Below are positions 1-64,000 of a DNA stretch of 64,000 nt, in pieces. Under the pieces are notes generated by a model that saw nothing but the letters and a program-made list of their open reading frames with translations, had not been told where the DNA came from and ran no database searches. The first letter of the stretch is position 1, and each line of letters starts with the position of its first letter. The translations under genes were made by a program, and so were the position numbers. The DNA comes from a phage. The stretch lies in sequence record OZ413487.1. The stretch is one strand, 5' to 3'.

Positions 1-1
1 C

Positions 2-338
2 ACACTGTGGCGTAAACCTGATTACCGTTTTCATCCTTCTGACTATGGTGGGTATTTACCGGAGGATGATGTAAACCCTTGGTTTCCTGAATTTATAGCT
101 CCACGTGATGCCTATCCAAAAATAACTTGCGGCTGGATAGGTAATGGATTTATAATCCCGCCCACAAAACCTGTCCCGCAAATAGTTGACGCGGTTAGCG
201 GGTATTCCATGCAACACGCCAAGCTGGGTGGAAAGAGTGCAAGAACGAAGATGATTCGAAGCCTCACACCACGTGGCTGGGCAAAAGCCGTATTCTTAGC
301 AAACGAGCCTGTAGTAAGGAGCAGAATTAATGGGAAGT
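2..338 (+). CDS. hypothetical protein, 3' portion of a gene starting upstream of the window
   Basis: Frame open from window edge to TAA at 336-338; overlaps next start by 8 nt. Not in ORF track (no start in window). Confidence 0.35.
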
Positions 339-2408
339 AAATTTATGGCATCTGCATACAACCGTTTCGGTGAGCCAAACCCGAAAGCAACTAAGTATAA
401 AAGTGGGGGAAGTGTGAAACGAGACTATCGTGATGAAAAAGAGATTGAAACTGTAGAGACTGTTTTAGAAAATACTAAAATCGTCCCTGTCCCACAACAA
501 AATATCGGTCTGATGGCTGCACAATATTTTGGTGTGCGATCAGCATTGTCCCAAGAAGACGGTGTGACAGTTACTGCAACATATTTCCCATATTACGACC
601 GCTACGGGAATCTGTCCGGTTTCAAAAAGCGTGACTGGACGATTCCTAAAGAGCAAAGGGGCCATTTCTCCGTTGTTGGCATAGTAAAGGCCAACTCCCA
701 GATGTTTGGTCAAAAGCTGTGTGCATCTTCCAACAACCGTAAGCAGATTAACGTTTGTGAGGGGGAAGGTGATGTTATTGCAGCATGGCAGGCTGCATAT
801 CAGATACAAGTAAAAGGGATTCTCACCAACGCTAAAGCCCCGGCAAAGGTGAAGCAGTGGGCTAAAGAAGTCCAGGACGGGATCGATGCAGTTATCAACG
901 GTGGTGATCTGGCAGGAAAACCATGCCTGCCTTTTGTTGGAATTAACTGTGGATGTGCAAACGCAGTAGATACTTTTGCAAACAATGAGAAGTTTATCCG
1001 TAGCTATGGAACAGTTGTGCTGGCAATGGATAACGATGCAGCTAACGAGGTAGAGAAGCAAAAACACGTCATTAAAGGTGTTGAGGCCACGCACAATATC
1101 GCAGCATTTTTGATGGCTGATAACGTTTACCACGTAGAATACCCTGGTGAAGTAAACGACCCTGACGGTGTAAAAGATATCCGAGACATGCTGAAGGCTA
1201 AAAAGCTGGAAGATATTGTCAACATGTTCCGGCATCCTGTTAAATATGTGCCTGATGCGGTGTCGGATTTAGAAGACTTCTCTATCGAGTCTTTGCGGAA
1301 AAAGACTTCCAACGGGGTAGATATCAGCGCAGAGTTCCCAAAACTGCAAAAAATGCTAAAAGGCTTGCACAAAGGGACACTCGTAATGCTTACAGGTCCA
1401 TCAGGTGGCGGTAAAACAACCGTAGCTAAAAAACTGGAACACTGTATTGCAAGATACCTAATGGACCCGACATGCCCGAAGGCTGATGACTATGAAGAGG
1501 ATGATCGTCTATGTATGATCCATCTTGAGGAGGACCCAGAGGAAGCAATTAACTCCTTGTATGCAAACCAGTTAGGGTTTGATGTTAAAGAGTTTGTTGA
1601 AGATCCTAGCCAGTTTTTAACTGATCAAGAACACGCAGAGATTCACCAATCATGGGCAAAAGCTGGAAAAATCAAAGTGTTCAAACATTTCGGGTCTATT
1701 CCGGTGGATGAGTTGATTACCAAGCTTAAGCAAATGGTTTGCCTGTACCATTGCCGTTATATTGTGCTGGATCACCTGTCCATGGTAATTTCAGGGCTTA
1801 ATGTTAAGGATGAGCGAAAAGAACTGGACATGGCTATGACTCAGCTGGCTGCGTTTTGTAAGCAGTTTAACGTGTTTATCTTGGTGATCGCTCACCTCAA
1901 ACGTACAGAGATTGTGCCTCCTAAGGACAAGGATGGTAACCCGTTACCTTTCTGGTATCCTGTGCGAAAAGAGAATTTGCGAGGATCGGCGGGGCTTGAA
2001 CAGTTGAGTTGGGTAGTCATAGGTGTCGAGGCCGAAGAAATGGTGGATCGTTCTCGTGGACGTGTCCGTCTGGTAGGTCTTAAAAACCGTCCAGCAAAAA
2101 CTCTAGGTATTGCTGACACTTTGGTTATGGACCCGCACACAGGTAAGTTCCATGATGCCAGTAATTGGTACTGGGACAAAGAAATGCAGATGTTTACAGA
2201 CGGAGAAGGTGGGGAGGTTGTTTGGAGACCTCAGGCCATGTTTGAGGACCAAGAGCATGCAGTTGTAGAAACACCTATGGGCAAGGTTGTAGCCGATAAG
2301 GTTGTAACTCCTACTATTAAGCCTGTTGACACGCAGGAAGACCTCCAGTACGATGATCCATCCTCTGATCCGGTCCCCGGTTTTGAGGATGATGAAACAC
2401 CTTTTTAA
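330..2408 (+). CDS. DNA primase/helicase fusion (toprim primase domain + DnaB-like helicase)
   Basis: Toprim motifs VCEGEGDVIAAWQ and VLAMDNDAAN; Walker A GPSGGGKTT; Walker B IVLDHLS; acidic C-terminal tail ending EDDETPF. Confidence 0.8.
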   Translation: MGSKFMASAYNRFGEPNPKATKYKSGGSVKRDYRDEKEIETVETVLENTKIVPVPQQNIGLMAAQYFGVRSALSQEDGVTVTATYFPYYDRYGNLSGFKKRDWTIPKEQRGHFSVVGIVKANSQMFGQKLCASSNNRKQINVCEGEGDVIAAWQAAYQIQVKGILTNAKAPAKVKQWAKEVQDGIDAVINGGDLAGKPCLPFVGINCGCANAVDTFANNEKFIRSYGTVVLAMDNDAANEVEKQKHVIKGVEATHNIAAFLMADNVYHVEYPGEVNDPDGVKDIRDMLKAKKLEDIVNMFRHPVKYVPDAVSDLEDFSIESLRKKTSNGVDISAEFPKLQKMLKGLHKGTLVMLTGPSGGGKTTVAKKLEHCIARYLMDPTCPKADDYEEDDRLCMIHLEEDPEEAINSLYANQLGFDVKEFVEDPSQFLTDQEHAEIHQSWAKAGKIKVFKHFGSIPVDELITKLKQMVCLYHCRYIVLDHLSMVISGLNVKDERKELDMAMTQLAAFCKQFNVFILVIAHLKRTEIVPPKDKDGNPLPFWYPVRKENLRGSAGLEQLSWVVIGVEAEEMVDRSRGRVRLVGLKNRPAKTLGIADTLVMDPHTGKFHDASNWYWDKEMQMFTDGEGGEVVWRPQAMFEDQEHAVVETPMGKVVADKVVTPTIKPVDTQEDLQYDDPSSDPVPGFEDDETPF

Positions 2409-2466
2409 TGTTTAACAAAGAGTGGGAGGGGTAGTACAACCGCCTCCCCTTTAAGGAGAACTGTAT

Positions 2467-4890
2467 ATGAGCATGTGGTCGTTCGACTTTGAGTCATCCG
2501 GTTTGCTGGAAGACCCAGATCTTTATTATCACTGCGGCCTGTTTAAAGAGCTGAATAAGAACCGTTTTATGCTGTTCCTTCCTCTAAATGACCGCACACA
2601 CTACTCCGAGGAGGATATAGAAAAGGCTAAGAACTTCATTCTGGCAAAGAAAACTCTTTATAAAGATTTTGAAGTTCGCATAGCAGATTTTTCAGAGTTG
2701 GAAGGTTGGCTTACAGGAAATTCTGACTGGTCACCAACAGCTTTGAACTGCCATAACTGCTACAGTTATGACTTTATGCTGATGGAAAGATTATCTGGTA
2801 TTCATTTTGATATGTTCCGTGATCCTAAATGTATGGGGACTATCAACGATCACCAGGTTAACCTGTTTGATACGTTGGCGATGAGCCGAATCTTGTGGCC
2901 TGATCGCCCTTTACCAAAAGGTTGTCCGGACTCTGTATTCAACCCGGTTACTAAGAAAATGCAGCCTGTTGGTCCTCACGGCCTTATGGCATGGGGCTAC
3001 GCCCTTGGTAACCAGAAAGTTCAAATTGATGACTGGCGCGATCTTCCGTTGTGGAAGTATGTGGATCGTGTATTCGAGGACGTTATCATCCAGGAGCTGC
3101 TCTGGAAAGAGCTGGTAGCGGAATCAAAAGGTGTATTCTACGGCAAATCTGACATGCAGAACTTTATGTACGATCCGGCCAAAGAGAAGCCGAAAGGGTT
3201 CAAGAAGATCACCTGGAAGAACGCATTACGTCGAGGCATGCTGCAGCACTTCCTGATGGAGCTGCAGGCCCGTCAGGGTGTATACTTCGACATAGATGGA
3301 GCTATTGCTTTACGTGACCGTTGCGATGCGTGGATGAAAGAAATCGCTGATCGTGTTGAACCACAACTACCTTTAAAAGAGCTGTCAATGTCTCAGCGGC
3401 CCAAGTTCCCTGAAAAGCCGTTTAACCAAGACGGGACAATCTCTAATAATGGTTGGAAATGGTTAAAAGATAAGCTTGGCTATCCTGTAGACATGAGTGC
3501 TTTAGAGTTCAAAGCCCTGCCTAAGCGAGCATTTACCTCTACAGGAGATGTCAGCAAGATGGGGATAAAATGGTGTGAAGAGATGGGCTGCAAAGACCCC
3601 GATAAGATGGCTGATTTCTTGAGAGGCTATATTAAGGGCACCTCCACACCACAACCCTTACCTAAAGAGCTGATGGATCAGGCAATAAGTGATCTGCAGC
3701 AGAAGCGAATGCCTGACTGCAAGATACCTATGAAAATCAGCAATCAGGACGACATCAAGCGATACCTAATCAGTGCTGGTTGGCTCCCAACAATGTGGAG
3801 AACTAAAGATGTAACTAAAGACAGCAAGAAGAAAGCTTTACCTGATGCAGATGTTGATGCACGAGTATATGCATATATGGACGAGCTTTTGGAGTCAGAG
3901 TATTGTGACCTAATTATCAACTTCTGGAACAAAACTGATGCTAAGTTCCAGACAACCGTGCACAAGTTCCGAAGCTTTCCTAACTCCGAAAGGATTAAAA
4001 AGGAAGTATTCGGGAAAATACGTAGAAAAGCCAGGGCACTTATTACTTCTCCGCAACTGAAAGATACGTTTGGACACCTATGCCCAAATCTTGAAAAATT
4101 GAACGGAGAGATGGCTAAAGATATCGTCTTGTGGTTATCATTGCGAAACCGCAGATCGGTCCTTGATCCAATCAAGGAGGATAAGGTTGATACTGGTCTT
4201 CTTAATCACCCACGTTTGAAGATTGACCATAAGCTTCCTGCTAAAAGCTCTGGATTAACAAACACTTCCAGACAGAAACACAGTATTTGTGCAAACATGC
4301 CTAAACCATCTCCTAAAGTAGTTATGGGTAAAGAGATGCGTAGTCTGTGGGGTGTTCCTCCAGGATACTTTGAGATCGGTATTGACGGGTCCAACTTAGA
4401 GCAGCTCATCGGGGCTTGGGGTGCCTTTGAGTTCGACAACGGCTTGTATTATGATGTTGTAAGTAACGGAGACGCACACCAAAACAATGCTGAGGCATAT
4501 ACAAAAGTGGCAGGCAGAGAGGTGTCCCGTAACGACGGTAAACCTATCACGTATGGGGTTATGTACGGGGCACAAAAAGATAAAGTTGCAGATATGCTGG
4601 ACATCTCCCCAGAGTTGGGACAAAGGGTAATCGATGCACTCTGGGATGCCAACCCAGGTCTTAAGGGGCGCAAAGAGGATCTGGAGAAATTCTGGGAAGC
4701 AACAGGTAAGAAGTTTATCTACTCTTTTGATGGTCATGCTATCTGGACCCGATCTAAACACTCTTTACTTAATGCATACCAACAAAATGGCGGTGCATCG
4801 TTGTGTGACTTAGTTGGAATACTCATGCACCACCAGATGGTGAAGCGTGGGTGGTACGATGAAGGTGTTCGTCGTATTATTTATTACCAT
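2467..4890 (+). CDS. DNA polymerase, family A, exon 1 (3'-5' exo + polymerase motifs A and B, up to His of motif C)
   Basis: N-terminal exo I motif FDFESSGL; motif A GIDGSNLEQ; motif B RNDGKPITYGVMYGAQ; ORF ends ...RRIIYYH-K-stop where family A polymerases have VHDE. Confidence 0.8.
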
Positions 4891-5166
4891 AAATAACATT
4901 GTGGCTTCATAGAGTAATCTATGTCGAATAACCTCTTTAACTGCGGGAAGCCTAAACCTTATGGCAAGGTAATCCGCAACGAAGCGCTCAAAAGAGCGAA
5001 CGCTCAGAGGCCATTCCGAAAGGAAGTAGACCAGCAAGTGCGGTCGAAATGGGAGGATTCCTGTGGTTGCTTATCATAGGAATATGAGATGGTCCGATCC
5101 TACGTGAAAACGTATGGCTATGCACGTAATGGTGCGGGGTAGCTTAACGACCTACCTGAACTATTG
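4891..5166. other. putative group I self-splicing intron in DNA polymerase gene
   Basis: Exon 1 ends in U (4890); intron ends in G (5166); internal guide CAUUGUGG (4897-4904) can pair with exon-1 end CCAU (P1, U.G at splice site) and exon-2 start GAUG (P10); four in-frame stops; splicing restores YYH-DEYQLQV. Confidence 0.55.
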
Positions 5167-5520
5167 GATGAGTACCAACTTCAAGTGCCTGACACACCGA
5201 AGTATAAGACTGTGTACACCTTCGACACAATTGAAGAACTGGAAGCATTTAAGGCAGAGCAGGAAGCCAAACTTCATGTGTTCGACGGTCATAAGTACAA
5301 AAAGGCACGCAAGGATGAGGACGGAAACGAAGTGGTTGACAGAGACGGAAACACGGTGTACGATCCTATCCTGAACGATGACGGAAAGCTTGAACTTATC
5401 TGGAGCCCTGTGGGTGAAATGGTGGTACATTGCTTCTGGCAAGCTTCTAAAATGATGGGAGTCCCGTTCCAGATCACAGGTGAATACTTGTGTGGTCGTA
5501 ATTGGGGTGATTGTCACTAA
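5167..5520 (+). CDS. DNA polymerase, family A, exon 2 (motif C Asp-Glu and C-terminal end)
   Basis: Same frame as exon 1; begins DEYQLQV (T7 pol has HDEIQVG); ends GRNWGDCH, like T7 pol C-terminus GPNWAICH; ORF-track start 5164 is the TTG ending the intron. Confidence 0.6.
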   Translation, partial: DEYQLQVPDTPKYKTVYTFDTIEELEAFKAEQEAKLHVFDGHKYKKARKDEDGNEVVDRDGNTVYDPILNDDGKLELIWSPVGEMVVHCFWQASKMMGVPFQITGEYLCGRNWGDCH

Positions 5521-5569
5521 TGTAAACTATCAACACATGGAAGTGTTGTTGAGCAAAGAGGAGACTTTT

Positions 5570-5854
5570 ATGGTAGTAGAACCAACAAAAACATTTACAT
5601 CCATGACTATCCCTGTTATTATGCAGGTGGAGTGTGTTCAGGTATCTCAAGTGTGGCCTGGCACCAAAATCCCAACAGGGCCTGATTTCTTTCAGGTTGG
5701 GAAAGTGTACAATGTCTGGAAGGCACCAGATTGTTACCCTTTCATTAAAGATGACCGTGGGATGCTGTGGTACCTTGGAAATGACTTGACACTGCACCTT
5801 GGGAATACTATTATTGCAGTATTCAGACTTAACAAGAAGGAGACCGATCAATGA
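5570..5854 (+). CDS. hypothetical protein
   Basis: ORF track 5480..5854; start moved to ATG with GAGGAG RBS. Confidence 0.4.
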   Translation: MVVEPTKTFTSMTIPVIMQVECVQVSQVWPGTKIPTGPDFFQVGKVYNVWKAPDCYPFIKDDRGMLWYLGNDLTLHLGNTIIAVFRLNKKETDQ

Positions 5855-6078
5855 CGACTTTGGTTAAAGCTACCTTTGTAGAAGAAAAGATGACAGACCT
5901 GTCATTCTTTAAAGAAGGAAAGACCTACGAGGTTTATTACGATAAAGCTCGTGCAAACAAAATGATTAAAGACGAGGAAGGGGTTGCCTGGTATATCTCT
6001 CACCTGGCAAACGGTGAGTATCATATCTACGGAACCACTTTGCTTGCCAAGTTTGTAGTTGTTGAAGAGGACCTATGA
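5851..6078 (+). CDS. hypothetical protein
   Basis: ATG with AAGGAG RBS; 4-nt overlap with upstream gene. Confidence 0.45.
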   Translation: MTTLVKATFVEEKMTDLSFFKEGKTYEVYYDKARANKMIKDEEGVAWYISHLANGEYHIYGTTLLAKFVVVEEDL

Positions 6079-6269
6079 AAGTAAAGTATCTTGCTGAAGG
6101 TATGAATAGGTATTTTACCCTTGGTGAAGAATATTGGCCCTTTACAAACAACGGCGATGTCTACGTGAAAGATAATTTCGGCACGCCGTGGTTTCTGCAC
6201 TCTAATGGGCTGGGATACTCCATTTACTGCGGTGCAGTGAACAACACAACTCTTGCAGAGTTCGTTTAG
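6075..6269 (+). CDS. hypothetical protein
   Basis: ORF track; operon-like 4-nt overlap. Confidence 0.4.
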   Translation: MKVKYLAEGMNRYFTLGEEYWPFTNNGDVYVKDNFGTPWFLHSNGLGYSIYCGAVNNTTLAEFV

Positions 6270-6279
6270 AGGAGGTAGG

Positions 6280-6651
6280 ATGTTAGTAAAAGGTACCCAC
6301 ACAGTCAAACAACGTATTGAAGTTGAGATTGATGATTGTGAGCTGAAGCATATTTTACGGTCATGCTCCAACGTTTTGCTCCTTAGTATTCTTCAGGAGC
6401 GAGCGGAGAACGAGTTCTTAAATGCATTGGCAGGCCGTCCCGGTGACTTCTGTGTGCGTAAGCGTGGTGACAACAAGTCGTGGTTGTGGGAGATCGATGC
6501 CGACTGGGATTACCACAAAAATGAGGGTATAGATGAGCCTATTCGTGAACTGACGGACAAAGAGATTCAGATGTACAATGAAGTTTGTCATTGGGCAACA
6601 CGCCAACAAATTTACCTAGACCCTGTGTGGCTGATTGAAAATAGTCGTTGA
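6280..6651 (+). CDS. hypothetical protein
   Basis: ORF track 6253..6651; start moved to ATG after AGGAGG RBS; stop TGA lies inside the -35 of the next promoter. Confidence 0.45.
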   Translation: MLVKGTHTVKQRIEVEIDDCELKHILRSCSNVLLLSILQERAENEFLNALAGRPGDFCVRKRGDNKSWLWEIDADWDYHKNEGIDEPIRELTDKEIQMYNEVCHWATRQQIYLDPVWLIENSR

Positions 6652-6676
6652 CAAGAAGTAAGGCTAGATGTAAGAT
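6648..6676 (+). promoter_or_regulatory. sigma70-like promoter (TTGACA-17-TAAGAT)
   Basis: Consensus -35, 17-nt spacer; precedes gene at 6728. Confidence 0.55.
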
Positions 6677-6727
6677 ACTCCCCACAAACAGAGTATTGAT
6701 TGTTAAATAATTAAGGAGACCTCTAAG

Positions 6728-6982
6728 ATGAAAATCATGTTGAAACCAGAATGCGTTGCAAACGACCGAGCTTTTAAAGATTGCACACTTGGCGCTACTT
6801 ATGAAGCAGAGTTTTGTGAGAACCCTTTGGTAAAAGCCCTTTTGGAAGAAGGGGCCCCTCTATCACAAGAAGAGCTTGATGAGCTGGAAAACTCAGCACA
6901 GTGCCTTACCTTTAAAGATGATGAAGGAGACTCTGTCTGGTGCACTGTTAATGAAGTAGTTTTTGTAAAACCTGAACATTAA
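6728..6982 (+). CDS. hypothetical protein (paralog of 7046..7306)
   Basis: Shares DRAFKDCT / DSVWCT motifs with next gene; GGAGA RBS. Confidence 0.5.
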   Translation: MKIMLKPECVANDRAFKDCTLGATYEAEFCENPLVKALLEEGAPLSQEELDELENSAQCLTFKDDEGDSVWCTVNEVVFVKPEH

Positions 6983-6985
6983 TAC

Positions 6986-7014
6986 TTGACAACAGTGATG
7001 GGGCCTAATATAAT
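6986..7014 (+). promoter_or_regulatory. sigma70-like promoter (TTGACA-17-TATAAT)
   Basis: Perfect -35 and -10 hexamers with 17-nt spacer. Confidence 0.65.
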
Positions 7015-7045
7015 GGCCCTATCAAAACGAAAGGGGACCACAGCA

Positions 7046-7306
7046 ATGACCAAACAATATCAACGAATTAAAGCCAAGGTTAAGCCAGACTATCTGGAGA
7101 AAGACTCTGCTTTTCGGGACTGCACAGCCGACAAAGTTTACACAGGGGCTGTCCTGTTGAACGATAAACTTGAAGTAGATGTGCTGGGTAAAGAGGCCGT
7201 TATCGAGGATGACAACGGTGACTGGGTTTTCTGCACCACACGAGAGCTAGAAGTCTTAGAATATTTCGGTGAAATCTTCAACTCCTTAGACGACGAGGAA
7301 GCGTGA
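7046..7306 (+). CDS. hypothetical protein (paralog of 6728..6982)
   Basis: ORF track 6986..7306 starts at a TTG inside the promoter; real start likely ATG 7046 after AAAGGGGA. Confidence 0.5.
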   Translation: MTKQYQRIKAKVKPDYLEKDSAFRDCTADKVYTGAVLLNDKLEVDVLGKEAVIEDDNGDWVFCTTRELEVLEYFGEIFNSLDDEEA

Positions 7307-7695
7307 TGAAAAATATTTGGGATATCGATATCTTTGAAGCCTCTAAGCTTGACGGTGCTGATGGAGTGATTATGGTGTCTGATGGCAAGGCAACACTAAC
7401 TTCCGGAGATATCATCTATGCCTTGGACGAGCTGGCGCTTCTGAAATCTACCGGTAACACTTTGGAGGAGCGTCTTCAAGGATTCGCTTTCAAAGAAGGT
7501 ACAAATACAGCCATGATGTGCACCACACGGACAGTTCAGGTTGGTAACGGTGTCTATATGATTATTGCTGTGTGTCCTAAATTCAGCAACGTCAACAAAG
7601 ATGATGCTGACGCGGTCAACGATGTGGTTGTTCTCTTCGTGGGTGACGCTATGGCAGATCTGATGAATGCAGGAGAAGCAGCAAATGAAGACTGA
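7303..7695 (+). CDS. hypothetical protein
   Basis: ORF track; 4-nt overlap with upstream gene. Confidence 0.45.
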   Translation: MMKNIWDIDIFEASKLDGADGVIMVSDGKATLTSGDIIYALDELALLKSTGNTLEERLQGFAFKEGTNTAMMCTTRTVQVGNGVYMIIAVCPKFSNVNKDDADAVNDVVVLFVGDAMADLMNAGEAANED

Positions 7696-7987
7696 AAACA
7701 TCACCCCAGCAGGGTTCTTAAAAGTATACCGTGAACTGCTATATACTACAGAGGACAGTGTTCTAGAGTATCCAGAATATCTTTTGCTGTATAAGTATCT
7801 GCAGGAGGCTGGTGAAAATCTGCCAGTTAGTGCAGAAGGTGGTCCAAACTGGATATACAGCGCATGGAGAAAGGTTGACATTCTCCCAGACCCAGGTAAA
7901 GATATGGTAGTTTGGCAGCTTATCAACAACATCGGGATTCCAATCTTTGATGAAGCTGTTAAAATCTATTTTGAACTTGACGATTAA
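7686..7987 (+). CDS. hypothetical protein
   Basis: ORF track 7667..7987; ATG 7686 has AGGAG RBS. Confidence 0.4.
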
Positions 7988-8004
7988 TATCAGGAGACCT
8001 TAAG

Positions 8005-8250
8005 ATGACTGAAGCAGTTGCTCGCGCAGGACAGAAAGTACGTTGTGTTGAAGTAGGTTTTGGTGGCAAAGGGTGTCAAAACTTGACTCAAGGTAAGGAA
8101 TACGCTGTTATCTCTGGGGGTGGAGACGAAAGTATTGTGTTCGAGGGCCACATCCTGGATGCTGAAAACTTTGAAATCTTTGACGACGATGGGGACCCGA
8201 TCACCTGCCTGCTGGACGGGAATTGGGGAACTTTCGAAGTGATTGGCTAA
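8005..8250 (+). CDS. hypothetical protein
   Basis: ORF track; GGAGA RBS. Confidence 0.45.
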   Translation: MTEAVARAGQKVRCVEVGFGGKGCQNLTQGKEYAVISGGGDESIVFEGHILDAENFEIFDDDGDPITCLLDGNWGTFEVIG

Positions 8251-8260
8251 CAAATACCTA

Positions 8261-8289
8261 TTGTAATTTACAGAAGGGGATGCTAAAAT
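8261..8289 (+). promoter_or_regulatory. sigma70-like promoter (TTGTAA-17-TAAAAT)
   Basis: Hexamers with 17-nt spacer upstream of gene at 8334. Confidence 0.4.
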
Positions 8290-8333
8290 AGTGTCTCCTT
8301 CTATGTTGTTCAAATAAAATCGGAGATTCCATA

Positions 8334-8699
8334 ATGGAACAAATGAACGATCAAGCGTCGGTTGCGATGAACGAGCAAGAACAACCTCAAGAATTTTTCT
8401 TAGGGTTAAGTAAAGATCAAGTGTCTCTTCTGCTAGTGCTTTCTTCTTTCATGGGAAGACTTCAGGAGCTTACACAACAGCCAGAGGCTGAACAATTATT
8501 CCAGGCTCTGCGTGAAGAAGAAAAATATCGTCGTTTGGACTATGCCTTAGGTTGGGTAGCTCAACAACGAGATATGCTGATGGCCCTCTCTGGGACCACA
8601 AGTTTTGCAATGGGCCTGTTGGCTCAAGTTCAGGACAAATTAATTCAAGCAGGGTTTGCACACACGGCAAACACTAACGAAGAACAAGGAGATAAATAA
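8334..8699 (+). CDS. hypothetical protein
   Basis: ORF track; GGAGA RBS. Confidence 0.45.
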   Translation: MEQMNDQASVAMNEQEQPQEFFLGLSKDQVSLLLVLSSFMGRLQELTQQPEAEQLFQALREEEKYRRLDYALGWVAQQRDMLMALSGTTSFAMGLLAQVQDKLIQAGFAHTANTNEEQGDK

Positions 8700-9925
8700 T
8701 GAGCGTTATTCAACAATTCGCTAACCCGATGAATCCGCGTGAAACTGTTTTACTAGCTCACGGCATGATTAAACGTGTCAGCATCAAGCCTATCAAAGGT
8801 GCTGATCCTACAACAGGTATTAAAACCACTGTGTGGCAAGGTAAGAAAATTGAATCCAGCCACACCATCTCTTTACTGATTTCTGAACTGGATTCCTCTG
8901 ATAACCTACTTCAAGGTGGTGAAGAAGTTTGGATCAGTATGGGCGATAAGCTGCTTAAACCAGGTCATCAAGACTCTGTCTCTGTTAAAATTGATGACAA
9001 GTGGGAAACCGTAACGCCAGGATGGATCGTAAATATCCCTTTGAAGGCAAACGAGCATAACGGTAAGACCTACTACAAAGGCTCACTGGCTAAGATGGTT
9101 AAGCTGGGTGCAGGAGAGGCTCCAGCAGCGACTCAGCAGCAAAAACAGCAACAAGGTGCACAATCACAAGGCCAGAAGCAGAAACCTCAGCAGAATGCCA
9201 ATCAGGACGTTTTACGCATCTATGGTGATGTGACTCAGATTGTTGGCAACGTGGTTACTGTTAATGACCACAAGATTGGCGAAGGTGCTATGGTTGTCAC
9301 TGATGAGCAGCTTAAAGACCTGGTGGTAGGTGGTCGTGTTGCAGCCATTGTTGACAAAGACACCGGAAACATTATCAGTGGCTTCAAGGCCTATCCTCCT
9401 AAGGCAGAGAACGGCACTCAAGGCTCTGGTGGCAAGCGTAAATCCTCTTACGACCCTATCGGTGTGGAGACGGGACATAGCATCAATGCGTTGCAGATCA
9501 TCCTGGATCGCGGGTTTAAGGTGGACGACCCACTAGGCGTGGCTAAAACACTGCACGTAGTCACCATTGAGCTTAAGAAAGAGTATGCTCAAGCCACCAA
9601 CCGAACTGAAGATGAAGTAGGTGCCAGTGTCGGCAATGCGGTGTTGAACGCTTGTCGCCGTATTGACAAGAAAACGAAAGTTGATGATTTTGCAGCGGCA
9701 ATTACTGCAGAAGCAAAAGATGTCTTGACTAATCTGGCTGAGCCGTTGTACGATTGGATCAAGAACGGTGCTGGGTCCACTGACCATCAAGAACCTCAAG
9801 CTGCCAAACAGGAAGCAGCTCCACAGCAAAACACTGTAGACGCTCCTCCTGTAAATGACGAGGAAGATGACCCGATGGATCAGAATCCAGCACAGTATGA
9901 GTTCGATGACTCGATCCCTTTCTGA
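8699..9925 (+). CDS. putative ssDNA-binding protein
   Basis: C-terminus QYEFDDSIPF resembles the acidic DDDIPF tail of bacterial SSB; Gln/Pro-rich linker; sits in the replication module. N-terminal fold not verified. Confidence 0.45.
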   Translation: MSVIQQFANPMNPRETVLLAHGMIKRVSIKPIKGADPTTGIKTTVWQGKKIESSHTISLLISELDSSDNLLQGGEEVWISMGDKLLKPGHQDSVSVKIDDKWETVTPGWIVNIPLKANEHNGKTYYKGSLAKMVKLGAGEAPAATQQQKQQQGAQSQGQKQKPQQNANQDVLRIYGDVTQIVGNVVTVNDHKIGEGAMVVTDEQLKDLVVGGRVAAIVDKDTGNIISGFKAYPPKAENGTQGSGGKRKSSYDPIGVETGHSINALQIILDRGFKVDDPLGVAKTLHVVTIELKKEYAQATNRTEDEVGASVGNAVLNACRRIDKKTKVDDFAAAITAEAKDVLTNLAEPLYDWIKNGAGSTDHQEPQAAKQEAAPQQNTVDAPPVNDEEDDPMDQNPAQYEFDDSIPF

Positions 9926-9933
9926 GGTCAGTT

Positions 9934-10512
9934 ATGAAATGCAAACGTTGTGGAGAGGACAAGGAGGCCTCCGACTTCTACACCAGTAACAAATCAACGT
10001 GCAAAGAGTGTTGCAAGAAGGCCAGCAGGGAGGCTGACCAATTTGCTAAAGACTCTTCAGAAAAAGGTGTAATACGTGTGTTGTACAAGGCTCAAAAGTG
10101 CAACAGCAAGCAAAGAGGTCACCCTCCTCCGACTTACACCAAAAAAGAGTTTAAGGAGTGGCTATACCTTAACGGTTACAAAGAGTTGTATGATCAGTGG
10201 GTAGCCAGCGGATACGACAAAAGGAAAAAGCCTTCTTGTGACAGGATAGATGATTTCAAAGGGTACTCTTTTGATAATATCCGTTTAACGACTTGGGGAG
10301 AAAATAAAGACAAGCAGACAGAGGATATTCTGTTACATAGAAGCACCAGCGGTAGACGGTGCAAAAATGTAAGGAGGTTGGACATGAATGGTAACGTTCT
10401 TAAAGAATGGGTATCTCACAACTCTTGTAGCAGAGAAACCGGAATATATATTGGTTACTACATTCATGAAAAAATTCCAGCTCCAGATGGATACTTATAC
10501 GAATACTTTTAA
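9934..10512 (+). CDS. putative HNH-family homing endonuclease
   Basis: N-terminal Cys cluster CKRCGEDK...CKECCKK; SCDRIDDFKGYSFDNIRLTTWGEN resembles degenerate HNH_3 motif. Confidence 0.45.
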   Translation: MKCKRCGEDKEASDFYTSNKSTCKECCKKASREADQFAKDSSEKGVIRVLYKAQKCNSKQRGHPPPTYTKKEFKEWLYLNGYKELYDQWVASGYDKRKKPSCDRIDDFKGYSFDNIRLTTWGENKDKQTEDILLHRSTSGRRCKNVRRLDMNGNVLKEWVSHNSCSRETGIYIGYYIHEKIPAPDGYLYEYF

Positions 10513-10527
10513 CACATAACTAACATA

Positions 10528-10555
10528 GCCCTGCCCGAAAGGGTGGGGCATTTTT
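10528..10555 (+). terminator. intrinsic terminator
   Basis: GCCCTGCCC-GAAA-GGGTGGGGC hairpin followed by TTTTT. Confidence 0.6.
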
Positions 10556-10574
10556 GTATAAGGAGATCTGAAAA

Positions 10575-10991
10575 ATGACATTAGAAGATATCATTGTTAA
10601 ACCTGAGAACTATGACCAATACAACCTGTCAACTCAATCTGTAGACCTTGGATGCGCCACAGTTAGTGCGTGGCTGGTTAATGGAAAAGAGCTGGACAAG
10701 TGCTTAGAAGCTCACATGTCTGTTAACAAGTTTCTGGATGAAAATACTCACTGGCTTGAGGGTGCTGGAGTATATGCTTCATGGTTGGAGAGCATGGGCT
10801 TTGACTATCAATCTGATGAAGGGTGGTGGAGCTATCTGGCTATCTGTCCAGAAACACTGCAATGCTTCATGAAATACTCTGAAGATCTTGAGTACCGAGC
10901 GGTGGTTGATAGTGCTATTGCCCGTTATAGCCGTAAACCTTTTTCCCATGACATTAAAACTGTGGAAGAATTTGTTGAAGTTTTCTGTTGA
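10575..10991 (+). CDS. hypothetical protein
   Basis: ORF track; GGAGA RBS; stop TGA embedded in downstream TTGACA. Confidence 0.45.
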   Translation: MTLEDIIVKPENYDQYNLSTQSVDLGCATVSAWLVNGKELDKCLEAHMSVNKFLDENTHWLEGAGVYASWLESMGFDYQSDEGWWSYLAICPETLQCFMKYSEDLEYRAVVDSAIARYSRKPFSHDIKTVEEFVEVFC

Positions 10992-11087
10992 CACAGGTTG
11001 AAAGGTGTGCAATTATAACTTCATAAAACGGGAGGACGCGATGAACGAAGAAAACTGGGATGTATAACTAACAGGAGACCACTGCCC

Positions 11088-11285
11088 ATGATTTATCGAA
11101 TCCGTGTAAGAGAAGATGCACCAGGCTGTTACTTTGACTGGCGTGGGTGGTGGTTTCTCCACCCGATGGATGGACTCACAGATAGAATGCTGGATGCTGC
11201 CCTTTATACAGATACCGACATAGAATATAATCTTTATCTGAAGGACGGTATAGATAACGGCCTATTTGAAGCAATTCCTGTGTAA
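11088..11285 (+). CDS. hypothetical protein
   Basis: ORF track; AGGAGA RBS. Confidence 0.4.
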   Translation: MIYRIRVREDAPGCYFDWRGWWFLHPMDGLTDRMLDAALYTDTDIEYNLYLKDGIDNGLFEAIPV

Positions 11286-11353
11286 GAGACTGCGATAGCC
11301 ATGTTTTATGATCTTCCTGTAGCACCACCACCTATTGAACCCGGAGAACCAAG

Positions 11354-11773
11354 ATGATCTATGAAATGCCAAAATTGATCCGTGACGATGCCCAAAACCA
11401 CACCATTATTATGGGTAAACGCATGAATATCCTTTGCCGTAACGATTTCTGTGGTGGAGAATACGTTGCAGACTACTTCGGTGAGAATGGTAAACACCCT
11501 GTTCAGTTCTTCCTTGACCATGAGGATAACATTATCTGGGAGTTTGAAACTGAAGATATCCGCAACCTCTTCATCTTCCTCGGTGTCAAGGTTAAGGCCA
11601 ATTTCGCAGAAGGTGAGTGCGACGATTGTGGATTTTATGAGGTGACAGACTTTTATCTCCCGAGTGGCAAGAACCTTTACTATGAGAGTCACTTCGGAAA
11701 CACCAACATGCCTCAAAGCTGGGAAGAATTTTTCAGTATCGTAGAAGAGGAGCTGGCATACCGTGATTATTGA
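11354..11773 (+). CDS. hypothetical protein
   Basis: ORF track; GGAGAA RBS. Confidence 0.45.
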   Translation: MIYEMPKLIRDDAQNHTIIMGKRMNILCRNDFCGGEYVADYFGENGKHPVQFFLDHEDNIIWEFETEDIRNLFIFLGVKVKANFAEGECDDCGFYEVTDFYLPSGKNLYYESHFGNTNMPQSWEEFFSIVEEELAYRDY

Positions 11774-12221
11774 TACTGTAAAGGGAGATTTAATCTCCCT
11801 TTTTAAGAGCGGTGCTGGTCACCTGATCCACGGTTGTAACTGCTTCCACACAATGGGTAAAGGTATAGCAAAACAGATTGCCCGTGAGTTCCCTCAAGCA
11901 TTGGCAGCCGACAAAGAGACGAGACACGGTTGCCTAAGTAAACTGGGTGCGTTCTCCCGATGGGAGCACTTATCTCCGATAGGTATTGTCTACGGAATCA
12001 ATCTGTATACTCAGTTCTACCCAGGGCCTAATGCTGAATATTTCTCAATCCTGAAAGGCTTTGAGCTAGTCAATGAGGTATTCAAGGGATCGACTTTACC
12101 ATTCTACATCCCTAAGATCGGGTGCGGCATAGGCGGTTTGAAGTGGGAGCACGTAGAGGACGTTATTAACCTCGCCACTTTTGATATAGATATTATCGTG
12201 GTGGAGTACAAAGAGTGTTGA
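11763..12221 (+). CDS. macro domain protein (putative ADP-ribose binding / hydrolase)
   Basis: GDLISLF...[22 protein letters not shown] aligns with macro GDIT...[31 protein letters not shown] aligns with ISTGVYGY. Confidence 0.6.
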   Translation: [152 protein letters not shown]

Positions 12222-12246
12222 CAGCTGGCTTTTGAGATGGTATAGT
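12218..12246 (+). promoter_or_regulatory. sigma70-like promoter (TTGACA-17-TATAGT)
   Basis: -35 overlaps stop codon of the macro gene. Confidence 0.55.
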
Positions 12247-12274
12247 CACCACAACGATTGAGAGAGGGAGCACT

Positions 12275-12475
12275 ATGGAGACTAAAATCTTAATTCTGGC
12301 TGTGATAGATACGACCGAAGGGGCCGTGTTCGAATCTGCAGGAGGGTATTTCTACCTGCCCTACGGAAAAAGAACTTCCGAACCGAGTAAAGATTCAATC
12401 CTTAAAGTGTTCCCTTGTGCTTTCTGGCTGGAGATTCTGGTAGAAGATTGCAGAGGATTGGGGAGAGAATTATGA
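12275..12475 (+). CDS. hypothetical protein
   Basis: ORF track; GAGAGGGAG RBS. Confidence 0.35.
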   Translation: METKILILAVIDTTEGAVFESAGGYFYLPYGKRTSEPSKDSILKVFPCAFWLEILVEDCRGLGREL

Positions 12476-12666
12476 GAAACAAGAAAGAGCTTTACTCTGG
12501 CGAGTGGATCAACGATCAACAGGTCGGAGAGGTAACCTGCTTCCGATGTTTTACCAGGTACAATCTTAAAACTGCACCAAAAAGTGTTCCAAAGACTGAT
12601 GGTTATTATATAAAAGAACCTCATTGCCCAAAATGTAAATGCCGATTGTACTGGAGCAATCTGTAA
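12472..12666 (+). CDS. hypothetical zinc-ribbon protein
   Basis: ORF track 12415..12666; ATG 12472 overlaps upstream stop; CFRC...CPKCKC motifs. Confidence 0.4.
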   Translation: MRNKKELYSGEWINDQQVGEVTCFRCFTRYNLKTAPKSVPKTDGYYIKEPHCPKCKCRLYWSNL

Positions 12667-12670
12667 GAGG

Positions 12671-12698
12671 TTGACATCTGAAAACTGCAGTGTATAAT
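12671..12698 (+). promoter_or_regulatory. sigma70-like promoter (TTGACA-16-TGnTATAAT)
   Basis: Consensus hexamers plus extended -10 TG. Confidence 0.65.
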
Positions 12699-12729
12699 AT
12701 ACGCATAAACTAACAGAGAGCGATGTATT

Positions 12730-12921
12730 ATGGTAATTTTTAACCGGGATGGTATCATAGTTAGACAGCACCCGTTCCTTGAATACTATCAAATTGAGCA
12801 ATGGTGCTACGGGGATTGCAGTCACTCCTATGGGCAAAGTTGGGGATACCGTACAGTTTTTGAATCCACAGACCTTGACAAAGTAAGACAGAAAGTTTTA
12901 GAACTTATTAACAACAAGTGA
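12730..12921 (+). CDS. hypothetical protein
   Basis: ORF track. Confidence 0.35.
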   Translation: MVIFNRDGIIVRQHPFLEYYQIEQWCYGDCSHSYGQSWGYRTVFESTDLDKVRQKVLELINNK

Positions 12922-12928
12922 GTATGAT

Positions 12929-13261
12929 ATGGTAACATTAGAAAGACGTAAAGCTATTGCCGCCACACTGGCAGACATCTTTTGGGATTGTAATTTAAAA
13001 TCTACCCGAAATTGTGGCGCATCTGTAGATGTATTATTCCCACGGCCTACTATTGTTGCAATGGGCAACCTTCTTGATGTGGTATATGGAGCATGGGACA
13101 AGGAAGGTGGATTCTATATCTGGCAACCTGACTACGGGACTTGGAAAGAGGTTAGTGGTTCTACGGACTTCACTCCTGCAGTGGCTAAAATGGATGGCTG
13201 GAAAATCTATGTCGGTAACGACATGGAACTGAAAGGCGAAATTGTTTACTGGTTACCTTAA
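12929..13261 (+). CDS. hypothetical protein
   Basis: ORF track. Confidence 0.45.
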   Translation: MVTLERRKAIAATLADIFWDCNLKSTRNCGASVDVLFPRPTIVAMGNLLDVVYGAWDKEGGFYIWQPDYGTWKEVSGSTDFTPAVAKMDGWKIYVGNDMELKGEIVYWLP

Positions 13262-13282
13262 GAGAATGCAGGAGATAAAGTT

Positions 13283-13528
13283 ATGAACAAAGGGTGGACA
13301 TTTGTAGACGGCGTTAAAAACATGCCTCTAGGAAAGTATATTGTAGCCATGGCTGATGAGGATGGCAATGTGGATTTCGGAGCTTGCGAGGTTGTTCTTG
13401 CAGGATCTGGTAACTATGTGGACAAAACCGGGATAATTAACGGTCAGTTCTACTTTGATCACAACCCTGTTGTAGCGTATATGGCTATGCCAGAGTTTAA
13501 GTTCCCAAAGGATGGTGCTGATGTTTAA
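13283..13528 (+). CDS. hypothetical protein
   Basis: ORF track; GGAGA RBS. Confidence 0.45.
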   Translation: MNKGWTFVDGVKNMPLGKYIVAMADEDGNVDFGACEVVLAGSGNYVDKTGIINGQFYFDHNPVVAYMAMPEFKFPKDGADV

Positions 13529-13718
13529 GCTTAAATCCGCATGGAGCATTGCTGTGGGTGATGAGATCCGTATCCCCGGTGGGAAGACCATTATGAAGAT
13601 ATCTCGTATTGAGTACGAAGGTGACCGTGTATTCCACATCTTCGCAGAAGATGGTCGAGAAATTTATATACAGGCAGGTTCTCACATTTATATCCGTAAG
13701 AAAGGGGACGACAAATGA
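13512..13718 (+). CDS. hypothetical protein
   Basis: ORF track; overlaps neighbours in operon fashion. Confidence 0.4.
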   Translation: MVLMFKLKSAWSIAVGDEIRIPGGKTIMKISRIEYEGDRVFHIFAEDGREIYIQAGSHIYIRKKGDDK

Positions 13719-14044
13719 CAGAAATCATCATTTCAACTGCAGGGTATGTGTTCCTGACAATCATTGCACTGACTATTTTGGTGACAGTGTATGGGTTTGT
13801 TATCCTTCCTATCCTTGAGACATTTAGTTTGTGTCGGTGTTGGAGAAAAGCTTACGGTCCACAACCATGGAAGGACTGGCCCCACCTGGTGCGCTTAGCG
13901 TTCTCTTATGCTTACGATCACTCCAGTAGTGCATGCATAACCGGATACCACGCCCACAACTGGAGCTGGGAAGGGTTGAGGAAATGGAATGTTACAAAGA
14001 CCATACCTCTGCGCATGTACAAACCTAAAAACAAAGACAACTGA
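13715..14044 (+). CDS. hypothetical membrane protein
   Basis: N-terminal hydrophobic segment YVFLTIIALTILVTVYGFVILPIL. Confidence 0.4.
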   Translation: MTEIIISTAGYVFLTIIALTILVTVYGFVILPILETFSLCRCWRKAYGPQPWKDWPHLVRLAFSYAYDHSSSACITGYHAHNWSWEGLRKWNVTKTIPLRMYKPKNKDN

Positions 14045-14640
14045 TACTTGAAAATTCTTGGCATATCAAGTATAAGGGGGATTTCTAAAATGGATTTCCT
14101 CCTTTTGATATTTCACCGGGCCGGATATTTTAAAATTCTTAGAAAATCAGAAAATGGATCGAAAACTAAAATGGATTTTTCAGAGTAGGCGCGACAAGCT
14201 GAATAACTCATCCTATCGTTTGCACCATATTCCAGGCCACCATTATAGATTTCCCACACATGCTAACCTCCCTCTACTAGAACTTCCTCCACTTACCCTT
14301 GACCTTCTATGGTAACAATCTAACCGCTATCTTGAAGTTGCTGTGCAGCTTTCCAGGTACTCGATCTACTTTTCATTTCAGGGCTTGGATTTTCTGAAAA
14401 TTTTTCTCGATAAATTTCTCAGTACTCGATCTGTTTTTCGTTTTCTGAATCGGATTTTCTGGAAATCGTTCCGGCTCTCGACCTGAAATTTTTGGGGACG
14501 AAATCGATTTTTCGTTTTCAGAAATGGATTTTTAAAATTTCTATATGGGAATATTTTATGGGATACTGTTTTATAGGAAATTGTTACGGAGGGTAATTAG
14601 CGTGCTAATTAAATTTATTAAATGCGAGGAGTTCTCATTT
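14045..14640. repeat. AT-rich iteron array (AAATGGATTT, GGATTTTCTG, TACTCGATCT units; 64-bp tandem at 14351-14478)
   Basis: Direct read: repeated decamers and two ~64-bp tandem units; no credible ORF. Confidence 0.6.
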
Positions 14641-14680
14641 AGAATTTTGAATGATAATCATTCTCGTTTGCAGAATAACG

Positions 14681-14703
14681 GGCAGGCCCGGTGATTGTCT
14701 CCC
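14681..14703 (+). repeat. conserved 23-nt motif GGCAGGCCCGGTGATTGTCTCCC, copy 1
   Basis: Near-identical copy in inverted orientation at 22121-22143; related copy at 14822-14837. Confidence 0.6.
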
Positions 14704-14821
14704 GGCCCCTACTGCCCCGGCTTGTTATTATAGTATCACACAGGACAAAGAAAGCAAGGATTTTTTGCATAAATTTTTAAATGATAATGATAACCGTTCT
14801 CATTTTATGCAGCGCCCATCC

Positions 14822-14837
14822 CCGGTGGTTGTCTCCC
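14822..14837 (+). repeat. conserved motif CCGGTGGTTGTCTCCC, copy 2
   Basis: Second copy of a ~65-nt unit (begins TTAAATGATAAT... like copy 1). Confidence 0.5.
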
Positions 14838-14880
14838 CCGTCACCGGTGCCTGCCGTCCTTTCGATAGGTATATCGTGCC

Positions 14881-15195
14881 ACCTGGCGGGGCCGCTGTCA
14901 ACACTTTTCAAAAAATTTTTCTAACCTGATGCGCTAACCGCTGCAACCTGGCGGGGTCAGCCTGGCAGGACCTAACTGACCGGGTAGGAGAGAATGAAGG
15001 CTTGTAAACCTGGTGGGCCTATGCTACAGGATAGGTAACAATTGAAGAGGAGGTACAAAAATGAAAGGTAATATGATCCCCCTAGAAAATGTAGCTATTA
15101 ATGACGCTGAGGCTATCGCCCTGGTTGAAAAGGCTATGGCGGGAGCGTTGGAACATAAAGAAGAGTACGAAAAATGGTGGTTAACCTGGCGGGGG
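14881..15195 (+). repeat. four copies of ACCTGGCGGGG-like motif
   Basis: Copies at 14881, 14946, 15007 (ACCTGGTGGG) and 15184; first three spaced ~62-65 bp. Confidence 0.5.
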
Positions 15196-15228
15196 CGGCA
15201 GGTGGATTCTATCATAAAAATAATTTAA
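15061..15228 (+). CDS. hypothetical small protein (55 aa)
   Basis: ATG with strong GAGGAGG RBS; below ORF-track length cut-off. Confidence 0.35.
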   Translation: MKGNMIPLENVAINDAEAIALVEKAMAGALEHKEEYEKWWLTWRGRQVDSIIKII

Positions 15229-15236
15229 AATAGTCG

Positions 15237-15265
15237 TTGACAACAAGGTTAATCATGGTATTATT
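15237..15265 (+). promoter_or_regulatory. sigma70-like promoter (TTGACA, extended -10 TGgTATTAT)
   Basis: Shares AAAATAGTCGTTGACA context with promoter at 6648. Confidence 0.5.
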
Positions 15266-15315
15266 ACCCTACAAGGTGAACAACACCGCACTAACCAGTA
15301 AAGAGGATAAATTTA

Positions 15316-15512
15316 TGAACGCATACGGGATCAAAGTACGTCGCAACACTCGCCAGGTGGTCACCAATCAAGTGATTTGCCGGGTGGATGTAACCATCAA
15401 CAACGGGCAAGGCCTTTATAAATTTCGTCGCGGTCATAGCTATACCCTGCAACAGCTTAATCGTTGCGCCCTGACAAAAGGTCAGATCAACCATTGGTTT
15501 AATAAAAAATAA
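15316..15512 (+). CDS. hypothetical basic protein
   Basis: ORF track 15237..15512; start moved to ATG after AGAGGA RBS. Confidence 0.4.
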
Positions 15513-15515
15513 GTA

Positions 15516-15544
15516 TTGACATACAGTCCGACACCAAATACACT
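15516..15544 (+). promoter_or_regulatory. sigma70-like promoter (TTGACA-17-TACACT)
   Basis: Precedes gene at 15577. Confidence 0.5.
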
Positions 15545-15576
15545 AAAAGCACAAAAGACACTAAGAGGATAAAATC

Positions 15577-15975
15577 ATGAAAACCACTACCTTTAATTTT
15601 GATAATGCAGACTTTTCTTTTTCTGATGTCAAGAACTGCCGCCGTGATCGTGGATTTTACAAGGCTTATAATCTGGTGGGCCTGGACGATGACAATAATT
15701 TGCACGAAGTAGCTGAGATCCGGTATTATGCCGCCGCCAGCGGTAACACTAACTACTGCGTTTTTTGGATACACGACAACAAGAACAATAAGTACGGTTA
15801 TACTGGTGGCAAGGCTAGCGGTCACGGTTATGATAAAGCCAACGCTGCACTTGAAAGCGCATTAAATGCCATGGGAATCACTGCCGACGGCTGGATCTAT
15901 GAAGAAGAGTTTTTGGCGGCACTTGCTGCCCACCTGGGCTATAAAAAGCACATTGTAACATGCGCCCACGAATAA
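15577..15975 (+). CDS. hypothetical protein
   Basis: ORF track; AGAGGA RBS. Confidence 0.5.
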   Translation: MKTTTFNFDNADFSFSDVKNCRRDRGFYKAYNLVGLDDDNNLHEVAEIRYYAAASGNTNYCVFWIHDNKNNKYGYTGGKASGHGYDKANAALESALNAMGITADGWIYEEEFLAALAAHLGYKKHIVTCAHE

Positions 15976-15986
15976 AAAAAAAATTA

Positions 15987-16014
15987 TTGACACGCTGCAA
16001 AATTCAAGTAAACT
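15987..16014 (+). promoter_or_regulatory. sigma70-like promoter (TTGACA-16-TAAACT)
   Basis: Precedes gene at 16063. Confidence 0.5.
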
Positions 16015-16062
16015 AGGCACAAAAGGCGGGAATGTTTCCCGCCAACACGAAGGAAAAAGATC

Positions 16063-16458
16063 ATGAATAAAAACGTACGCCGCATCATGAACGAACTGGC
16101 AAACGATGAAAAAATTATTGATATGCATTTGGTCAACATTTGCCGCCGTTGTGTAACATATAACAACCGCGCCGCAAAAGCGCGTGAGATGAACGCAAAA
16201 GGCACCTTAAAGCCCTTTCAGGTGGTTGTAAAATCTATGACCAGTGCAGCAGGCCAGGCGCATGACCACAACAACGGGAGCACTAATATTGATCCATCTT
16301 ACGTAATGAAACGGATCCGGACTTGCAAGAATAAAGAGCAGGTGTATAACGTCATAGATTGGCTGGACTCCCTGGGTGACGTGGTTTACAATAGGTTTTC
16401 TGCAGCTATTGAAATTCAGTTAGACAGGTTGGACGGGAAAGTACTGAAAACTTACTGA
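16063..16458 (+). CDS. hypothetical protein
   Basis: ORF track; AAGGAAAAAGA RBS region. Confidence 0.5.
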   Translation: MNKNVRRIMNELANDEKIIDMHLVNICRRCVTYNNRAAKAREMNAKGTLKPFQVVVKSMTSAAGQAHDHNNGSTNIDPSYVMKRIRTCKNKEQVYNVIDWLDSLGDVVYNRFSAAIEIQLDRLDGKVLKTY

Positions 16459-16460
16459 GT

Positions 16461-16506
16461 TTATTTTTAGATGGCCTTGACTCCAGGGCCATCAATAAAG
16501 TAAACT
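16461..16506 (+). promoter_or_regulatory. repeated hairpin/promoter element, copy 1
   Basis: GATGGCC-TTGACTCCAG-GGCCATC inverted repeat enclosing TTGACT, then TAAACT 18 nt downstream; sits directly after a stop codon. Confidence 0.55.
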
Positions 16507-16538
16507 AATCCCAGTTAAGCGAAAAAGGAGGCTTGAAG

Positions 16539-16658
16539 ATGAGCACTACACGCCAGCACACAAAGGTAACTATTATCGTTTGCATCATTGGTTATATCCT
16601 GGCGCAAATGTTGATGGGTAGCGCTAACGGTGTCGCAAAATTTTTCTTAAACTTTTAA
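16539..16658 (+). CDS. hypothetical small hydrophobic peptide (39 aa)
   Basis: ATG after AAAAAGGAGG RBS; hydrophobic core IIVCIIGYILAQMLMG. Confidence 0.3.
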   Translation: MSTTRQHTKVTIIVCIIGYILAQMLMGSANGVAKFFLNF

Positions 16659-16659
16659 T

Positions 16660-16687
16660 TGACAAGCTAACTTAGATCAGTATACTA
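16660..16687 (+). promoter_or_regulatory. sigma70-like promoter (TTGACA-16-TATACT)
   Basis: Precedes gene at 16736. Confidence 0.55.
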
Positions 16688-16735
16688 AACACATAAACGG
16701 GAAAACTTCCCAGAACACCAAAAGGAGAAAACATT

Positions 16736-17086
16736 ATGAATACTTCCATCACTATGACCGCCGAAGAAAAAGCCCTGCAGATCGCCGCTCTGAAAAAACA
16801 GATTGCAGAACTTGAAGACAAGATCGACAATTTTGAAATCGACGAAGACAAATACGACGATAAATATGATGAATGGTTGGACGAGATCTACGGCGAAATT
16901 ATGATCGGAAACATTTCTTTTCTTCCGTCGCGTATCCTCAAGGAGCTAGATCCTATCGCTTACCGCTGCGGATTTAGCGACTACATCGACAGCCTGGATA
17001 TTGAGGACGATGAAGAATACCAGGAATTGCAGACAGAGCTTGAAGAAGTGAAAGAAGAGCTTGCAGAACTGGAAGAAAACGAGTAA
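16736..17086 (+). CDS. hypothetical acidic coiled-coil protein
   Basis: ORF track; AAAGGAGA RBS; Glu/Asp-rich. Confidence 0.5.
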   Translation: MNTSITMTAEEKALQIAALKKQIAELEDKIDNFEIDEDKYDDKYDEWLDEIYGEIMIGNISFLPSRILKELDPIAYRCGFSDYIDSLDIEDDEEYQELQTELEEVKEELAELEENE

Positions 17087-17088
17087 GA

Positions 17089-17134
17089 TTATTTTTAGAT
17101 GGCCTTGACTCCAGGGCCATCAATAAAGTAAACT
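17089..17134 (+). promoter_or_regulatory. repeated hairpin/promoter element, copy 2
   Basis: Identical to copy 1 over ~45 nt. Confidence 0.55.
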
Positions 17135-17175
17135 TTATACTGTTAACACTGAACTAATGCATAGGAGTTAAAACC

Positions 17176-17421
17176 ATGGCAGCACTAATCACCAAATATT
17201 ATGCCCCTACCAACACCAAAAGCGCCCGTATCATGGTAAAAGGCTTCGGACGTAAAAAGGTTTACACTTGGGATTATTCCCTAGACATGGAAGACAACTA
17301 CACCAACGCGATGACCGATTTTATTAATGAACTAAATAAGCAGATCTTAACCAATTATAAGGTGACCGACATCGCCTATGTTGGGGAAGGTGGGATCTGT
17401 TTTGTCGGTATTGTCAAATAA
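17176..17421 (+). CDS. hypothetical protein
   Basis: ORF track; AGGAG RBS. Confidence 0.5.
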   Translation: MAALITKYYAPTNTKSARIMVKGFGRKKVYTWDYSLDMEDNYTNAMTDFINELNKQILTNYKVTDIAYVGEGGICFVGIVK

Positions 17422-17430
17422 GCTGTTTTT

Positions 17431-17470
17431 TCGGTGGTCCTGGTGGCAGGGCCATCTATAAAGATAGTTT
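17431..17470 (+). promoter_or_regulatory. repeated element, degenerate copy
   Basis: Shares CAGGGCCATC-nATAAAG 3' half with copies 1-3; 5' half diverged. Confidence 0.35.
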
Positions 17471-17496
17471 ATTAACACCATGAAAGGAGAAAGTAC

Positions 17497-17850
17497 ATGA
17501 TCAGCGGGGCTAGTTTTATTATTGGCGCTATTGCTACAGCTTTAATTGTAAACAAGATCCAGGATAAAAAGGAAAGAGGAAGTACCGCCCTTGCAGAATA
17601 TCCATTTTGGACATTCAACGATAACGAAGATTATATTATAAAGTATAAAAATAAAGAAGGTGACCAAGTAACACCGCGACCGATCCCGGCTTACAAGATG
17701 CAGGAAACACTATACCGCTTGGAGGCAGGGGGCGCAAAAATTGTGGACTTTTGGGGATACGATCACACAGATCAGGAAGTTATAAAGCGCCGTATCCGGG
17801 CTATTCAGGCCAATATTGAAGTTAGCAAGGGGGGAATATATGAAGATTAA
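17497..17850 (+). CDS. hypothetical protein with N-terminal hydrophobic segment
   Basis: ORF track; AAAGGAGA RBS. Confidence 0.5.
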   Translation: MISGASFIIGAIATALIVNKIQDKKERGSTALAEYPFWTFNDNEDYIIKYKNKEGDQVTPRPIPAYKMQETLYRLEAGGAKIVDFWGYDHTDQEVIKRRIRAIQANIEVSKGGIYED

Positions 17851-18037
17851 TTTTGAGAAAATTGTAAAGCGATCTCATGATTCCGAAGAGCTGCCGGAAC
17901 GCCGCCAGCGTAACAATAAACTGAATAAGCCAAAAAGATTTGGGAAGATCTGGCGGAATCATTATGATCGTAAATTGCCGGGCCTCCTTTTGGAACGTGA
18001 ACGGCAGGCGGAACGATACCGCCACAAAGGCAACTAA
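17840..18037 (+). CDS. hypothetical basic protein
   Basis: ORF track 17816..18037; start moved to ATG after AAGGGGGGA. Confidence 0.4.
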   Translation: MKINFEKIVKRSHDSEELPERRQRNNKLNKPKRFGKIWRNHYDRKLPGLLLERERQAERYRHKGN

Positions 18038-18045
18038 CAACCAAC

Positions 18046-18074
18046 GCCCCGCCATCGTGCGGGGCTTTTTATTT
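18046..18074 (+). terminator. intrinsic terminator
   Basis: GCCCCGC-CATCGT-GCGGGGC followed by TTTTTATTT. Confidence 0.7.
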
Positions 18075-18195
18075 CTACCCTACGAATAGCGCCCCTGGTT
18101 GGCCCCACAACGCCCTAAAAGCCCCCTACCCATGCAATCCCATTTCTTAACCTGAAAACATCGTCAAAGGCTGTTTTAAAGCGTTAAAAATATTG

Positions 18196-18223
18196 TTGAC
18201 ATCTAAAATATTCTAGATATACT
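18196..18223 (+). promoter_or_regulatory. sigma70-like promoter (TTGACA-16-TATACT)
   Basis: Precedes gene at 18259. Confidence 0.55.
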
Positions 18224-18258
18224 AATCACATCAAAGCGAGAAGTAAGGAGTAAACGCC

Positions 18259-18519
18259 ATGCGTAAATTAAAAAATTTTGATAAAGTTGATATTGTCCTG
18301 AATAATTTTTACTACTGCAATAACAAGGCCGTTTGGTGGCGTGATAGTTCCACCGATAAAGTCAAGGCGCGCTTTCTCCAGGGGCACTGGCAAGGCCGCC
18401 CAGTGATTAAAATCATGGGGCAATTGGTAGCGTTTAAAAATTGCCGCCGTGTTGATGACGTTGAAGAGATTTTAAACATTTTGCGCCACAATAATTTAAA
18501 AAATAGTGTTGACAAGTAA
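18259..18519 (+). CDS. hypothetical protein
   Basis: ORF track; AAGGAG RBS. Confidence 0.5.
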   Translation: MRKLKNFDKVDIVLNNFYYCNNKAVWWRDSSTDKVKARFLQGHWQGRPVIKIMGQLVAFKNCRRVDDVEEILNILRHNNLKNSVDK

Positions 18520-18536
18520 ATCTCAATAAGTATAAT
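18509..18536 (+). promoter_or_regulatory. sigma70-like promoter (TTGACA-16-TATAAT)
   Basis: Consensus hexamers; precedes gene at 18594. Confidence 0.6.
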
Positions 18537-18593
18537 TAAAAACACAGGCGGGAAAACTTCCCGCCACTAACAAAGAAAACAGGAGAAAATATC

Positions 18594-19217
18594 ATGACCA
18601 CCGTTAACATTACCACAGGTTACAATTTATCTTTCGACGTGCTGACCGACGAACAAAAAGAAAAAGCCGTGGAAATGGTCCGCGAAAGAGAAGAACACAG
18701 CGGGGATAACTTTTTTGCAGAAAGTGTAATTGAGTACTATAAAGAATATGTTTTTCCAGAGTACGGCCTTGAAGATACCGATGTACATTGGTCAGGCTTT
18801 TGGTGCCAGGGTGACGGCGCGTCAATCAGTGCGGAAAACGTGGATTTAGAAAAATTCTTGCGTAAAGTCAAGTCTCTGACTAAATTCCGCTCAATTCGTC
18901 ACTTGTTCGGCACAATGCACGATGGCGAGTTATCCGCAAGTGTTGAGCGTGATCCATATAGCCGCTATAGTCACGAAAACACTGTAAACGGATACATCGA
19001 TACTACATGGCTAGACCTGACCACCAAACAAGAAAACAAAGTGGAAGATCTGGAAGAGCTGATCACCGAGACGGTACGGGAGTTATCCCGCAAGGTTTAC
19101 GTAGACCTGGAGGAGGCCTATCTTGAACAATTCACCGCCGAAAACTTGATCGGCCTTATCGAGGCCAATGATTGGCGGTTTGATGTCGATGAACACGGTA
19201 AGATGACTTTTTCATAA
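18594..19217 (+). CDS. hypothetical protein
   Basis: ORF track; CAGGAGAAAA RBS. Confidence 0.5.
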   Translation: MTTVNITTGYNLSFDVLTDEQKEKAVEMVREREEHSGDNFFAESVIEYYKEYVFPEYGLEDTDVHWSGFWCQGDGASISAENVDLEKFLRKVKSLTKFRSIRHLFGTMHDGELSASVERDPYSRYSHENTVNGYIDTTWLDLTTKQENKVEDLEELITETVRELSRKVYVDLEEAYLEQFTAENLIGLIEANDWRFDVDEHGKMTFS

Positions 19218-19225
19218 ATAAAGTG

Positions 19226-19253
19226 TTGCAATAACCTAAAAACCTGCTATATT
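19226..19253 (+). promoter_or_regulatory. sigma70-like promoter (TTGCAA-16-TATATT)
   Basis: Precedes gene at 19306. Confidence 0.45.
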
Positions 19254-19305
19254 AAAACTCAAGGGGCAAGACGTTTGCCCCACACAAAACAAAGAGGTAA
19301 ACATT

Positions 19306-19686
19306 ATGAAAAACACTACTAAAGCTATTGACACCGTTATGTTTAACCTGGTTACATTCCGTGAAGATATGAAAGATCTTCCACGTGAAACAGTGTGCGA
19401 TCACATTGAAAACTATCGCAAACTAATCAAAGAGTTGCCTTTAAAACGTGACCAGTATGCGGCTAACGCTATGCTTAACGCCATGATCAAAAAGATGATT
19501 CAGTGTGATTTAACTCTGGCCTATGATTATGCAGGTGGTCGTTTTGCAGTATACAATCAGCCCGTGCCTGGTATGAGCACCACCGAAGAATTGCACGCGT
19601 TAAATCTGAAACAAGATGTATGGGATAACATGCCCCGCGTGGTGGTGTGGGCAGAAAGCGGAAAGATTTACGGCGATAATTTTTAA
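19306..19686 (+). CDS. hypothetical protein
   Basis: ORF track; AAAGAGG RBS. Confidence 0.5.
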   Translation: MKNTTKAIDTVMFNLVTFREDMKDLPRETVCDHIENYRKLIKELPLKRDQYAANAMLNAMIKKMIQCDLTLAYDYAGGRFAVYNQPVPGMSTTEELHALNLKQDVWDNMPRVVVWAESGKIYGDNF

Positions 19687-19696
19687 TCAGGTAACA

Positions 19697-19722
19697 GGCG
19701 GCATATTTGCCGCCTTATTGTT
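19697..19722 (+). terminator. intrinsic terminator
   Basis: GGCGGCA-TATT-TGCCGCC followed by TTATTGTT. Confidence 0.6.
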
Positions 19723-19750
19723 AAACAGAACTGCAAAAGAGGTACATAGA

Positions 19751-20122
19751 ATGGAATTTATTATTTTGGCTGTAGTAGTTGCCTTGTTCAACGCCTGGAT
19801 CGCTGGCAAGATAGGTAGATCCGCTTTTCTATGGTTTGTTATATCTATTTTCCTGGGAGTGGTTGCAACTATTGTATTGGTTATCCTTGCAATTGTTGAC
19901 AAGGGCGATAATAGAAAGGGTAAAGTGTTTTCCGACCTGTATGACGCACAAACGTTTGTCAACGCCTATTATAGTGATCTTCCAGTCTCCCTACGCTGCA
20001 GCCTGGCACAACAGGTTTTTGATGAGGCTAAAACCAGAGACCAAGCCCATGAGATATGTTTAACTGAAGCGGATCGCCTATTTGAGAGGAATAGAAAATA
20101 TGTGGACCAGCCGTTTAAATAA
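19751..20122 (+). CDS. hypothetical membrane protein
   Basis: ORF track 19616..20122; ATG 19751 after AAAGAGG; two hydrophobic helices. Confidence 0.45.
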   Translation: MEFIILAVVVALFNAWIAGKIGRSAFLWFVISIFLGVVATIVLVILAIVDKGDNRKGKVFSDLYDAQTFVNAYYSDLPVSLRCSLAQQVFDEAKTRDQAHEICLTEADRLFERNRKYVDQPFK

Positions 20123-20465
20123 CGCCACGTTAATTAATCCCTTTAGTGAAGATTTGAAGCCAGCCGCCTGGCGTGACGGATTCAATAACGAACGCTTTAT
20201 TTTCAGGCCTGATCTTGAGGAATTTTATAACAATGGATCGAACAACAGCGGAGATAATTTTTCTTGTGGTGTGCGTGGTGATAGGACTCCTGGGGGCCAT
20301 TGTAAACCACGTCACTACTAACAGGAGGGAAGGGGGAGACGATGACAACCAAAGATAAGCCATGCGCTGATAAGGTGCGCCGTGTTATGGTATGGCTTGA
20401 GATTATCGCCCTTGAAATATTGTTAGGCGTAGGGATGTACTTTATCGCTGTAAGTAACTAAGAGC

Positions 20466-20494
20466 GGCCCCCGATCATGGGGGCCTATCTTTTA
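20466..20494 (+). terminator. intrinsic terminator
   Basis: GGCCCCC-GATCAT-GGGGGCC followed by TATCTTTT. Confidence 0.65.
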
Positions 20495-20515
20495 AAAAAT
20501 TTTTCTTCCGGGGTG

Positions 20516-20544
20516 TTGCAATCCGGTCCGGAATGTGGATAATA
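20516..20544 (+). promoter_or_regulatory. sigma70-like promoter (TTGCAA-17-ATAATA)
   Basis: Precedes gene at 20600. Confidence 0.45.
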
Positions 20545-20599
20545 ACAATCAACGGGGAGCTAATCCCCACCACCACAAAAACCAGAAAGGAGAAACAAA

Positions 20600-20800
20600 A
20601 TGAGCAACAATATCCGCGTTATTAACTTCAAAAAAGAAGAAAAAATTGCCGTGCTGATTGACGGTCAAGAAATCTTCAAGGGCGACTATGAAGATCATCA
20701 AACGGCGATTAGTATCACTCGCGTGATTGGTTATCATAATTTCTACCCCCAAGGCGCTGAGGCAGCAGTTAAACGAATCAAAGAGATTGTAGGCCTGTAA
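20600..20800 (+). CDS. hypothetical protein
   Basis: ORF track; AAAGGAGAAA RBS. Confidence 0.5.
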   Translation: MSNNIRVINFKKEEKIAVLIDGQEIFKGDYEDHQTAISITRVIGYHNFYPQGAEAAVKRIKEIVGL

Positions 20801-20803
20801 AAT

Positions 20804-20848
20804 TTATTTTTAGATGGCCTTGACTTCAGGGCCATCGATAAAGTAAAT
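20804..20848 (+). promoter_or_regulatory. repeated hairpin/promoter element, copy 3
   Basis: Same element as 16461 and 17089 with 2 substitutions (TTGACTTCAG loop, GATAAAG). Confidence 0.55.
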
Positions 20849-20893
20849 TTAAACCCTGTTAAAATACCACGCAGTTAACAAGGAGTGATAGAC

Positions 20894-21193
20894 ATGTTTA
20901 TCCAGGCTAATAATCTTTATTTCTTTGATGGTCAGATCGTAGATGGTGTGGAAGTGGAGATCACCGGGTGCCCTGGCGGTCAGGCTATGACTTTTCGGAA
21001 TAATGCCTTTGATGATTCTCATATCGTTATAAGAATGGAAGTTACGAAGCTGGACGACAAGAAAACACTTATTGACTATTCTGTGAAAGATCATCCAGAC
21101 TACCGCATGATCCATGGTGATTTGTGCATTGTTGACCGTGACAAGGTGGGCGGCATTGTGATCGCTATTGTGAACGATGTTTTCTCAAACTAA
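20894..21193 (+). CDS. hypothetical protein
   Basis: ORF track 20885..21193; ATG 20894 after AAGGAG. Confidence 0.5.
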   Translation: MFIQANNLYFFDGQIVDGVEVEITGCPGGQAMTFRNNAFDDSHIVIRMEVTKLDDKKTLIDYSVKDHPDYRMIHGDLCIVDRDKVGGIVIAIVNDVFSN

Positions 21194-21210
21194 TTTCAGC
21201 AGGCGATTTT

Positions 21211-21561
21211 ATGAAAGTCAAACTATATTACCTTAATGAGCTTAACCCCCTTGCCCAGGTCCGCGCCCTAGCTAATACCTTGATTTGTGAGAAATCTGTA
21301 TATTGTGTTGAGCTTAACGCCATGCGTGAACGTCTCAAAGGTGGTTACTTTGACATCCATGCTGCAATCAACGGCCTGAATATGGAATTTATACGCTTAC
21401 GTAACAGCCGCCGGAATCTGGCAAGAATGGAACAAGATCCGGCCCACCTTCGTAAACTGGTTATTGAAAATCATCTGATGTTTAATGCCGAGGGGGATTA
21501 TTACCATTTTCACCGCAAACGCTGGTACCGTGGCGGCAATACAGGCAAGAATGCAAAATAA
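21211..21561 (+). CDS. hypothetical protein
   Basis: ORF track. Confidence 0.5.
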   Translation: MKVKLYYLNELNPLAQVRALANTLICEKSVYCVELNAMRERLKGGYFDIHAAINGLNMEFIRLRNSRRNLARMEQDPAHLRKLVIENHLMFNAEGDYYHFHRKRWYRGGNTGKNAK

Positions 21562-21598
21562 GGCCCCTAGCAGGGCCTGCAGCAATATAATCACATAA

Positions 21599-21630
21599 AG
21601 GCCATGCGGTTGCATGGCCTTTATTATTTT
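21599..21630 (+). terminator. intrinsic terminator
   Basis: AGGCCATGC-GGTT-GCATGGCCT followed by TTATTATTTT. Confidence 0.7.
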
Positions 21631-21678
21631 GGCGTTACAACGGCATACGGGGCGCTTAAAAAATTTTTAAAGAAGTAC

Positions 21679-21707
21679 TTGCATCATTCCCGACAATATG
21701 GATAATA
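21679..21707 (+). promoter_or_regulatory. sigma70-like promoter (TTGCAT-17-ATAATA) driving a region with no convincing ORF
   Basis: Downstream 21714-22100 has only a 22-codon ORF with RBS and a distant 11-bp inverted repeat. Confidence 0.45.
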
Positions 21708-22120
21708 AGAGTTGTCGAGGGGGAGGCCCCCAATCGTTGACCAGATAGATAGGAGTTAAAATCATGGCTATTGTTACCGCTGGCTATCTTCAAAGATGCG
21801 GAAGCAAAACAACGCCGGATCTCAATACATGAGATCATCAACCTTAACGCTGGAGGCACACCATACCGCCCAGGACCTGGCCGTGAGATGGACAATACGC
21901 TAGCGATCCTGAAGATACGCCGTAAACGGTCCTCCCTTACTCTGGACTCATTACACACAATGCAGCCTCCGTTCCAGGTGACCGGGAAACGGATCGCCAG
22001 GTCCTGGACAAAGGCCAATGATCGGACCGTATAAATAAAAGTGTTTTGGTACTGATTTTGGGGTTGACTTGTTCGGCCCCTTTTGCTATTCTTATTAAAC
22101 GGGCGGCACTTGGGAACAGG

Positions 22121-22143
22121 GGGAGACAATCACCGGGCCTGCC
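22121..22143 (-). repeat. conserved 23-nt motif, copy 3 (inverted orientation)
   Basis: Reverse complement GGCAGGCCCGGTGATTGTCTCCC matches copy at 14681 at about 21/23 positions. Confidence 0.6.
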
Positions 22144-22167
22144 TGTCATATAAGAACTATAAAAACC

Positions 22168-22196
22168 GTTGACATCTGCCATGGGGTGGGGTAACA
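22168..22196 (+). promoter_or_regulatory. sigma70-like promoter (TTGACA-17-TAACAT)
   Basis: Precedes gene at 22252. Confidence 0.5.
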
Positions 22197-22251
22197 TTTA
22201 TCTTGAAGGGGCAAAAGTGCCCACACAACAACCAAGAGAGAGGAAAACACT

Positions 22252-22524
22252 ATGTCAAACTGGATTAATCAAGAAGTCGAATCACGTTTTAATGCTATTT
22301 GGGATCTCATCGAAAAAGAAGACGGCACATCAAGCCCCTACCTCAACAATTTGGAATTCCATTTTGTGGAAGCGATGAACGCAGAACATGATCACGAAGG
22401 TGGCGCGGATGAGTTCGCTAAAGGTTATGGCTTTAACAATGCCAACGAAATGATCGAGGCGGTAGTACTCCAGGCTGAGGAAGATTATCAACTAAAAACG
22501 CTTGAATTCTGCCGCCGCAAGTAA
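22252..22524 (+). CDS. hypothetical protein
   Basis: ORF track; GAGAGGAAAA RBS. Confidence 0.5.
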   Translation: MSNWINQEVESRFNAIWDLIEKEDGTSSPYLNNLEFHFVEAMNAEHDHEGGADEFAKGYGFNNANEMIEAVVLQAEEDYQLKTLEFCRRK

Positions 22525-22584
22525 TAAGATAATGACACGGGCCAAAAGGCCCACTAATCAGAACCGCACAAAGAGGTAAACATC

Positions 22585-22848
22585 ATGAAACGTCTTGATC
22601 AGCTCAAATTAGTTCAATATATGGCTTATCGTGTTCTTGAAGTCCAGAAAGGTAGCAAAAAAGAGGTTTGCGAGAAAGCTTATAAGATCTTCACTCGCAA
22701 AAAAGATGACTGGATGCTACGCCAGACTAAAAAGGCTGACATCTTGGGGTACCTGGAAGAAGAGATCCGCCTTGAAGAGCAAGAAGAGATCCGCCGTAGT
22801 GAGGCAGATTATCAGGCAGCTTGGGAAAACTGGATGAGCAACAAATAA
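22585..22848 (+). CDS. hypothetical protein
   Basis: ORF track; AAAGAGG RBS; last + strand gene before the noncoding zone. Confidence 0.5.
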   Translation: MKRLDQLKLVQYMAYRVLEVQKGSKKEVCEKAYKIFTRKKDDWMLRQTKKADILGYLEEEIRLEEQEEIRRSEADYQAAWENWMSNK

Positions 22849-22867
22849 TACAACAAGGTGCACGGTC

Positions 22868-22893
22868 AGGGGCTTAAAGCCCCTTTCTTTTTG
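22868..22893 (+). terminator. intrinsic terminator ending the + strand gene block
   Basis: AGGGGC-TTAAA-GCCCCT followed by TTCTTTTTG. Confidence 0.7.
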
Positions 22894-23502
22894 TCTCCTC
22901 TTTTCCTACCACAAATGGCCCCGCCTGGCAAATGGAATAATCAACAAGCCAGCAATTAACCCCACTGTACAAACATACATATAAAATAACTATTGCATAA
23001 TTTTTCATTGTGTGGTAGCAGTGCCATTTTTACACGTTTTTCCTTCCAAAATTGCACGTAATGCAGCATTTGCACAAAATTTAACCTGATGCATATCTTC
23101 AATAGCTTGTCAACAACTAAAAATCTTTATAAGTCATACACTTACATAACTACAAAAACGTTTTCTACGTGAAAAATCGAGTATAACTATAGCCGCCAGA
23201 TCTCAGAATTTACGTACGCTCGCCATTCTATAGCCTGCTAAGCATTTATTCCAACCATAGAATAACGGAATAGTCAATACCTGCATAAAATAATTATTCG
23301 TGTAAACTGCATAACATAAATCGGCCCAGGTGTCAACATTTTTCGTAAACAGTCTGGAATTGTCACGTTAGGTTACCATAAGCAGAGAAATCTTTAGTCG
23401 TCTAATGTTTACTGTACATTACTATACTGACTGGAATCATTAGATGACTAAGAGAAAGATAAGAAATAATTAATAATGTAATTATTTTACCTGTAACAAT
23501 AA

Positions 23503-23760
23503 GGCAACTATGCAAACGAATGGCATGGCGCGACGGAGTCGCGACATAATATAAAAGCAGTAACCATCACCCCCGTGATAGTTTGTCTGCAAACTATTAA
23601 TCAGATCATAGTTGCCTTGTATTTAGTTAATCATGACATGACAAGCAAGGCAACTATAGATCTGCTAATAGTTGCCCTGCTTTTATATTATGTCATGCTA
23701 ATTATAATCAGTGCGATTATTGTCATGTATAATTATTGTCATGCAAACGAATGGCATGGC
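23503..23760. repeat. GGCAACTAT motif x4 (two inverted pairs) bracketed by 19-nt direct repeat TGCAAACGAATGGCATGGC
   Basis: Direct repeats at 23511-23529 and 23742-23760; 12-bp inverted repeat ATAGTTGCCTTG / CAAGGCAACTAT at 23608-23619 and 23646-23657. Confidence 0.6.
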
Positions 23761-23767
23761 TGATTAT

Positions 23768-23862
23768 CGGTGTGTAAACAGTCAATCATGTAAATGGTTA
23801 GCATGTGAACAATCAGGAATGTAAACAATCCAGTGTGTAAACTAATAGGTGTGTAAAAGTGT
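23768..23862. repeat. TGTAAAC iteron cluster (5 copies in ~95 bp)
   Basis: GTGTGTAAAC x2-3, ATGTAAA, AATGTAAAC at 11-25 nt spacing. Confidence 0.55.
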
Positions 23863-24134
23863 CATGTTGTGTCAGTTAGGTCACATTATGTCAGACAAGT
23901 TTTTCTCCTCTTTGTCAAGTGCTGCATGAAAAATTTACAAGCTTGTATGGTAGCATTTTTGCGGCCCTGTTTACATTCAGTAATGTATGTATAATCCTTG
24001 TTGTGTGGGCGTTTAGACGTCTAGACGGTTGGAAGTCCACAGGTCAATATCTAATCTATCGGCTGCTAACTATATCCCACACAAATAGTAAGAAATATGA
24101 TTGTTATATGCGTAAACTGTAACTCATGTTATCA

Positions 24135-24505
24135 ATCCCTGTATGGATCGCCAGTGGTGCGCATAATAGGTATTATGTTAAATTGCCCGTAATGATAACA
24201 GTTCTCACAATGATAGGTATTCTCATTCATCCACACAAAATAGGTTGCAAATGTTGTGCCACTGTGTGAACGGCCTGGCCTATTAATTTCTCTCACTGCC
24301 TCGATATTTGAGAATTGTTATCCCTGTATGGATCGCCAGTGGTGCGCATAATAGGTATTATGTTAAATTGCCCGTAATGATAACAGTTCTCACAATGATA
24401 GGTATTCTCATTCATCCACACAAAATAGGTTGCAAATGTTGTGCCACTGTGTGAACGGCCTGGCCTATTAATTTCTCTCACTGCCTCGATATTTGAGAAT
24501 TGTTA
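24135..24505. repeat. tandem duplication, two ~185-bp units
   Basis: Unit beginning ATCCCTGTATGGATCGCCAGTGGTGCGCATAATAGG... occurs twice head-to-tail, essentially identical. Confidence 0.85.
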
Positions 24506-25564
24506 TAAGAATGAGAAGTATTCCCATTCCGTCCGCCTGGCAGCACTCCTGTAGGTCCTGCAAGGACTCTAGCTGAAAGCTAGACCCTTCGGGCCTCCCT
24601 GTAGGTCAGGTCAAAATCGTGGTAGAATTGGGCCTGTTCAGATATTTCTGGCTGACTCTTCAGGTCTGTGTGGGAAAAGCCAACCTCTCCGGCGGGGCAG
24701 GGGGTCATGACGGGAAAATTGCAGGTCAATTAAAAAATTTACGTGGTGTATGAAGCGCTCTTCAGGTAAGGCATGTATTATGGGATGAAACCCTCTTCAG
24801 GCAATGATATTTGTGGGTGTGATATTTGCTGGAAAGCCAGATATGACGGGACTCCCGGCGGGGATGGGGTAGTACAGACAGGGAAAATATGAGAATGTAG
24901 TTGGGGAAATTGATCAGACAGGTAGAGTATGGAATATGTTACAAGTATGTTAAATATGGAGGTTGAATATCTGTAGGATTTGTGTGTAAAATCAAAGACT
25001 TAAGGGGTGTTGTGGTATTTTCTATAAATAATTCAAGTTTAATAGGCAATATTTGTCTCTATCCGCTTTGTGTGGTAAACAGATTCAGATTAGATTGGTT
25101 TACAAGTGTATACATAATATACAAATTAAAGATACAAGAAACCCCCCTCCCCCTTCGGCTACCATTCACCTTTTCCTCTGACTGGTACTTAAACACTTAT
25201 TCAGACTCTTCAGGTTATCACCCATATATCATATGGCAGTGACTGGTGTCCTCCGGCCCCTCTTTCGTCACCCGTCCGCTTCGCCATGCTAATGCCATAG
25301 CCAATGGTTCGGTTGTTCACTCTGTTCACTCAGGTGTATCTCCATACCCCTTCAAACCGAAGAGAACAGAAAACCCGAATTACTCGGTAAAAGAAAAGAG
25401 AAGAACTTAATTTTATCAGGATAGGCAAGAATGTCAAGGCATGACTGCTCACTAAACAAGCAAACAGTCATGTGTGGAAGGTAAGTGATTGTGGTGGTGG
25501 GAAATTTAGTTGAAAGATGTGTTATAGGTGCTCCCAGCACTTTAGCCGGGTAGCTAATTGTGTG

Positions 25565-25846
25565 TCAGTCCAGTGGTTCATCACCTACTTCACTGAAATC
25601 AATGTTCATGGTCTCCTCCCAACCATCAATCTCAGCACCAGAGTAGAGATCTTTAGGACTTACTCCCAAAGCATCAGCAACAGAGTCCATATTTAACACC
25701 TCTGGCAGGTATGATTCATCGAATTCAAGGTAAATCAGGCCACGAGTGTTGTCAGCTCCACCAAATATTTCTATCTTCATGAAATCTCCTCTGGGAATGA
25801 GAGTGTGAACAGGGTTTATACGTTCCAATGCGCTGGAATTATGCAC
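25565..25846 (-). CDS. hypothetical acidic protein
   Basis: ORF track; last gene of the - strand block. Confidence 0.4.
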   Translation of the reverse strand: MHNSSALERINPVHTLIPRGDFMKIEIFGGADNTRGLIYLEFDESYLPEVLNMDSVADALGVSPKDLYSGAEIDGWEETMNIDFSEVGDEPLD

Positions 25847-26473
25847 GTTTGCCTCTTCAGGCCATGCTTCAGCATGAGGAACCTGTGTGGGCTCGGTGCT
25901 TCATAGTCTACCACCCCTGAACTCTTCGTGCTCAGGCATAATAGAGAACCAGATATCTACGATGTCTTCCCACGTCAGGTCATCAGCCTCAGGATCTACC
26001 TGGAGCGAAGATGAAGAATCTTCAGAATCGAAGTTTTCCTCTTGCACTGGCTCAGTCAAGGGACATATAGTCACTCCTTTGGATGTCTCTTCAGATGCAT
26101 GTGTGTTTATCATGTTCCACCCGTGAGTATTCCGGCAACAGCTGCTATGGACGTAATGATCATCAGGATCACCACTAAAACTTCGGACAATGTTCTCATT
26201 GTGTACTCCATATTCTACAAACTATGTGTGGATACTATCACTGGATCGGTAATGTGTCAACAGAAACGCCGCGAGGGTTTGGTTAAAATCCGAGCGTATG
26301 GTGATTTGGGTCAAAACGGACGTGCGTTCTCGCTACGCTCGAAATATGGAGTTGTTTGTAGGGAGCTCTTAAACGCTCTGTAATGAAATTAACTACCCAA
26401 GGTATGCAATCGTGCACCAGACAAAGAAAAGGACGCCACAGAGCGTCCTAGGTGTCTTAAATTTGATATTTTG

Positions 26474-26785
26474 CTATACCCACGAGGGCTTATCAAGGTT
26501 GGAGTAGCTGAAAGGTGTCAAAAGGTGACTGTCAAAATCTCTCAAACTATCCAAATCTTTTTCCTCGTCCTGACACCATCTGTGCCTACATTTGTTGTTG
26601 TAGTGCATGGAATGCATAGCGTTCTGCAACTTAACAGGCACAAGTGATTCAGGAGTAGATAGTATTGTTGGGTATGCCAGAACCACCTCAAACAGTGGAA
26701 ACACATCGAAACTAAAGTCTACCTCTGCAGAGGTTGATGGCATATAGGAGTATTTAGCCGCCTTTGTAGACATAATCCACCTCAC
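26474..26785 (-). CDS. hypothetical protein
   Basis: ORF track. Confidence 0.4.
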   Translation of the reverse strand: MRWIMSTKAAKYSYMPSTSAEVDFSFDVFPLFEVVLAYPTILSTPESLVPVKLQNAMHSMHYNNKCRHRWCQDEEKDLDSLRDFDSHLLTPFSYSNLDKPSWV

Positions 26786-27114
26786 ACAGGTTTGATAATA
26801 CCTTCACCGAATAGCTCTTCGTATCTAATCTTGTCCGGATCCCACTCCTGTATAATTTCGAAGACAATATCCAACCCAGGAACAATCACTTCTCCAGTGT
26901 CAAGCTTAGCAAGAACAAAACCGGAAGGTTGAATGGTTTCCCAGTTACGGCGATCAGAATAAAATACTTCGAAAATATCACCAACCTCAATCCGTTTCTG
27001 TTGCTCAAGATGCTGAAGGTTCTCTTTCATACGGATGCAGCGTATTTTTCGTGCAGGCCATAGACCACCTGCATCACGTTCATTCAATTCTTTTACAGTG
27101 ATCGGTATACCCAT
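26782..27114 (-). CDS. hypothetical protein
   Basis: ORF track; 4-nt overlap with downstream gene. Confidence 0.45.
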   Translation of the reverse strand: MGIPITVKELNERDAGGLWPARKIRCIRMKENLQHLEQQKRIEVGDIFEVFYSDRRNWETIQPSGFVLAKLDTGEVIVPGLDIVFEIIQEWDPDKIRYEELFGEGIIKPV

Positions 27115-27169
27115 CTCAAGTCTCCTTCATGGATAGTAAAAAGAGGGGCCTAAGCCCCCCTCTTTGTCA

Positions 27170-27475
27170 TTATTCTACAGAGCGTTTGAACAGAATGTCT
27201 GCCTCAGACATGTGCTCAACCTCTTCTTCGATTTTAGCTCGACGTTTTTCAGCCTCATATCGAATATCGAACTCGGTAGCCACCAGAGATTTGATGAATT
27301 TAGGAGAATACAGATGATCCTGCTTCTCAACAAGAATGATATCCTTGATGGCATCTTTCAAATCTTTAATCTGAAGCTGGAGTTCCACCAGTTCTTCAAT
27401 TGTTTTGCGAAGGCGATCACGTTCTGCAGTGTCAGAAGGAAGAGAGGTGAACAGTTCAACTTTAGATTTAGCCAT
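27170..27475 (-). CDS. hypothetical coiled-coil protein
   Basis: ORF track. Confidence 0.45.
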   Translation of the reverse strand: MAKSKVELFTSLPSDTAERDRLRKTIEELVELQLQIKDLKDAIKDIILVEKQDHLYSPKFIKSLVATEFDIRYEAEKRRAKIEEEVEHMSEADILFKRSVE

Positions 27476-27503
27476 AGTAAGAGTCTCCTTATGTTGTTTT
27501 AAA

Positions 27504-27821
27504 TTAACGTTCTACAAAAATACCGTTCAGTTCAATAACCAGGAATTTCTGGTCTTCACTATCGTCTCGTGCCAGCACCTCACAGACGTATCGGTCATCC
27601 CCATCATCATCGCAGTCAAATACAAGACTGAGGACTTTATCATGGTAAACCTTCGCCACTACCGCCTCGTAAGTATTGCCGATTGTGAATCCAAGATAAT
27701 CTCCGATGCATTTGACAACAACATGGTCTCCAGCATTTAAGTCAATCTTCGTCATTACTGCGCTCCTTGGGTAATAATACTGTATGTAAAACTTTAACCA
27801 GAGATGTGAATAACGCCCCAA
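27504..27821 (-). CDS. hypothetical protein
   Basis: ORF track; true start may be the internal Met (MTKIDLNAG). Confidence 0.4.
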   Translation of the reverse strand: MGRYSHLWLKFYIQYYYPRSAVMTKIDLNAGDHVVVKCIGDYLGFTIGNTYEAVVAKVYHDKVLSLVFDCDDDGDDRYVCEVLARDDSEDQKFLVIELNGIFVER

Positions 27822-27910
27822 AACACACCGATAGCGCTAAAACAGACAAGGCCATCATTAAAGCTTCAGTAAAATCCGTCATTCCTCACCTCTTGTTAGT
27901 CACTATACTA

Positions 27911-28174
27911 TCATTTATCCTTGTCGTCAAGAACTTTTTTAAATCTTTCAGGGATATCTCCCGTTCTTAGATAGTTCATGACCTCGCAAGGTTCCCACTT
28001 GAATTTCTTACAGAGCAGGGCGGCTGAGATTGTTTCATTGCGAAAAGAAAGGATATTAATATCCCACTCTGAGAACCCCAACTTCCGAAGGGTAGCTACA
28101 GAAATCCTCACCGCAACCCAGCAGCAAAAACATGCAACAAACGCCACTGCTACAACCCACATCAGGATGTTCAT
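27911..28174 (-). CDS. hypothetical membrane protein
   Basis: N-terminal TM segment ILMWVVAVAFVACFCCWVAV. Confidence 0.4.
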   Translation of the reverse strand: MNILMWVVAVAFVACFCCWVAVRISVATLRKLGFSEWDINILSFRNETISAALLCKKFKWEPCEVMNYLRTGDIPERFKKVLDDKDK

Positions 28175-28263
28175 ATAAGCACCTTACTGAAATACAAGAC
28201 ACAGTGTTAAGGTTACTGACCAGCAAATAATTAACAGTGCCGTTGCAACCTTGGCAAGATTTA

Positions 28264-28551
28264 TCATAGTGCCTCTAAGATTTCATATCCTTCGGGTCGG
28301 AATACAAGCCACTCCGTGGCTCCGTTTGGTCGATACGCTTTATACAGAACAACCTGATCTCGGCACATGCACATGGCTACATAGTTTTCATCCACACCTG
28401 CAGCCTGCATTGCATCTTCTTCTCCGGCAACCGCTTTGCTTACAACTTCCTTGGTAGGCAGGTGTGCGATCAGCTCGTCACCATCATTAATTCCAAAATG
28501 GCTGAGTTCTCCATTGGTATCTTTGATCTTAATCTTAACCAGATCTTTCAT
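28264..28551 (-). CDS. hypothetical small protein (MKI/MKV paralog group)
   Basis: ORF track; abutting neighbours. Confidence 0.45.
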   Translation of the reverse strand: MKDLVKIKIKDTNGELSHFGINDGDELIAHLPTKEVVSKAVAGEEDAMQAAGVDENYVAMCMCRDQVVLYKAYRPNGATEWLVFRPEGYEILEAL

Positions 28552-28880
28552 TAGTCTTTCTCCAGGTTCAAAGGTCCTAAGATTTCATATGCCAGATTAG
28601 AAGTTACAAGAGGGTCTTCTGCGTCTTTAGTATTATACCACCCGTGAATAACCAGAGTCCCACTTTGTTTCATGTCCAACTGTAACTCTTCTGCCGTTTC
28701 CTCATCCAGCTCCAAGATTTCCATAAGGTATTTGATGTTAGGGAGGTATGCAGCTGTTACAGTCCCCTCTACCAGACCTTCAGGCCAACCTACATCTGGA
28801 TGACAAGTAGGAACCAGGTTGGTCAGCTTAATGGTGTACGCTTTTTCTGCACGAGCCTTCAGTAACGGGTCAATCTTCAT
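28551..28880 (-). CDS. hypothetical small protein (MKI/MKV paralog group)
   Basis: ORF track; start codon overlaps upstream stop. Confidence 0.45.
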   Translation of the reverse strand: MKIDPLLKARAEKAYTIKLTNLVPTCHPDVGWPEGLVEGTVTAAYLPNIKYLMEILELDEETAEELQLDMKQSGTLVIHGWYNTKDAEDPLVTSNLAYEILGPLNLEKD

Positions 28881-29230
28881 TATTCGTCCTCCTCTTCGGT
28901 ACCTGCTTCCAGTAATAAGTTAAGAATATCTTCTGCACAAGGCTCATAGAACTCTTGGCCTTCATTATCGATGATTTTATAGTCATCTCCACGAATAATC
29001 AGGGGATCACTCTCAAAATTATCGAGACCTTTAACAACGACAACACGATCGATTGCCATCATTGTAAGAACTTTATCGACATCTTCCTCTGCTACACCAT
29101 ACTGCAGCAGAATGTCTTTGGTAGGAGGAACAGCATCCACCACAACGCCGTTACCAAAACCTTCTGGAAGTTTAGCTAAAATATCTTCCGGAACCACATT
29201 CACATCAAAACCGGTAATTTCTACTTTCAT
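28880..29230 (-). CDS. hypothetical small acidic protein (MKI/MKV paralog group)
   Basis: ORF track. Confidence 0.45.
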   Translation of the reverse strand: MKVEITGFDVNVVPEDILAKLPEGFGNGVVVDAVPPTKDILLQYGVAEEDVDKVLTMMAIDRVVVVKGLDNFESDPLIIRGDDYKIIDNEGQEFYEPCAEDILNLLLEAGTEEEDE

Positions 29231-29491
29231 TTACAGCACCTCTTCGTCAACTACTTCATAAAAATGGCCTGGGATTGCAATAGCGTTCTCACCTTCACCT
29301 ACAAACACAGTTCCGTCAAGAATCAACATCATAAGAATTTCTGTAATATCCTCTTCCGGAACGTTGCCAAAACCTTTAATCAGCTCGTAGGTTGGAATAT
29401 TTACCTCTAAGATGTCACCATCTTTAGAACGGAAATCAACACCGTCCTGAATCTCTGCCGTTTCAAGGTTTTTCAATTTAATCTTCATCAA
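29231..29491 (-). CDS. hypothetical small protein (MKI/MKV paralog group)
   Basis: ORF track. Confidence 0.45.
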   Translation of the reverse strand: MMKIKLKNLETAEIQDGVDFRSKDGDILEVNIPTYELIKGFGNVPEEDITEILMMLILDGTVFVGEGENAIAIPGHFYEVVDEEVL

Positions 29492-29567
29492 TCGGTCTCC
29501 TGTCTTGTTAAGATGAAGGTATTATTTCACACAGGGTTGGCGTTGTCAACACCTGTGTGCAAGAAAA

Positions 29568-29963
29568 TTACTGAAACAGTGCGGATAAATTACCTTCTGG
29601 TGGGAACTTATCTGCCAAAAACGGTGTTAGCACAGTAGCCCTCTGAAGATCTGGGGTCCACTCGTTGTTCAGAACATCCCAGTAGTACGCAATGTTGCTG
29701 TGTGGGTGCCGCATTACGAACTTTTTCCCTTCGTAGTCATCTGAAACCTCTACAGAAGAAATAACAACAGAATCTTCAAGGGTTTCTTCATAGAAAGATC
29801 CACCTTCAAATTTCCAACGAGATGCAAGAGCCCCTGCCTTGAACGCTGCAGATAACGGACTGTCGGCAAGAACATACATTTCTTGCACTCTGTCGCTGCG
29901 ATCTTTGCTTCTTACGTTGTATACAGTATCTGAGCTATACTCAACACGGTATAGGCTTACCAT
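29568..29963 (-). CDS. hypothetical protein, paralog of 31770..32168
   Basis: Shared block HPHSNIAYYWDVLNNEWTP vs HPDSRVKHYWNARTKTWTP. Confidence 0.5.
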   Translation of the reverse strand: MVSLYRVEYSSDTVYNVRSKDRSDRVQEMYVLADSPLSAAFKAGALASRWKFEGGSFYEETLEDSVVISSVEVSDDYEGKKFVMRHPHSNIAYYWDVLNNEWTPDLQRATVLTPFLADKFPPEGNLSALFQ

Positions 29964-30322
29964 TACCGAACCTCCTCAATAACTTCCACATCTGAACCTA
30001 CCACAAATGCAAAAGGACAGGTTTCATGAAAGATATCCGGATCGCCGCCAAGCTTGCTAACAATTTCTCCACCACTAATAAACACAAGCTCACCGATATT
30101 CATCAGATTGCTGAAATAGTACCCATAATGATTAAAGAATGCAGCAGGGTCAGGTAGACTAGTAGCCTCAAGCACTACATCGGTTGAGGTTACTTTCTTA
30201 TCATAACCTCTCGCCTTTTGAGATGCAAGATCTGCAGAATCCTCAGGCGACCGGAGATGCACAGGAATTGTTTCACCAATAAAGCGTACTTTCATATTAT
30301 CACCCAACAACCATAGCTTCAA
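29963..30322 (-). CDS. hypothetical protein (family A-like, MKVRFIGE...)
   Basis: ORF track; internal Met start plausible. Confidence 0.45.
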   Translation of the reverse strand: MKLWLLGDNMKVRFIGETIPVHLRSPEDSADLASQKARGYDKKVTSTDVVLEATSLPDPAAFFNHYGYYFSNLMNIGELVFISGGEIVSKLGGDPDIFHETCPFAFVVGSDVEVIEEVR

Positions 30323-30563
30323 AAGGAGTCATGAACGAATAAACGGCATCATCATCTGCTTCAGGGAATGCTCCCAAAGACTTCATATCTGAGCCCTTGA
30401 CAAATACAAGGTTTTGATCAAAGGCTTCTTGGGGGTCAATCCGATACATATTTCGTAAAATATCGCTTACCTCCTCATCAAGAGGTGAGTATGCTGTGCA
30501 CGTTTTTCCGATCAAGCTTTGAGAATCAGGGTATCCACCTGAAGTTTTAAAATAAACAATCAT
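30300..30563 (-). CDS. hypothetical protein
   Basis: ORF track. Confidence 0.4.
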   Translation of the reverse strand: MIVYFKTSGGYPDSQSLIGKTCTAYSPLDEEVSDILRNMYRIDPQEAFDQNLVFVKGSDMKSLGAFPEADDDAVYSFMTPFEAMVVG

Positions 30564-30654
30564 ATAGTATCACCTCTGGTAAGAGATTGGGACTCCTTTC
30601 CCACAAATAATTACAAATCTTCCTTAGCGAGGAAGTATGCTAATCCAAGCAGGA

Positions 30655-30924
30655 TTATTCCTCTACAATCTCATACACATCAGGAGTTACAATCAACTCT
30701 TCTCCGTTACCCGGTGCAACAAACACCACCAAACCTTCAGGTGTGTGCTTTTTAGCCATCTCGATAACATCTTCTCGCAGAGCTGGCTCCATCAGATCAA
30801 AACCTTCACCTAGGGCATCACGAACCACCTTCATATAGTCCACTGGTTGTGCTTCAACAATCATGCCTTCAACCAGTCCACAATTTTTGTCTGCCAGCTC
30901 AGTTTGGAATAATTTAATTTTCAT
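30655..30924 (-). CDS. hypothetical small protein (MKIK paralog group)
   Basis: ORF track. Confidence 0.45.
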   Translation of the reverse strand: MKIKLFQTELADKNCGLVEGMIVEAQPVDYMKVVRDALGEGFDLMEPALREDVIEMAKKHTPEGLVVFVAPGNGEELIVTPDVYEIVEE

Positions 30925-31061
30925 TTAGAGGTCTCCTCAATTATTTGATATTAATAGCCGTAACCTAACACATTAACTACAACTGCGATTGCAAACATAA
31001 TTTCAAAGCATGCAATCTCTACATTTGGGACTAATTTCTTAATCACACCCATTGTAGCACC

Positions 31062-31379
31062 TCATTCTCCAAAGTCAATCTTTACTTTGCCTTTCCCCTT
31101 ACCTTTCTTTCCACCGCATTTAGCCAGCTGACGTGCTGCAACATCTACCATACGGTCAGTTGCCTCGTAAGCATCACTGCCTTTAGCCTTGGCAATAACT
31201 TCTTTTCCAGAATTGTCAAAAATGAACGCCATAACTTCCTGGTGATCATTTTCAACTTTTACACTCACACGTGCATAGTTGGCAGAGGGATGCAAACGCT
31301 CCAACTTAGACATTTTGTGGGAAATGAAAGACACCATACCTTCAGTGATTTCTACGTTGCCAGTGATTTCAATTTGCAT
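31062..31379 (-). CDS. hpf: ribosome hibernation promoting factor / RaiA (YfiA) family homolog
   Basis: MQIEITGNVEITEGM...KLERL...DAYEATDRMVDVAARQLAK aligns with E. coli HPF MQLNITGNNVEIT...KFAKLEQ...DMYAAIDGLIDKLARQLTK; Lys/Gly-rich C-tail. Confidence 0.65.
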   Translation of the reverse strand: MQIEITGNVEITEGMVSFISHKMSKLERLHPSANYARVSVKVENDHQEVMAFIFDNSGKEVIAKAKGSDAYEATDRMVDVAARQLAKCGGKKGKGKGKVKIDFGE

Positions 31380-31427
31380 AACGTGTTCCTTTTAAAGAAG
31401 AGGGAACCGAACCCTCTTTGAAAACAA

Positions 31428-31455
31428 TGATACTAAATCTGAAGCGTTGTGTCAA
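31428..31455 (-). promoter_or_regulatory. sigma70-like promoter for hpf-like gene (TTGACA-17-TATCAT on - strand)
   Basis: Followed in the 5' UTR by hairpin AAGAGGG-TTCGGTT-CCCTCTT (31389-31409) and RBS AAAAGGAA. Confidence 0.5.
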
Positions 31456-31461
31456 CAGTTT

Positions 31462-31752
31462 TTACAGATTGTTGTCGATAGTTTTTAAAATATCCACAGC
31501 AAGATCTGCCATTTTTCGAACATACTCTGCAAACTCAACAGGATCCTTGATCAAAGAATTCACAGGGTCGTACCCTAGAGCGTTCAAAATGGCTGCAGCA
31601 TCTACAACCTTCTCATCATTTGCGAAGATCTCTCCATCAAACTTGTAGGTCCATTTTGAGTCAATCTTGGCAGGGAATGATTGGTCAACGCTTGTTACAC
31701 CATCCTTTTTAAACGCTCCGGTGTTATCAGTGTCTAGAACTAAATCCATCAT
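31462..31752 (-). CDS. hypothetical protein
   Basis: ORF track. Confidence 0.45.
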   Translation of the reverse strand: MMDLVLDTDNTGAFKKDGVTSVDQSFPAKIDSKWTYKFDGEIFANDEKVVDAAAILNALGYDPVNSLIKDPVEFAEYVRKMADLAVDILKTIDNNL

Positions 31753-31769
31753 GTTAGTACCTCACCGTT

Positions 31770-32168
31770 TCAGTTTAGCTTTTCTTCAACAACCCCATAG
31801 CTCGGGACAGAGTCAAGAGCTTTCTGGTTTAAAAGTGGTGTAGCAGAATCTGCAAACGGTGTCCAAGTTTTTGTTCTGGCGTTCCAGTAATGCTTCACTC
31901 TGGAATCTGGATGCACTATAACAAAAACTTTTTCACTTGTCAACACATTAATTTCTTCCACACCCCTGCTGATAATTTCTCCGTCATATCCCCCGGTCTG
32001 GTATCCTTCGTACCAGGTTCTTGCATAGGCATAGCCAGCCTGCCAGCATGCAGCCTCCTCCGAGGTGGAGACTACGTAGAAGTCTTTCTCAAATTCTGGG
32101 ATACGCCCTTGCTTTACGCTCCAAGCTCCGCGAATTTTCATTGTAACTTTGAATAGTTTATTTTTCAC
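31770..32168 (-). CDS. hypothetical protein, paralog of 29568..29963
   Basis: Shared conserved block (see 29568). Confidence 0.5.
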   Translation of the reverse strand: MKNKLFKVTMKIRGAWSVKQGRIPEFEKDFYVVSTSEEAACWQAGYAYARTWYEGYQTGGYDGEIISRGVEEINVLTSEKVFVIVHPDSRVKHYWNARTKTWTPFADSATPLLNQKALDSVPSYGVVEEKLN

Positions 32169-32180
32169 AACGGTTACCCA

Positions 32181-32435
32181 TCACAGTTCTACAATATCTG
32201 CATCTGACCCTGCCCCAAAGGCATAATAGGACTCTTCCCCGAAATAATATTCCGGTGCACCAGCAGCGATCAGGTCTGATCCCAAAATGAATACCACGTT
32301 GTGGCCTACATAGCTGTGATTTTGCCGCACAGGATCATCCCACGGCAACCCTTCGAAGTATACCGCAGGGACGACCTTTCCTTTCAGGAAGGATTGCCCC
32401 AAGTAGACGTTAGAATCAAGAATTTTAACCTTCAT
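32181..32435 (-). CDS. hypothetical small protein, MKVKxLD family
   Basis: MKVKILD N-terminus and GSDLIAAGA motif shared with 32425..32652 and 36065..36298. Confidence 0.5.
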   Translation of the reverse strand: MKVKILDSNVYLGQSFLKGKVVPAVYFEGLPWDDPVRQNHSYVGHNVVFILGSDLIAAGAPEYYFGEESYYAFGAGSDADIVEL

Positions 32436-32652
32436 GATCGTCCTCCACTATCTCTACATCCTCACCTAGGGCAAAGTTGTAGGTCCACTGACTGTCAAAG
32501 CATTCCTGAGATGCACCAGCGGCAATAAGATCTGCCCCTTTTATTTTTAAAAGGTCAGGGTAATCTTCGTTAGGGACAGCAGTAAACACTTTCCCTACTA
32601 AAGGCTCCTGACCAATATAGAAGCTTGAATCTAAAACTTTAACTTTCATCAA
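32425..32652 (-). CDS. hypothetical small protein, MKVKxLD family
   Basis: MMKVKVLD...GADLIAAGA. Confidence 0.5.
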   Translation of the reverse strand: MMKVKVLDSSFYIGQEPLVGKVFTAVPNEDYPDLLKIKGADLIAAGASQECFDSQWTYNFALGEDVEIVEDDHEG

Positions 32653-32936
32653 CGGTCTCCATCAGGTGGTTGTGGGACGTAAACACTGTTACGAATATCG
32701 TCCGCAGTATAGTAATAAGTGTCTCCAACCCTATCTCTGGCTGCAATGTACTCTGCTATACCAATAAGTGCCATTGATTTGGTGGCGTATCTTCCCCACT
32801 CGTTAGCTCCCCAGTAGAATTTAGACCAGTAGGGAATAATACCGAACAAATATACCTTTTGACGAACTTCCCAGTAAGTGCCTTTTCCGACAAGTTTAAA
32901 CTCTACTTCACTACTGTTAATCTTTTTCATTATCAA
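32649..32936 (-). CDS. hypothetical protein
   Basis: ORF track. Confidence 0.45.
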   Translation of the reverse strand: MIMKKINSSEVEFKLVGKGTYWEVRQKVYLFGIIPYWSKFYWGANEWGRYATKSMALIGIAEYIAARDRVGDTYYYTADDIRNSVYVPQPPDGDR

Positions 32937-33229
32937 TCTCCCTCTACCGTGGTCGGATTGTCAGTAAGAAATTGAGCATTGGCTGGAGGCACGCCTGACA
33001 TTTTCCACACAACCATAAGTTTGTAACCAGGAACTCTATTAAGTGCAGATCGAGTAGAGTTTGTGCACGTATACTTTCGCTTTCCAAACCCGTTCTCCAT
33101 CATAATCCAGTACCCAGTATCTTTGTCACCAGGTATCGGTAGACCACCTTCATCAACCCACTGAATGGACCACGGCACGATGGCTACAGCTTTATATTTA
33201 AACTTTTTAAACCACTCAAAAAGTTTCAT
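32933..33229 (-). CDS. hypothetical protein
   Basis: ORF track. Confidence 0.45.
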   Translation of the reverse strand: MKLFEWFKKFKYKAVAIVPWSIQWVDEGGLPIPGDKDTGYWIMMENGFGKRKYTCTNSTRSALNRVPGYKLMVVWKMSGVPPANAQFLTDNPTTVEGD

Positions 33230-33324
33230 AATTCAGCCTCGCATAGACATAATCACTATAAACAGGCAAACAATGAATCCGAATGCCACGCCACCCATAA
33301 ACGTTAATATTGATGCAATCATAG

Positions 33325-33510
33325 TCAATCAGCCTCGCTTGGCAACTCTTCTACCTTAACATGCCGAAAAGTGTTACCGTAATGGTTGATCCATGACATC
33401 AGCTCGCTTTCTTGCTCTTCCTCTGGGATGAACTCTCGAATGCTGACAAGTTTTAAGAAAACCCAATCACAATCTGCACCCATTCTACCAGACAGGCAAT
33501 AGTGCTTCAT
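33325..33510 (-). CDS. hypothetical protein
   Basis: ORF track. Confidence 0.35.
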   Translation of the reverse strand: MKHYCLSGRMGADCDWVFLKLVSIREFIPEEEQESELMSWINHYGNTFRHVKVEELPSEAD

Positions 33511-33528
33511 AAAAACCCCCCGCCTGGT

Positions 33529-33723
33529 TTAGAATATTGCTTCTTCCATTGCACCTGAGAGCAACAAAGAGGTGATCTGGCTAACATTCATCTCAGACTC
33601 TACTTCCTCCCCTTTGAAAGGTTCGCGGCAGAATAGGACTGTTTCAGGACTTTTACTTCGAACAATATAATACAAATCATTCAATGTGTTGTAGTAATAA
33701 GTGTTAAAACGTAAGTTTTTCAT
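33529..33723 (-). CDS. hypothetical protein
   Basis: ORF track. Confidence 0.4.
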   Translation of the reverse strand: MKNLRFNTYYYNTLNDLYYIVRSKSPETVLFCREPFKGEEVESEMNVSQITSLLLSGAMEEAIF

Positions 33724-34007
33724 TTTCTAGTCCCCTTCTTAGATTTTTGTGTAGAAACGCTTTCTGCAATACGAGACAAACGTTCTTCTGAAGCCTTGCC
33801 TATTCCAGGTTTTTTGAGTGGGTTATCTTTATGACCACAATCCAATTGGATATTGGATACCTCTCCAACCTTGTAAGTCAATTCTAGCAAAAGGTTGTCG
33901 TCCTTGTCAAATGTTCTTACGATAAATTTTTTATCGTTCTCCTGAACTTCGTATCGGGTACCCGCAGTATACAGCATGGTGCCATCCGCATAGGATATCC
34001 AGATCAT
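33720..34007 (-). CDS. hypothetical protein
   Basis: ORF track. Confidence 0.4.
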   Translation of the reverse strand: MIWISYADGTMLYTAGTRYEVQENDKKFIVRTFDKDDNLLLELTYKVGEVSNIQLDCGHKDNPLKKPGIGKASEERLSRIAESVSTQKSKKGTRK

Positions 34008-34351
34008 TGAACCTCCTTCTGCTGCAACAGCATTAACTCTTTGTTGGAGATTTTTACTGCTGTTTTTATTGTTCCATCTTCACGAAACCACGACCAGAAC
34101 TCTACAGTGTCCCCACTGTCAAGCAAAGCATACCCGTGGTAGAAGTCTTTGTCCTTAGACAGTTTCTCATCTATGTCTGCATCGACACATTCGTGATCCA
34201 TAGCATTTTGCCTGAATGCATCGGTTATACCAATGCACGCCTTGCTCTCAAGACTGGTATATCCGATATCTTTTAATTCAGTTTCCCAAGTCCAGTACCC
34301 TATAAAAGCTAAAACAGCTACCCACATTAATAACGTTTTAATCTTTGGCAT
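34004..34351 (-). CDS. hypothetical protein with N-terminal signal/TM segment
   Basis: LLMWVAVLAFIGYWTW hydrophobic N-terminus. Confidence 0.4.
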   Translation of the reverse strand: MPKIKTLLMWVAVLAFIGYWTWETELKDIGYTSLESKACIGITDAFRQNAMDHECVDADIDEKLSKDKDFYHGYALLDSGDTVEFWSWFREDGTIKTAVKISNKELMLLQQKEVQ

Positions 34352-34413
34352 TCTCTCTACCTCTTTCTTAGTTTATTTCACTATGGCACATCCTTTGTGC
34401 CATATCTCAACCA

Positions 34414-34875
34414 CTACTTAAATAGTAGTCCAAAATAGTGCAAAATTAACAGAAGTTGAACTACACCTAGTGCAACGGCGAGTATGTTAATCTTAGAATC
34501 GAAAAACTTCTTAACTTTTACTCTAAAAGGTTCCTTAATGTCCTTTACGATCCTATTTATAGATGATTTCATATCCCTGATTACCATCCTAAACATTAGA
34601 GACGGATCTTCCTTCTCTGTAATAGAATCGAAAACATACTCTCTTCGGTCATAAGGACCTCCAGATCTGCGTATTAACCTCTCCACAGAGACCTCGTACG
34701 ACACACCTGTAACGTAATCATCTATGATAAGTAGTGACGGGTCTTTATCGTCCAAGGGTATTAAAGTTATCTTTCCAGATTTTGTTAAAATTTCTCCTTT
34801 TTCAAGCAAGGTGTACCAATGCTCTCTACCAAGATTGTTGAGGCACGTTTTTACATATTTAACAAACATCGTCAC
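34414..34875 (-). CDS. hypothetical protein with C-terminal TM anchor
   Basis: C-terminal ILAVALGVVQLLLILHYFGLLF. Confidence 0.4.
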   Translation of the reverse strand: MTMFVKYVKTCLNNLGREHWYTLLEKGEILTKSGKITLIPLDDKDPSLLIIDDYVTGVSYEVSVERLIRRSGGPYDRREYVFDSITEKEDPSLMFRMVIRDMKSSINRIVKDIKEPFRVKVKKFFDSKINILAVALGVVQLLLILHYFGLLFK

Positions 34876-35075
34876 CCCTCATCGCACGTCTGATATAACC
34901 ACTCTATGAAATCTTGATACCATTCGCCCTCTGAGCGCTCCGTAGGCCAATAATCTTCACCCTCTCGTGCATTAAAATCTGAGTATTCAACTTTCCACTC
35001 CTTTACCAGCTCGTGGAGAAGGTTTTCAGCCTGCTCTAAAGATTTATTTTTTGCCATTGCTGTCTCCTTTTTCAA
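34872..35075 (-). CDS. hypothetical protein
   Basis: ORF track. Confidence 0.4.
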   Translation of the reverse strand: MKKETAMAKNKSLEQAENLLHELVKEWKVEYSDFNAREGEDYWPTERSEGEWYQDFIEWLYQTCDEG

Positions 35076-35276
35076 GATAGTTATACATCAGAACTGCACC
35101 ACCTAAGATGGCTACCAGTAACAATATCCCAGATAGCATCTCAATAAACATGGCTTGAAACACTGGAAGGTCTCCCTAAATTAACGCACCATTTTAAATA
35201 CATGCTCTTTTCCCATAAAGGTGCCTGGCTAAGATCTGCGTAGAACGCAATCTCTTTAAGAACAGTATAGATAGTT

Positions 35277-35504
35277 TTAGGTGCGGTCTCCATCCCTACT
35301 CTCCTTCCTGATATTCTTGTAGTAATCAACTAGGCACATTGTTACGATGAAGATAACAACAGGCCAAAAAGGTGCAGCAGTGATGATGGTGATAAAATCA
35401 TCAAACTTCACCCTTCGTCTGGACACGATGCATACACCTGTCAAGAATGCCGCTGTTATAACGGACATTACCAGGTAACCTATTAGCACAACATTTATAC
35501 TCAT
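35277..35504 (-). CDS. hypothetical membrane protein
   Basis: Two hydrophobic segments. Confidence 0.4.
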   Translation of the reverse strand: MSINVVLIGYLVMSVITAAFLTGVCIVSRRRVKFDDFITIITAAPFWPVVIFIVTMCLVDYYKNIRKESRDGDRT

Positions 35505-35534
35505 TGGTCCTCCCTTTGTAGGTTAAATTGTATA

Positions 35535-36068
35535 CTACAAATGGTCGCTGAGGGTGTCAAGAAAATTATCCCGTTCTTTCTCAGAGTTTTCATGTGTGTA
35601 GCTGAAAAACATATCGAGAATAACCTTATTGATATATTCCAGCTCCTCTGTGTTCAGATGCTTAGCAGGATCTACAATGACATCCCAAATATCATACAGA
35701 CCACACTCATGATACCCATAACGCCACTCAATTGTCAAGCTGAGCGGCAAATCTTTACCTTCACAAACAACCTTCCATCTACATATGTTGGTATCTGGTC
35801 GTACCTGTGCACGGTACACCTGCACAAAATCCAATTTGAATTTGAGGTACTCGTCATACAATTTAAGCACAAAGCTCTCGATTTGTGGAGACACTTTTGC
35901 AGCAAACTGTGCGTATTTGTACTTGCACTGGATGATCTTTCTACGTTTTGCAGTTAAATTTTTTGCCGCCAGTTGTTCTTCAGTGTATCTCCACCTACGA
36001 TCAACAAACGCAACAGGGTCTTTGTCCCCATAGAGGTCTTCCCAGTTAATCAGAAGCATACCTGTCAC
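35535..36068 (-). CDS. hypothetical protein
   Basis: ORF track. Confidence 0.45.
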   Translation of the reverse strand: MTGMLLINWEDLYGDKDPVAFVDRRWRYTEEQLAAKNLTAKRRKIIQCKYKYAQFAAKVSPQIESFVLKLYDEYLKFKLDFVQVYRAQVRPDTNICRWKVVCEGKDLPLSLTIEWRYGYHECGLYDIWDVIVDPAKHLNTEELEYINKVILDMFFSYTHENSEKERDNFLDTLSDHL

Positions 36069-36298
36069 TCCTCCACAACTTCAAGGCCTTTACCGCCTCG
36101 CTCTGGCAGATTACTTAAAGATAGGTAATACATATAATCAGGAGAGATCCTGCCAGACTCTGCACCTGCAGCTAGTAAATCCTTCCCTTTAACCAGGACA
36201 ACATTCTCGTTTGCAGATAGCCGTTTTGCTTCCACAATTTTACCAACACAGTCAACCAAGGAAGGGTACCCTAAATCTGTAAGAAATTTAACTTTCAT
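36065..36298 (-). CDS. hypothetical small protein, MKVKxLD family
   Basis: MKVKFLTD...GKDLLAAGA. Confidence 0.5.
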   Translation of the reverse strand: MKVKFLTDLGYPSLVDCVGKIVEAKRLSANENVVLVKGKDLLAAGAESGRISPDYMYYLSLSNLPERGGKGLEVVEE

Positions 36299-36335
36299 GC
36301 TACCTCCTACCTACCGTCCCTGGTAAGATAAATTA

Positions 36336-36734
36336 TTACTGAACAGAGCGCGGTGCTGGGAAGGATAACTCCTCTAAAGAGAAGATTTCATTTCCTACCA
36401 CCCAAGTTGCTGGGTCATCTGGATCAACAGGTTGGATAATCATTACCTCATCCGCCTCGCACACACGTTTCCCACCCATAGTAGCGTCAGCCACTAACAT
36501 ACGCGGCTCTTCAGAAATGCACAGGTAGCCACCTCGGCCCACTGTTCCTTCCACGGGATCCTGCCCTTTGACCACAATGAATACCTTCTCTCCTGTGGAG
36601 ATATTACTTTTCACACTAACAGTTTGACCAACTTTAGATGTACCGATCTTGGTGGCTTCAAACATTAAATCCCGAATTACTGTTGCATAGTTGCCGGACA
36701 CTTTCTTACCTTCTTTAGTAATCTCAATCTTCAT
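36336..36734 (-). CDS. hypothetical protein
   Basis: ORF track. Confidence 0.45.
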   Translation of the reverse strand: MKIEITKEGKKVSGNYATVIRDLMFEATKIGTSKVGQTVSVKSNISTGEKVFIVVKGQDPVEGTVGRGGYLCISEEPRMLVADATMGGKRVCEADEVMIIQPVDPDDPATWVVGNEIFSLEELSFPAPRSVQ

Positions 36735-37006
36735 AATCTAGGCTCCTTAAATGAATCTATGTAATCAATTAAATCCCAAGCATCGCGATGGGCTGTCAGA
36801 GGGTATACTTCTCCGAGAGGGATCATAGCAATAAGTCTATCAAAAACCCAGTCTGGACGCAACATTTTATGGTGATATTCCCACTCACCTTCCACAGATT
36901 TTTTCTGAGTTATCAGGATCTCTGTGTAGTGTTTCTCCTGTCTTGAGTAGATTGAAAATGACTTGTACATAAATGACCCCCTCTTGTTGAAAACAACAAT
37001 ACACAA
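36731..37006 (-). CDS. hypothetical protein
   Basis: ORF track. Confidence 0.4.
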   Translation of the reverse strand: MCIVVFNKRGSFMYKSFSIYSRQEKHYTEILITQKKSVEGEWEYHHKMLRPDWVFDRLIAMIPLGEVYPLTAHRDAWDLIDYIDSFKEPRL

Positions 37007-37321
37007 CTACCAGGTTACTGTCAAGTAGGCAACCGTATTATTTTTCTCTGGGGAGATGCCAACAACATCTACCTGCAGACCTCCTGCCCTTAAATCTCCA
37101 ACAATGTGAGGGAAGTAATCTGAGAGATGCGAGGGTAGATTTATCGAAAATCCGCACCCCAGAAAGCCTGCTAACGCTTTATTTTGTATCTCCCCCACAA
37201 TCGCATCATAAATGGAGTTAAGCTCGTCAGGGAGCGTTACAGGACGTTTTAGCGCTAACTGGTGTAATTTGTCCTTAGCACTCATTTTCATTTCAGGTCT
37301 ACCTCTGGAGGTGCCAACCAC
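37007..37321 (-). CDS. hypothetical protein
   Basis: ORF track. Confidence 0.4.
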   Translation of the reverse strand: MVGTSRGRPEMKMSAKDKLHQLALKRPVTLPDELNSIYDAIVGEIQNKALAGFLGCGFSINLPSHLSDYFPHIVGDLRAGGLQVDVVGISPEKNNTVAYLTVTW

Positions 37322-37821
37322 ATAAACGGCGGCAAGTCTAAACGGTTTTTCTTATCCCACACAAAATATGCATATGCTTGCCCGTCAGTTCTGCCGTTTG
37401 ATTGAAATGATGGACGCTTAGATATTGTGATCACAGTAGTAGGTGCATTATCAAGCCACCATTCAAATCTGGCTTTGCTTTCCAGAAAATTAAGACGCAA
37501 AAGCATAATAACTACGTCAGCATCTTTCAACGCCTTGTCTACAAACTCACGAGCCAGGCTGTATGGTGGGTTGGTGATAATACAGTCAACATGGTTGTAT
37601 TCTGTATTCAGATAGTCAACACCTTCTTGTATTTCTCCCCATGCAGATCCTAACGGCATACGGGAGTAGAACACACCTGAGGCACTATTCCTGCAAGGCT
37701 CTAAGTAGGTCCAGTCTTCTGGGAACGGAATAAGGTCATACAGCCCTTCTGCACACCACTCCGGTGTCACATACTCATCGTAGGCGTTACGTTGTTCATC
37801 AGGTTTTCGAGCACAAGTCAT
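37288..37821 (-). CDS. small phage-type N6-adenine DNA methyltransferase
   Basis: Catalytic motif IITNPPY preceded by motif-I-like LEPCRNSASGVF; ~177 aa. Confidence 0.65.
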   Translation of the reverse strand: MTCARKPDEQRNAYDEYVTPEWCAEGLYDLIPFPEDWTYLEPCRNSASGVFYSRMPLGSAWGEIQEGVDYLNTEYNHVDCIITNPPYSLAREFVDKALKDADVVIMLLRLNFLESKARFEWWLDNAPTTVITISKRPSFQSNGRTDGQAYAYFVWDKKNRLDLPPFMWLAPPEVDLK

Positions 37822-37872
37822 GCAAATCTCCAGATCATAAAAGCCCTCCGAAGAGGGCTTTAGAATTAATGT

Positions 37873-38922
37873 TTAAGCTTCTTCGACAATTCCTGCACCC
37901 AGGATTTTTTCATTGAGCTCTTTTGCTGTTTTAATAATATTGTCCACCAGACGCTTGCGAGTCTTATCTTTTACCTTAACCTCTTCACCGCCGTTTAGGG
38001 TTGTCTTCAATTGGGACAAAATGTCTTGAAGTTCAACGACAGAGAATCGCTGCAGATCTTCTGAGGTAATCTCACCTAAGGCAATCTTAACGGTCTCACC
38101 ACTTTCCATCTGCAGGTTCAGGAACACAGTGTGAACATCCCCTTTCGAACCACCCGCTTTTGCAGATTCAACAGCATGAACTAACTCATCTAAAGATGTG
38201 CACTGGTGAATCTCCGGAAGACCTGCTTCACCTAACACGCCTTCTTCATCACCTTTTGCCAGAAGCTTTTTCGGTTTTTGTCCGTTCTGGATGCGTTGTA
38301 TGTTGCCTTCATCCAGAATAATAGCTCCAGTGCGTGCTGCCAGCTCTTCTCCGTCCAACCACACTTCGCCACCAGCTGTGATGGATGCGATCTCATCTTC
38401 TGTCAGCACCCCACCGTAGTATTTTTCGATCAGGCGTTCAAAACGTTTTTTCCAGTAGCTGACCTGAGTATTCATGTTCACACCGTTACCATAAGTGCCA
38501 CCTTGATAGTAGTGGAACATAAACTCTGTGTCCGGAGCCACAGTACGTTCTTTGCAACCCAGCCATAAGATTGTTCCCGCAGAGCAGCACATCCCTTCCG
38601 CATGTGCAACAACGCTTGCCTGAGACTCGCGGAATGCCTGCAGATAAGCCATCGCAATGTGCACGCAACCACCAGGGCTGTTAATGATCACTCGAATGCT
38701 TTCTTCAGGCTGAGCCATACGGATCGTCTGCAGGCGAGACATATGATCCTGCAGGTCTTCCAAATCGTCGATATAAAGAACGTGGTCAACAACAGGTGTT
38801 GGGTAGCTGTATGTTTCCATGATACCGCCCGGCATACCAAACATTTTATTACTCATAGGTTCGAAACCGTTCTGTTTCTCTTTCATGCCGTGTACCATGG
38901 TGCTGCGAGGTGTTAAATTCAT
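37873..38922 (-). CDS. ClpP-family (S14) serine peptidase-like protein
   Basis: INSPGG...EGMCCSAGT...FMFH matches ClpP INSPGG / AASMGA / MIHQP pattern; C-terminal coiled-coil extension. Confidence 0.6.
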   Translation of the reverse strand: MNLTPRSTMVHGMKEKQNGFEPMSNKMFGMPGGIMETYSYPTPVVDHVLYIDDLEDLQDHMSRLQTIRMAQPEESIRVIINSPGGCVHIAMAYLQAFRESQASVVAHAEGMCCSAGTILWLGCKERTVAPDTEFMFHYYQGGTYGNGVNMNTQVSYWKKRFERLIEKYYGGVLTEDEIASITAGGEVWLDGEELAARTGAIILDEGNIQRIQNGQKPKKLLAKGDEEGVLGEAGLPEIHQCTSLDELVHAVESAKAGGSKGDVHTVFLNLQMESGETVKIALGEITSEDLQRFSVVELQDILSQLKTTLNGGEEVKVKDKTRKRLVDNIIKTAKELNEKILGAGIVEEA

Positions 38923-38982
38923 GAGAAATCCTTAATATTGGAAGTTGAAAGCTATTTATTTAAACCTGATTCACATTTACCT

Positions 38983-39294
38983 TTATTTAGCAATCACTAT
39001 GGAATACTTACGATTGTCAGAAGCATCACAGCTCAATGATTGCCAGTCTACCACATACCACGTATCATTGTCAACAATTACTTTATCGCCTGTTCTGTAG
39101 CAAGTGCTGCTTTCAATAATTCGAGACTCGATAAAGAATCTGTGTCGGCGCTCACGTAGCAACGCTAAGTTAATTATATTACCACCGCTGTCCTTGGTCC
39201 ACACATTCTTGGATCCCTTATTTGCCAAAATTGTCTCGCCGTTATAGACAAACAGGCAGTATATTTTATTCAGTTTCTCTTGTATTGTAGCCAT
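38983..39294 (-). CDS. hypothetical protein
   Basis: ORF track. Confidence 0.4.
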   Translation of the reverse strand: MATIQEKLNKIYCLFVYNGETILANKGSKNVWTKDSGGNIINLALLRERRHRFFIESRIIESSTCYRTGDKVIVDNDTWYVVDWQSLSCDASDNRKYSIVIAK

Positions 39295-39395
39295 ACTGTC
39301 CTTCTCTCTGTTTTGTCCGATAATAATATCTAAAGCTTACCTATTTGTCAACAACTGTTTTAGATATTTAAGGGTGGAATAACCACCCTTCTGTA

Positions 39396-40184
39396 TTACT
39401 CGGAAACAGGGGTCCAAATATGATTTGCACGATCCTCAATAAGATTGAGTGCGATCTGACGACCCAACCCAGAACGAACGACATCGTCTGGACTATCAAA
39501 GCTGATCATTCCAACCTCAGGATCTGGATGACGAGTAAAGAAATCCGTCACCCATGCAAGGCCAGATTTACCAGGGATGTCACGTTGGCTATTATCACCC
39601 ATAATTACAAGGGTGGCTTGATCAGAGATCCTTGTGATAATTGACAACATTTCTTCAGGGTTAGTTTGCTGTGCCTCGTCAATCAGGACAAAGCATCGCT
39701 CATCGAAACTACGACCACGAATGCTTTCAACTTCACAAATCTCGATACGACTGTTCTGACCGTCTCCCAGCATTGCGGCAAAAGCACCTTTGCCAACACG
39801 ACGACAAATCGTGTCCATCATGCTTCGAAGATAGGGCCACAGTTTCTGCATTGCATTTCCGGGTTTAAATCCTGAAGTCTTTCCTGTCTGGACGTAAGGA
39901 CGTGCAACAATGATCTTATCAATCTCATTCTTACGCAGAAGATCACCTGCATATGCAGATGCCATGAATGTCTTACCGGATCCAAACACACCGTTTACAA
40001 TAATAATCTTACGTGACCCTAGATAATCAAGATACTTTTGCTGCTTTTTATTCATTGGTCGGAGAGCTGGAGCGGTGTGCTCTCGTTCGTCAGCAAATTT
40101 CTCAGCAGCCTTACGCAGGCGATCAGATTTGCGAGCCTCTCTAGCTTCATCACGCATGCGTTTTGTTTCTTTAGCTCGACCCAT
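39396..40184 (-). CDS. phoH: PhoH-like ATPase
   Basis: Walker A GVFGSGKTF; Walker B VLIDEAQQ; PhoH-type length. Confidence 0.85.
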   Translation of the reverse strand: MGRAKETKRMRDEAREARKSDRLRKAAEKFADEREHTAPALRPMNKKQQKYLDYLGSRKIIIVNGVFGSGKTFMASAYAGDLLRKNEIDKIIVARPYVQTGKTSGFKPGNAMQKLWPYLRSMMDTICRRVGKGAFAAMLGDGQNSRIEICEVESIRGRSFDERCFVLIDEAQQTNPEEMLSIITRISDQATLVIMGDNSQRDIPGKSGLAWVTDFFTRHPDPEVGMISFDSPDDVVRSGLGRQIALNLIEDRANHIWTPVSE

Positions 40185-40222
40185 GTTGGGACTCCTTTCA
40201 GATTGAGATGTGCCAAGTACTT

Positions 40223-40573
40223 TTACTGCAACAGTTTTTCAATAGCCGCTTCCATGCTGCTTGCAACAGCCTGAACTCGGATATTCATCTCTTCTTGGTG
40301 GATCAGCTCCTTAAGCTCTTTAATGGTAAATTCTTTAGAGAAACCTTCCACCATAATCTTGTGCAAGGCTTCTTGCGTGTCTACTTGCAAGAACTTTTCC
40401 AGTTTGTTGGCAGAGGCTTCTAAATCAGCCCGAATACGAGGGTCATCTGTGCGATTCAGCATTAGGCGTAAGCCATCAAGATTAGTAGAAATAGCGTCTG
40501 CATGTTGAGTAACTAACCGTGGCAAAATGAGATCTACAAACTTATTAGCCAAATCGATACGTTCTTGTGTCAC
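40223..40573 (-). CDS. hypothetical protein
   Basis: ORF track. Confidence 0.4.
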   Translation of the reverse strand: MTQERIDLANKFVDLILPRLVTQHADAISTNLDGLRLMLNRTDDPRIRADLEASANKLEKFLQVDTQEALHKIMVEGFSKEFTIKELKELIHQEEMNIRVQAVASSMEAAIEKLLQ

Positions 40574-40745
40574 TGTTGCACCCCCTCTTCATCCTCATGA
40601 TATTTCTTTTCACGCTTGTGTTTTTTCTTAAGCTCAAGCGCAATCTCTTTTTTGTACGCCTTCTTCAAGGCTTTTTTAGCCATTTGGCACCTCCTCTGCT
40701 CTCATTACGCTAATTATAACCAACTTAACAAAGCTTTGTCAACGA

Positions 40746-41219
40746 TTAGTCAACCTGAACCCAACCATCTGCTACCTTTTTAAACATTCTTTGGTTATCA
40801 CTACCTCTGAATGGTTTTTTGGTGGGGTTATCTTTTTCGTACTTACCATCCATAATGTAATCGACACTATCTTTAATATAATCTGGGACTTCTTCAAACA
40901 AATACCCTGTGTACACCCAGATAGTTTTTGTGTTGCCGAAGCGTTCACGGATAGCGAGAATGATCGAGTACATACCATCGATATTGTAAGGCGCTAAAGG
41001 TTCGCCACCACACAATGTAACTCCGGTAATATGTTTCGGCTCTATAGAGTGAAGTATACTCTCAATTGTGTCATTTGTTAACGGTTCCCCTTTAGCGGGT
41101 GACCAAACACTTTTGTTTTGGCAACCAACACAGTGATGTGGACAACCAGAACAGAACACCGTTGTCCTAATGCCTGGGCCGTCAACCATGCTACACTCTA
41201 TAATATTAACAACATTCAT
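40746..41219 (-). CDS. nrdG: anaerobic ribonucleotide reductase activating protein (radical SAM)
   Basis: Cys cluster CSGCPHHCVGC; size and position next to nrdD. Confidence 0.8.
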   Translation of the reverse strand: MNVVNIIECSMVDGPGIRTTVFCSGCPHHCVGCQNKSVWSPAKGEPLTNDTIESILHSIEPKHITGVTLCGGEPLAPYNIDGMYSIILAIRERFGNTKTIWVYTGYLFEEVPDYIKDSVDYIMDGKYEKDNPTKKPFRGSDNQRMFKKVADGWVQVD

Positions 41220-41452
41220 TCCTTACCCTCTTTGAGGTAGGGATATTCAGGCCCACAATAAGCTCTATCTAAGAAAACAGCTTCTTCCCCTCTGGAATCA
41301 GTAGATCTATAATACCCATCACCCTGGTAACTAACGAACCAGTAGCACCCATCATCGCTTTCTACTGTTGTGGCTCTGTCCGAATGAAAGATAATTTCGT
41401 AATCCTTGCCGAATGTAAACCATCTGTTAGCTTTTACACAGACACCTACCAT
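41216..41452 (-). CDS. hypothetical protein
   Basis: ORF track; 4-nt overlap with nrdG. Confidence 0.4.
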   Translation of the reverse strand: MVGVCVKANRWFTFGKDYEIIFHSDRATTVESDDGCYWFVSYQGDGYYRSTDSRGEEAVFLDRAYCGPEYPYLKEGKE

Positions 41453-41783
41453 AAGGAACCTCTCTTCTGTGGTGTGCTTCTATTCAAGATAAACTTATAA
41501 AAGTCCATTTGATGAAGCCGTATAACTTTTTATACTTACGCTTCAGTGCTAACAATTTTATCTTGAGTTTCTTGATAGATTTCCGCATTTCGACCCCTTA
41601 TGCTTATAAGTACTCTGCATCGCATTCAGGACAATGCCAAATAAAATCGTCCAGTGCCTTGCACCAACGAAGATTGCAACGACAACCACACTTGCAAATT
41701 TTATAAATACCTTTAGACATACTGTACCTCCTAGCTCACTGTGTGTCAATAATATGCCACATCCTTGTGGCTTTTGTCAAGTA

Positions 41784-43907
41784 TCAGCAAATACAACTTC
41801 CATAGTGCTTAACTCGCTCGATAACTTCCGCTTGCTTACCTTTATTGTAAGGACGGGAGTTAGGACTGGAAAGGTATCCAGACACACGTCGAATTACACT
41901 GATCGTTCCCTCTTCATGGTTTCCACACTCTGGGCATACAAAGCCTTTAGCTGTTGCACTGAACTCACCAGAGAAACCACACTTGAGACATTTATCCACA
42001 GGTTGGTTAATACCAAAATACATAATATGTTTATATCCGAAATCAACAAGAGTTTCCAAAGCATCTAAGTTGTTTTTCAGATTTGGTGTCTCTACGTATC
42101 CGATGTTGCCACCAGAGGAGATCATAGCAAAACCTTCCTCATACTCCCACTTATCAAAAGGAGAGCTACTGATCCATACTGGCTGATGGAAACTGTTGGT
42201 GAGATATTCATGCTCGTGCTTCAACACTTCCGGATATTCACGATCCAGACAGGTTGCAGCTTTATAGCATAGACTTTCAGAAGGGGTGCCGTACAAGCTA
42301 AATGCTAGTCTACTTTCCTTCTTGTATCTCTCACAAGCATCTCTCATGTGCTGAAGGATTCCAAGAGCTAAAGCCTTGTCACCCTCTCTGCCCAAAATCT
42401 TACAGGTTTCATACACACCAATATACCCAATACTGATGGAAGCGTACCCGTCATAGAAGAGTTTATCAATACTCTCTTCAGGATCCAGGCGAGCAAGAGC
42501 GCCTTCACACCACATGATAGGGTTCTGCCCTGCCTTGGTGCCTTTCAGACGGTTAACCCTTACAAGGTGAGCTTCATATGCCAAATCCAGATACTCGTCA
42601 AGAACGGCAAAGAAATCAACACCTTCCGTCTTAGCTTTTGCCGCAATCATTGGTAGGTTAAGGCTAACAACACCCAAGTTGAATCTGCCGAGGTATTTCT
42701 CCTCACCTGTTTCCAAGTCATTGTATTTGCTAAGAAAACTCCGGCAACCCATACTCGTTACTTTGCCATCTGTCGAGCCTGTCACTTTACGATTTAGTGG
42801 AACAGAAACAAAGTCAGGATAAATCCGCTCTGCAGAGCATTCCAGAGCTAATCGTTTCAAATCATAGTTGGGATCTCCAGGGTTCATGTTGACACCCTCT
42901 TCTAGGAAGAACAGCACTTTAGGGAACACAGGTGTGATACGTTCTTCACCAAGACCCATTTTGTGGACTTTCAAGTAGTTTTTGGTAATCATTCTACCAA
43001 AGACTGAGGTGTCCAAACCTAAACTCAATGTGATGAATGGAGTTTGCCCGTTGACAGAAGTTAACGTATTGATTTGATAGAGCAAAGTCTGCATGCTGTC
43101 AAATACGTCTTTATCTGTCATTTGCATTGCAACAGTCTCAGCATCTGGCAACCAATGTTCCTGGCAAAATTTAAGGTTCTTCTCATAAGTCGCCTCAACA
43201 TACTGTGCCAAATAATGGTCAATATGGCTCATAGTCTGACCCCCATATTGAGCACTAGCTACTGCACTAGAGATTTGGCTAAGGATTGTTGTTGCAACCC
43301 CTATTGACTTCGGCTTACTGACATGGGCGTTACCAATGTTGAATCCGTTTTCCAACATATCTGGATAATTTACCAAACAACAGTTTGTTAACGGACTGAT
43401 CAAGTAGTCAAGATCATGCACATGGATGAAGCCTTTATTGTGCTCTTCTGAGACACGGTCTGGCAGGATCTGTGTTGATGCAAGGTGTTTGCTAAGGATG
43501 CCTGCAAGCAGGTCACGATGAGTGTGTACATGATTGGTAGGCTTATTTGCGTTTTCTTTTGTAAATTCATCACAAGTTCGATCCAAGAAGCCACTAATAT
43601 CTGCAAGCAGTTTTCCACCTGCCTCTCTGTTATTATCTCTTGTCTGTCTATACTGGATGTATTCTCTGGCTGCACATTTTAAACCCATATCCATAAGAGC
43701 ATCTTCAACAAGGATATGGATATTTTTTACAGAGATCGTGCACTGGTCGGTTGGTAGATTGTTAGCAACAACTTCATTAACCGCACAAGCGATCCGGTAA
43801 GCTTCTTCTTCAGTATGTCCAGACTCAAGTAAGGCGGACTCTGCCGCCTTGATCACCTTAATTCCGTTATAGACCTCTTCTCTACCGTCCCGTTTTACAA
43901 CTTTCAC
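41784..43907 (-). CDS. nrdD: anaerobic ribonucleoside-triphosphate reductase
   Basis: N-terminal ATP-cone; C-terminal glycyl-radical motif RVSGYL; zinc ribbon CLKC...CPEC. Confidence 0.9.
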   Translation of the reverse strand: MKVVKRDGREEVYNGIKVIKAAESALLESGHTEEEAYRIACAVNEVVANNLPTDQCTISVKNIHILVEDALMDMGLKCAAREYIQYRQTRDNNREAGGKLLADISGFLDRTCDEFTKENANKPTNHVHTHRDLLAGILSKHLASTQILPDRVSEEHNKGFIHVHDLDYLISPLTNCCLVNYPDMLENGFNIGNAHVSKPKSIGVATTILSQISSAVASAQYGGQTMSHIDHYLAQYVEATYEKNLKFCQEHWLPDAETVAMQMTDKDVFDSMQTLLYQINTLTSVNGQTPFITLSLGLDTSVFGRMITKNYLKVHKMGLGEERITPVFPKVLFFLEEGVNMNPGDPNYDLKRLALECSAERIYPDFVSVPLNRKVTGSTDGKVTSMGCRSFLSKYNDLETGEEKYLGRFNLGVVSLNLPMIAAKAKTEGVDFFAVLDEYLDLAYEAHLVRVNRLKGTKAGQNPIMWCEGALARLDPEESIDKLFYDGYASISIGYIGVYETCKILGREGDKALALGILQHMRDACERYKKESRLAFSLYGTPSESLCYKAATCLDREYPEVLKHEHEYLTNSFHQPVWISSSPFDKWEYEEGFAMISSGGNIGYVETPNLKNNLDALETLVDFGYKHIMYFGINQPVDKCLKCGFSGEFSATAKGFVCPECGNHEEGTISVIRRVSGYLSSPNSRPYNKGKQAEVIERVKHYGSCIC

Positions 43908-44182
43908 TTTTTCTCTCCAAAACCATTCTTAACAAAAGAGATGAAATCGTCGGCACCGCCTATATGGACACTTTCAAGATTGCTTTCTAAGAAGATCTGC
44001 GGCAACGTTCTGGGTACGATTGGACTGCACTTCTCAATAAGCTCTTCTTTTGTGTAACCCTCGCCAAGTGTCTTATATACAAAAGGCAGACCTTTACTGA
44101 CTGCAAATTCTTTTGCTCTTACACAATGTGGGCAGTTATCTTTACCGTAAATAATAAAGAAAAAAGATTTTTCACAGCTCAT
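43904..44182 (-). CDS. glutaredoxin-like protein
   Basis: Active-site CPHC; ~92 aa; between nrdB and nrdD. Confidence 0.7.
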   Translation of the reverse strand: MSCEKSFFFIIYGKDNCPHCVRAKEFAVSKGLPFVYKTLGEGYTKEELIEKCSPIVPRTLPQIFLESNLESVHIGGADDFISFVKNGFGEKK

Positions 44183-44185
44183 GTA

Positions 44186-45274
44186 TTAAAACTCCCAAAT
44201 TTCTTCTTCAGCGTCATTAACAGTTGTGTTGACGCGGTAGTCAGTGTTCGACATTTCTTGGTTCGCCGTCTGTTGCAATGAAGGTTTCATCCACACCTGC
44301 ATAAACGGTAGAGGGTCCTTTGTTGGCGGCACAAAGTCTTTGTCGATGCCGTAGTAATCATAAATCGGTGAGCAGTTATAGTCAACCCATTCTTTAAGCA
44401 ACGGTGAGTTAAGACCTATAATCGCTCTTCCTTCGCTGAAAATATAGTCACTCCAACCGTACTCTTTGGTTCGTACTTCATCAAGAATCTCTTTTAACTC
44501 CCCTTTTATCTCAAGGAAGCTTTTCTCCCATGCCGGATCATTAAGCAGGATATCAATGATGGCAAAATCACCTTTCGAGTGTAGCATTTCGTCAAGCATG
44601 ATTTTTTGAACAAGCTGCGCCACCTGAACAAAAATACCCTGTTCAGCTACTGCGAAAGTGCATGCAAAACTTGCAATAAACTCAATACTTTCCAGGGCTA
44701 AAAGTGCAAAAAGCGCTCTAAGAATGCATTTCCGCACAATATCTTCTTCAACACTAGAAGGATCCAGTCGGTATTTTGCACCAATAACCTCAAGCTCTTG
44801 CATGTATTTGACAATAACGCCAGATCTGCTCAGAACGTTTTGGTTTTCCTGAATCTCTTCTATAATCTCACGGGCATTGGGGAGGCATTGTCTAACAATC
44901 TCTGAGTAAGTTAGTGCGTGAAGAACTTCAATCTCTGACTGTTTCATCAATAGAGTGAAAAGCTCACTATTAGTGATGAATGGTGAAAAGAGGCAGATGA
45001 TCGATCTTGCCGCAACGCTATCAGCCTCCCATTGCCACATCAAGGTCTGCACCATCACGTCATAAGTTGACTTGGAGCATGTTACAAAATCTGAAATAGA
45101 TTGCGACAAATCCACTTCATCCTCTGCCCAATCTTGCTCTTTTTGTTTTTTGTATAGTTCAAACAGTTGTGGATATTTTTTGTTGATAGAGTCATACATA
45201 CCCATTTGCTGTCCTAGAAACAGCGGATAGTCACCAGTTTTATGAGCGGTGTTCTCAGCATTAAATACAGCCAT
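44186..45274 (-). CDS. nrdB: ribonucleotide reductase class Ia beta subunit
   Basis: Ferritin-like helices; 362 aa; directly downstream of nrdA. Confidence 0.85.
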   Translation of the reverse strand: MAVFNAENTAHKTGDYPLFLGQQMGMYDSINKKYPQLFELYKKQKEQDWAEDEVDLSQSISDFVTCSKSTYDVMVQTLMWQWEADSVAARSIICLFSPFITNSELFTLLMKQSEIEVLHALTYSEIVRQCLPNAREIIEEIQENQNVLSRSGVIVKYMQELEVIGAKYRLDPSSVEEDIVRKCILRALFALLALESIEFIASFACTFAVAEQGIFVQVAQLVQKIMLDEMLHSKGDFAIIDILLNDPAWEKSFLEIKGELKEILDEVRTKEYGWSDYIFSEGRAIIGLNSPLLKEWVDYNCSPIYDYYGIDKDFVPPTKDPLPFMQVWMKPSLQQTANQEMSNTDYRVNTTVNDAEEEIWEF

Positions 45275-45313
45275 TATTCTAACCTCTAAAATGGGGCCGA
45301 AGCCCCTTTAAAA

Positions 45314-47629
45314 TTATAGTGCACAACTTTCGCAATACGGATCTTCAACCGAACTATCTGCAATCAAAGGGTAGTTCTTTCTGGTTTCATCTTCAGCCTG
45401 TTTCTTGGCATGAAGTTCCTCTGCCAATGAGTCACCAGCACCAACCCTGGAGTTTAAATAATACCATGTCTTCATCCCGAATTTAGTGGCACGGATAAGG
45501 TACCCTAGCTGCTCCTTCATTGAAATTTTACCATCTTTCAACTTGGTGTAGTCTATGTATAAATCCGCGCTGATTGCCTGACCTGTAAATTTTTGAATCA
45601 CAGCATACATATCGATCATGTCGTTAGTATCAACGTCCCAAGCCGAGGTGTAATACTCTTTCAACTCATCATAGTCAGGAACGATAAACAGCACCTGCCC
45701 TTGTGGCGACTTTTTAAAGATAATGTGCTCACGGACAGGATAAACCCCGTTAGTGGTGTTTGTTGCCAGCGAAGAGCTTTCATTAGGCATATATGCTTCA
45801 AGAACGCTATTACGTAGCCCACCATTTTCAATGATTTCTTTACGTAACCCTTCCCAATCCTGTTTAAGAGAAGGATCTTTCACCACGCTATCGACCTCTT
45901 TGTTATAGGTGTCGATTGGTAACCAACCTTCTGGATATTTTGTTTTATGCATCCACTCGCAGACACCACGCTCTTTTGCCAACCGTAAACTTGCCTTATG
46001 CAAGCTGTAGCTGTGAAGTTCTGCAAGATCGTGAACAAGCTGTTTACTTTCAGGAGATCCGTAAGTAACCTTGTGGCTGGCAATAAAATGTGCAACATTG
46101 GTAAGGCCAACCCCGATGGATCTGCGTTTTTTAACTGTGCTTTCCATATTTTCATACGGATATGTCATGATTTCCATAACATTGTCAATCATAAGCACCG
46201 TGTAGTATGCAACATCCTCATACTCCTCTGGAGTAACCCTTCCAGCTACAAGAGATGACAGGAAGCACAATGCAACCTCTCCATCATCAGCATCGTACTT
46301 GAAGATATTACGCATATCTGAATAGCCTTTTGTAGGGAGGGCTATTTCTGCACACAGGTTACTTGAATAGATCACATCTTTAAAAGGTGTATGTCTATTC
46401 ATCTCATCTGTCCAGTATACATACAGCCTTCCCACCTCAGTACGCTGCGTGATCAGTTCAACAGCAAGATCTCTGGCTCGGATCCATGTTTTAGGAATAC
46501 TGTCATCTTTAGCAATACGATCAACCTCTGCATCAAACTCCTCCATAGACATGGTGAAGATACCCTCATGCAGTTGAGGAGCGTGCTTATAAGAAACAAG
46601 CATCCAATCTAAATTCTTAGCCACACGGTTGATAAACGACCTATTAATACCGATGGAGTAGTCCATGGTGTTGATTCTTTTTGAAGCAACAGTCATAGGG
46701 TTTCTCAAGCGGATTAGCTCATCAATCTGCGGGTCTAGTGCAAGGAATGATACTGTTGCAGAACCGCCACGTGATTGTTGTCTGTTCTCCTTAACACCAG
46801 CATCAATACCTCGATAATATGGAATCTTACCCATGTGTTTAATAGTGTTACCGCGAACACCATCACCTGCAGATCTTGATGATAAATAGTAGCCGATACC
46901 TGCTTGGTTAACCGTCATTGTGTACGCAACTTCACGTGCCACACCAATAGATTTTGCTGTATCGTCAGCTTTTATTACACAACAAGATGCATACCCTGTC
47001 TTACCTGTGCGCAGCCCGTTTAAGTACGGTGTCGGGGCATTGATCTTTAAGTCGGACAGATAAGTGTATAATTTTACAACATCGTTGATACGACGTTCTT
47101 TTGGCATATTCTTCATGACAGCCATTGCTATCCCCATAAACATCATCTGGGGAGATTCAAACAAGGTGTCTTTAAGAGTATCCTTGATCCCGTATTTGTC
47201 GCGAAACTGTTTAAGGACTGCATAGCCATAACCGAGATCTTTACTGTGGTCAATAACAGCGTCTAAAGTGTTTAGCTCGGTAAAGCTATATCCCATATCC
47301 TCCCAATACCCTTTCTCAACCATGTCGTTGTAAAATGATGGTAAGGAAGGGATCTTTGTAAACCCTCCAAAAGCCTCTTTATAAATCTGACCAATAAGAA
47401 CACGACCAGCCATACGGGAATGTGCTTCGTCTTTACGGCTAACACAGGAGTCTATGATAGCTTGGTTAACTTCTTTGGTTGTACATCCATCATACAGTCG
47501 TTTGTATGCATCCAGTGCAATATGTGACCAATTGCCGTTACCGTCGTCACCGAAAATAGCTGCCTTATTTAAACGTTCTGGATCGAATGCCACTTCACAT
47601 CCGTTGCTTTTAATTACCTTGGTGATCAA
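45314..47629 (-). CDS. nrdA: ribonucleotide reductase class Ia alpha subunit
   Basis: ATP-cone N-terminus; active-site SNLCAEIALP; C-terminal redox Cys pair CESCAL. Confidence 0.9.
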   Translation of the reverse strand: MITKVIKSNGCEVAFDPERLNKAAIFGDDGNGNWSHIALDAYKRLYDGCTTKEVNQAIIDSCVSRKDEAHSRMAGRVLIGQIYKEAFGGFTKIPSLPSFYNDMVEKGYWEDMGYSFTELNTLDAVIDHSKDLGYGYAVLKQFRDKYGIKDTLKDTLFESPQMMFMGIAMAVMKNMPKERRINDVVKLYTYLSDLKINAPTPYLNGLRTGKTGYASCCVIKADDTAKSIGVAREVAYTMTVNQAGIGYYLSSRSAGDGVRGNTIKHMGKIPYYRGIDAGVKENRQQSRGGSATVSFLALDPQIDELIRLRNPMTVASKRINTMDYSIGINRSFINRVAKNLDWMLVSYKHAPQLHEGIFTMSMEEFDAEVDRIAKDDSIPKTWIRARDLAVELITQRTEVGRLYVYWTDEMNRHTPFKDVIYSSNLCAEIALPTKGYSDMRNIFKYDADDGEVALCFLSSLVAGRVTPEEYEDVAYYTVLMIDNVMEIMTYPYENMESTVKKRRSIGVGLTNVAHFIASHKVTYGSPESKQLVHDLAELHSYSLHKASLRLAKERGVCEWMHKTKYPEGWLPIDTYNKEVDSVVKDPSLKQDWEGLRKEIIENGGLRNSVLEAYMPNESSSLATNTTNGVYPVREHIIFKKSPQGQVLFIVPDYDELKEYYTSAWDVDTNDMIDMYAVIQKFTGQAISADLYIDYTKLKDGKISMKEQLGYLIRATKFGMKTWYYLNSRVGAGDSLAEELHAKKQAEDETRKNYPLIADSSVEDPYCESCAL

Positions 47630-47934
47630 TTTGCTTCCTCCACTTCATCAACGTATTTATCAAGGCAGGTATCAGTATCTTGCTGGATAAAGGTATCCTC
47701 TTCTACAGAGATATTTATAATTTTGCCTGTATACTCGTCATAATAAACATCATCATACATTTTAATATCGTTTGTCAGGCCGTTGAACCAAAGCCAACCA
47801 ACATACTCTGACCGACTTGCAAAACCAAGATCCTTCCACTTGGAGTTATGACTCATCTTCACCACCTTAGCTTTCAATACCGAATAATTTTTCCAGGCGA
47901 TGCAGATCTTCAAAATTGAAAGGTTCATCAACAA
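47626..47934 (-). CDS. hypothetical protein
   Basis: ORF track; start may be an internal Met. Confidence 0.35.
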   Translation of the reverse strand: MLMNLSILKICIAWKNYSVLKAKVVKMSHNSKWKDLGFASRSEYVGWLWFNGLTNDIKMYDDVYYDEYTGKIINISVEEDTFIQQDTDTCLDKYVDEVEEAN

Positions 47935-48367
47935 TATGAATATCTTCAGCCTTTTCAGATTGTTTTGTATACTTTCTTACATTAACACGATCCTCTACAG
48001 GAATATCATACGGAAGATCTTGAACAAGCATTGCCTCACCAGGTGCTTTATCCACATCTAAAATATCTACACCGTTATACATTTGCGGGTATCTAAAGTC
48101 TGCACGCATGACACCAGCAAATACATCTGCCTTTCGATAATGTGTTGGCTTATTTTTGCATCGAACGTTTTTTCCACGAAGAACATCAATACTTTTTAAA
48201 TCAAACCCTACGGCAAAGAGTGCAGCTCGGAGACCGTTTCGTGTGCGAACGTTAAACCCGGGAACGGTAGATAGGAAATCCAAAGTAACTGAAATAAATG
48301 TCTTTTTAGGAATCATAACATTACTCATATCTGTCTCCATTTCTGGCTCACCAACAAAGTGAGCCAT
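47867..48367 (-). CDS. hypothetical protein
   Basis: ORF track; no confident motif. Confidence 0.4.
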   Translation of the reverse strand: MAHFVGEPEMETDMSNVMIPKKTFISVTLDFLSTVPGFNVRTRNGLRAALFAVGFDLKSIDVLRGKNVRCKNKPTHYRKADVFAGVMRADFRYPQMYNGVDILDVDKAPGEAMLVQDLPYDIPVEDRVNVRKYTKQSEKAEDIHIVDEPFNFEDLHRLEKLFGIES

Positions 48368-48426
48368 TATTATAGATTATCTAATACTATTAGTCAACAC
48401 AAAAGTTACCTATCGCTGTGATAGGA

Positions 48427-49410
48427 TTAACCTTTCACGAAGTGGTTATTAAGCAGTTGTCTGTGCTGAACCCACCCACAAAAGTTGGCAGACCAGAATT
48501 TACCATCACGGTCTTGATGGGTTACACCTTCCTGCCAAGTACTGATGTCTTGTGTGATTTCACATGAAGACAGGTAGTAGTTTAAACGTTCCATTGCGTT
48601 ATCGTGATCCATAGGTGTTGCCTGGTGCTCGTAAGGGCTTGCATGAATACGATCCCCACCAATCAATTTTTTAGCAACACTATCTGCCTTTTCAAACGTG
48701 CTGTCAATATTTCGATAAGATACTTGTGCACAGCAACTAGCACTGATAGACAGAGCTTCTTTAGTATCGAGAATGCAAAGCTTTCCTTCTGTGTCACGTA
48801 CAGCGTAGTTAAACTCTCCGTCCAAATAAACGTGCTCTACATATGGGGTGTGCCATTGACCCGGTTTAAGGATTTCAGGAGTGCTATTCTCAAGAGCCTC
48901 CCACATACAATTAGCTAACATCTGAATCGTAGGATCCGCATCGTGCCAGCAACGGAGGTGGAAAAAATTATTCCACTCGGTGCTTGTTACAACTGTTTTC
49001 ATGCGCTGGAACGGCTCCACTAAGCGGTTACATACTTGCTTATGGTAACCAGCAAGGGCGAACTTCTCTGCATGCCAAGCGGCGTTTTTTGCAGCTTCTT
49101 TCCAAAACTCTTCAGGAGTTAGCTCCATGTCAGTGTACTCTACACGGATCTTTTGATCGTGTTCCCCACCATCTTCCATTCCTCGCTTATTTACACCGAA
49201 GCGAACTGGCATTGCCGGATTCTCCACAATCTGTTGCAGCATCTTTCCGACAGGCACTGCACGGGAAGACATGGCGTTTCGGCTGAACACTCGGTGCGTC
49301 ATAAGCTCTGAGTGAATAATTCGAGGATACTCTAGCTCAAAAGTGGTGATGCGCTTACCTTTCTCGGAAATGCTGTCAGCAATGATCTTTGCAGTGCACA
49401 GTTTTAGCAT
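48427..49410 (-). CDS. thyX: putative flavin-dependent thymidylate synthase (ThyX-like)
   Basis: ELMTHRVFSRNAMSSRAV fits ThyX signature RHR-x7-S with first Arg replaced; within dNTP-synthesis cluster. Confidence 0.5.
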   Translation of the reverse strand: MLKLCTAKIIADSISEKGKRITTFELEYPRIIHSELMTHRVFSRNAMSSRAVPVGKMLQQIVENPAMPVRFGVNKRGMEDGGEHDQKIRVEYTDMELTPEEFWKEAAKNAAWHAEKFALAGYHKQVCNRLVEPFQRMKTVVTSTEWNNFFHLRCWHDADPTIQMLANCMWEALENSTPEILKPGQWHTPYVEHVYLDGEFNYAVRDTEGKLCILDTKEALSISASCCAQVSYRNIDSTFEKADSVAKKLIGGDRIHASPYEHQATPMDHDNAMERLNYYLSSCEITQDISTWQEGVTHQDRDGKFWSANFCGWVQHRQLLNNHFVKG

Positions 49411-49610
49411 TATTTAGCTCTCCTTGTTTTAATTTTGGAAATTTCGTCTGGGTTTATGTTGGCCTTAAATGCAAGGTATCTGTTGAACATATCGGAGCAC
49501 ATGTCTTGGGTGATCCTAGAGGCATACACTAGCTTACCTCCTAGATCATACACCTCTAGCCAGTCACCGTATCTGACTACAGGATCGCCACCTTTAGAAC
49601 ATCTGCCCAT
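49410..49610 (-). CDS. hypothetical protein
   Basis: ORF track. Confidence 0.35.
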   Translation of the reverse strand: MGRCSKGGDPVVRYGDWLEVYDLGGKLVYASRITQDMCSDMFNRYLAFKANINPDEISKIKTRRAK

Positions 49611-49611
49611 T

Positions 49612-50205
49612 TCAAATACCTTCTAAAAATTTTCCTATTTTATACCAGCTATTAGCGGTATAGTCAACACTGACCTTTAACTCCTCGAATTGCTCATAAG
49701 GCGTATCTTTTAGGATTTTAATAACTTCAGGTCGTGAAGCGAATTGGTTCAGGTATTCATGCCTGTCATCAATTATAACATCTACAGCCACATTTCCTTT
49801 GAAATGTGTGGCGTAGAATCCGTGGCCCTGGGTGTGATCGTCCAGATCCATAAAATCACTGGTCCAACGCTTTAAGAACCTTGATTTAGATGCAAGGTGA
49901 CCTTTCTTGCATACCGAGATAAATGCAAGCTTGTGACCACGAGCCACCAAATCTTTCATAACCTCAATAGCCCCCTCTTCAGGCTTAAGGAAGTCGTAGA
50001 GGGACGGATCACTCCAGAAATCAAAAGGTCCTATGATGTTTTCTTTGGGACGATCAGGCCAATACTTTGACAGATCGTAATACATTAGCCCATTAGAAGG
50101 TTTAGCTACTGTCTTACTGGCTGGACCATACAAACGCTCCAACCACTCCCACCATGCTGTTCCTGAATCTACCAGTGTCAGATCTACATCAATTCCGATT
50201 AACAT
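49612..50205 (-). CDS. HAD-superfamily phosphatase, putative 5'(3')-deoxyribonucleotidase
   Basis: N-terminal GIDVDLTLVDS (DxDxT/V) and later VDVIIDD. Confidence 0.5.
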   Translation of the reverse strand: MLIGIDVDLTLVDSGTAWWEWLERLYGPASKTVAKPSNGLMYYDLSKYWPDRPKENIIGPFDFWSDPSLYDFLKPEEGAIEVMKDLVARGHKLAFISVCKKGHLASKSRFLKRWTSDFMDLDDHTQGHGFYATHFKGNVAVDVIIDDRHEYLNQFASRPEVIKILKDTPYEQFEELKVSVDYTANSWYKIGKFLEGI

Positions 50206-50813
50206 TCTTCTTGGGCCTCTTTAGCATCAATATACTTGCACACAATCTCCGATGCACACTCCCAAGGTGCACCTTCAGGGTTTACAACATCAAACTCAAC
50301 CCCTTTTATTCCGTTCTTTTCCAGACTTAGATAGGTTCTGGAATCATTTCCCCAGTCATATCCTACACGGTGAATACGGAACAACAACAGATCTCCACCT
50401 GTGCTGTATGCGTACTCGCTAAGGCATGCCAGCTCCTCTTTGAATCCCCCATCGGAGTAAACAATAACCCCTTTACCTTCAGGGAAATCTTTCTTCAAAG
50501 ATGCGACTGCGGCTTTACCGAAAGCATCTTCACCAAAGATAGGTTTAATCAGATTTTCACTACAATGGATCATCCATTCTCGCGGAGAAACATGCTTGCC
50601 GTCTATCATTAAGAAAGGGCAAGGCTCTTCTTTGTAGTGACGGTCATAAAGTGCATTCCAGAGTTGAGGAGTTACACCAGCTGCCTTAATTGCCACACTG
50701 AAGAGCATTTCCTTAACCTCGCGGTGGTGTGAGTTAGGAATAGCTTCCAACAAGAGATCTGCAATGTGATCCTTACCACTGCTGGGTGGGGCGTTAAGAA
50801 CAATAATATCCAT
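50199..50813 (-). CDS. P-loop nucleotide kinase, putative dNMP kinase
   Basis: N-terminal LNAPPSSGKDHIADLL resembles T4 dNMP kinase P-loop. Confidence 0.5.
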   Translation of the reverse strand: MDIIVLNAPPSSGKDHIADLLLEAIPNSHHREVKEMLFSVAIKAAGVTPQLWNALYDRHYKEEPCPFLMIDGKHVSPREWMIHCSENLIKPIFGEDAFGKAAVASLKKDFPEGKGVIVYSDGGFKEELACLSEYAYSTGGDLLLFRIHRVGYDWGNDSRTYLSLEKNGIKGVEFDVVNPEGAPWECASEIVCKYIDAKEAQEEC

Positions 50814-51016
50814 TAAAAACCTCCGTGGTATTCTTCAACTGCATCAATAATACTTTTACACTTATCTACCAGCTCGTTAGCCACTACAGAATCGTCTTCC
50901 CAAACAGCCTCCTCAATCTGATCAAGCAATGATCGCATCTTACTCATCATTTCTGGGATAAAGTTTTCTGAAAAGTTGTCTGGAATTGTTAACTCTAGTG
51001 TCATTTCGGTCTCCAA
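50813..51016 (-). CDS. hypothetical acidic protein
   Basis: ORF track. Confidence 0.35.
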   Translation of the reverse strand: METEMTLELTIPDNFSENFIPEMMSKMRSLLDQIEEAVWEDDSVVANELVDKCKSIIDAVEEYHGGF

Positions 51017-51031
51017 TCATACTATGCGTTA

Positions 51032-51490
51032 TTAGAAGTTTGTTTTTACACGTCCCTTCTCATCAACCTCGTTGTTAGCTAAAAGCGTTACAAAGTCTGT
51101 GAAACGAACATGAAGAACCCTTTTCTTATCAAGGTATCCTAAAGCCACCCCTGAGAAATTTAGCATCAAAGGGGCTAAAGAAGCTCTGGCACTGAAATGC
51201 TGTTGTTCTACCCTTCCAACACCCTTAGTGTAGGATGGGTTAAGATTGTAAGTTCTGAATCCCAGTTTTGTTGGAGCTTTAGAATTAAAAACGACTTTAT
51301 AGCGTTTCTTACTCAACTTATGCTCCAGGATAAGCATTCCCTTATCACCTTTGATAAGTTGAAAATCTGTAAAGTGCTCTTTTAAGACGAAAGGTAGTGC
51401 CAGTCCCATCGCCTGTCCTCTTTGTACCGCTGTCTCACCAAAAGCTTTTGCATCAGTAAGTTCTTTGGTCAAGTCTATGCTTTTGATCAT
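51032..51490 (-). CDS. hypothetical protein
   Basis: ORF track. Confidence 0.4.
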   Translation of the reverse strand: MIKSIDLTKELTDAKAFGETAVQRGQAMGLALPFVLKEHFTDFQLIKGDKGMLILEHKLSKKRYKVVFNSKAPTKLGFRTYNLNPSYTKGVGRVEQQHFSARASLAPLMLNFSGVALGYLDKKRVLHVRFTDFVTLLANNEVDEKGRVKTNF

Positions 51491-52301
51491 ACCTGGTCTC
51501 CAAAATGTATTGTAGTTCTTTCTTACCTATACTCTTCATTCCAGCAGTCTTACCTGCTTCTTCTTGAAAAGAAGAATAGCATTCAGCAAACACTCTGTCA
51601 ACACCGTTAACTAAAGATTTTATGAAATATGTTGATTCTTCAGATTTTGGGTCATCATCCCCCAATACTTTTCCAGCATTATACCCAACACGTCTTACAC
51701 AGAAGTCGTAGTCATCTGGTGTGCTAAAAGAAAATAACTTATTCTCTCCAATCTCTACAGGATCCCTATTGCACGCCTTTTTCTCCCAAATTTGGAAAAC
51801 ACATGGCACGTCATAAGGTTTGCCATTAAGTAAAAACGAATTCTTAGGGCACCTTTCGCTGTAGACAAGGTGCATCGACATGTCCAGTTTGTTTGCAAAA
51901 AATATTTTTTCAAATGTCCGTGGCAAGATGAAGGCTATAGCCCCTCCAAGCTCTAGCAATGATGCACAATGGTTAAAGAATTTGCAAGCTAAGGATGAAT
52001 TCTTGCCAAATGGTGGGTTACCTATGAAGACATCTGCCTTGGGATGCACCTCCAAGAAGTTTGCCTGAATGCACGGTGTTGGTCCTTCAAATTCAGGATC
52101 TGGTACTAAATCGTACGACAGTATCTCTGAAAATAGTTTTGAAAAAGAACCCCTTCCAGCAGAAGGCTCAACGTATGCACAATTCCCATACTTATCTTTT
52201 ACTTTACCAACAAGATATTCTGCATACTCAGGGTTTGTGTAGTATTTGTCGTTGGACTCTTTCTTGCTCAAAGTGCCTCCAAAAGGAAAAGGGAGGCGCA
52301 A
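51453..52301 (-). CDS. N6-adenine DNA methyltransferase (motif I before motif IV)
   Basis: YYTNPEYAEYL, motif I VEPSAGRGSF, motif IV IGNPPFG. Confidence 0.75.
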   Translation of the reverse strand: MRLPFPFGGTLSKKESNDKYYTNPEYAEYLVGKVKDKYGNCAYVEPSAGRGSFSKLFSEILSYDLVPDPEFEGPTPCIQANFLEVHPKADVFIGNPPFGKNSSLACKFFNHCASLLELGGAIAFILPRTFEKIFFANKLDMSMHLVYSERCPKNSFLLNGKPYDVPCVFQIWEKKACNRDPVEIGENKLFSFSTPDDYDFCVRRVGYNAGKVLGDDDPKSEESTYFIKSLVNGVDRVFAECYSSFQEEAGKTAGMKSIGKKELQYILETRYDQKHRLDQRTY

Positions 52302-52316
52302 GCCTCCCTATAATTG

Positions 52317-53300
52317 TTAGATTATCTGAATCAGGGTATTTTTCATTTCTTCTCTGGTTCGGATGTTGTTACGGTCACGAACAACAGATCCACAACCTTC
52401 GCAGCGGTATGTTTTAAATGCACTCAGTTGAGTATACGCCAAAGCTTCTTCCTCGTGAAGGTGTTCTCCACCACAGCGTGGGCAACGAACTTTTGGCTCC
52501 TCATCCTGGTAGTACAATGACATGTTGGGGTGCTGCTTAGCAAACGGGCGAGCCAGCAAATACAGGCCTTCCAGAGATAGGATATCGCCAACATTGTACT
52601 CCCGCATCTGTTTAAACGCCTCAAGATCACCGTGAACACACTTGATCCACATTTCAAATGTGTGGTCAATCAGTTTCTGTCGGGCAAGTTGGAAGTATTT
52701 GCATGCATACTCCAAAGTGTTTGCATTCAAACGGAATGCCTTCTTGATCATTTTAAGGGTGTCAACCTCTTTGTAGGGGCTTGTTGGAGGCAATCCGTGA
52801 AATGCAAATCGTTGGTTGGCCCACCCACAGTCAAAACCTGAATTGTGGGCTACTGCGACATCACATTTATCCAGATAATACCACAAATCCTGAATCAATT
52901 CGAGATCATTGTGAATATCCTCATCCCACATTTTGTAATCAGGAAGAGCGCAGTCAACCACACTAGGACTGTCTAACCACTTACCTGCGAAAGTTAGCAT
53001 GTAGGGCATAATTTCAATACCACAGGTTTGAATGTTGGTCTTATAGTGCCCAAAGAACCAGCCGTTTGTTGGGGATGTCTCTGTATCATACACCCAAACT
53101 TTAGCACCTTTGTGCTCCTCAAGGAAGCGCTCCGTTGCCTCTCCTACAATCTCTGACATATTCTCTTGTGCACGTTTAAGCTGTAGTCGGATCCAGCTCT
53201 CACGTGACTCACGGCCTAAAAATTCACGAGCAATTTGTCTATTAGTGTATCCCTGTTGCTTTAGTGTTAAAATTTGCTCAAGAGTTAACTTTGTCATCAT
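52317..53300 (-). CDS. DnaQ-like 3'-5' exonuclease with N-terminal HTH and C-terminal zinc ribbon
   Basis: Exo I VYDTETS; Exo II VAHNSGFDCGW; C-terminal CPRCGG...CEGCG. Confidence 0.55.
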   Translation of the reverse strand: MMTKLTLEQILTLKQQGYTNRQIAREFLGRESRESWIRLQLKRAQENMSEIVGEATERFLEEHKGAKVWVYDTETSPTNGWFFGHYKTNIQTCGIEIMPYMLTFAGKWLDSPSVVDCALPDYKMWDEDIHNDLELIQDLWYYLDKCDVAVAHNSGFDCGWANQRFAFHGLPPTSPYKEVDTLKMIKKAFRLNANTLEYACKYFQLARQKLIDHTFEMWIKCVHGDLEAFKQMREYNVGDILSLEGLYLLARPFAKQHPNMSLYYQDEEPKVRCPRCGGEHLHEEEALAYTQLSAFKTYRCEGCGSVVRDRNNIRTREEMKNTLIQII

Positions 53301-53312
53301 CGTTAAGATTCC

Positions 53313-53534
53313 TTAGTAAAACTGAAGAATGTCTTTTAAAGCGAAGTCACGATATTCGCCCTTGTCTACATCGAAGGCACGCATCAACCACTGCTCTTCT
53401 TTATGATACTCTGTAGAGCCAAACCATAAATTAGGCTCAGTAACGCAGCGATCTGCAACAACACCTTTCCAGTTACGGTATTTCATCCTGATCAGGACTG
53501 AGTCGCAAGGATTGAATACCTTTTTCATCCCCAT
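53313..53534 (-). CDS. hypothetical protein
   Basis: ORF track. Confidence 0.35.
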   Translation of the reverse strand: MGMKKVFNPCDSVLIRMKYRNWKGVVADRCVTEPNLWFGSTEYHKEEQWLMRAFDVDKGEYRDFALKDILQFY

Positions 53535-54078
53535 AGAAATCTCTCTCCTCAGTTTTCTTTATAAACTCTTGCATGTAGGACTCAATAGCCTCATGCTTGG
53601 TGCACTCCGGATCAATGACAAGATTGAGATCTGATTCTGCTCGTGCAATAATCGTAGCTTTAGAGCATCTCCTCAAGAACTTTGTCATATCATCTCTGTA
53701 GTTTTTGTGGAGCGGGAAGTCGCTGTAGTCTTTCTCCAAATAGTCAGCCATCCGGCGCAACGCCTCTGATAAACTGCAATCTGTATACTCGTTACAGTAT
53801 TTCATCCAGTATTTAAGCACATACCCCTCAAAGGTATTAGTGCATTGAGACAAAACACCCCTGCAACGACCAGTCAGATGATCATGATCTAAACAAGGCT
53901 TACGAAGTGGCTCGCACAAGATCGGATCAAGACCATCCTGCTCCTCTGACAATTCTTTTCGAAAGTTGGCTATGTCCTTAGAATCTTTTAACCACCCGTT
54001 ATGAACTGGGGCTTTGACAGCTTTCTTTCTTATTTTACGCTTTGCGATAATCCCTCCAGATGAGCCCTGCCTATCCAA
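53473..54078 (-). CDS. endonuclease VII-like (His-Me finger) junction-resolving nuclease
   Basis: CLDHDHLTGRCRGVLSQCTNTFEG matches T4 endo VII LDHDHELNG...VRGLLCNLCNAAEG. Confidence 0.6.
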   Translation of the reverse strand: MDRQGSSGGIIAKRKIRKKAVKAPVHNGWLKDSKDIANFRKELSEEQDGLDPILCEPLRKPCLDHDHLTGRCRGVLSQCTNTFEGYVLKYWMKYCNEYTDCSLSEALRRMADYLEKDYSDFPLHKNYRDDMTKFLRRCSKATIIARAESDLNLVIDPECTKHEAIESYMQEFIKKTEERDFYGDEKGIQSLRLSPDQDEIP

Positions 54079-54659
54079 TAAGCATCTGCGAGATCGGCCT
54101 TACCTTGTACCAAATTGATCCCGTCTAGGAACCCAGGTTCAGATACTTCGCAGGCCTTAACCATCAACTTTTTATCCATTGTAACAGGTTTCTTCACAGT
54201 ATGCTCTTTACCTGTCTTTTTGTCAAGCTTTTTCTTCTCCTCAAAAGCAAGTTCTTCAGGAAGATGACTACGAGCAAACTTTTTGGCAGTTGTTGGTGTC
54301 ACTGTGTGGACCTTAAACAGGCCGTCATTTTCACAATCAGCTAAGGCATCCCAAAGCATAATTTCAAGACCGTAAAACAACCCAGCCAGTTCACGTGTGG
54401 CATCCCCGCGTGATCCAAAGGAAAGCCCTTCCATAACCACGGTGTCAACGTGATGCGTGTGGATATAATATCTGACCTGTTTGCAGATCCAGTCAATACG
54501 CTCAGCAGCTGTTGCAAAAGAAACCGTCCCTGGTTTCTTCTCTTTTGCAGATGAGCTTTGAGTTCGTAACACAACCTTATGAACAGGCTTTCCATCGTCC
54601 CATACAACGCAAGCTGTGTGTGTCAACGACTGGTCTATGGATAATAGACGCTCTCTCAT
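54030..54659 (-). CDS. RuvC-like Holliday junction resolvase
   Basis: N-terminal LSIDQSLTHTACVVWD, VVMEGLSF, C-terminal DLADAYWIGRAHL resemble RuvC catalytic motifs. Confidence 0.5.
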   Translation of the reverse strand: MRERLLSIDQSLTHTACVVWDDGKPVHKVVLRTQSSSAKEKKPGTVSFATAAERIDWICKQVRYYIHTHHVDTVVMEGLSFGSRGDATRELAGLFYGLEIMLWDALADCENDGLFKVHTVTPTTAKKFARSHLPEELAFEEKKKLDKKTGKEHTVKKPVTMDKKLMVKACEVSEPGFLDGINLVQGKADLADAYWIGRAHLEGLSQSVK

Positions 54660-54991
54660 ACTTCCTCATCCTCCTCTCCTTCATCAGGAGCATAAGCCTT
54701 ATCTTTGAACAAGACGAGAGAGCAAAGCTTAACATCTGTTTCCACACTGGTGAACATGCATAACCGCTCGCCCTCAATCAGTTCACAATCCTCTTTTAAA
54801 ACAGCAGACCATACACGGTCATCTGCGTAATCATCAGTGTACAGGATGTATGAAATGGTGTCATCTTCATACAACCGCCACATACCTGTGGCAACAACGA
54901 ATGTATTTTTTGTTTTAAGTGTCCCTGTTGTATGATCATCCTCAAAAACAGCTTCCATAATTGCACTATCTACAGAATTTTTAGTCATCAA
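54656..54991 (-). CDS. hypothetical acidic protein
   Basis: ORF track. Confidence 0.4.
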   Translation of the reverse strand: MMTKNSVDSAIMEAVFEDDHTTGTLKTKNTFVVATGMWRLYEDDTISYILYTDDYADDRVWSAVLKEDCELIEGERLCMFTSVETDVKLCSLVLFKDKAYAPDEGEEDEEV

Positions 54992-56127
54992 ATTGCTCCA
55001 ACATTTCTAAGAACGTTAACAAGTTTTGTTTGATCATTGAATGTTCGCTTCATATACAAACAGTCAAAAATTATACTCATCCATTGACCTACGGAAATTC
55101 TACGATCAACACCATTGAAGTCAGTATACTTAACAACACCTTTCGGGAACCACTTCTTGTACTGATCAATAATAGCCACCCACATCTCCTTTGGAGTGCT
55201 GCACTGAGACAGTAGGTAGAATGCTGAGGCATCTCCGAACTTACCCTTACCGATAAGTCCCTGATACGGCTTGATGTTGTCAGCAGAGTCACCACACAGC
55301 ATTTGGTATCCGAAGAACAGCATTCCGTAACCACCAACCTCTCCATTAGGCTTCATGAAGATGTTCCCCATACCGTTATCGATCAGCATAGGGGTTTCTC
55401 TTACAAAATCTCCCTTATCGTTTCGCATGGGATCGAACACAAGCCCCGGTAGTGTTCTTTGGTCCTTATCAATAGAGATAATAAACTTGTTGAACTTACC
55501 TGTTTTTTGGTAGTGGTTCCAACCTTCAAATTGCTGGATAGCTAACCAGTCGTCAGCCTCGATACCGTTGATCACTTGAGCATTATACTGCTTTTGGAGA
55601 TACTGTCTTGCATCTCCAAGCAGCAGTGGTCGAAGAGTATTGTTACGGTTGGCTTTATATCTTTCCGGCATGGGAAGATCTAGTCTGAAATTACCTGTGC
55701 CTCCAAGTACCCCCACGCACCGATCTTCCGGAATACCGAGATAATTAAGGACTGCATTAGCTTTACACTTAATTGTGTGCAAGCAGTTCTCTACAGGATC
55801 AGGGGTTTGGATATCCAAGACATCGAAATCTTCTCGTGTCCACGGAATAAACTCCTTGCCAGCCTTTTTACATGCAGCTTCACGGTTGGTATTCTCAGCT
55901 TTTAACCAACCACCAACGGTGTTCTTCTGCCGCCCCCAGAACTCTGTTCGTGTTTTAAACATCTTCTTACGTCCGGAGGCTTTGTGTGTTACCTCAATTG
56001 TCCTTTTTTCACAACTTGCTGCAGCTTGATATGCAACCTGATCGAAGTCATAATAAACTATAGCGTCAGGTTCAAGAAGATCAGCCAGACAATCTATGGA
56101 CTCAATAAGTGGATATTCTCTACTCAA
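54988..56127 (-). CDS. 5'-3' exonuclease / flap endonuclease (FEN family)
   Basis: VINGIEADDWLA and H3TH-like CGDSADNIKPYQGLIGKGKFGDA match T5 D15-type GVEADD / GDLGDNIRGVEGIGAKRG. Confidence 0.6.
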   Translation of the reverse strand: MSREYPLIESIDCLADLLEPDAIVYYDFDQVAYQAAASCEKRTIEVTHKASGRKKMFKTRTEFWGRQKNTVGGWLKAENTNREAACKKAGKEFIPWTREDFDVLDIQTPDPVENCLHTIKCKANAVLNYLGIPEDRCVGVLGGTGNFRLDLPMPERYKANRNNTLRPLLLGDARQYLQKQYNAQVINGIEADDWLAIQQFEGWNHYQKTGKFNKFIISIDKDQRTLPGLVFDPMRNDKGDFVRETPMLIDNGMGNIFMKPNGEVGGYGMLFFGYQMLCGDSADNIKPYQGLIGKGKFGDASAFYLLSQCSTPKEMWVAIIDQYKKWFPKGVVKYTDFNGVDRRISVGQWMSIIFDCLYMKRTFNDQTKLVNVLRNVGAI

Positions 56128-56428
56128 AGACCCTCCTGTTAGTTATTCTGCAAGATGGTTGGATGCTGTAATGGAAGGCATCATCACTCTCTGCAATAAG
56201 TGACTCAACATCCCAATACTTTTCAAAAAGGAACGGATTAGACCCCCAGTGGTGGGTTATTTTCATCAAGGAGTCTGGTATCATATAACCACAGATCTTA
56301 ATTACATCGCCAGGTTGAATTGTGTTTTCATGAAGGTTGCTTGCCTTCTTCAGAATCATACCTTTATGATTCTCGTTTGCATACAACTGGACAATATCTT
56401 TATCTTCAACAATAAAAATTTTAAGCAT
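56120..56428 (-). CDS. hypothetical protein
   Basis: ORF track. Confidence 0.4.
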   Translation of the reverse strand: MLKIFIVEDKDIVQLYANENHKGMILKKASNLHENTIQPGDVIKICGYMIPDSLMKITHHWGSNPFLFEKYWDVESLIAESDDAFHYSIQPSCRITNRRVFE

Positions 56429-56487
56429 ATCTAGTTCTCCTAGTTTATAGATATCTTACCGATAATATCAGATTAATAACACTTTTG

Positions 56488-56781
56488 TCAAGACTTTTTA
56501 GTCTTTCTTGGAGAGCTTTTTGTTGATCTTTTCCTTTTGTGGTAGATTCCAAGTGCAGCGTTTTCTTGGGCGCACGTTTTAACAGTTCTCAGACAAGAAC
56601 TTTCAGCTTTAGGCAGGTTTAACTCCCACCAACCAAGCCAGTAAAGTTCTGATTCAGACAACTGCTCAGATTCAGCCTTCCGATACAAGGCTTGCATACC
56701 TCTGATGATATCGTCCAGAGGTGTATCGAATACAAAAGCTGTCTTATCGAATTTCTCTTTTACAGGTTTCTTAGCCATCAA
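56488..56781 (-). CDS. hypothetical basic protein
   Basis: ORF track. Confidence 0.4.
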   Translation of the reverse strand: MMAKKPVKEKFDKTAFVFDTPLDDIIRGMQALYRKAESEQLSESELYWLGWWELNLPKAESSCLRTVKTCAQENAALGIYHKRKRSTKSSPRKTKKS

Positions 56782-57235
56782 GGTAACCCTCTATCCACGA
56801 AAAGTCAGTCTTCCACTCTGGAACTTTACTAAGCTCACGCCACTCTGCAAAGCAGTCTCGGTAATACTCCTCTGCCATACCTTTGGTGATCTTATTCACC
56901 TTAGCCAACTGATTAACTGCCTGAGCATACTTTCCACGGATATTTGCTAACCCAGGGTGCACCGATGTGTGACAATCCGGGCACAACGCTATCAGTCCGA
57001 CAAGCCGGATCACTCCCTCTTCGAAAGTGTAAAGTTCATGACACTCCACTGGGTGTTTGCTGCCTTTACCGCCGCACACCTCACAGGTGTAGTTGGCTTC
57101 TCTATAGCACTTCTTGCGGATCTTATCCCACTCACTCTTCTTTACAGCGTTTCGGAGGTTATTATACCAAGCTGTTTCTGGGATCAGTTGCACAATAAGC
57201 CTGCGTTCAGACTTCATTAAACGTCCGTCTTCCAC
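56771..57235 (-). CDS. hypothetical Cys/His-rich (zinc-binding) protein
   Basis: CEVCGG...H...CPDCH pattern. Confidence 0.4.
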   Translation of the reverse strand: MEDGRLMKSERRLIVQLIPETAWYNNLRNAVKKSEWDKIRKKCYREANYTCEVCGGKGSKHPVECHELYTFEEGVIRLVGLIALCPDCHTSVHPGLANIRGKYAQAVNQLAKVNKITKGMAEEYYRDCFAEWRELSKVPEWKTDFSWIEGYLDG

Positions 57236-57244
57236 GTATCCTCC

Positions 57245-57451
57245 TCATTCAAAGAAATGGGTACGAGGGCAGGAACCTGCCTCTCCTTGTTTCACAAGTT
57301 CGTAGAGCTCACCTTGGCTTGTCTCATAAAGGCAAATACGTTTACCATTGTCCCGATATACATCGACAAGATACGCTGTTTCACCTGCAAACACTACACC
57401 ACAGGCCAGACATGCCGCCATGAACAAAATTGCCAACAGAAAATCTTTCAT
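57245..57451 (-). CDS. putative secreted small lipoprotein
   Basis: Signal-like MKDFLLAILFMAACLAC; two Cys in short mature part. Confidence 0.4.
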   Translation of the reverse strand: MKDFLLAILFMAACLACGVVFAGETAYLVDVYRDNGKRICLYETSQGELYELVKQGEAGSCPRTHFFE

Positions 57452-57519
57452 GGTTAAACCCTCTCAAACATTTTATGAGGTGACAATACCACGTCCGTGT
57501 GGTTATGTCAATGATACTG

Positions 57520-58218
57520 TTACAAGCTTTCAGTAAGAGCCTTTGCGTAACACGCTTCAGCAGACTCTTTGGTGTCAAACCTGCCTAACGTTTTTCCTCT
57601 GAAAGTTACTTTCCATTTGCCCCTGTCTGCTTCAAATCTGACACCTCTAGATTTATCCCTCCCTAAAGGCTGTCCACGATATTCCCTGACAAACGTGCCA
57701 CTTTCAAAAGACTTTTGAGCAGCAATGGCCTCTTCTAAGGTATCGTATTCTCCTAAATCTTTCTTATAGTAATGACCTACCTTACCAAAAGCAGCATACC
57801 TTCCAGATCTAGCATGAAAATATACACCCAAATGTCCAGTATTGGATTTAGGTATCTTGCGTGCCAGGCATCCGTCATCTGCCGCCTTTTTTGCATTTTC
57901 TTCTGGTGTTAACAGTTGTAGGTTTTCTACCCTATCATCCGCAACACCATCGGAATAGAAAAGTGGCTTTATGTGATCAACTTCGTACCCTTCTGGGATT
58001 GGTCCATAGTGCATCTCCCACACCAATCTATGCCTGTAGTAATGCACGCCACAATAGACTATATCCCTGTACCCGTCCATGTTAGTACATCCAGCCTCCT
58101 TTCCCAGTAGTTGAGGTTTGTTTTTTGGCGGGGACTTCCAAAACAACCTTCCAGTTCCTGTATCGTATCTAAAGACACTCCACCAGTTAATCCCGTTACT
58201 CATCTGTAACAACTCCAC
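57520..58218 (-). CDS. HNH homing endonuclease with AP2 DNA-binding repeats
   Basis: HNH core HRLVWEMHYGPIPEGYEVDHI...NLQLLTPEEN; two AP2-like repeats (GRYAAFGKVGHY...EAIAAQKS; GKWKVTFRGKTLGRF...AEACYAKA). Confidence 0.75.
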   Translation of the reverse strand: MELLQMSNGINWWSVFRYDTGTGRLFWKSPPKNKPQLLGKEAGCTNMDGYRDIVYCGVHYYRHRLVWEMHYGPIPEGYEVDHIKPLFYSDGVADDRVENLQLLTPEENAKKAADDGCLARKIPKSNTGHLGVYFHARSGRYAAFGKVGHYYKKDLGEYDTLEEAIAAQKSFESGTFVREYRGQPLGRDKSRGVRFEADRGKWKVTFRGKTLGRFDTKESAEACYAKALTESL

Positions 58219-58684
58219 CTGCCTTCTTAAAGATATCCAGCATCTTGTCTATACTTTCTGCTCGCTGATTGTACAGCTTTCCAGCTCCTGGCGGTGGTGG
58301 GAAGCTTGCCCAGCGGCTGCGGCATTTATAAATGGCCTGATGAATACGCCCTTCGTCAATGTCAGCGAGAGCCTTGCACTCACGGATCAGTTGCAACGCA
58401 ATCTTGTCCTGACTGGCAGGGCCAAAATCTGGTAATCCTAACTGTTTCATGTAGTGTTTAGCAAACTTCTCCAAAACCTGGTAACGACCAGCAGCGGAGG
58501 AGGTAAGTTTAGCATTTAGCTTAACGTAAACACCTGGATGCTTGCTGTAATCGCTGAACAGCTTGCCGCCGACTATGACATCGTACCCCCGATCCTTGGT
58601 AGGTTGTCTACCATTATCTGTTCCTTCCGAATATGCGATCATATCCAAGAAAGCTTTTCGTTGAACATTTTTATCAAGTTTCAT
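58196..58684 (-). CDS. lysozyme, lambda R-type lytic transglycosylase
   Basis: NVQRKAFLDMIAYSEGTDNGRQPTKDRGYDVIVGG near-collinear with lambda R NNQRKAFLDMLAWSEGTDNGRQKTRNHGYDVIVGG. Confidence 0.85.
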   Translation of the reverse strand: MKLDKNVQRKAFLDMIAYSEGTDNGRQPTKDRGYDVIVGGKLFSDYSKHPGVYVKLNAKLTSSAAGRYQVLEKFAKHYMKQLGLPDFGPASQDKIALQLIRECKALADIDEGRIHQAIYKCRSRWASFPPPPGAGKLYNQRAESIDKMLDIFKKAGGVVTDE

Positions 58685-58808
58685 TTTTCATACTCTCCAG
58701 TTTGCTCATAACTAACCCGATCAACAACACTGCATAGTGTGGTTATGTAGGTGCCAATTGAAAAACCATCATTCAATTGGCTACCGTTACCTACTAAACC
58801 ATCCTACA

Positions 58809-60092
58809 TCATTCCAGAACCTCCCAAGTGTCTGGGTCAACATTTCGGACGCAGATACCGACAGGGAATTGGTAGTTGTTGTCTTCTGTCCTTGATTGAT
58901 ATTTGAAGGTGACAAACTTGCCGATCATTTCCTGCATCCTGTCATAGCTACGCTCCTCGTGCGTGCCTTTCATCTTCATTTTAACAATAACACCTTCCTT
59001 GTCAACACAGATAAGAACACCTTCATCATTCTTATCTTTCTCAACGTCAATAACTTTCACCTCTGCGTCGTTGAACTTTTTCCATTTCAATGCTTCAGAT
59101 GTTCGCTGACCGTACTCGTATTTACCGCAGAAATTACGCATGATAGTACCTTCATATCCTTCGGACATGAATATACCAACAGATTCTTCGCAATGATCAA
59201 CTGTGTACGCAAGCTCTGCGTCAACAACCTTGATATGGTCAAGCATCAGAGTGGTAACGGTATCCTCTGCATCCATAAGATCCTTGCAGCGTCCAGACTC
59301 TGTTTCTGGATCCCACCACACCTTGTCGCTAGGAATATCAAAAATGTGATACTCCAGATCGTAGCTACAGTACCCACCGTAACGCAAATCATCACGAACA
59401 GGCTCAACATCGACAGGAATATCTACCTTGTTGAAGTTTTTGTATGTTGATAAGCCTGCCTTAATTGCTGCATGACGGCGTTTTTTATCTGCCTCATAGT
59501 CTTTATCGATCTCGGCCTGAATTTCTTCCTGTGTGCGCCACCGTTTAGCAAGAGACACTATTTTCTGCAGAGGAAGACCATGAATATAGAGCTCTCCGTC
59601 GAGCTGTTTAATCCCGGTGGTTAGGTGGAAAGAGCGAAGTTGCTCCAGAAGCTTTCCTTGAATAGGGTAGGACTTATTACCACGGGAAATAAATTTAGGC
59701 TCACCATTTTGGAAAACAACAAGCAGACGAAGGCCATCTAACTTACGCAAGATCCAGCAAGGTAATTTAAGTGCCTTGCCACGCTTCAGGTAGTCATGCA
59801 CCAGCATGGGTAAAAGATCAACACCCTGCTCGCAATCTTCCATGTTTTCAACATACCCCAGACGGACTTGTTTTTCCCACTTGCTGATAGCCTCAAGCTC
59901 GGCCTGTTGCTCAGCTGTAGTCTCGTTGGCACGACCTACGTTCTTAGGTGTGCATACCGTCTCTTTGTACTGCAGTTTACCATCAAGCTTGCCAAACTCT
60001 ACGATAACCTTATCACCATCCGTGAATACTTTCCACTGTTGGTAGCTGCCATCTTTATTCAGTGCGTACAGTGTTGTTTTGATCTGATGCAT
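58809..60092 (-). CDS. ATP-dependent DNA ligase
   Basis: Motif I KLDGLR (KxDGxR); motif IV EGYEGTIMRN; motif V LKWKKF. Confidence 0.7.
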   Translation of the reverse strand: MHQIKTTLYALNKDGSYQQWKVFTDGDKVIVEFGKLDGKLQYKETVCTPKNVGRANETTAEQQAELEAISKWEKQVRLGYVENMEDCEQGVDLLPMLVHDYLKRGKALKLPCWILRKLDGLRLLVVFQNGEPKFISRGNKSYPIQGKLLEQLRSFHLTTGIKQLDGELYIHGLPLQKIVSLAKRWRTQEEIQAEIDKDYEADKKRRHAAIKAGLSTYKNFNKVDIPVDVEPVRDDLRYGGYCSYDLEYHIFDIPSDKVWWDPETESGRCKDLMDAEDTVTTLMLDHIKVVDAELAYTVDHCEESVGIFMSEGYEGTIMRNFCGKYEYGQRTSEALKWKKFNDAEVKVIDVEKDKNDEGVLICVDKEGVIVKMKMKGTHEERSYDRMQEMIGKFVTFKYQSRTEDNNYQFPVGICVRNVDPDTWEVLE

Positions 60093-60361
60093 TACTCGGC
60101 CTCTTCCTTAAAAATTTTAAACATCTCTTCTTTACTCATTACCAACCAGTCTCCCATAAAGTCAACTAGCCAATCTCCCTGGTACAAGACAAGGTTACCA
60201 AAAGGCTCGACAAGCTCACACATGCGACGAAGATCTCTGGTCCGAACAGGTGACGATGTAAACACACCTGTATCAATCCACCGTTGCAGATCAGATACTG
60301 ATGAAGAGCTTCCGTCAAACTGATGTGCTTCTACAGGTTTAGCAAGATTAAATAACGGCAT
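60092..60361 (-). CDS. hypothetical protein
   Basis: ORF track. Confidence 0.4.
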   Translation of the reverse strand: MPLFNLAKPVEAHQFDGSSSSVSDLQRWIDTGVFTSSPVRTRDLRRMCELVEPFGNLVLYQGDWLVDFMGDWLVMSKEEMFKIFKEEAE

Positions 60362-60686
60362 TGCAGTCCTCCTTCTGTAGTAGGTCTTTTATAGGATAAA
60401 CAAGTAAGTGTGGGTCGTAATAACGTATAGTCCTATTCTGCCACACTATGAACTTTATTACAACCAAATTTACAATATCTTTATCACCATGTAGCCCAAC
60501 ACACACATTTGTCCATATTTTGTGGTTGAAGACCTTGCTATCGATGTAGATTTTAGTGTCAAACTTATCCTCCATTCTACCAATAAGTTTAACCAACTCT
60601 TTCATCTGATCCCCAAACACAGCATCGTTTTCAAGATCTCTAGAGTGCTTGTACATAACTATCTGCCTCACTTGCATACTTTCCAC
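60348..60686 (-). CDS. hypothetical protein
   Basis: ORF track. Confidence 0.4.
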   Translation of the reverse strand: MESMQVRQIVMYKHSRDLENDAVFGDQMKELVKLIGRMEDKFDTKIYIDSKVFNHKIWTNVCVGLHGDKDIVNLVVIKFIVWQNRTIRYYDPHLLVYPIKDLLQKEDCNAVI

Positions 60687-60719
60687 AACAAGTAAAGCCG
60701 GGTAATCCCGGCTATGTTG

Positions 60720-61433
60720 TTAAATATACTCTGTTACATCCTTGAAGCTCGAAGGCTTCATGATCTTACCTTTACTGTCAAGGAATATGATAACTTTATT
60801 ACCGTTGTAGAATTCTTCCTTAGCAACAAAACCTTCATATCGACCATCAAAGCGTCGTTCAAGATCTTTAATCTCCAACTCGATGAGTTGTTCAGCAGGC
60901 ATATCTGCACTGGCACCGTGTGAATACCGTAGATGGTTGACCCGTGCAAACTTGCTGTCATTCGATTTGAGAACCTTACGCATCATCCCGCACACATCGC
61001 CGCGAAGCTGGAACAGCAAAGCTGTTGACAACTCTGCTAAGCGGTAAGCGGATGCTCTTTGCTTAGAGGTGTTTTTCGCAGCGATCAGTGTATCATAGAA
61101 CTCACCGATCTTGAACTTAAGACCTCGTGGATTATCAAACAGGTTTGACCACTTTTCGTGATTGTCATTAACAAGATAAGCGGCATAACTTGTGACAACG
61201 TGAAGATCGCAGGCCTCTTTTAGCAGGTGATCTCCACCATCCCCTTTCTCCAGCTCTTCCAAAACTTCATTGAACTCTTCCTCAATGAAGCTAAGCTGTA
61301 ATTCGAACGGTATGTATGATTTTTTCACTTTAGCTGCCACACGGTTCCAGTTTTCCACCCAGTTGGCAGACCAAAGGTAGTTTTCAGGTTGGGACAGTTT
61401 TTCCAGGTTGTCAATTAATTTGGTATTCAGCAT
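60720..61433 (-). CDS. hypothetical protein with MazG-like NTP pyrophosphohydrolase N-terminal region
   Basis: EEEFNEVLEELEKGDGGDHLLKEACDLHVV resembles MazG E-x2-E-x-EA...ELGDLL helix pair. Confidence 0.35.
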   Translation of the reverse strand: MLNTKLIDNLEKLSQPENYLWSANWVENWNRVAAKVKKSYIPFELQLSFIEEEFNEVLEELEKGDGGDHLLKEACDLHVVTSYAAYLVNDNHEKWSNLFDNPRGLKFKIGEFYDTLIAAKNTSKQRASAYRLAELSTALLFQLRGDVCGMMRKVLKSNDSKFARVNHLRYSHGASADMPAEQLIELEIKDLERRFDGRYEGFVAKEEFYNGNKVIIFLDSKGKIMKPSSFKDVTEYI

Positions 61434-61446
61434 TAAAGGTCTCCTT

Positions 61447-62208
61447 TTAAAGTTCCATAAAGTTTTCTACGGTCTCAATGAATGTTTTATCAGAGAAGGC
61501 ATCAACCGCACCGTTAAACCAAACTGGGATGCCGCGATCCTCATACTGGTAAATATCACTACGTGAAATGCCATTCTCCTCTAGATGCTGTGAGTCGTAT
61601 TTATTAACGATCAGTAGTTTGGTTCCCTTATTGCAGGCAGGGAATAGCTCCCAGTTAAAATTGATAACTGTGTTGGAACACCCTACAAGGATAACCATAT
61701 CATTGCTTGTAAGAGAAGTCAACAGGTCATACATGTCTGTATACTTCGGAGCTACTTCTCCGAAGAACACCACATTAGGTTTAACCCAGGTATACTTTCC
61801 TGCATCTACCTCAGAGTATCCAATGTCCTTAATGACGTCACTTCCTTCATCGTCCTCATAGACTATTTCTGGCAAATACCCGTGAACATGTAAAATATCT
61901 TCATGTTTTACACCAGCACGCTCCAGCAAATCATCTACATTGGTGGTAAGGTTGATCACACGACCAGACCAGCGGGAATACCACTCAGCGATCCGAAGAT
62001 GTGCAAGGTTAGGCTCAACACCGCCTAGAGCTACACGACGTGCATTGTAAAAGTCATGCACCTTGTAGTAGTTCTTGGCAAAGGTGTGGATGTTGCACAC
62101 CTCATCGATGCTGAAATTCTCCCACATTGCAGTGCTACCAGATCGGAAAGTGGGAATACCAGATTCAGCGCTCAAACCAGCACCGGAGATAATAATCAGT
62201 CGTCGCAT
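61447..62208 (-). CDS. Sir2-family protein (sirtuin-like NAD+-dependent enzyme)
   Basis: GAGLSAESGIPTFR; catalytic HG in DILHVHGYL; FGE and VGCSNTV motifs; no Zn-ribbon cysteines. Confidence 0.75.
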   Translation of the reverse strand: MRRLIIISGAGLSAESGIPTFRSGSTAMWENFSIDEVCNIHTFAKNYYKVHDFYNARRVALGGVEPNLAHLRIAEWYSRWSGRVINLTTNVDDLLERAGVKHEDILHVHGYLPEIVYEDDEGSDVIKDIGYSEVDAGKYTWVKPNVVFFGEVAPKYTDMYDLLTSLTSNDMVILVGCSNTVINFNWELFPACNKGTKLLIVNKYDSQHLEENGISRSDIYQYEDRGIPVWFNGAVDAFSDKTFIETVENFMEL

Positions 62209-62216
62209 AAGTGTCC

Positions 62217-62567
62217 TCAGTAGATGTTTTGTTTAATCTCTATTCCAAACTTTTTAAACGAGTCAGCTGCAAGCATGAATTTACGAGCCGCTGATGGGTT
62301 AGAAGTATGCACGAAAATCTTCACGTTGTCAACTACAGGGGGCTTACCAAATACAAATTTTTCCTCCAACATAGATAGGCAATCGTACCCTTCGAACACC
62401 TCTCCAAGGTCGTTGTCCATGTGCCACTCAGAAACGCGTCTGTAGAGCTTTCCCCTATCGTTAATAAAATCTATAAACTCGGAGGAATTCTTTAGCCAAA
62501 TAGCGTCTGGGAGCCCATAATTTGACGGATCTCTCAAGTCATCCAGCCACACAATCAACTTCTTCAT
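62217..62567 (-). CDS. hypothetical protein co-operonic with Sir2 and RNA ligase
   Basis: 4-nt overlap with RNA ligase gene; 9-nt gap to Sir2 gene. Confidence 0.4.
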   Translation of the reverse strand: MKKLIVWLDDLRDPSNYGLPDAIWLKNSSEFIDFINDRGKLYRRVSEWHMDNDLGEVFEGYDCLSMLEEKFVFGKPPVVDNVKIFVHTSNPSAARKFMLAADSFKKFGIEIKQNIY

Positions 62568-63499
62568 TGCATATAGTTCTCGTTGTGGAAATAGTAATCA
62601 AGTATCTCACGGCGTTCCTGCTCCAGGAGGCAGTTCCACACATCTTCTGTGTAATTGTTACGAATGAAGTTTACCATGCCGTAAAACTCTTCGTCAACAC
62701 GTTTAAAGATATCATCATCCCAAATCCTCCAAGCTTTACCCCTCATTACGGCCTTCCGTGCCAGGTAGTATGGAGACTTGATCTTCAGCTGCAGGTCATA
62801 AGGGTAGTAAGGCTTACGGATCATATACCCTTCGCCCCTTGTTTCTGCGGCTAATTCTTTTGCATAGCTGAACGGGATTTCACGCACAGTGTGAGGACGT
62901 TTTGCACCAAGGTATTTGGCAATCCCATCTAAAGCTGCTTCTGGTAGCATTATTCCAGAATCATTATATCTGCAACCTATCAAATATGCGCCATGGTCTT
63001 CTTGAACAATATGCGGATCTGAAGGGTGACAAATTTCAAACATGAATGTCATGTTTTCATTGCCCATAACCTTCTTGATAAGATCTAAATTACCACATTG
63101 CTCTTGGATGGTTTCCTTTGCAAGGTTACAATATGGAGAATCAAGAGACCCGGTTGTTGAGAACAATAGGTCACCTTTATGAGATGATACCACACCAAGG
63201 AATCCGTTCTTTTTCTCTACCGCAGTCACAAGCTTATTGTCAGGCAGGTTGGTGGAGTTTTCTCCCAAGTTAAACACTTTTGTGAAGGGCCATGCCACAA
63301 CATTTCCTTCATTACCTACAACAATGCCTCGACACTCCAGTAAACGAGGGGACAAATGCCATAAATTGTTGTAAAATACTTTTCTAGCATATTTATAGAT
63401 CTTTAACCCAAGATCCGGGTAATATCTACTGGTTACAAGACCTTTGTCAACTAGGTCGTCTGCATTAAAATACTTCATCATACGTTCCTCATTTGTCAT
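62564..63499 (-). CDS. putative RNA ligase (nucleotidyltransferase superfamily)
   Basis: Motif I-like VEKKNGF, motif IV EGYMIRK, motif V-like LKIKSPYY; a separate DNA ligase exists at 58809. Confidence 0.5.
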   Translation of the reverse strand: MTNEERMMKYFNADDLVDKGLVTSRYYPDLGLKIYKYARKVFYNNLWHLSPRLLECRGIVVGNEGNVVAWPFTKVFNLGENSTNLPDNKLVTAVEKKNGFLGVVSSHKGDLLFSTTGSLDSPYCNLAKETIQEQCGNLDLIKKVMGNENMTFMFEICHPSDPHIVQEDHGAYLIGCRYNDSGIMLPEAALDGIAKYLGAKRPHTVREIPFSYAKELAAETRGEGYMIRKPYYPYDLQLKIKSPYYLARKAVMRGKAWRIWDDDIFKRVDEEFYGMVNFIRNNYTEDVWNCLLEQERREILDYYFHNENYMQ

Positions 63500-63543
63500 T
63501 TTGTCAGTCTATCCTGCCACACAAATAACCTAGTGTCAACACT

Positions 63544-63572
63544 TGAAATTAACAAAACAGTTAGGTATACTA
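63544..63572 (+). promoter_or_regulatory. sigma70-like promoter (TTGAAA-17-TATACT)
   Basis: In the divergent intergenic region; precedes ATG 63600. Confidence 0.5.
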
Positions 63573-63599
63573 TCGTTGAAATTAAAACGGAGTATTACT

Positions 63600-64000
63600 A
63601 TGTCTAAAATGCTATATATCGTGCGTGGTCTACCAGGGTCTGGCAAATCAACACTGGCAAATGCGCTATCTTTAGAAGGTCTGTATCCACATTTTGAGAA
63701 CGACATGTTCTGGTACGACGATGATGGAAATTACAACTGGGATGCAAGTAAAGTAACACTTGCAGCAAAATGGTGCAAAGATAACGTAGAAGATATGATG
63801 CGTATGGGATACGACCGTATCGTGGTAAGTAATACGTTTACAAAAGAAAAATATGTGCAAGAATATATTGACATGGCGATCAGTCATGGGTATAGTTATA
63901 CCGTGATCGTGGTTGAAAACCGCCATGGTAATAAAAGCATTCATGATGTTCCAGACAGGGTTGTGGATCGTATGGAACGCCAGCTTAAAAACTGCATTAA
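63600..64000 (+). CDS. P-loop kinase, polynucleotide-kinase-like (runs off the window end)
   Basis: MLYIVRGLPGSGKSTLANAL resembles T4 Pnk kinase-domain P-loop GCPGSGKST; RBS ACGGAG. Confidence 0.45.
   Translation, partial: MSKMLYIVRGLPGSGKSTLANALSLEGLYPHFENDMFWYDDDGNYNWDASKVTLAAKWCKDNVEDMMRMGYDRIVVSNTFTKEKYVQEYIDMAISHGYSYTVIVVENRHGNKSIHDVPDRVVDRMERQLKNCI

Follow-up and report, generated by a model that had tools for sequence, protein, structure and literature searches.

Gene content and layout of the locus

The window in this study, which is the whole stretch of 64,000 nucleotides taken from record OZ413487.1, comes from a Vequintavirus (rV5-like) phage of E. coli, and its DNA is 97-98% identical to that of rV5-like phages. 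Towards its end we observed four minus-strand ORFs, lying exactly at the coordinates given by an earlier sequence-only reading, in the following arrangement:

58809..60686, minus strand: neighbouring genes, two small ORFs (112 and 89 aa) and an ATP-dependent DNA ligase
60696..60713, minus strand: candidate terminator-like hairpin at the end of the four-gene unit
60720..61433, minus strand: MazG-like protein of the all-alpha NTP pyrophosphohydrolase (MazG/HisE) superfamily, 237 aa, its C-terminus carrying a small beta module
61447..62208, minus strand: stand-alone sirtuin (Sir2; PF02146) without Zn-binding cysteines, 253 aa
62217..62567, minus strand: cREC (cyclic-phosphate-processing receiver-like) domain protein (PF20274), 116 aa
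62564..63499, minus strand: Rnl1-type ATP-dependent RNA ligase, 311 aa, the leading gene of the four-gene unit
63500..63599: divergent intergenic region of 100 nt between the ligase and kinase genes
63600..64000, plus strand: polynucleotide-kinase-like P-loop kinase, 133 of 136 codons in the window

The gaps within the minus-strand unit are -4, 8 and 13 nt, the cREC start and the ligase stop sharing 4 nt, and these spacings make the four genes credible as an operon. The hairpin, with its 7-bp stem (six G-C pairs), 4-nt loop and T-rich tail, falls within a 33-nt gap 3' of the MazG-like stop codon. A sigma70-like TTGAAA-17-TATACT, a consensus match only, was noticed at 63543-63571 on the plus strand, upstream of the kinase ATG, while no consensus promoter for the minus-strand unit was found in 63500..63599. 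The kinase begins with the ATG at 63600 and its gene is truncated by the window end, the full protein being 136 aa in a 97-98% identical phage. A calcineurin-like phosphoesterase comes after the kinase in the near-identical phages; in phage WalterGehring it has 184 aa and is placed 3' of the kinase, at a position just outside the window. A phage 97-98% identical to the window has a cluster of tRNA genes 3.5 kb past the kinase. The neighbouring DNA ligase matches phrog_114 (E 5e-83), and the 112-aa and 89-aa ORFs match phrog_7684 and phrog_14585; all three also adjoin the repair genes in ESCO5, in Mydo-like phages and in further phages of 137-153 kb. These conserved neighbours accompany the block and are putative members of the system.

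Protein families and active sites

The proteins of this locus were identified with intact active sites, an operon layout and a conserved context, and among orthologues at 40-60% identity no catalytic residue of any protein varies. The RNA ligase matches PF09511 RNA_lig_T4_1 (E 1.1e-14) and phrog_562 (E 2.7e-66), and its family profile reaches T4 Rnl1 (2C5U, E 1.1e-12) with the nucleotidyltransferase domain covered, which upholds its earlier placement in a ligase family. Motifs I (K96-x-N98-G99), III (E155), IV (E223-G224) and V (K239/K241) are invariant (n=16, 40-49% identity) and correspond to those of Rnl1, whereas the alignment stops at T4 residue 250 and leaves the C-terminal tRNA-binding domain of the T4 enzyme unmatched. 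Trl1 ligase structures gave no match to the family profile at E up to 1; the nearest solved relative is T4 Rnl1, not a Trl1-type ligase.

The kinase matches AAA_33 (E 1e-10) and the phrog_505 polynucleotide kinase (E 3.4e-10). As the sequence-only reading had proposed, its family profile matches RNA-repair polynucleotide kinases first, namely Pnkp1 (4XRP), Clostridium thermocellum Pnkp (4GP6) and T4 Pnk (1LTQ), with E 2.5e-6 to 8e-6. Its invariant residues comprise the P-loop G10..G15-K16-S17-T18, E33, D35 and E106-N-R108-H-G-N, of which D35 aligns with the RDD motif of T4 Pnk. The phosphoesterase has the invariant motifs D8-x-H10, G58-D59, G88-N89-H90-D91, H123 and G141-H142-x-H144, and among solved structures it is closest to Aquifex aq_1665 (1XM7, E 2.7e-14) rather than to Pnkp.

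The sirtuin matches PF02146 (E 5.5e-27), and G9-A10-G11, S16-G17, F21-R22, N90, D92, H109-G110 (with the catalytic His), K143-P144-N145-V146, F148-F149, E151 and G176/S178-N179 are all invariant (n=14). Its lack of a Zn ribbon, already noticed from the sequence, was borne out: no Cys at all occurs from H109 to K143 in the phage protein and its close relatives, and the CxxC...CxxC is retained in more distant relatives from jumbo phages and plasmids. The best Foldseek matches of its AF2 model (pLDDT 78) are the class III/U sirtuins E. coli CobB, human SIRT5 and Archaeoglobus Sir2Af2 (E 6e-15, TM 0.72), with which it shares the fold (TM 0.7) and the NAD+-binding and catalytic His motifs, but from which it differs in lacking the four Zn-binding cysteines, in being phage-encoded, in standing alone at 253 aa and in its RNA-repair gene context. 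The best 50 PDB matches listed for the model are canonical deacylase sirtuins, none of them a defence Sir2. The defence Sir2 NADases (ThsA, DSR1/2, SIR2-HerA, SIR2-APAZ) have the Sir2 superfamily and NAD+ use in common with it, but these are large, multi-domain, host-encoded sensors or effectors, whereas the phage protein of the window is small and has a single domain. Proteins of this clade have acidic isoelectric points (pI 4.6-5.8), which is atypical of an RNA-binding enzyme and counts weakly against an RNA substrate.

The 116-aa protein, formerly taken as an unknown, is a cREC domain, matching PF20274 cREC_REC with E 1.3e-14 and scoring 55 bits where the cut-off is 27. Residues D9, D10, R12, D13, D51, D53 and H87-x-S89-N90-P91 are invariant and are kept even in a jumbo-phage cREC at 25% identity; a sequence search found no solved cREC relative. 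The 237-aa MazG-like protein itself has no Pfam match, yet its naming holds, as it matches phrog_671 'nucleotide pyrophosphohydrolase' (1.6e-21) and its family members match PRA-PH (18 of 30) or MazG (8 of 30). Its nearest fold is that of the dimeric dUTPases, which makes a role in dNTP house-cleaning possible.

Distribution and gene context in other phages

The Sir2 clade was found in 1010 phage records, the ligase in 756 and the cREC in 345. We considered the 10-kb neighbourhood of Sir2 in 51 sampled viral contigs carrying the clade, and repair genes were detected within 10 kb in only 12 of them. About 30 of the 51 loci are T5-like and show neither ligase nor cREC nor kinase over that distance; the Sir2 clade is much wider spread than the repair genes, and most of its carriers lack the ligase. 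In the Phapecoctavirus ESCO5 the repair block is intact with Sir2 30 kb distant. The link between Sir2 and ligase drawn by the sequence-only reading therefore holds as co-location in the window but is looser generally. In Mydo-like and other 137-153 kb phages the same genes occur together in changed order and orientation, with proteins 26-63% identical.

The Sir2 clade is also independently linked to RNA-end and ADP-ribose enzymes in three unrelated contexts, which supports a module. In the T5-like SP15, a HAD_SAK_2 'RNA repair' phosphatase (E 5e-20) lies one gene from Sir2; the jumbo phage Ecwhy_1 has the order Sir2-Nudix-cREC-x-PIN/PhoH, its Nudix pyrophosphatase occupying the place of the MazG-like protein; and on a 607-kb phage contig Sir2 is preceded, at a distance of three ORFs, by an Rnl1-type ligase. 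From the order in this unrelated jumbo phage, the recurring core looks like Sir2, cREC and a pyrophosphatase. Elsewhere, a nucleoside 2-deoxyribosyltransferase-like gene directly follows Sir2 in L055, and close bacterial homologues in Marinobacterium sit amid housekeeping genes. Since the module-bearing phages are related lineages, the synteny may be partly inherited rather than selected.

A predicted RNA repair system and its competing explanations

With reference to the literature, the same neighbourhood was named in "Escherichia phage V5" by Iyer, Burroughs, Anantharaman and Aravind (2022, Viruses 14:1977; PMC9503650), who proposed from comparative genomics that the sirtuin strips RNA 2'-phosphates like KptA/Tpt1, and predicted that the cREC domain processes cyclic phosphates. 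The neighbourhood and the Sir2 mechanism were hence already published, contrary to the sequence-only reading, which had regarded the function as unexplored. Theirs is a purely computational description of a sirtuin-centred, predicted NAD+-utilising RNA-repair system, and the window is a member of their configuration 2 (Escherichia phage V5 / Proteus phage Mydo), not different in kind. The locus is real, well conserved and an ordinary member of this system. Beyond that paper (PMC9503650), this study contributes residue-level checks, structure models, operon boundaries, the Zn-site loss within the Sir2 clade, and the occurrence of Sir2 unlinked (ESCO5) or alone (T5-like phages, Marinobacterium). 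A literature search turned up no experiment, biochemical or genetic, on any of the components.

We lean towards reading the locus as a phage module that heals and seals the ends of RNA, most likely tRNA, and to which an NAD+/ADP-ribose arm is attached. This reading is favoured by the family identities and invariant catalytic residues, by the compact four-gene unit, by the recurrence of these genes together in the Mydo-like and other phages, by the tRNA genes near the kinase and by the independent proposal of Iyer and colleagues. RNA repair is the likely function, and it is the best reading because the profiles match T4 Rnl1 for the ligase and RNA-repair polynucleotide kinases for the kinase; the target is probably damage by host RNases. 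That the kinase, phosphoesterase and ligase form an RNA repair pathway is very probable, and the Sir2, cREC and MazG-like proteins have about an even chance of sharing one NAD+/ADP-ribose-linked chemistry. A Tpt1-like role of Sir2 is plausible; RNA 2'-phosphate removal as its specific job is a tentative and rather doubtful assignment. Among the points that run against such a module, Sir2 is wider spread than the repair genes, its model is nearest to CobB/SIRT5, and the MazG-like fold is dUTPase-like.

Every substrate and every reaction in the following scheme is predicted. Cleavage by a metal-independent RNase of the host, be it an anticodon nuclease, a toxin or a HEPN-type effector, would leave RNA with a 2',3'-cyclic phosphate and a 5'-OH, and the latter would be phosphorylated by the 136-aa kinase. 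The 3' end could be healed by the calcineurin-like phosphoesterase, taking the phosphate off completely, or by cREC, opening the cyclic phosphate to a 2'-phosphate, before the Rnl1-type ligase would seal the nick. The Zn-less sirtuin would then remove any residual 2'-phosphate using NAD+, with chemistry as in Tpt1/KptA, whereby nicotinamide leaves as a phosphate oxygen attacks C1'', after which the His-activated 2''-OH attacks phosphorus; the resulting ADP-ribose cyclic phosphate might be degraded by cREC and the MazG-like pyrophosphohydrolase. In the T4 pathway the cyclic phosphate is fully removed and a 2'-phosphotransferase is not needed. With a complete phosphoesterase encoded next door and a T4 Rnl1-like ligase, the Tpt1-like step may likewise be unnecessary here.

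Comparatively, T4 Pnkp and Rnl1, which counter the PrrC anticodon nuclease, resemble the window in the ligase motifs, the P-loop and the RDD-motif Asp. The window kinase, however, is a stand-alone protein without the fused HAD phosphatase, so that 3'-end healing would need the separate phosphoesterase and/or cREC, and T4 has no Sir2, cREC or MazG-like partners. The nearest solved relatives of the kinase (E 2.5e-6 to 4.7e-6) are the kinase domains of bacterial Pnkp/Hen1 systems, represented by Clostridium thermocellum Pnkp and Capnocytophaga Pnkp1, and there too the 3' end-healing enzyme is a calcineurin-type metallophosphoesterase; the window differs in its separate polypeptides, in having no Hen1 methyltransferase, and in an Rnl1-type ligase instead of the Pnkp adenylyltransferase domain. 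Trl1/Tpt1-type repair follows the same proposed logic (cyclic phosphate to 2'-phosphate, 5' phosphorylation, sealing, NAD+-dependent 2'-phosphate removal and ADP-ribose cyclic phosphate clearance), but with different folds, the window having Sir2 for the ART-fold Tpt1, cREC for 2H and MazG-like for macro/Nudix, with predicted activities. Anti-defence activity, NAD+ use and a link to PrrC/RloC, Thoeris or DSR, as put forward by the sequence-only reading, are predictions only.

A less likely explanation, the strongest of the alternatives, keeps RNA repair for the ligase, kinase and phosphoesterase and makes Sir2 a separate host-takeover enzyme, which would deacylate or ADP-ribosylate proteins of the host or the phage in an NAD+-dependent manner, its place in a shared early/middle gene block being mere coincidence. 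This would suit the deacylases CobB, SIRT5 and Sir2Af2 as top structural matches with all catalytic residues kept, the T5-like majority without a nearby RNA ligase, the distant Sir2 of ESCO5, the housekeeping contexts in Marinobacterium and the acidic clade. Coincidence, however, fits poorly with Sir2 adjoining RNA-end/ADP-ribose enzymes in SP15, Ecwhy_1 and the 607-kb contig, or with its translational packing in the window between cREC and the pyrophosphatase. A further point against it is that the zinc module of canonical sirtuins contributes to the peptide-binding cleft, and the Zn ligands of this module are lost in the phage Sir2.

It is quite unlikely that Sir2, cREC and the pyrophosphatase (MazG-like, or Nudix in jumbo phages) instead target soluble NAD+-derived molecules and not RNA, making or destroying ADP-ribose-based signals or toxic metabolites of host defences. 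Ecwhy_1 has this triad without an adjacent ligase and L055 the deoxyribosyltransferase-like gene next to Sir2, but a signal-binding or sponge-like domain is absent, and cREC directly follows the RNA ligase in the window, with the 4-nt overlap, and in Mydo-like phages. Nor are sirtuins known to form or cut cyclic ADP-ribose isomers. The cREC domain has been tied to NAD+/ADP-ribose processing, in favour of soluble targets, and also to RNA ends (PMC7824862, PMC9503650).

The least probable explanation is that no joint system exists and that each gene acts independently in an inherited nucleic-acid metabolism block (RNA ligase, DNA ligase, kinase and dUTPase-like house-cleaning pyrophosphatase) common to related myoviruses, as the accompanying DNA ligase and two small ORFs, the dimeric-dUTPase-like fold, the carriers all being 137-153 kb relatives and the shifting order of retained genes would allow; against this, the four genes are tightly packed before a terminator-like hairpin, and next to the Sir2 and cREC of an unrelated phage Nudix takes the place of the MazG-like protein, a swap that points to shared function more than to shared history. 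Also against it, kinase, phosphoesterase and ligase are the defining set of known RNA healing-and-sealing pathways (T4 Pnkp/Rnl1, C. thermocellum Pnkp).

The locus and its published counterpart

The genes at 60720-64000 were correctly read from the sequence, and they represent a system that has already been catalogued, not a discovery. The domain calls of the sequence-only reading are sound, and the four minus-strand ORFs that it listed are all present, with RNA repair being the best available interpretation of the locus. Three sirtuin neighbourhoods have been described (Iyer, Burroughs, Anantharaman and Aravind 2022, section 3.7.3; PMC9503650). Configuration 2 joins a sirtuin with a cREC domain, a MazG pyrophosphatase, a T4-like tRNA ligase and a nucleotide kinase, and in some cases includes a calcineurin-like phosphoesterase. 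The genes of this configuration all lie within 3.3 kb of the window, with the phosphoesterase just beyond its end in phages of 97-98% identity. We reproduced all three published configurations. The locus is an unremarkable representative of a system known from earlier computational work, and its novelty is low. In the openly accessible literature, searches for experiments on phage sirtuins, on cREC or on RNA repair in Vequintavirus brought up only the two comparative-genomics papers. The layout of the region is as follows.

Features of the repair locus
60696-60713: GC-rich hairpin with a T-rich tail, after the MazG-like gene, within the 33-nt gap before the next ORF
60720-61433, minus strand: MazG-like protein, 237 aa, ORF confirmed
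61447-62208, minus strand: Sir2 protein, ORF confirmed
62217-62567, minus strand: cREC protein, 116 aa, ORF confirmed
62564-63499, minus strand: RNA ligase, ORF confirmed
63543-63571: sigma70-like site, a consensus-type match ahead of the kinase gene
63600 (ATG) onward, plus strand: kinase gene, divergent, 100 nt from the ligase start, cut by the window end at codon 133 of 136

The ligase, cREC, Sir2 and MazG-like genes are spaced by -4, 8 and 13 nt. The window belongs to a Vequintavirus (rV5-like), a myovirus of E. coli. Over its full length, the segment 60000-64000 shares 97-98% identity with upwards of 100 phage genomes, PMBT16, inoa and WalterGehring (Bas51) among them. In WalterGehring the genes downstream of the kinase encode a phosphoesterase of 184 aa and a small HTH protein, and beyond several short ORFs comes a cluster of six tRNAs; within the window itself no tRNA genes were detected, the Rfam search returned no family in the repair locus, and the repeat search gave nothing meaningful. 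When this segment and the Sir2, ligase and cREC proteins were compared with GenBank, 18 to 25 records named 'Campylobacter phage' (host C. jejuni) were also matched, with 90-95% identity to the rV5-like region, and being so near to coliphages their host label looks doubtful.

Conserved proteins of the locus

The ligase matched PF09511 (55.3 bits against a cut-off of 28.3), and a profile of 16 homologues matched T4 Rnl1 (2C5U, E 1.1e-12). The residues K96-x-N98-G99, E155, E223-G224 and K239/K241 (motifs I, III, IV and V) are invariant in these 16 sequences and align with KEDG, FEF, EGYV and KIKS of T4 Rnl1. The alignment ends at T4 residue 250, leaving a tail of about 65 aa which is conserved in the family (D269-E270-E271, W288, R296-R297) and has no counterpart in T4 Rnl1. 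The kinase belongs to the AAA_33 family, with an invariant G-x-x-G-x-G-K-S-T P-loop, E33, D35 and E-N-R-H-G-N motif, and the best seven PDB entries of its family profile, Pnkp1, the C. thermocellum Pnkp kinase domain and T4 Pnk, are all RNA-repair polynucleotide kinases (E 2.5e-6 to 1.9e-5). In the alignment D35 falls at the RDD motif of T4 Pnk, whose Asp activates the 5'-OH. For both the ligase and the kinase the structural relatives were detectable only by family profiles; when each protein was compared singly with the solved structures, the result was noise only. At 136 aa the latter consists of the kinase domain alone and lacks a fused 3'-phosphatase, whereas T4 Pnkp carries a fused HAD 3'-phosphatase and bacterial Pnkp a metallophosphoesterase. 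A separate Metallophos_2 protein of 184 aa, with all calcineurin-type metal-binding motifs, is encoded by the next gene after the kinase in WalterGehring, past the window end. The kinase, the phosphoesterase and the Rnl1-type ligase together form the signature of RNA healing and sealing, which is their likely function here.

The 116-aa protein, which the sequence-only reading had left as an unknown, carries the cREC domain, as it matched PF20274 with 55.1 bits against a cut-off of 27. This domain was defined in a 2021 jumbo-phage paper by the same authors as the sirtuin survey (PMC7824862), and its cyclic phosphodiesterase activity is a prediction that the source papers describe as experimentally uncharacterised (PMC9503650, PMC7824862). 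None of the receiver-like aspartates (D9, D10, D13, D51, D53) varies, nor does an H-x-S-N-P motif, and all are kept even in the cREC of jumbo phage Ecwhy_1 at 25% identity. Searching solved structures with the cREC profile disclosed no relative by sequence. Public records annotate cREC genes inconsistently: gp119, the homologue in Escherichia phage ESCO5, is annotated as a 'putative RNA ligase and tail attachment protein', and in phage Eryne the cREC match falls under a 'nudix hydrolase' feature, suggesting a Nudix-cREC fusion.

The MazG-like protein displays a four-helix core and the acidic metal-binding motifs (ExxE ... ExxD type) of all-alpha NTP pyrophosphohydrolases. The window protein had no Pfam match at E up to 0.1 and matched phrog_671 at 1.6e-21, and among 30 relatives a PRA-PH match was recorded in 18 and a MazG match in eight. 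A word-indexed search gave 16 homologues, and an exhaustive search outlined a small family of 165 clusters, whose sequence profile found no entry in the PDB. It is possible that the protein is simply a phage dUTPase; its fold is nearest the dimeric dUTPases, and no member of the family matched a dUTPase family model.

The Sir2 protein matched PF02146 over model positions 1-178 of 180 (95.3 bits against a cut-off of 24, E 5.5e-27). Every NAD+-binding motif (GAGxS, SG..FR, [TS]xNxD) is kept, together with the catalytic His109, and G9-A10-G11, S13, S16-G17, F21-R22, N90, D92 and H109-G110 are invariant in 14 sequences as well as in seven more distant relatives. The absence of a Zn ribbon, as described from the sequence alone, was borne out by the lack of any Cys between H109 and K143. 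In the alignment, the CxxC...CxxC pattern is lost in the rV5, T5-like, Phapecoctavirus and Marinobacterium members and retained in those from jumbo phages and a Paracoccus plasmid; the cysteines are present in the relatives L054, L055 and L075. The AlphaFold model (pLDDT 78) still harbors a small beta module at the Zn-ribbon site.

Gene neighbourhoods of the Sir2 clade

We searched 51 fetched viral contigs encoding this Sir2 clade with the window proteins. Phosphoesterase, ligase, (cREC), kinase, Sir2, DNA ligase and MazG-like genes were found in 12 of them, all phages of 137-153 kb, whose proteins are 26-63% identical to those of the window and whose gene order and orientation differ; Mydo-like phages, for instance, have a co-directional kinase gene, and their DNA ligase stands between Sir2 and the MazG-like gene. 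About 30 of the contigs are T5-like (104-122 kb) and have none of the other genes within 10 kb of Sir2; in the T5-like SP15, a HAD_SAK_2 'Swiss-army-knife RNA repair' phosphatase is encoded one gene away from Sir2. Phapecoctavirus ESCO5 has the series cREC...phosphoesterase-ligase-kinase...DNA ligase...pyrophosphohydrolase intact at 46-52 kb, with Sir2 at 17.5 kb. The unrelated jumbo phage Ecwhy_1 shows the order Sir2, Nudix (Nudt16-like), cREC, small ORF and PIN-PhoH, and in a 607-kb phage contig Sir2 is preceded, three ORFs upstream, by an Rnl1-type ligase. cREC with a pyrophosphatase, MazG-like here and Nudix in the jumbo phage, looks like the core that recurs around Sir2, and this non-homologous exchange of the pyrophosphatase points to a common chemistry on an ADP-ribose-type diphosphate. 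GenBank phage records numbered 1010 for Sir2, 756 for the ligase and 345 for cREC.

Fetched loci with homologues of the window proteins
L054 (IMG/VR, 607,744 bp), 7582-10708: Rnl1-type ligase, arginase-family protein (PF00491, E 9e-76), small ORF, Zn-containing Sir2 of the same clade
L055 (IMG/VR, 278,859 bp), 10001-11198: nucleoside 2-deoxyribosyltransferase-like protein (PF15891, E 1e-33) directly after Sir2
L138, 16164-21902, and L003, 5995-6795: Escherichia phage ESCO5 (cREC homologue gp119)
L056-L074 and L077 (chromosomes), e.g. L059, 7920-8732: Marinobacterium Sir2, with amino-acid dehydrogenase, SNF transporter, GGACT and lipocalin as neighbours

The PF15891 protein of L055 is another NAD+/nucleoside-type partner, and the arginase/ureohydrolase beside the ligase and Sir2 of L054 is unexplained. 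Bacterial homologues of the phage Sir2, from Marinobacterium and others (42-53% identity), were situated amid housekeeping genes, and many Marinobacterium species share a conserved Zn-less Sir2 with 42-50% identity to the phage protein, suggesting phage-host transfer and a function independent of the repair genes. The scan of bacterial genomes for the clade detected no repair genes near these homologues, which is uninformative on mechanism and mildly against an obligatory RNA link.

A KptA-like role for the sirtuin was proposed by Iyer et al. 2022 (PMC9503650). We consider it plausible, though less likely than not, that the Zn-less phage sirtuin acts as an RNA 2'-phosphotransferase in the manner of Tpt1. 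Judging from known mechanisms, sirtuin chemistry would be well suited to this step, since in both reactions C1'' would be attacked by an oxygen nucleophile and the transferred group would then be attacked by the ribose 2''-OH. Against such a role, the T4 Rnl1 pathway, that of the nearest relative of the ligase, requires no 2'-phosphotransferase, a complete phosphoesterase is encoded alongside, Sir2 often occurs apart from the repair genes or in their absence, and it has the fold of protein deacylases. The clade is also acidic (low pI), a weak argument against RNA binding on which we do not rely. A defence-type Sir2 NADase was rejected, because the protein has a single domain and its nearest relatives among the best 50 structural matches are the canonical sirtuins CobB, SIRT5 and Sir2Af2 (E 6e-15, TM 0.72).

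The remaining interest lies in the biochemistry, above all in whether the sirtuin can act on an RNA 2'-phosphate. If so, it would be the first of its family with a proven activity on a nucleic-acid phosphate in place of acyl-lysine, and the phage ligase pathway would run through a 2'-phosphate intermediate, like that of fungi and plants and unlike that of T4. Should the published prediction be right, sirtuins would gain RNA phosphate ends as a new substrate class, and phages would have built the NAD+-dependent healing chemistry of eukaryotic tRNA splicing from unrelated folds. The ability of rV5-like phages to withstand RNA-cleaving defences could be explained by a module of this kind. The question lends itself to direct testing: the E. 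coli phages that encode these small proteins (116-311 aa) are easy to grow and include members of the BASEL collection, and proven assays exist for Tpt1, cyclic phosphodiesterases and RNA ligases.

Other features of the window

Additional features
4881-5116, plus strand: group I catalytic intron (Rfam RF00028)
57516-58307: insertion of about 790 bp relative to WalterGehring, encoding an HNH_3 endonuclease
57520-58218, minus strand: ORF of the HNH_3 endonuclease, 232 aa, with a weak AP2-domain match below the Pfam cut-off
58196-58684: endolysin ORF
58809-60092, minus strand: ATP-dependent DNA ligase

The Pfam adenylation-domain match of the DNA ligase covers the last 54 model positions only, together with an OB domain; the N-terminal two thirds are divergent, and phrog_114 covers the whole protein. 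The HNH_3 insertion looks like a mobile homing endonuclease, and its ORF overlaps the 3' end of the endolysin ORF. The group I intron is a full-length match, recorded with 64.7 bits against a gathering score of 50 (E 4e-14).
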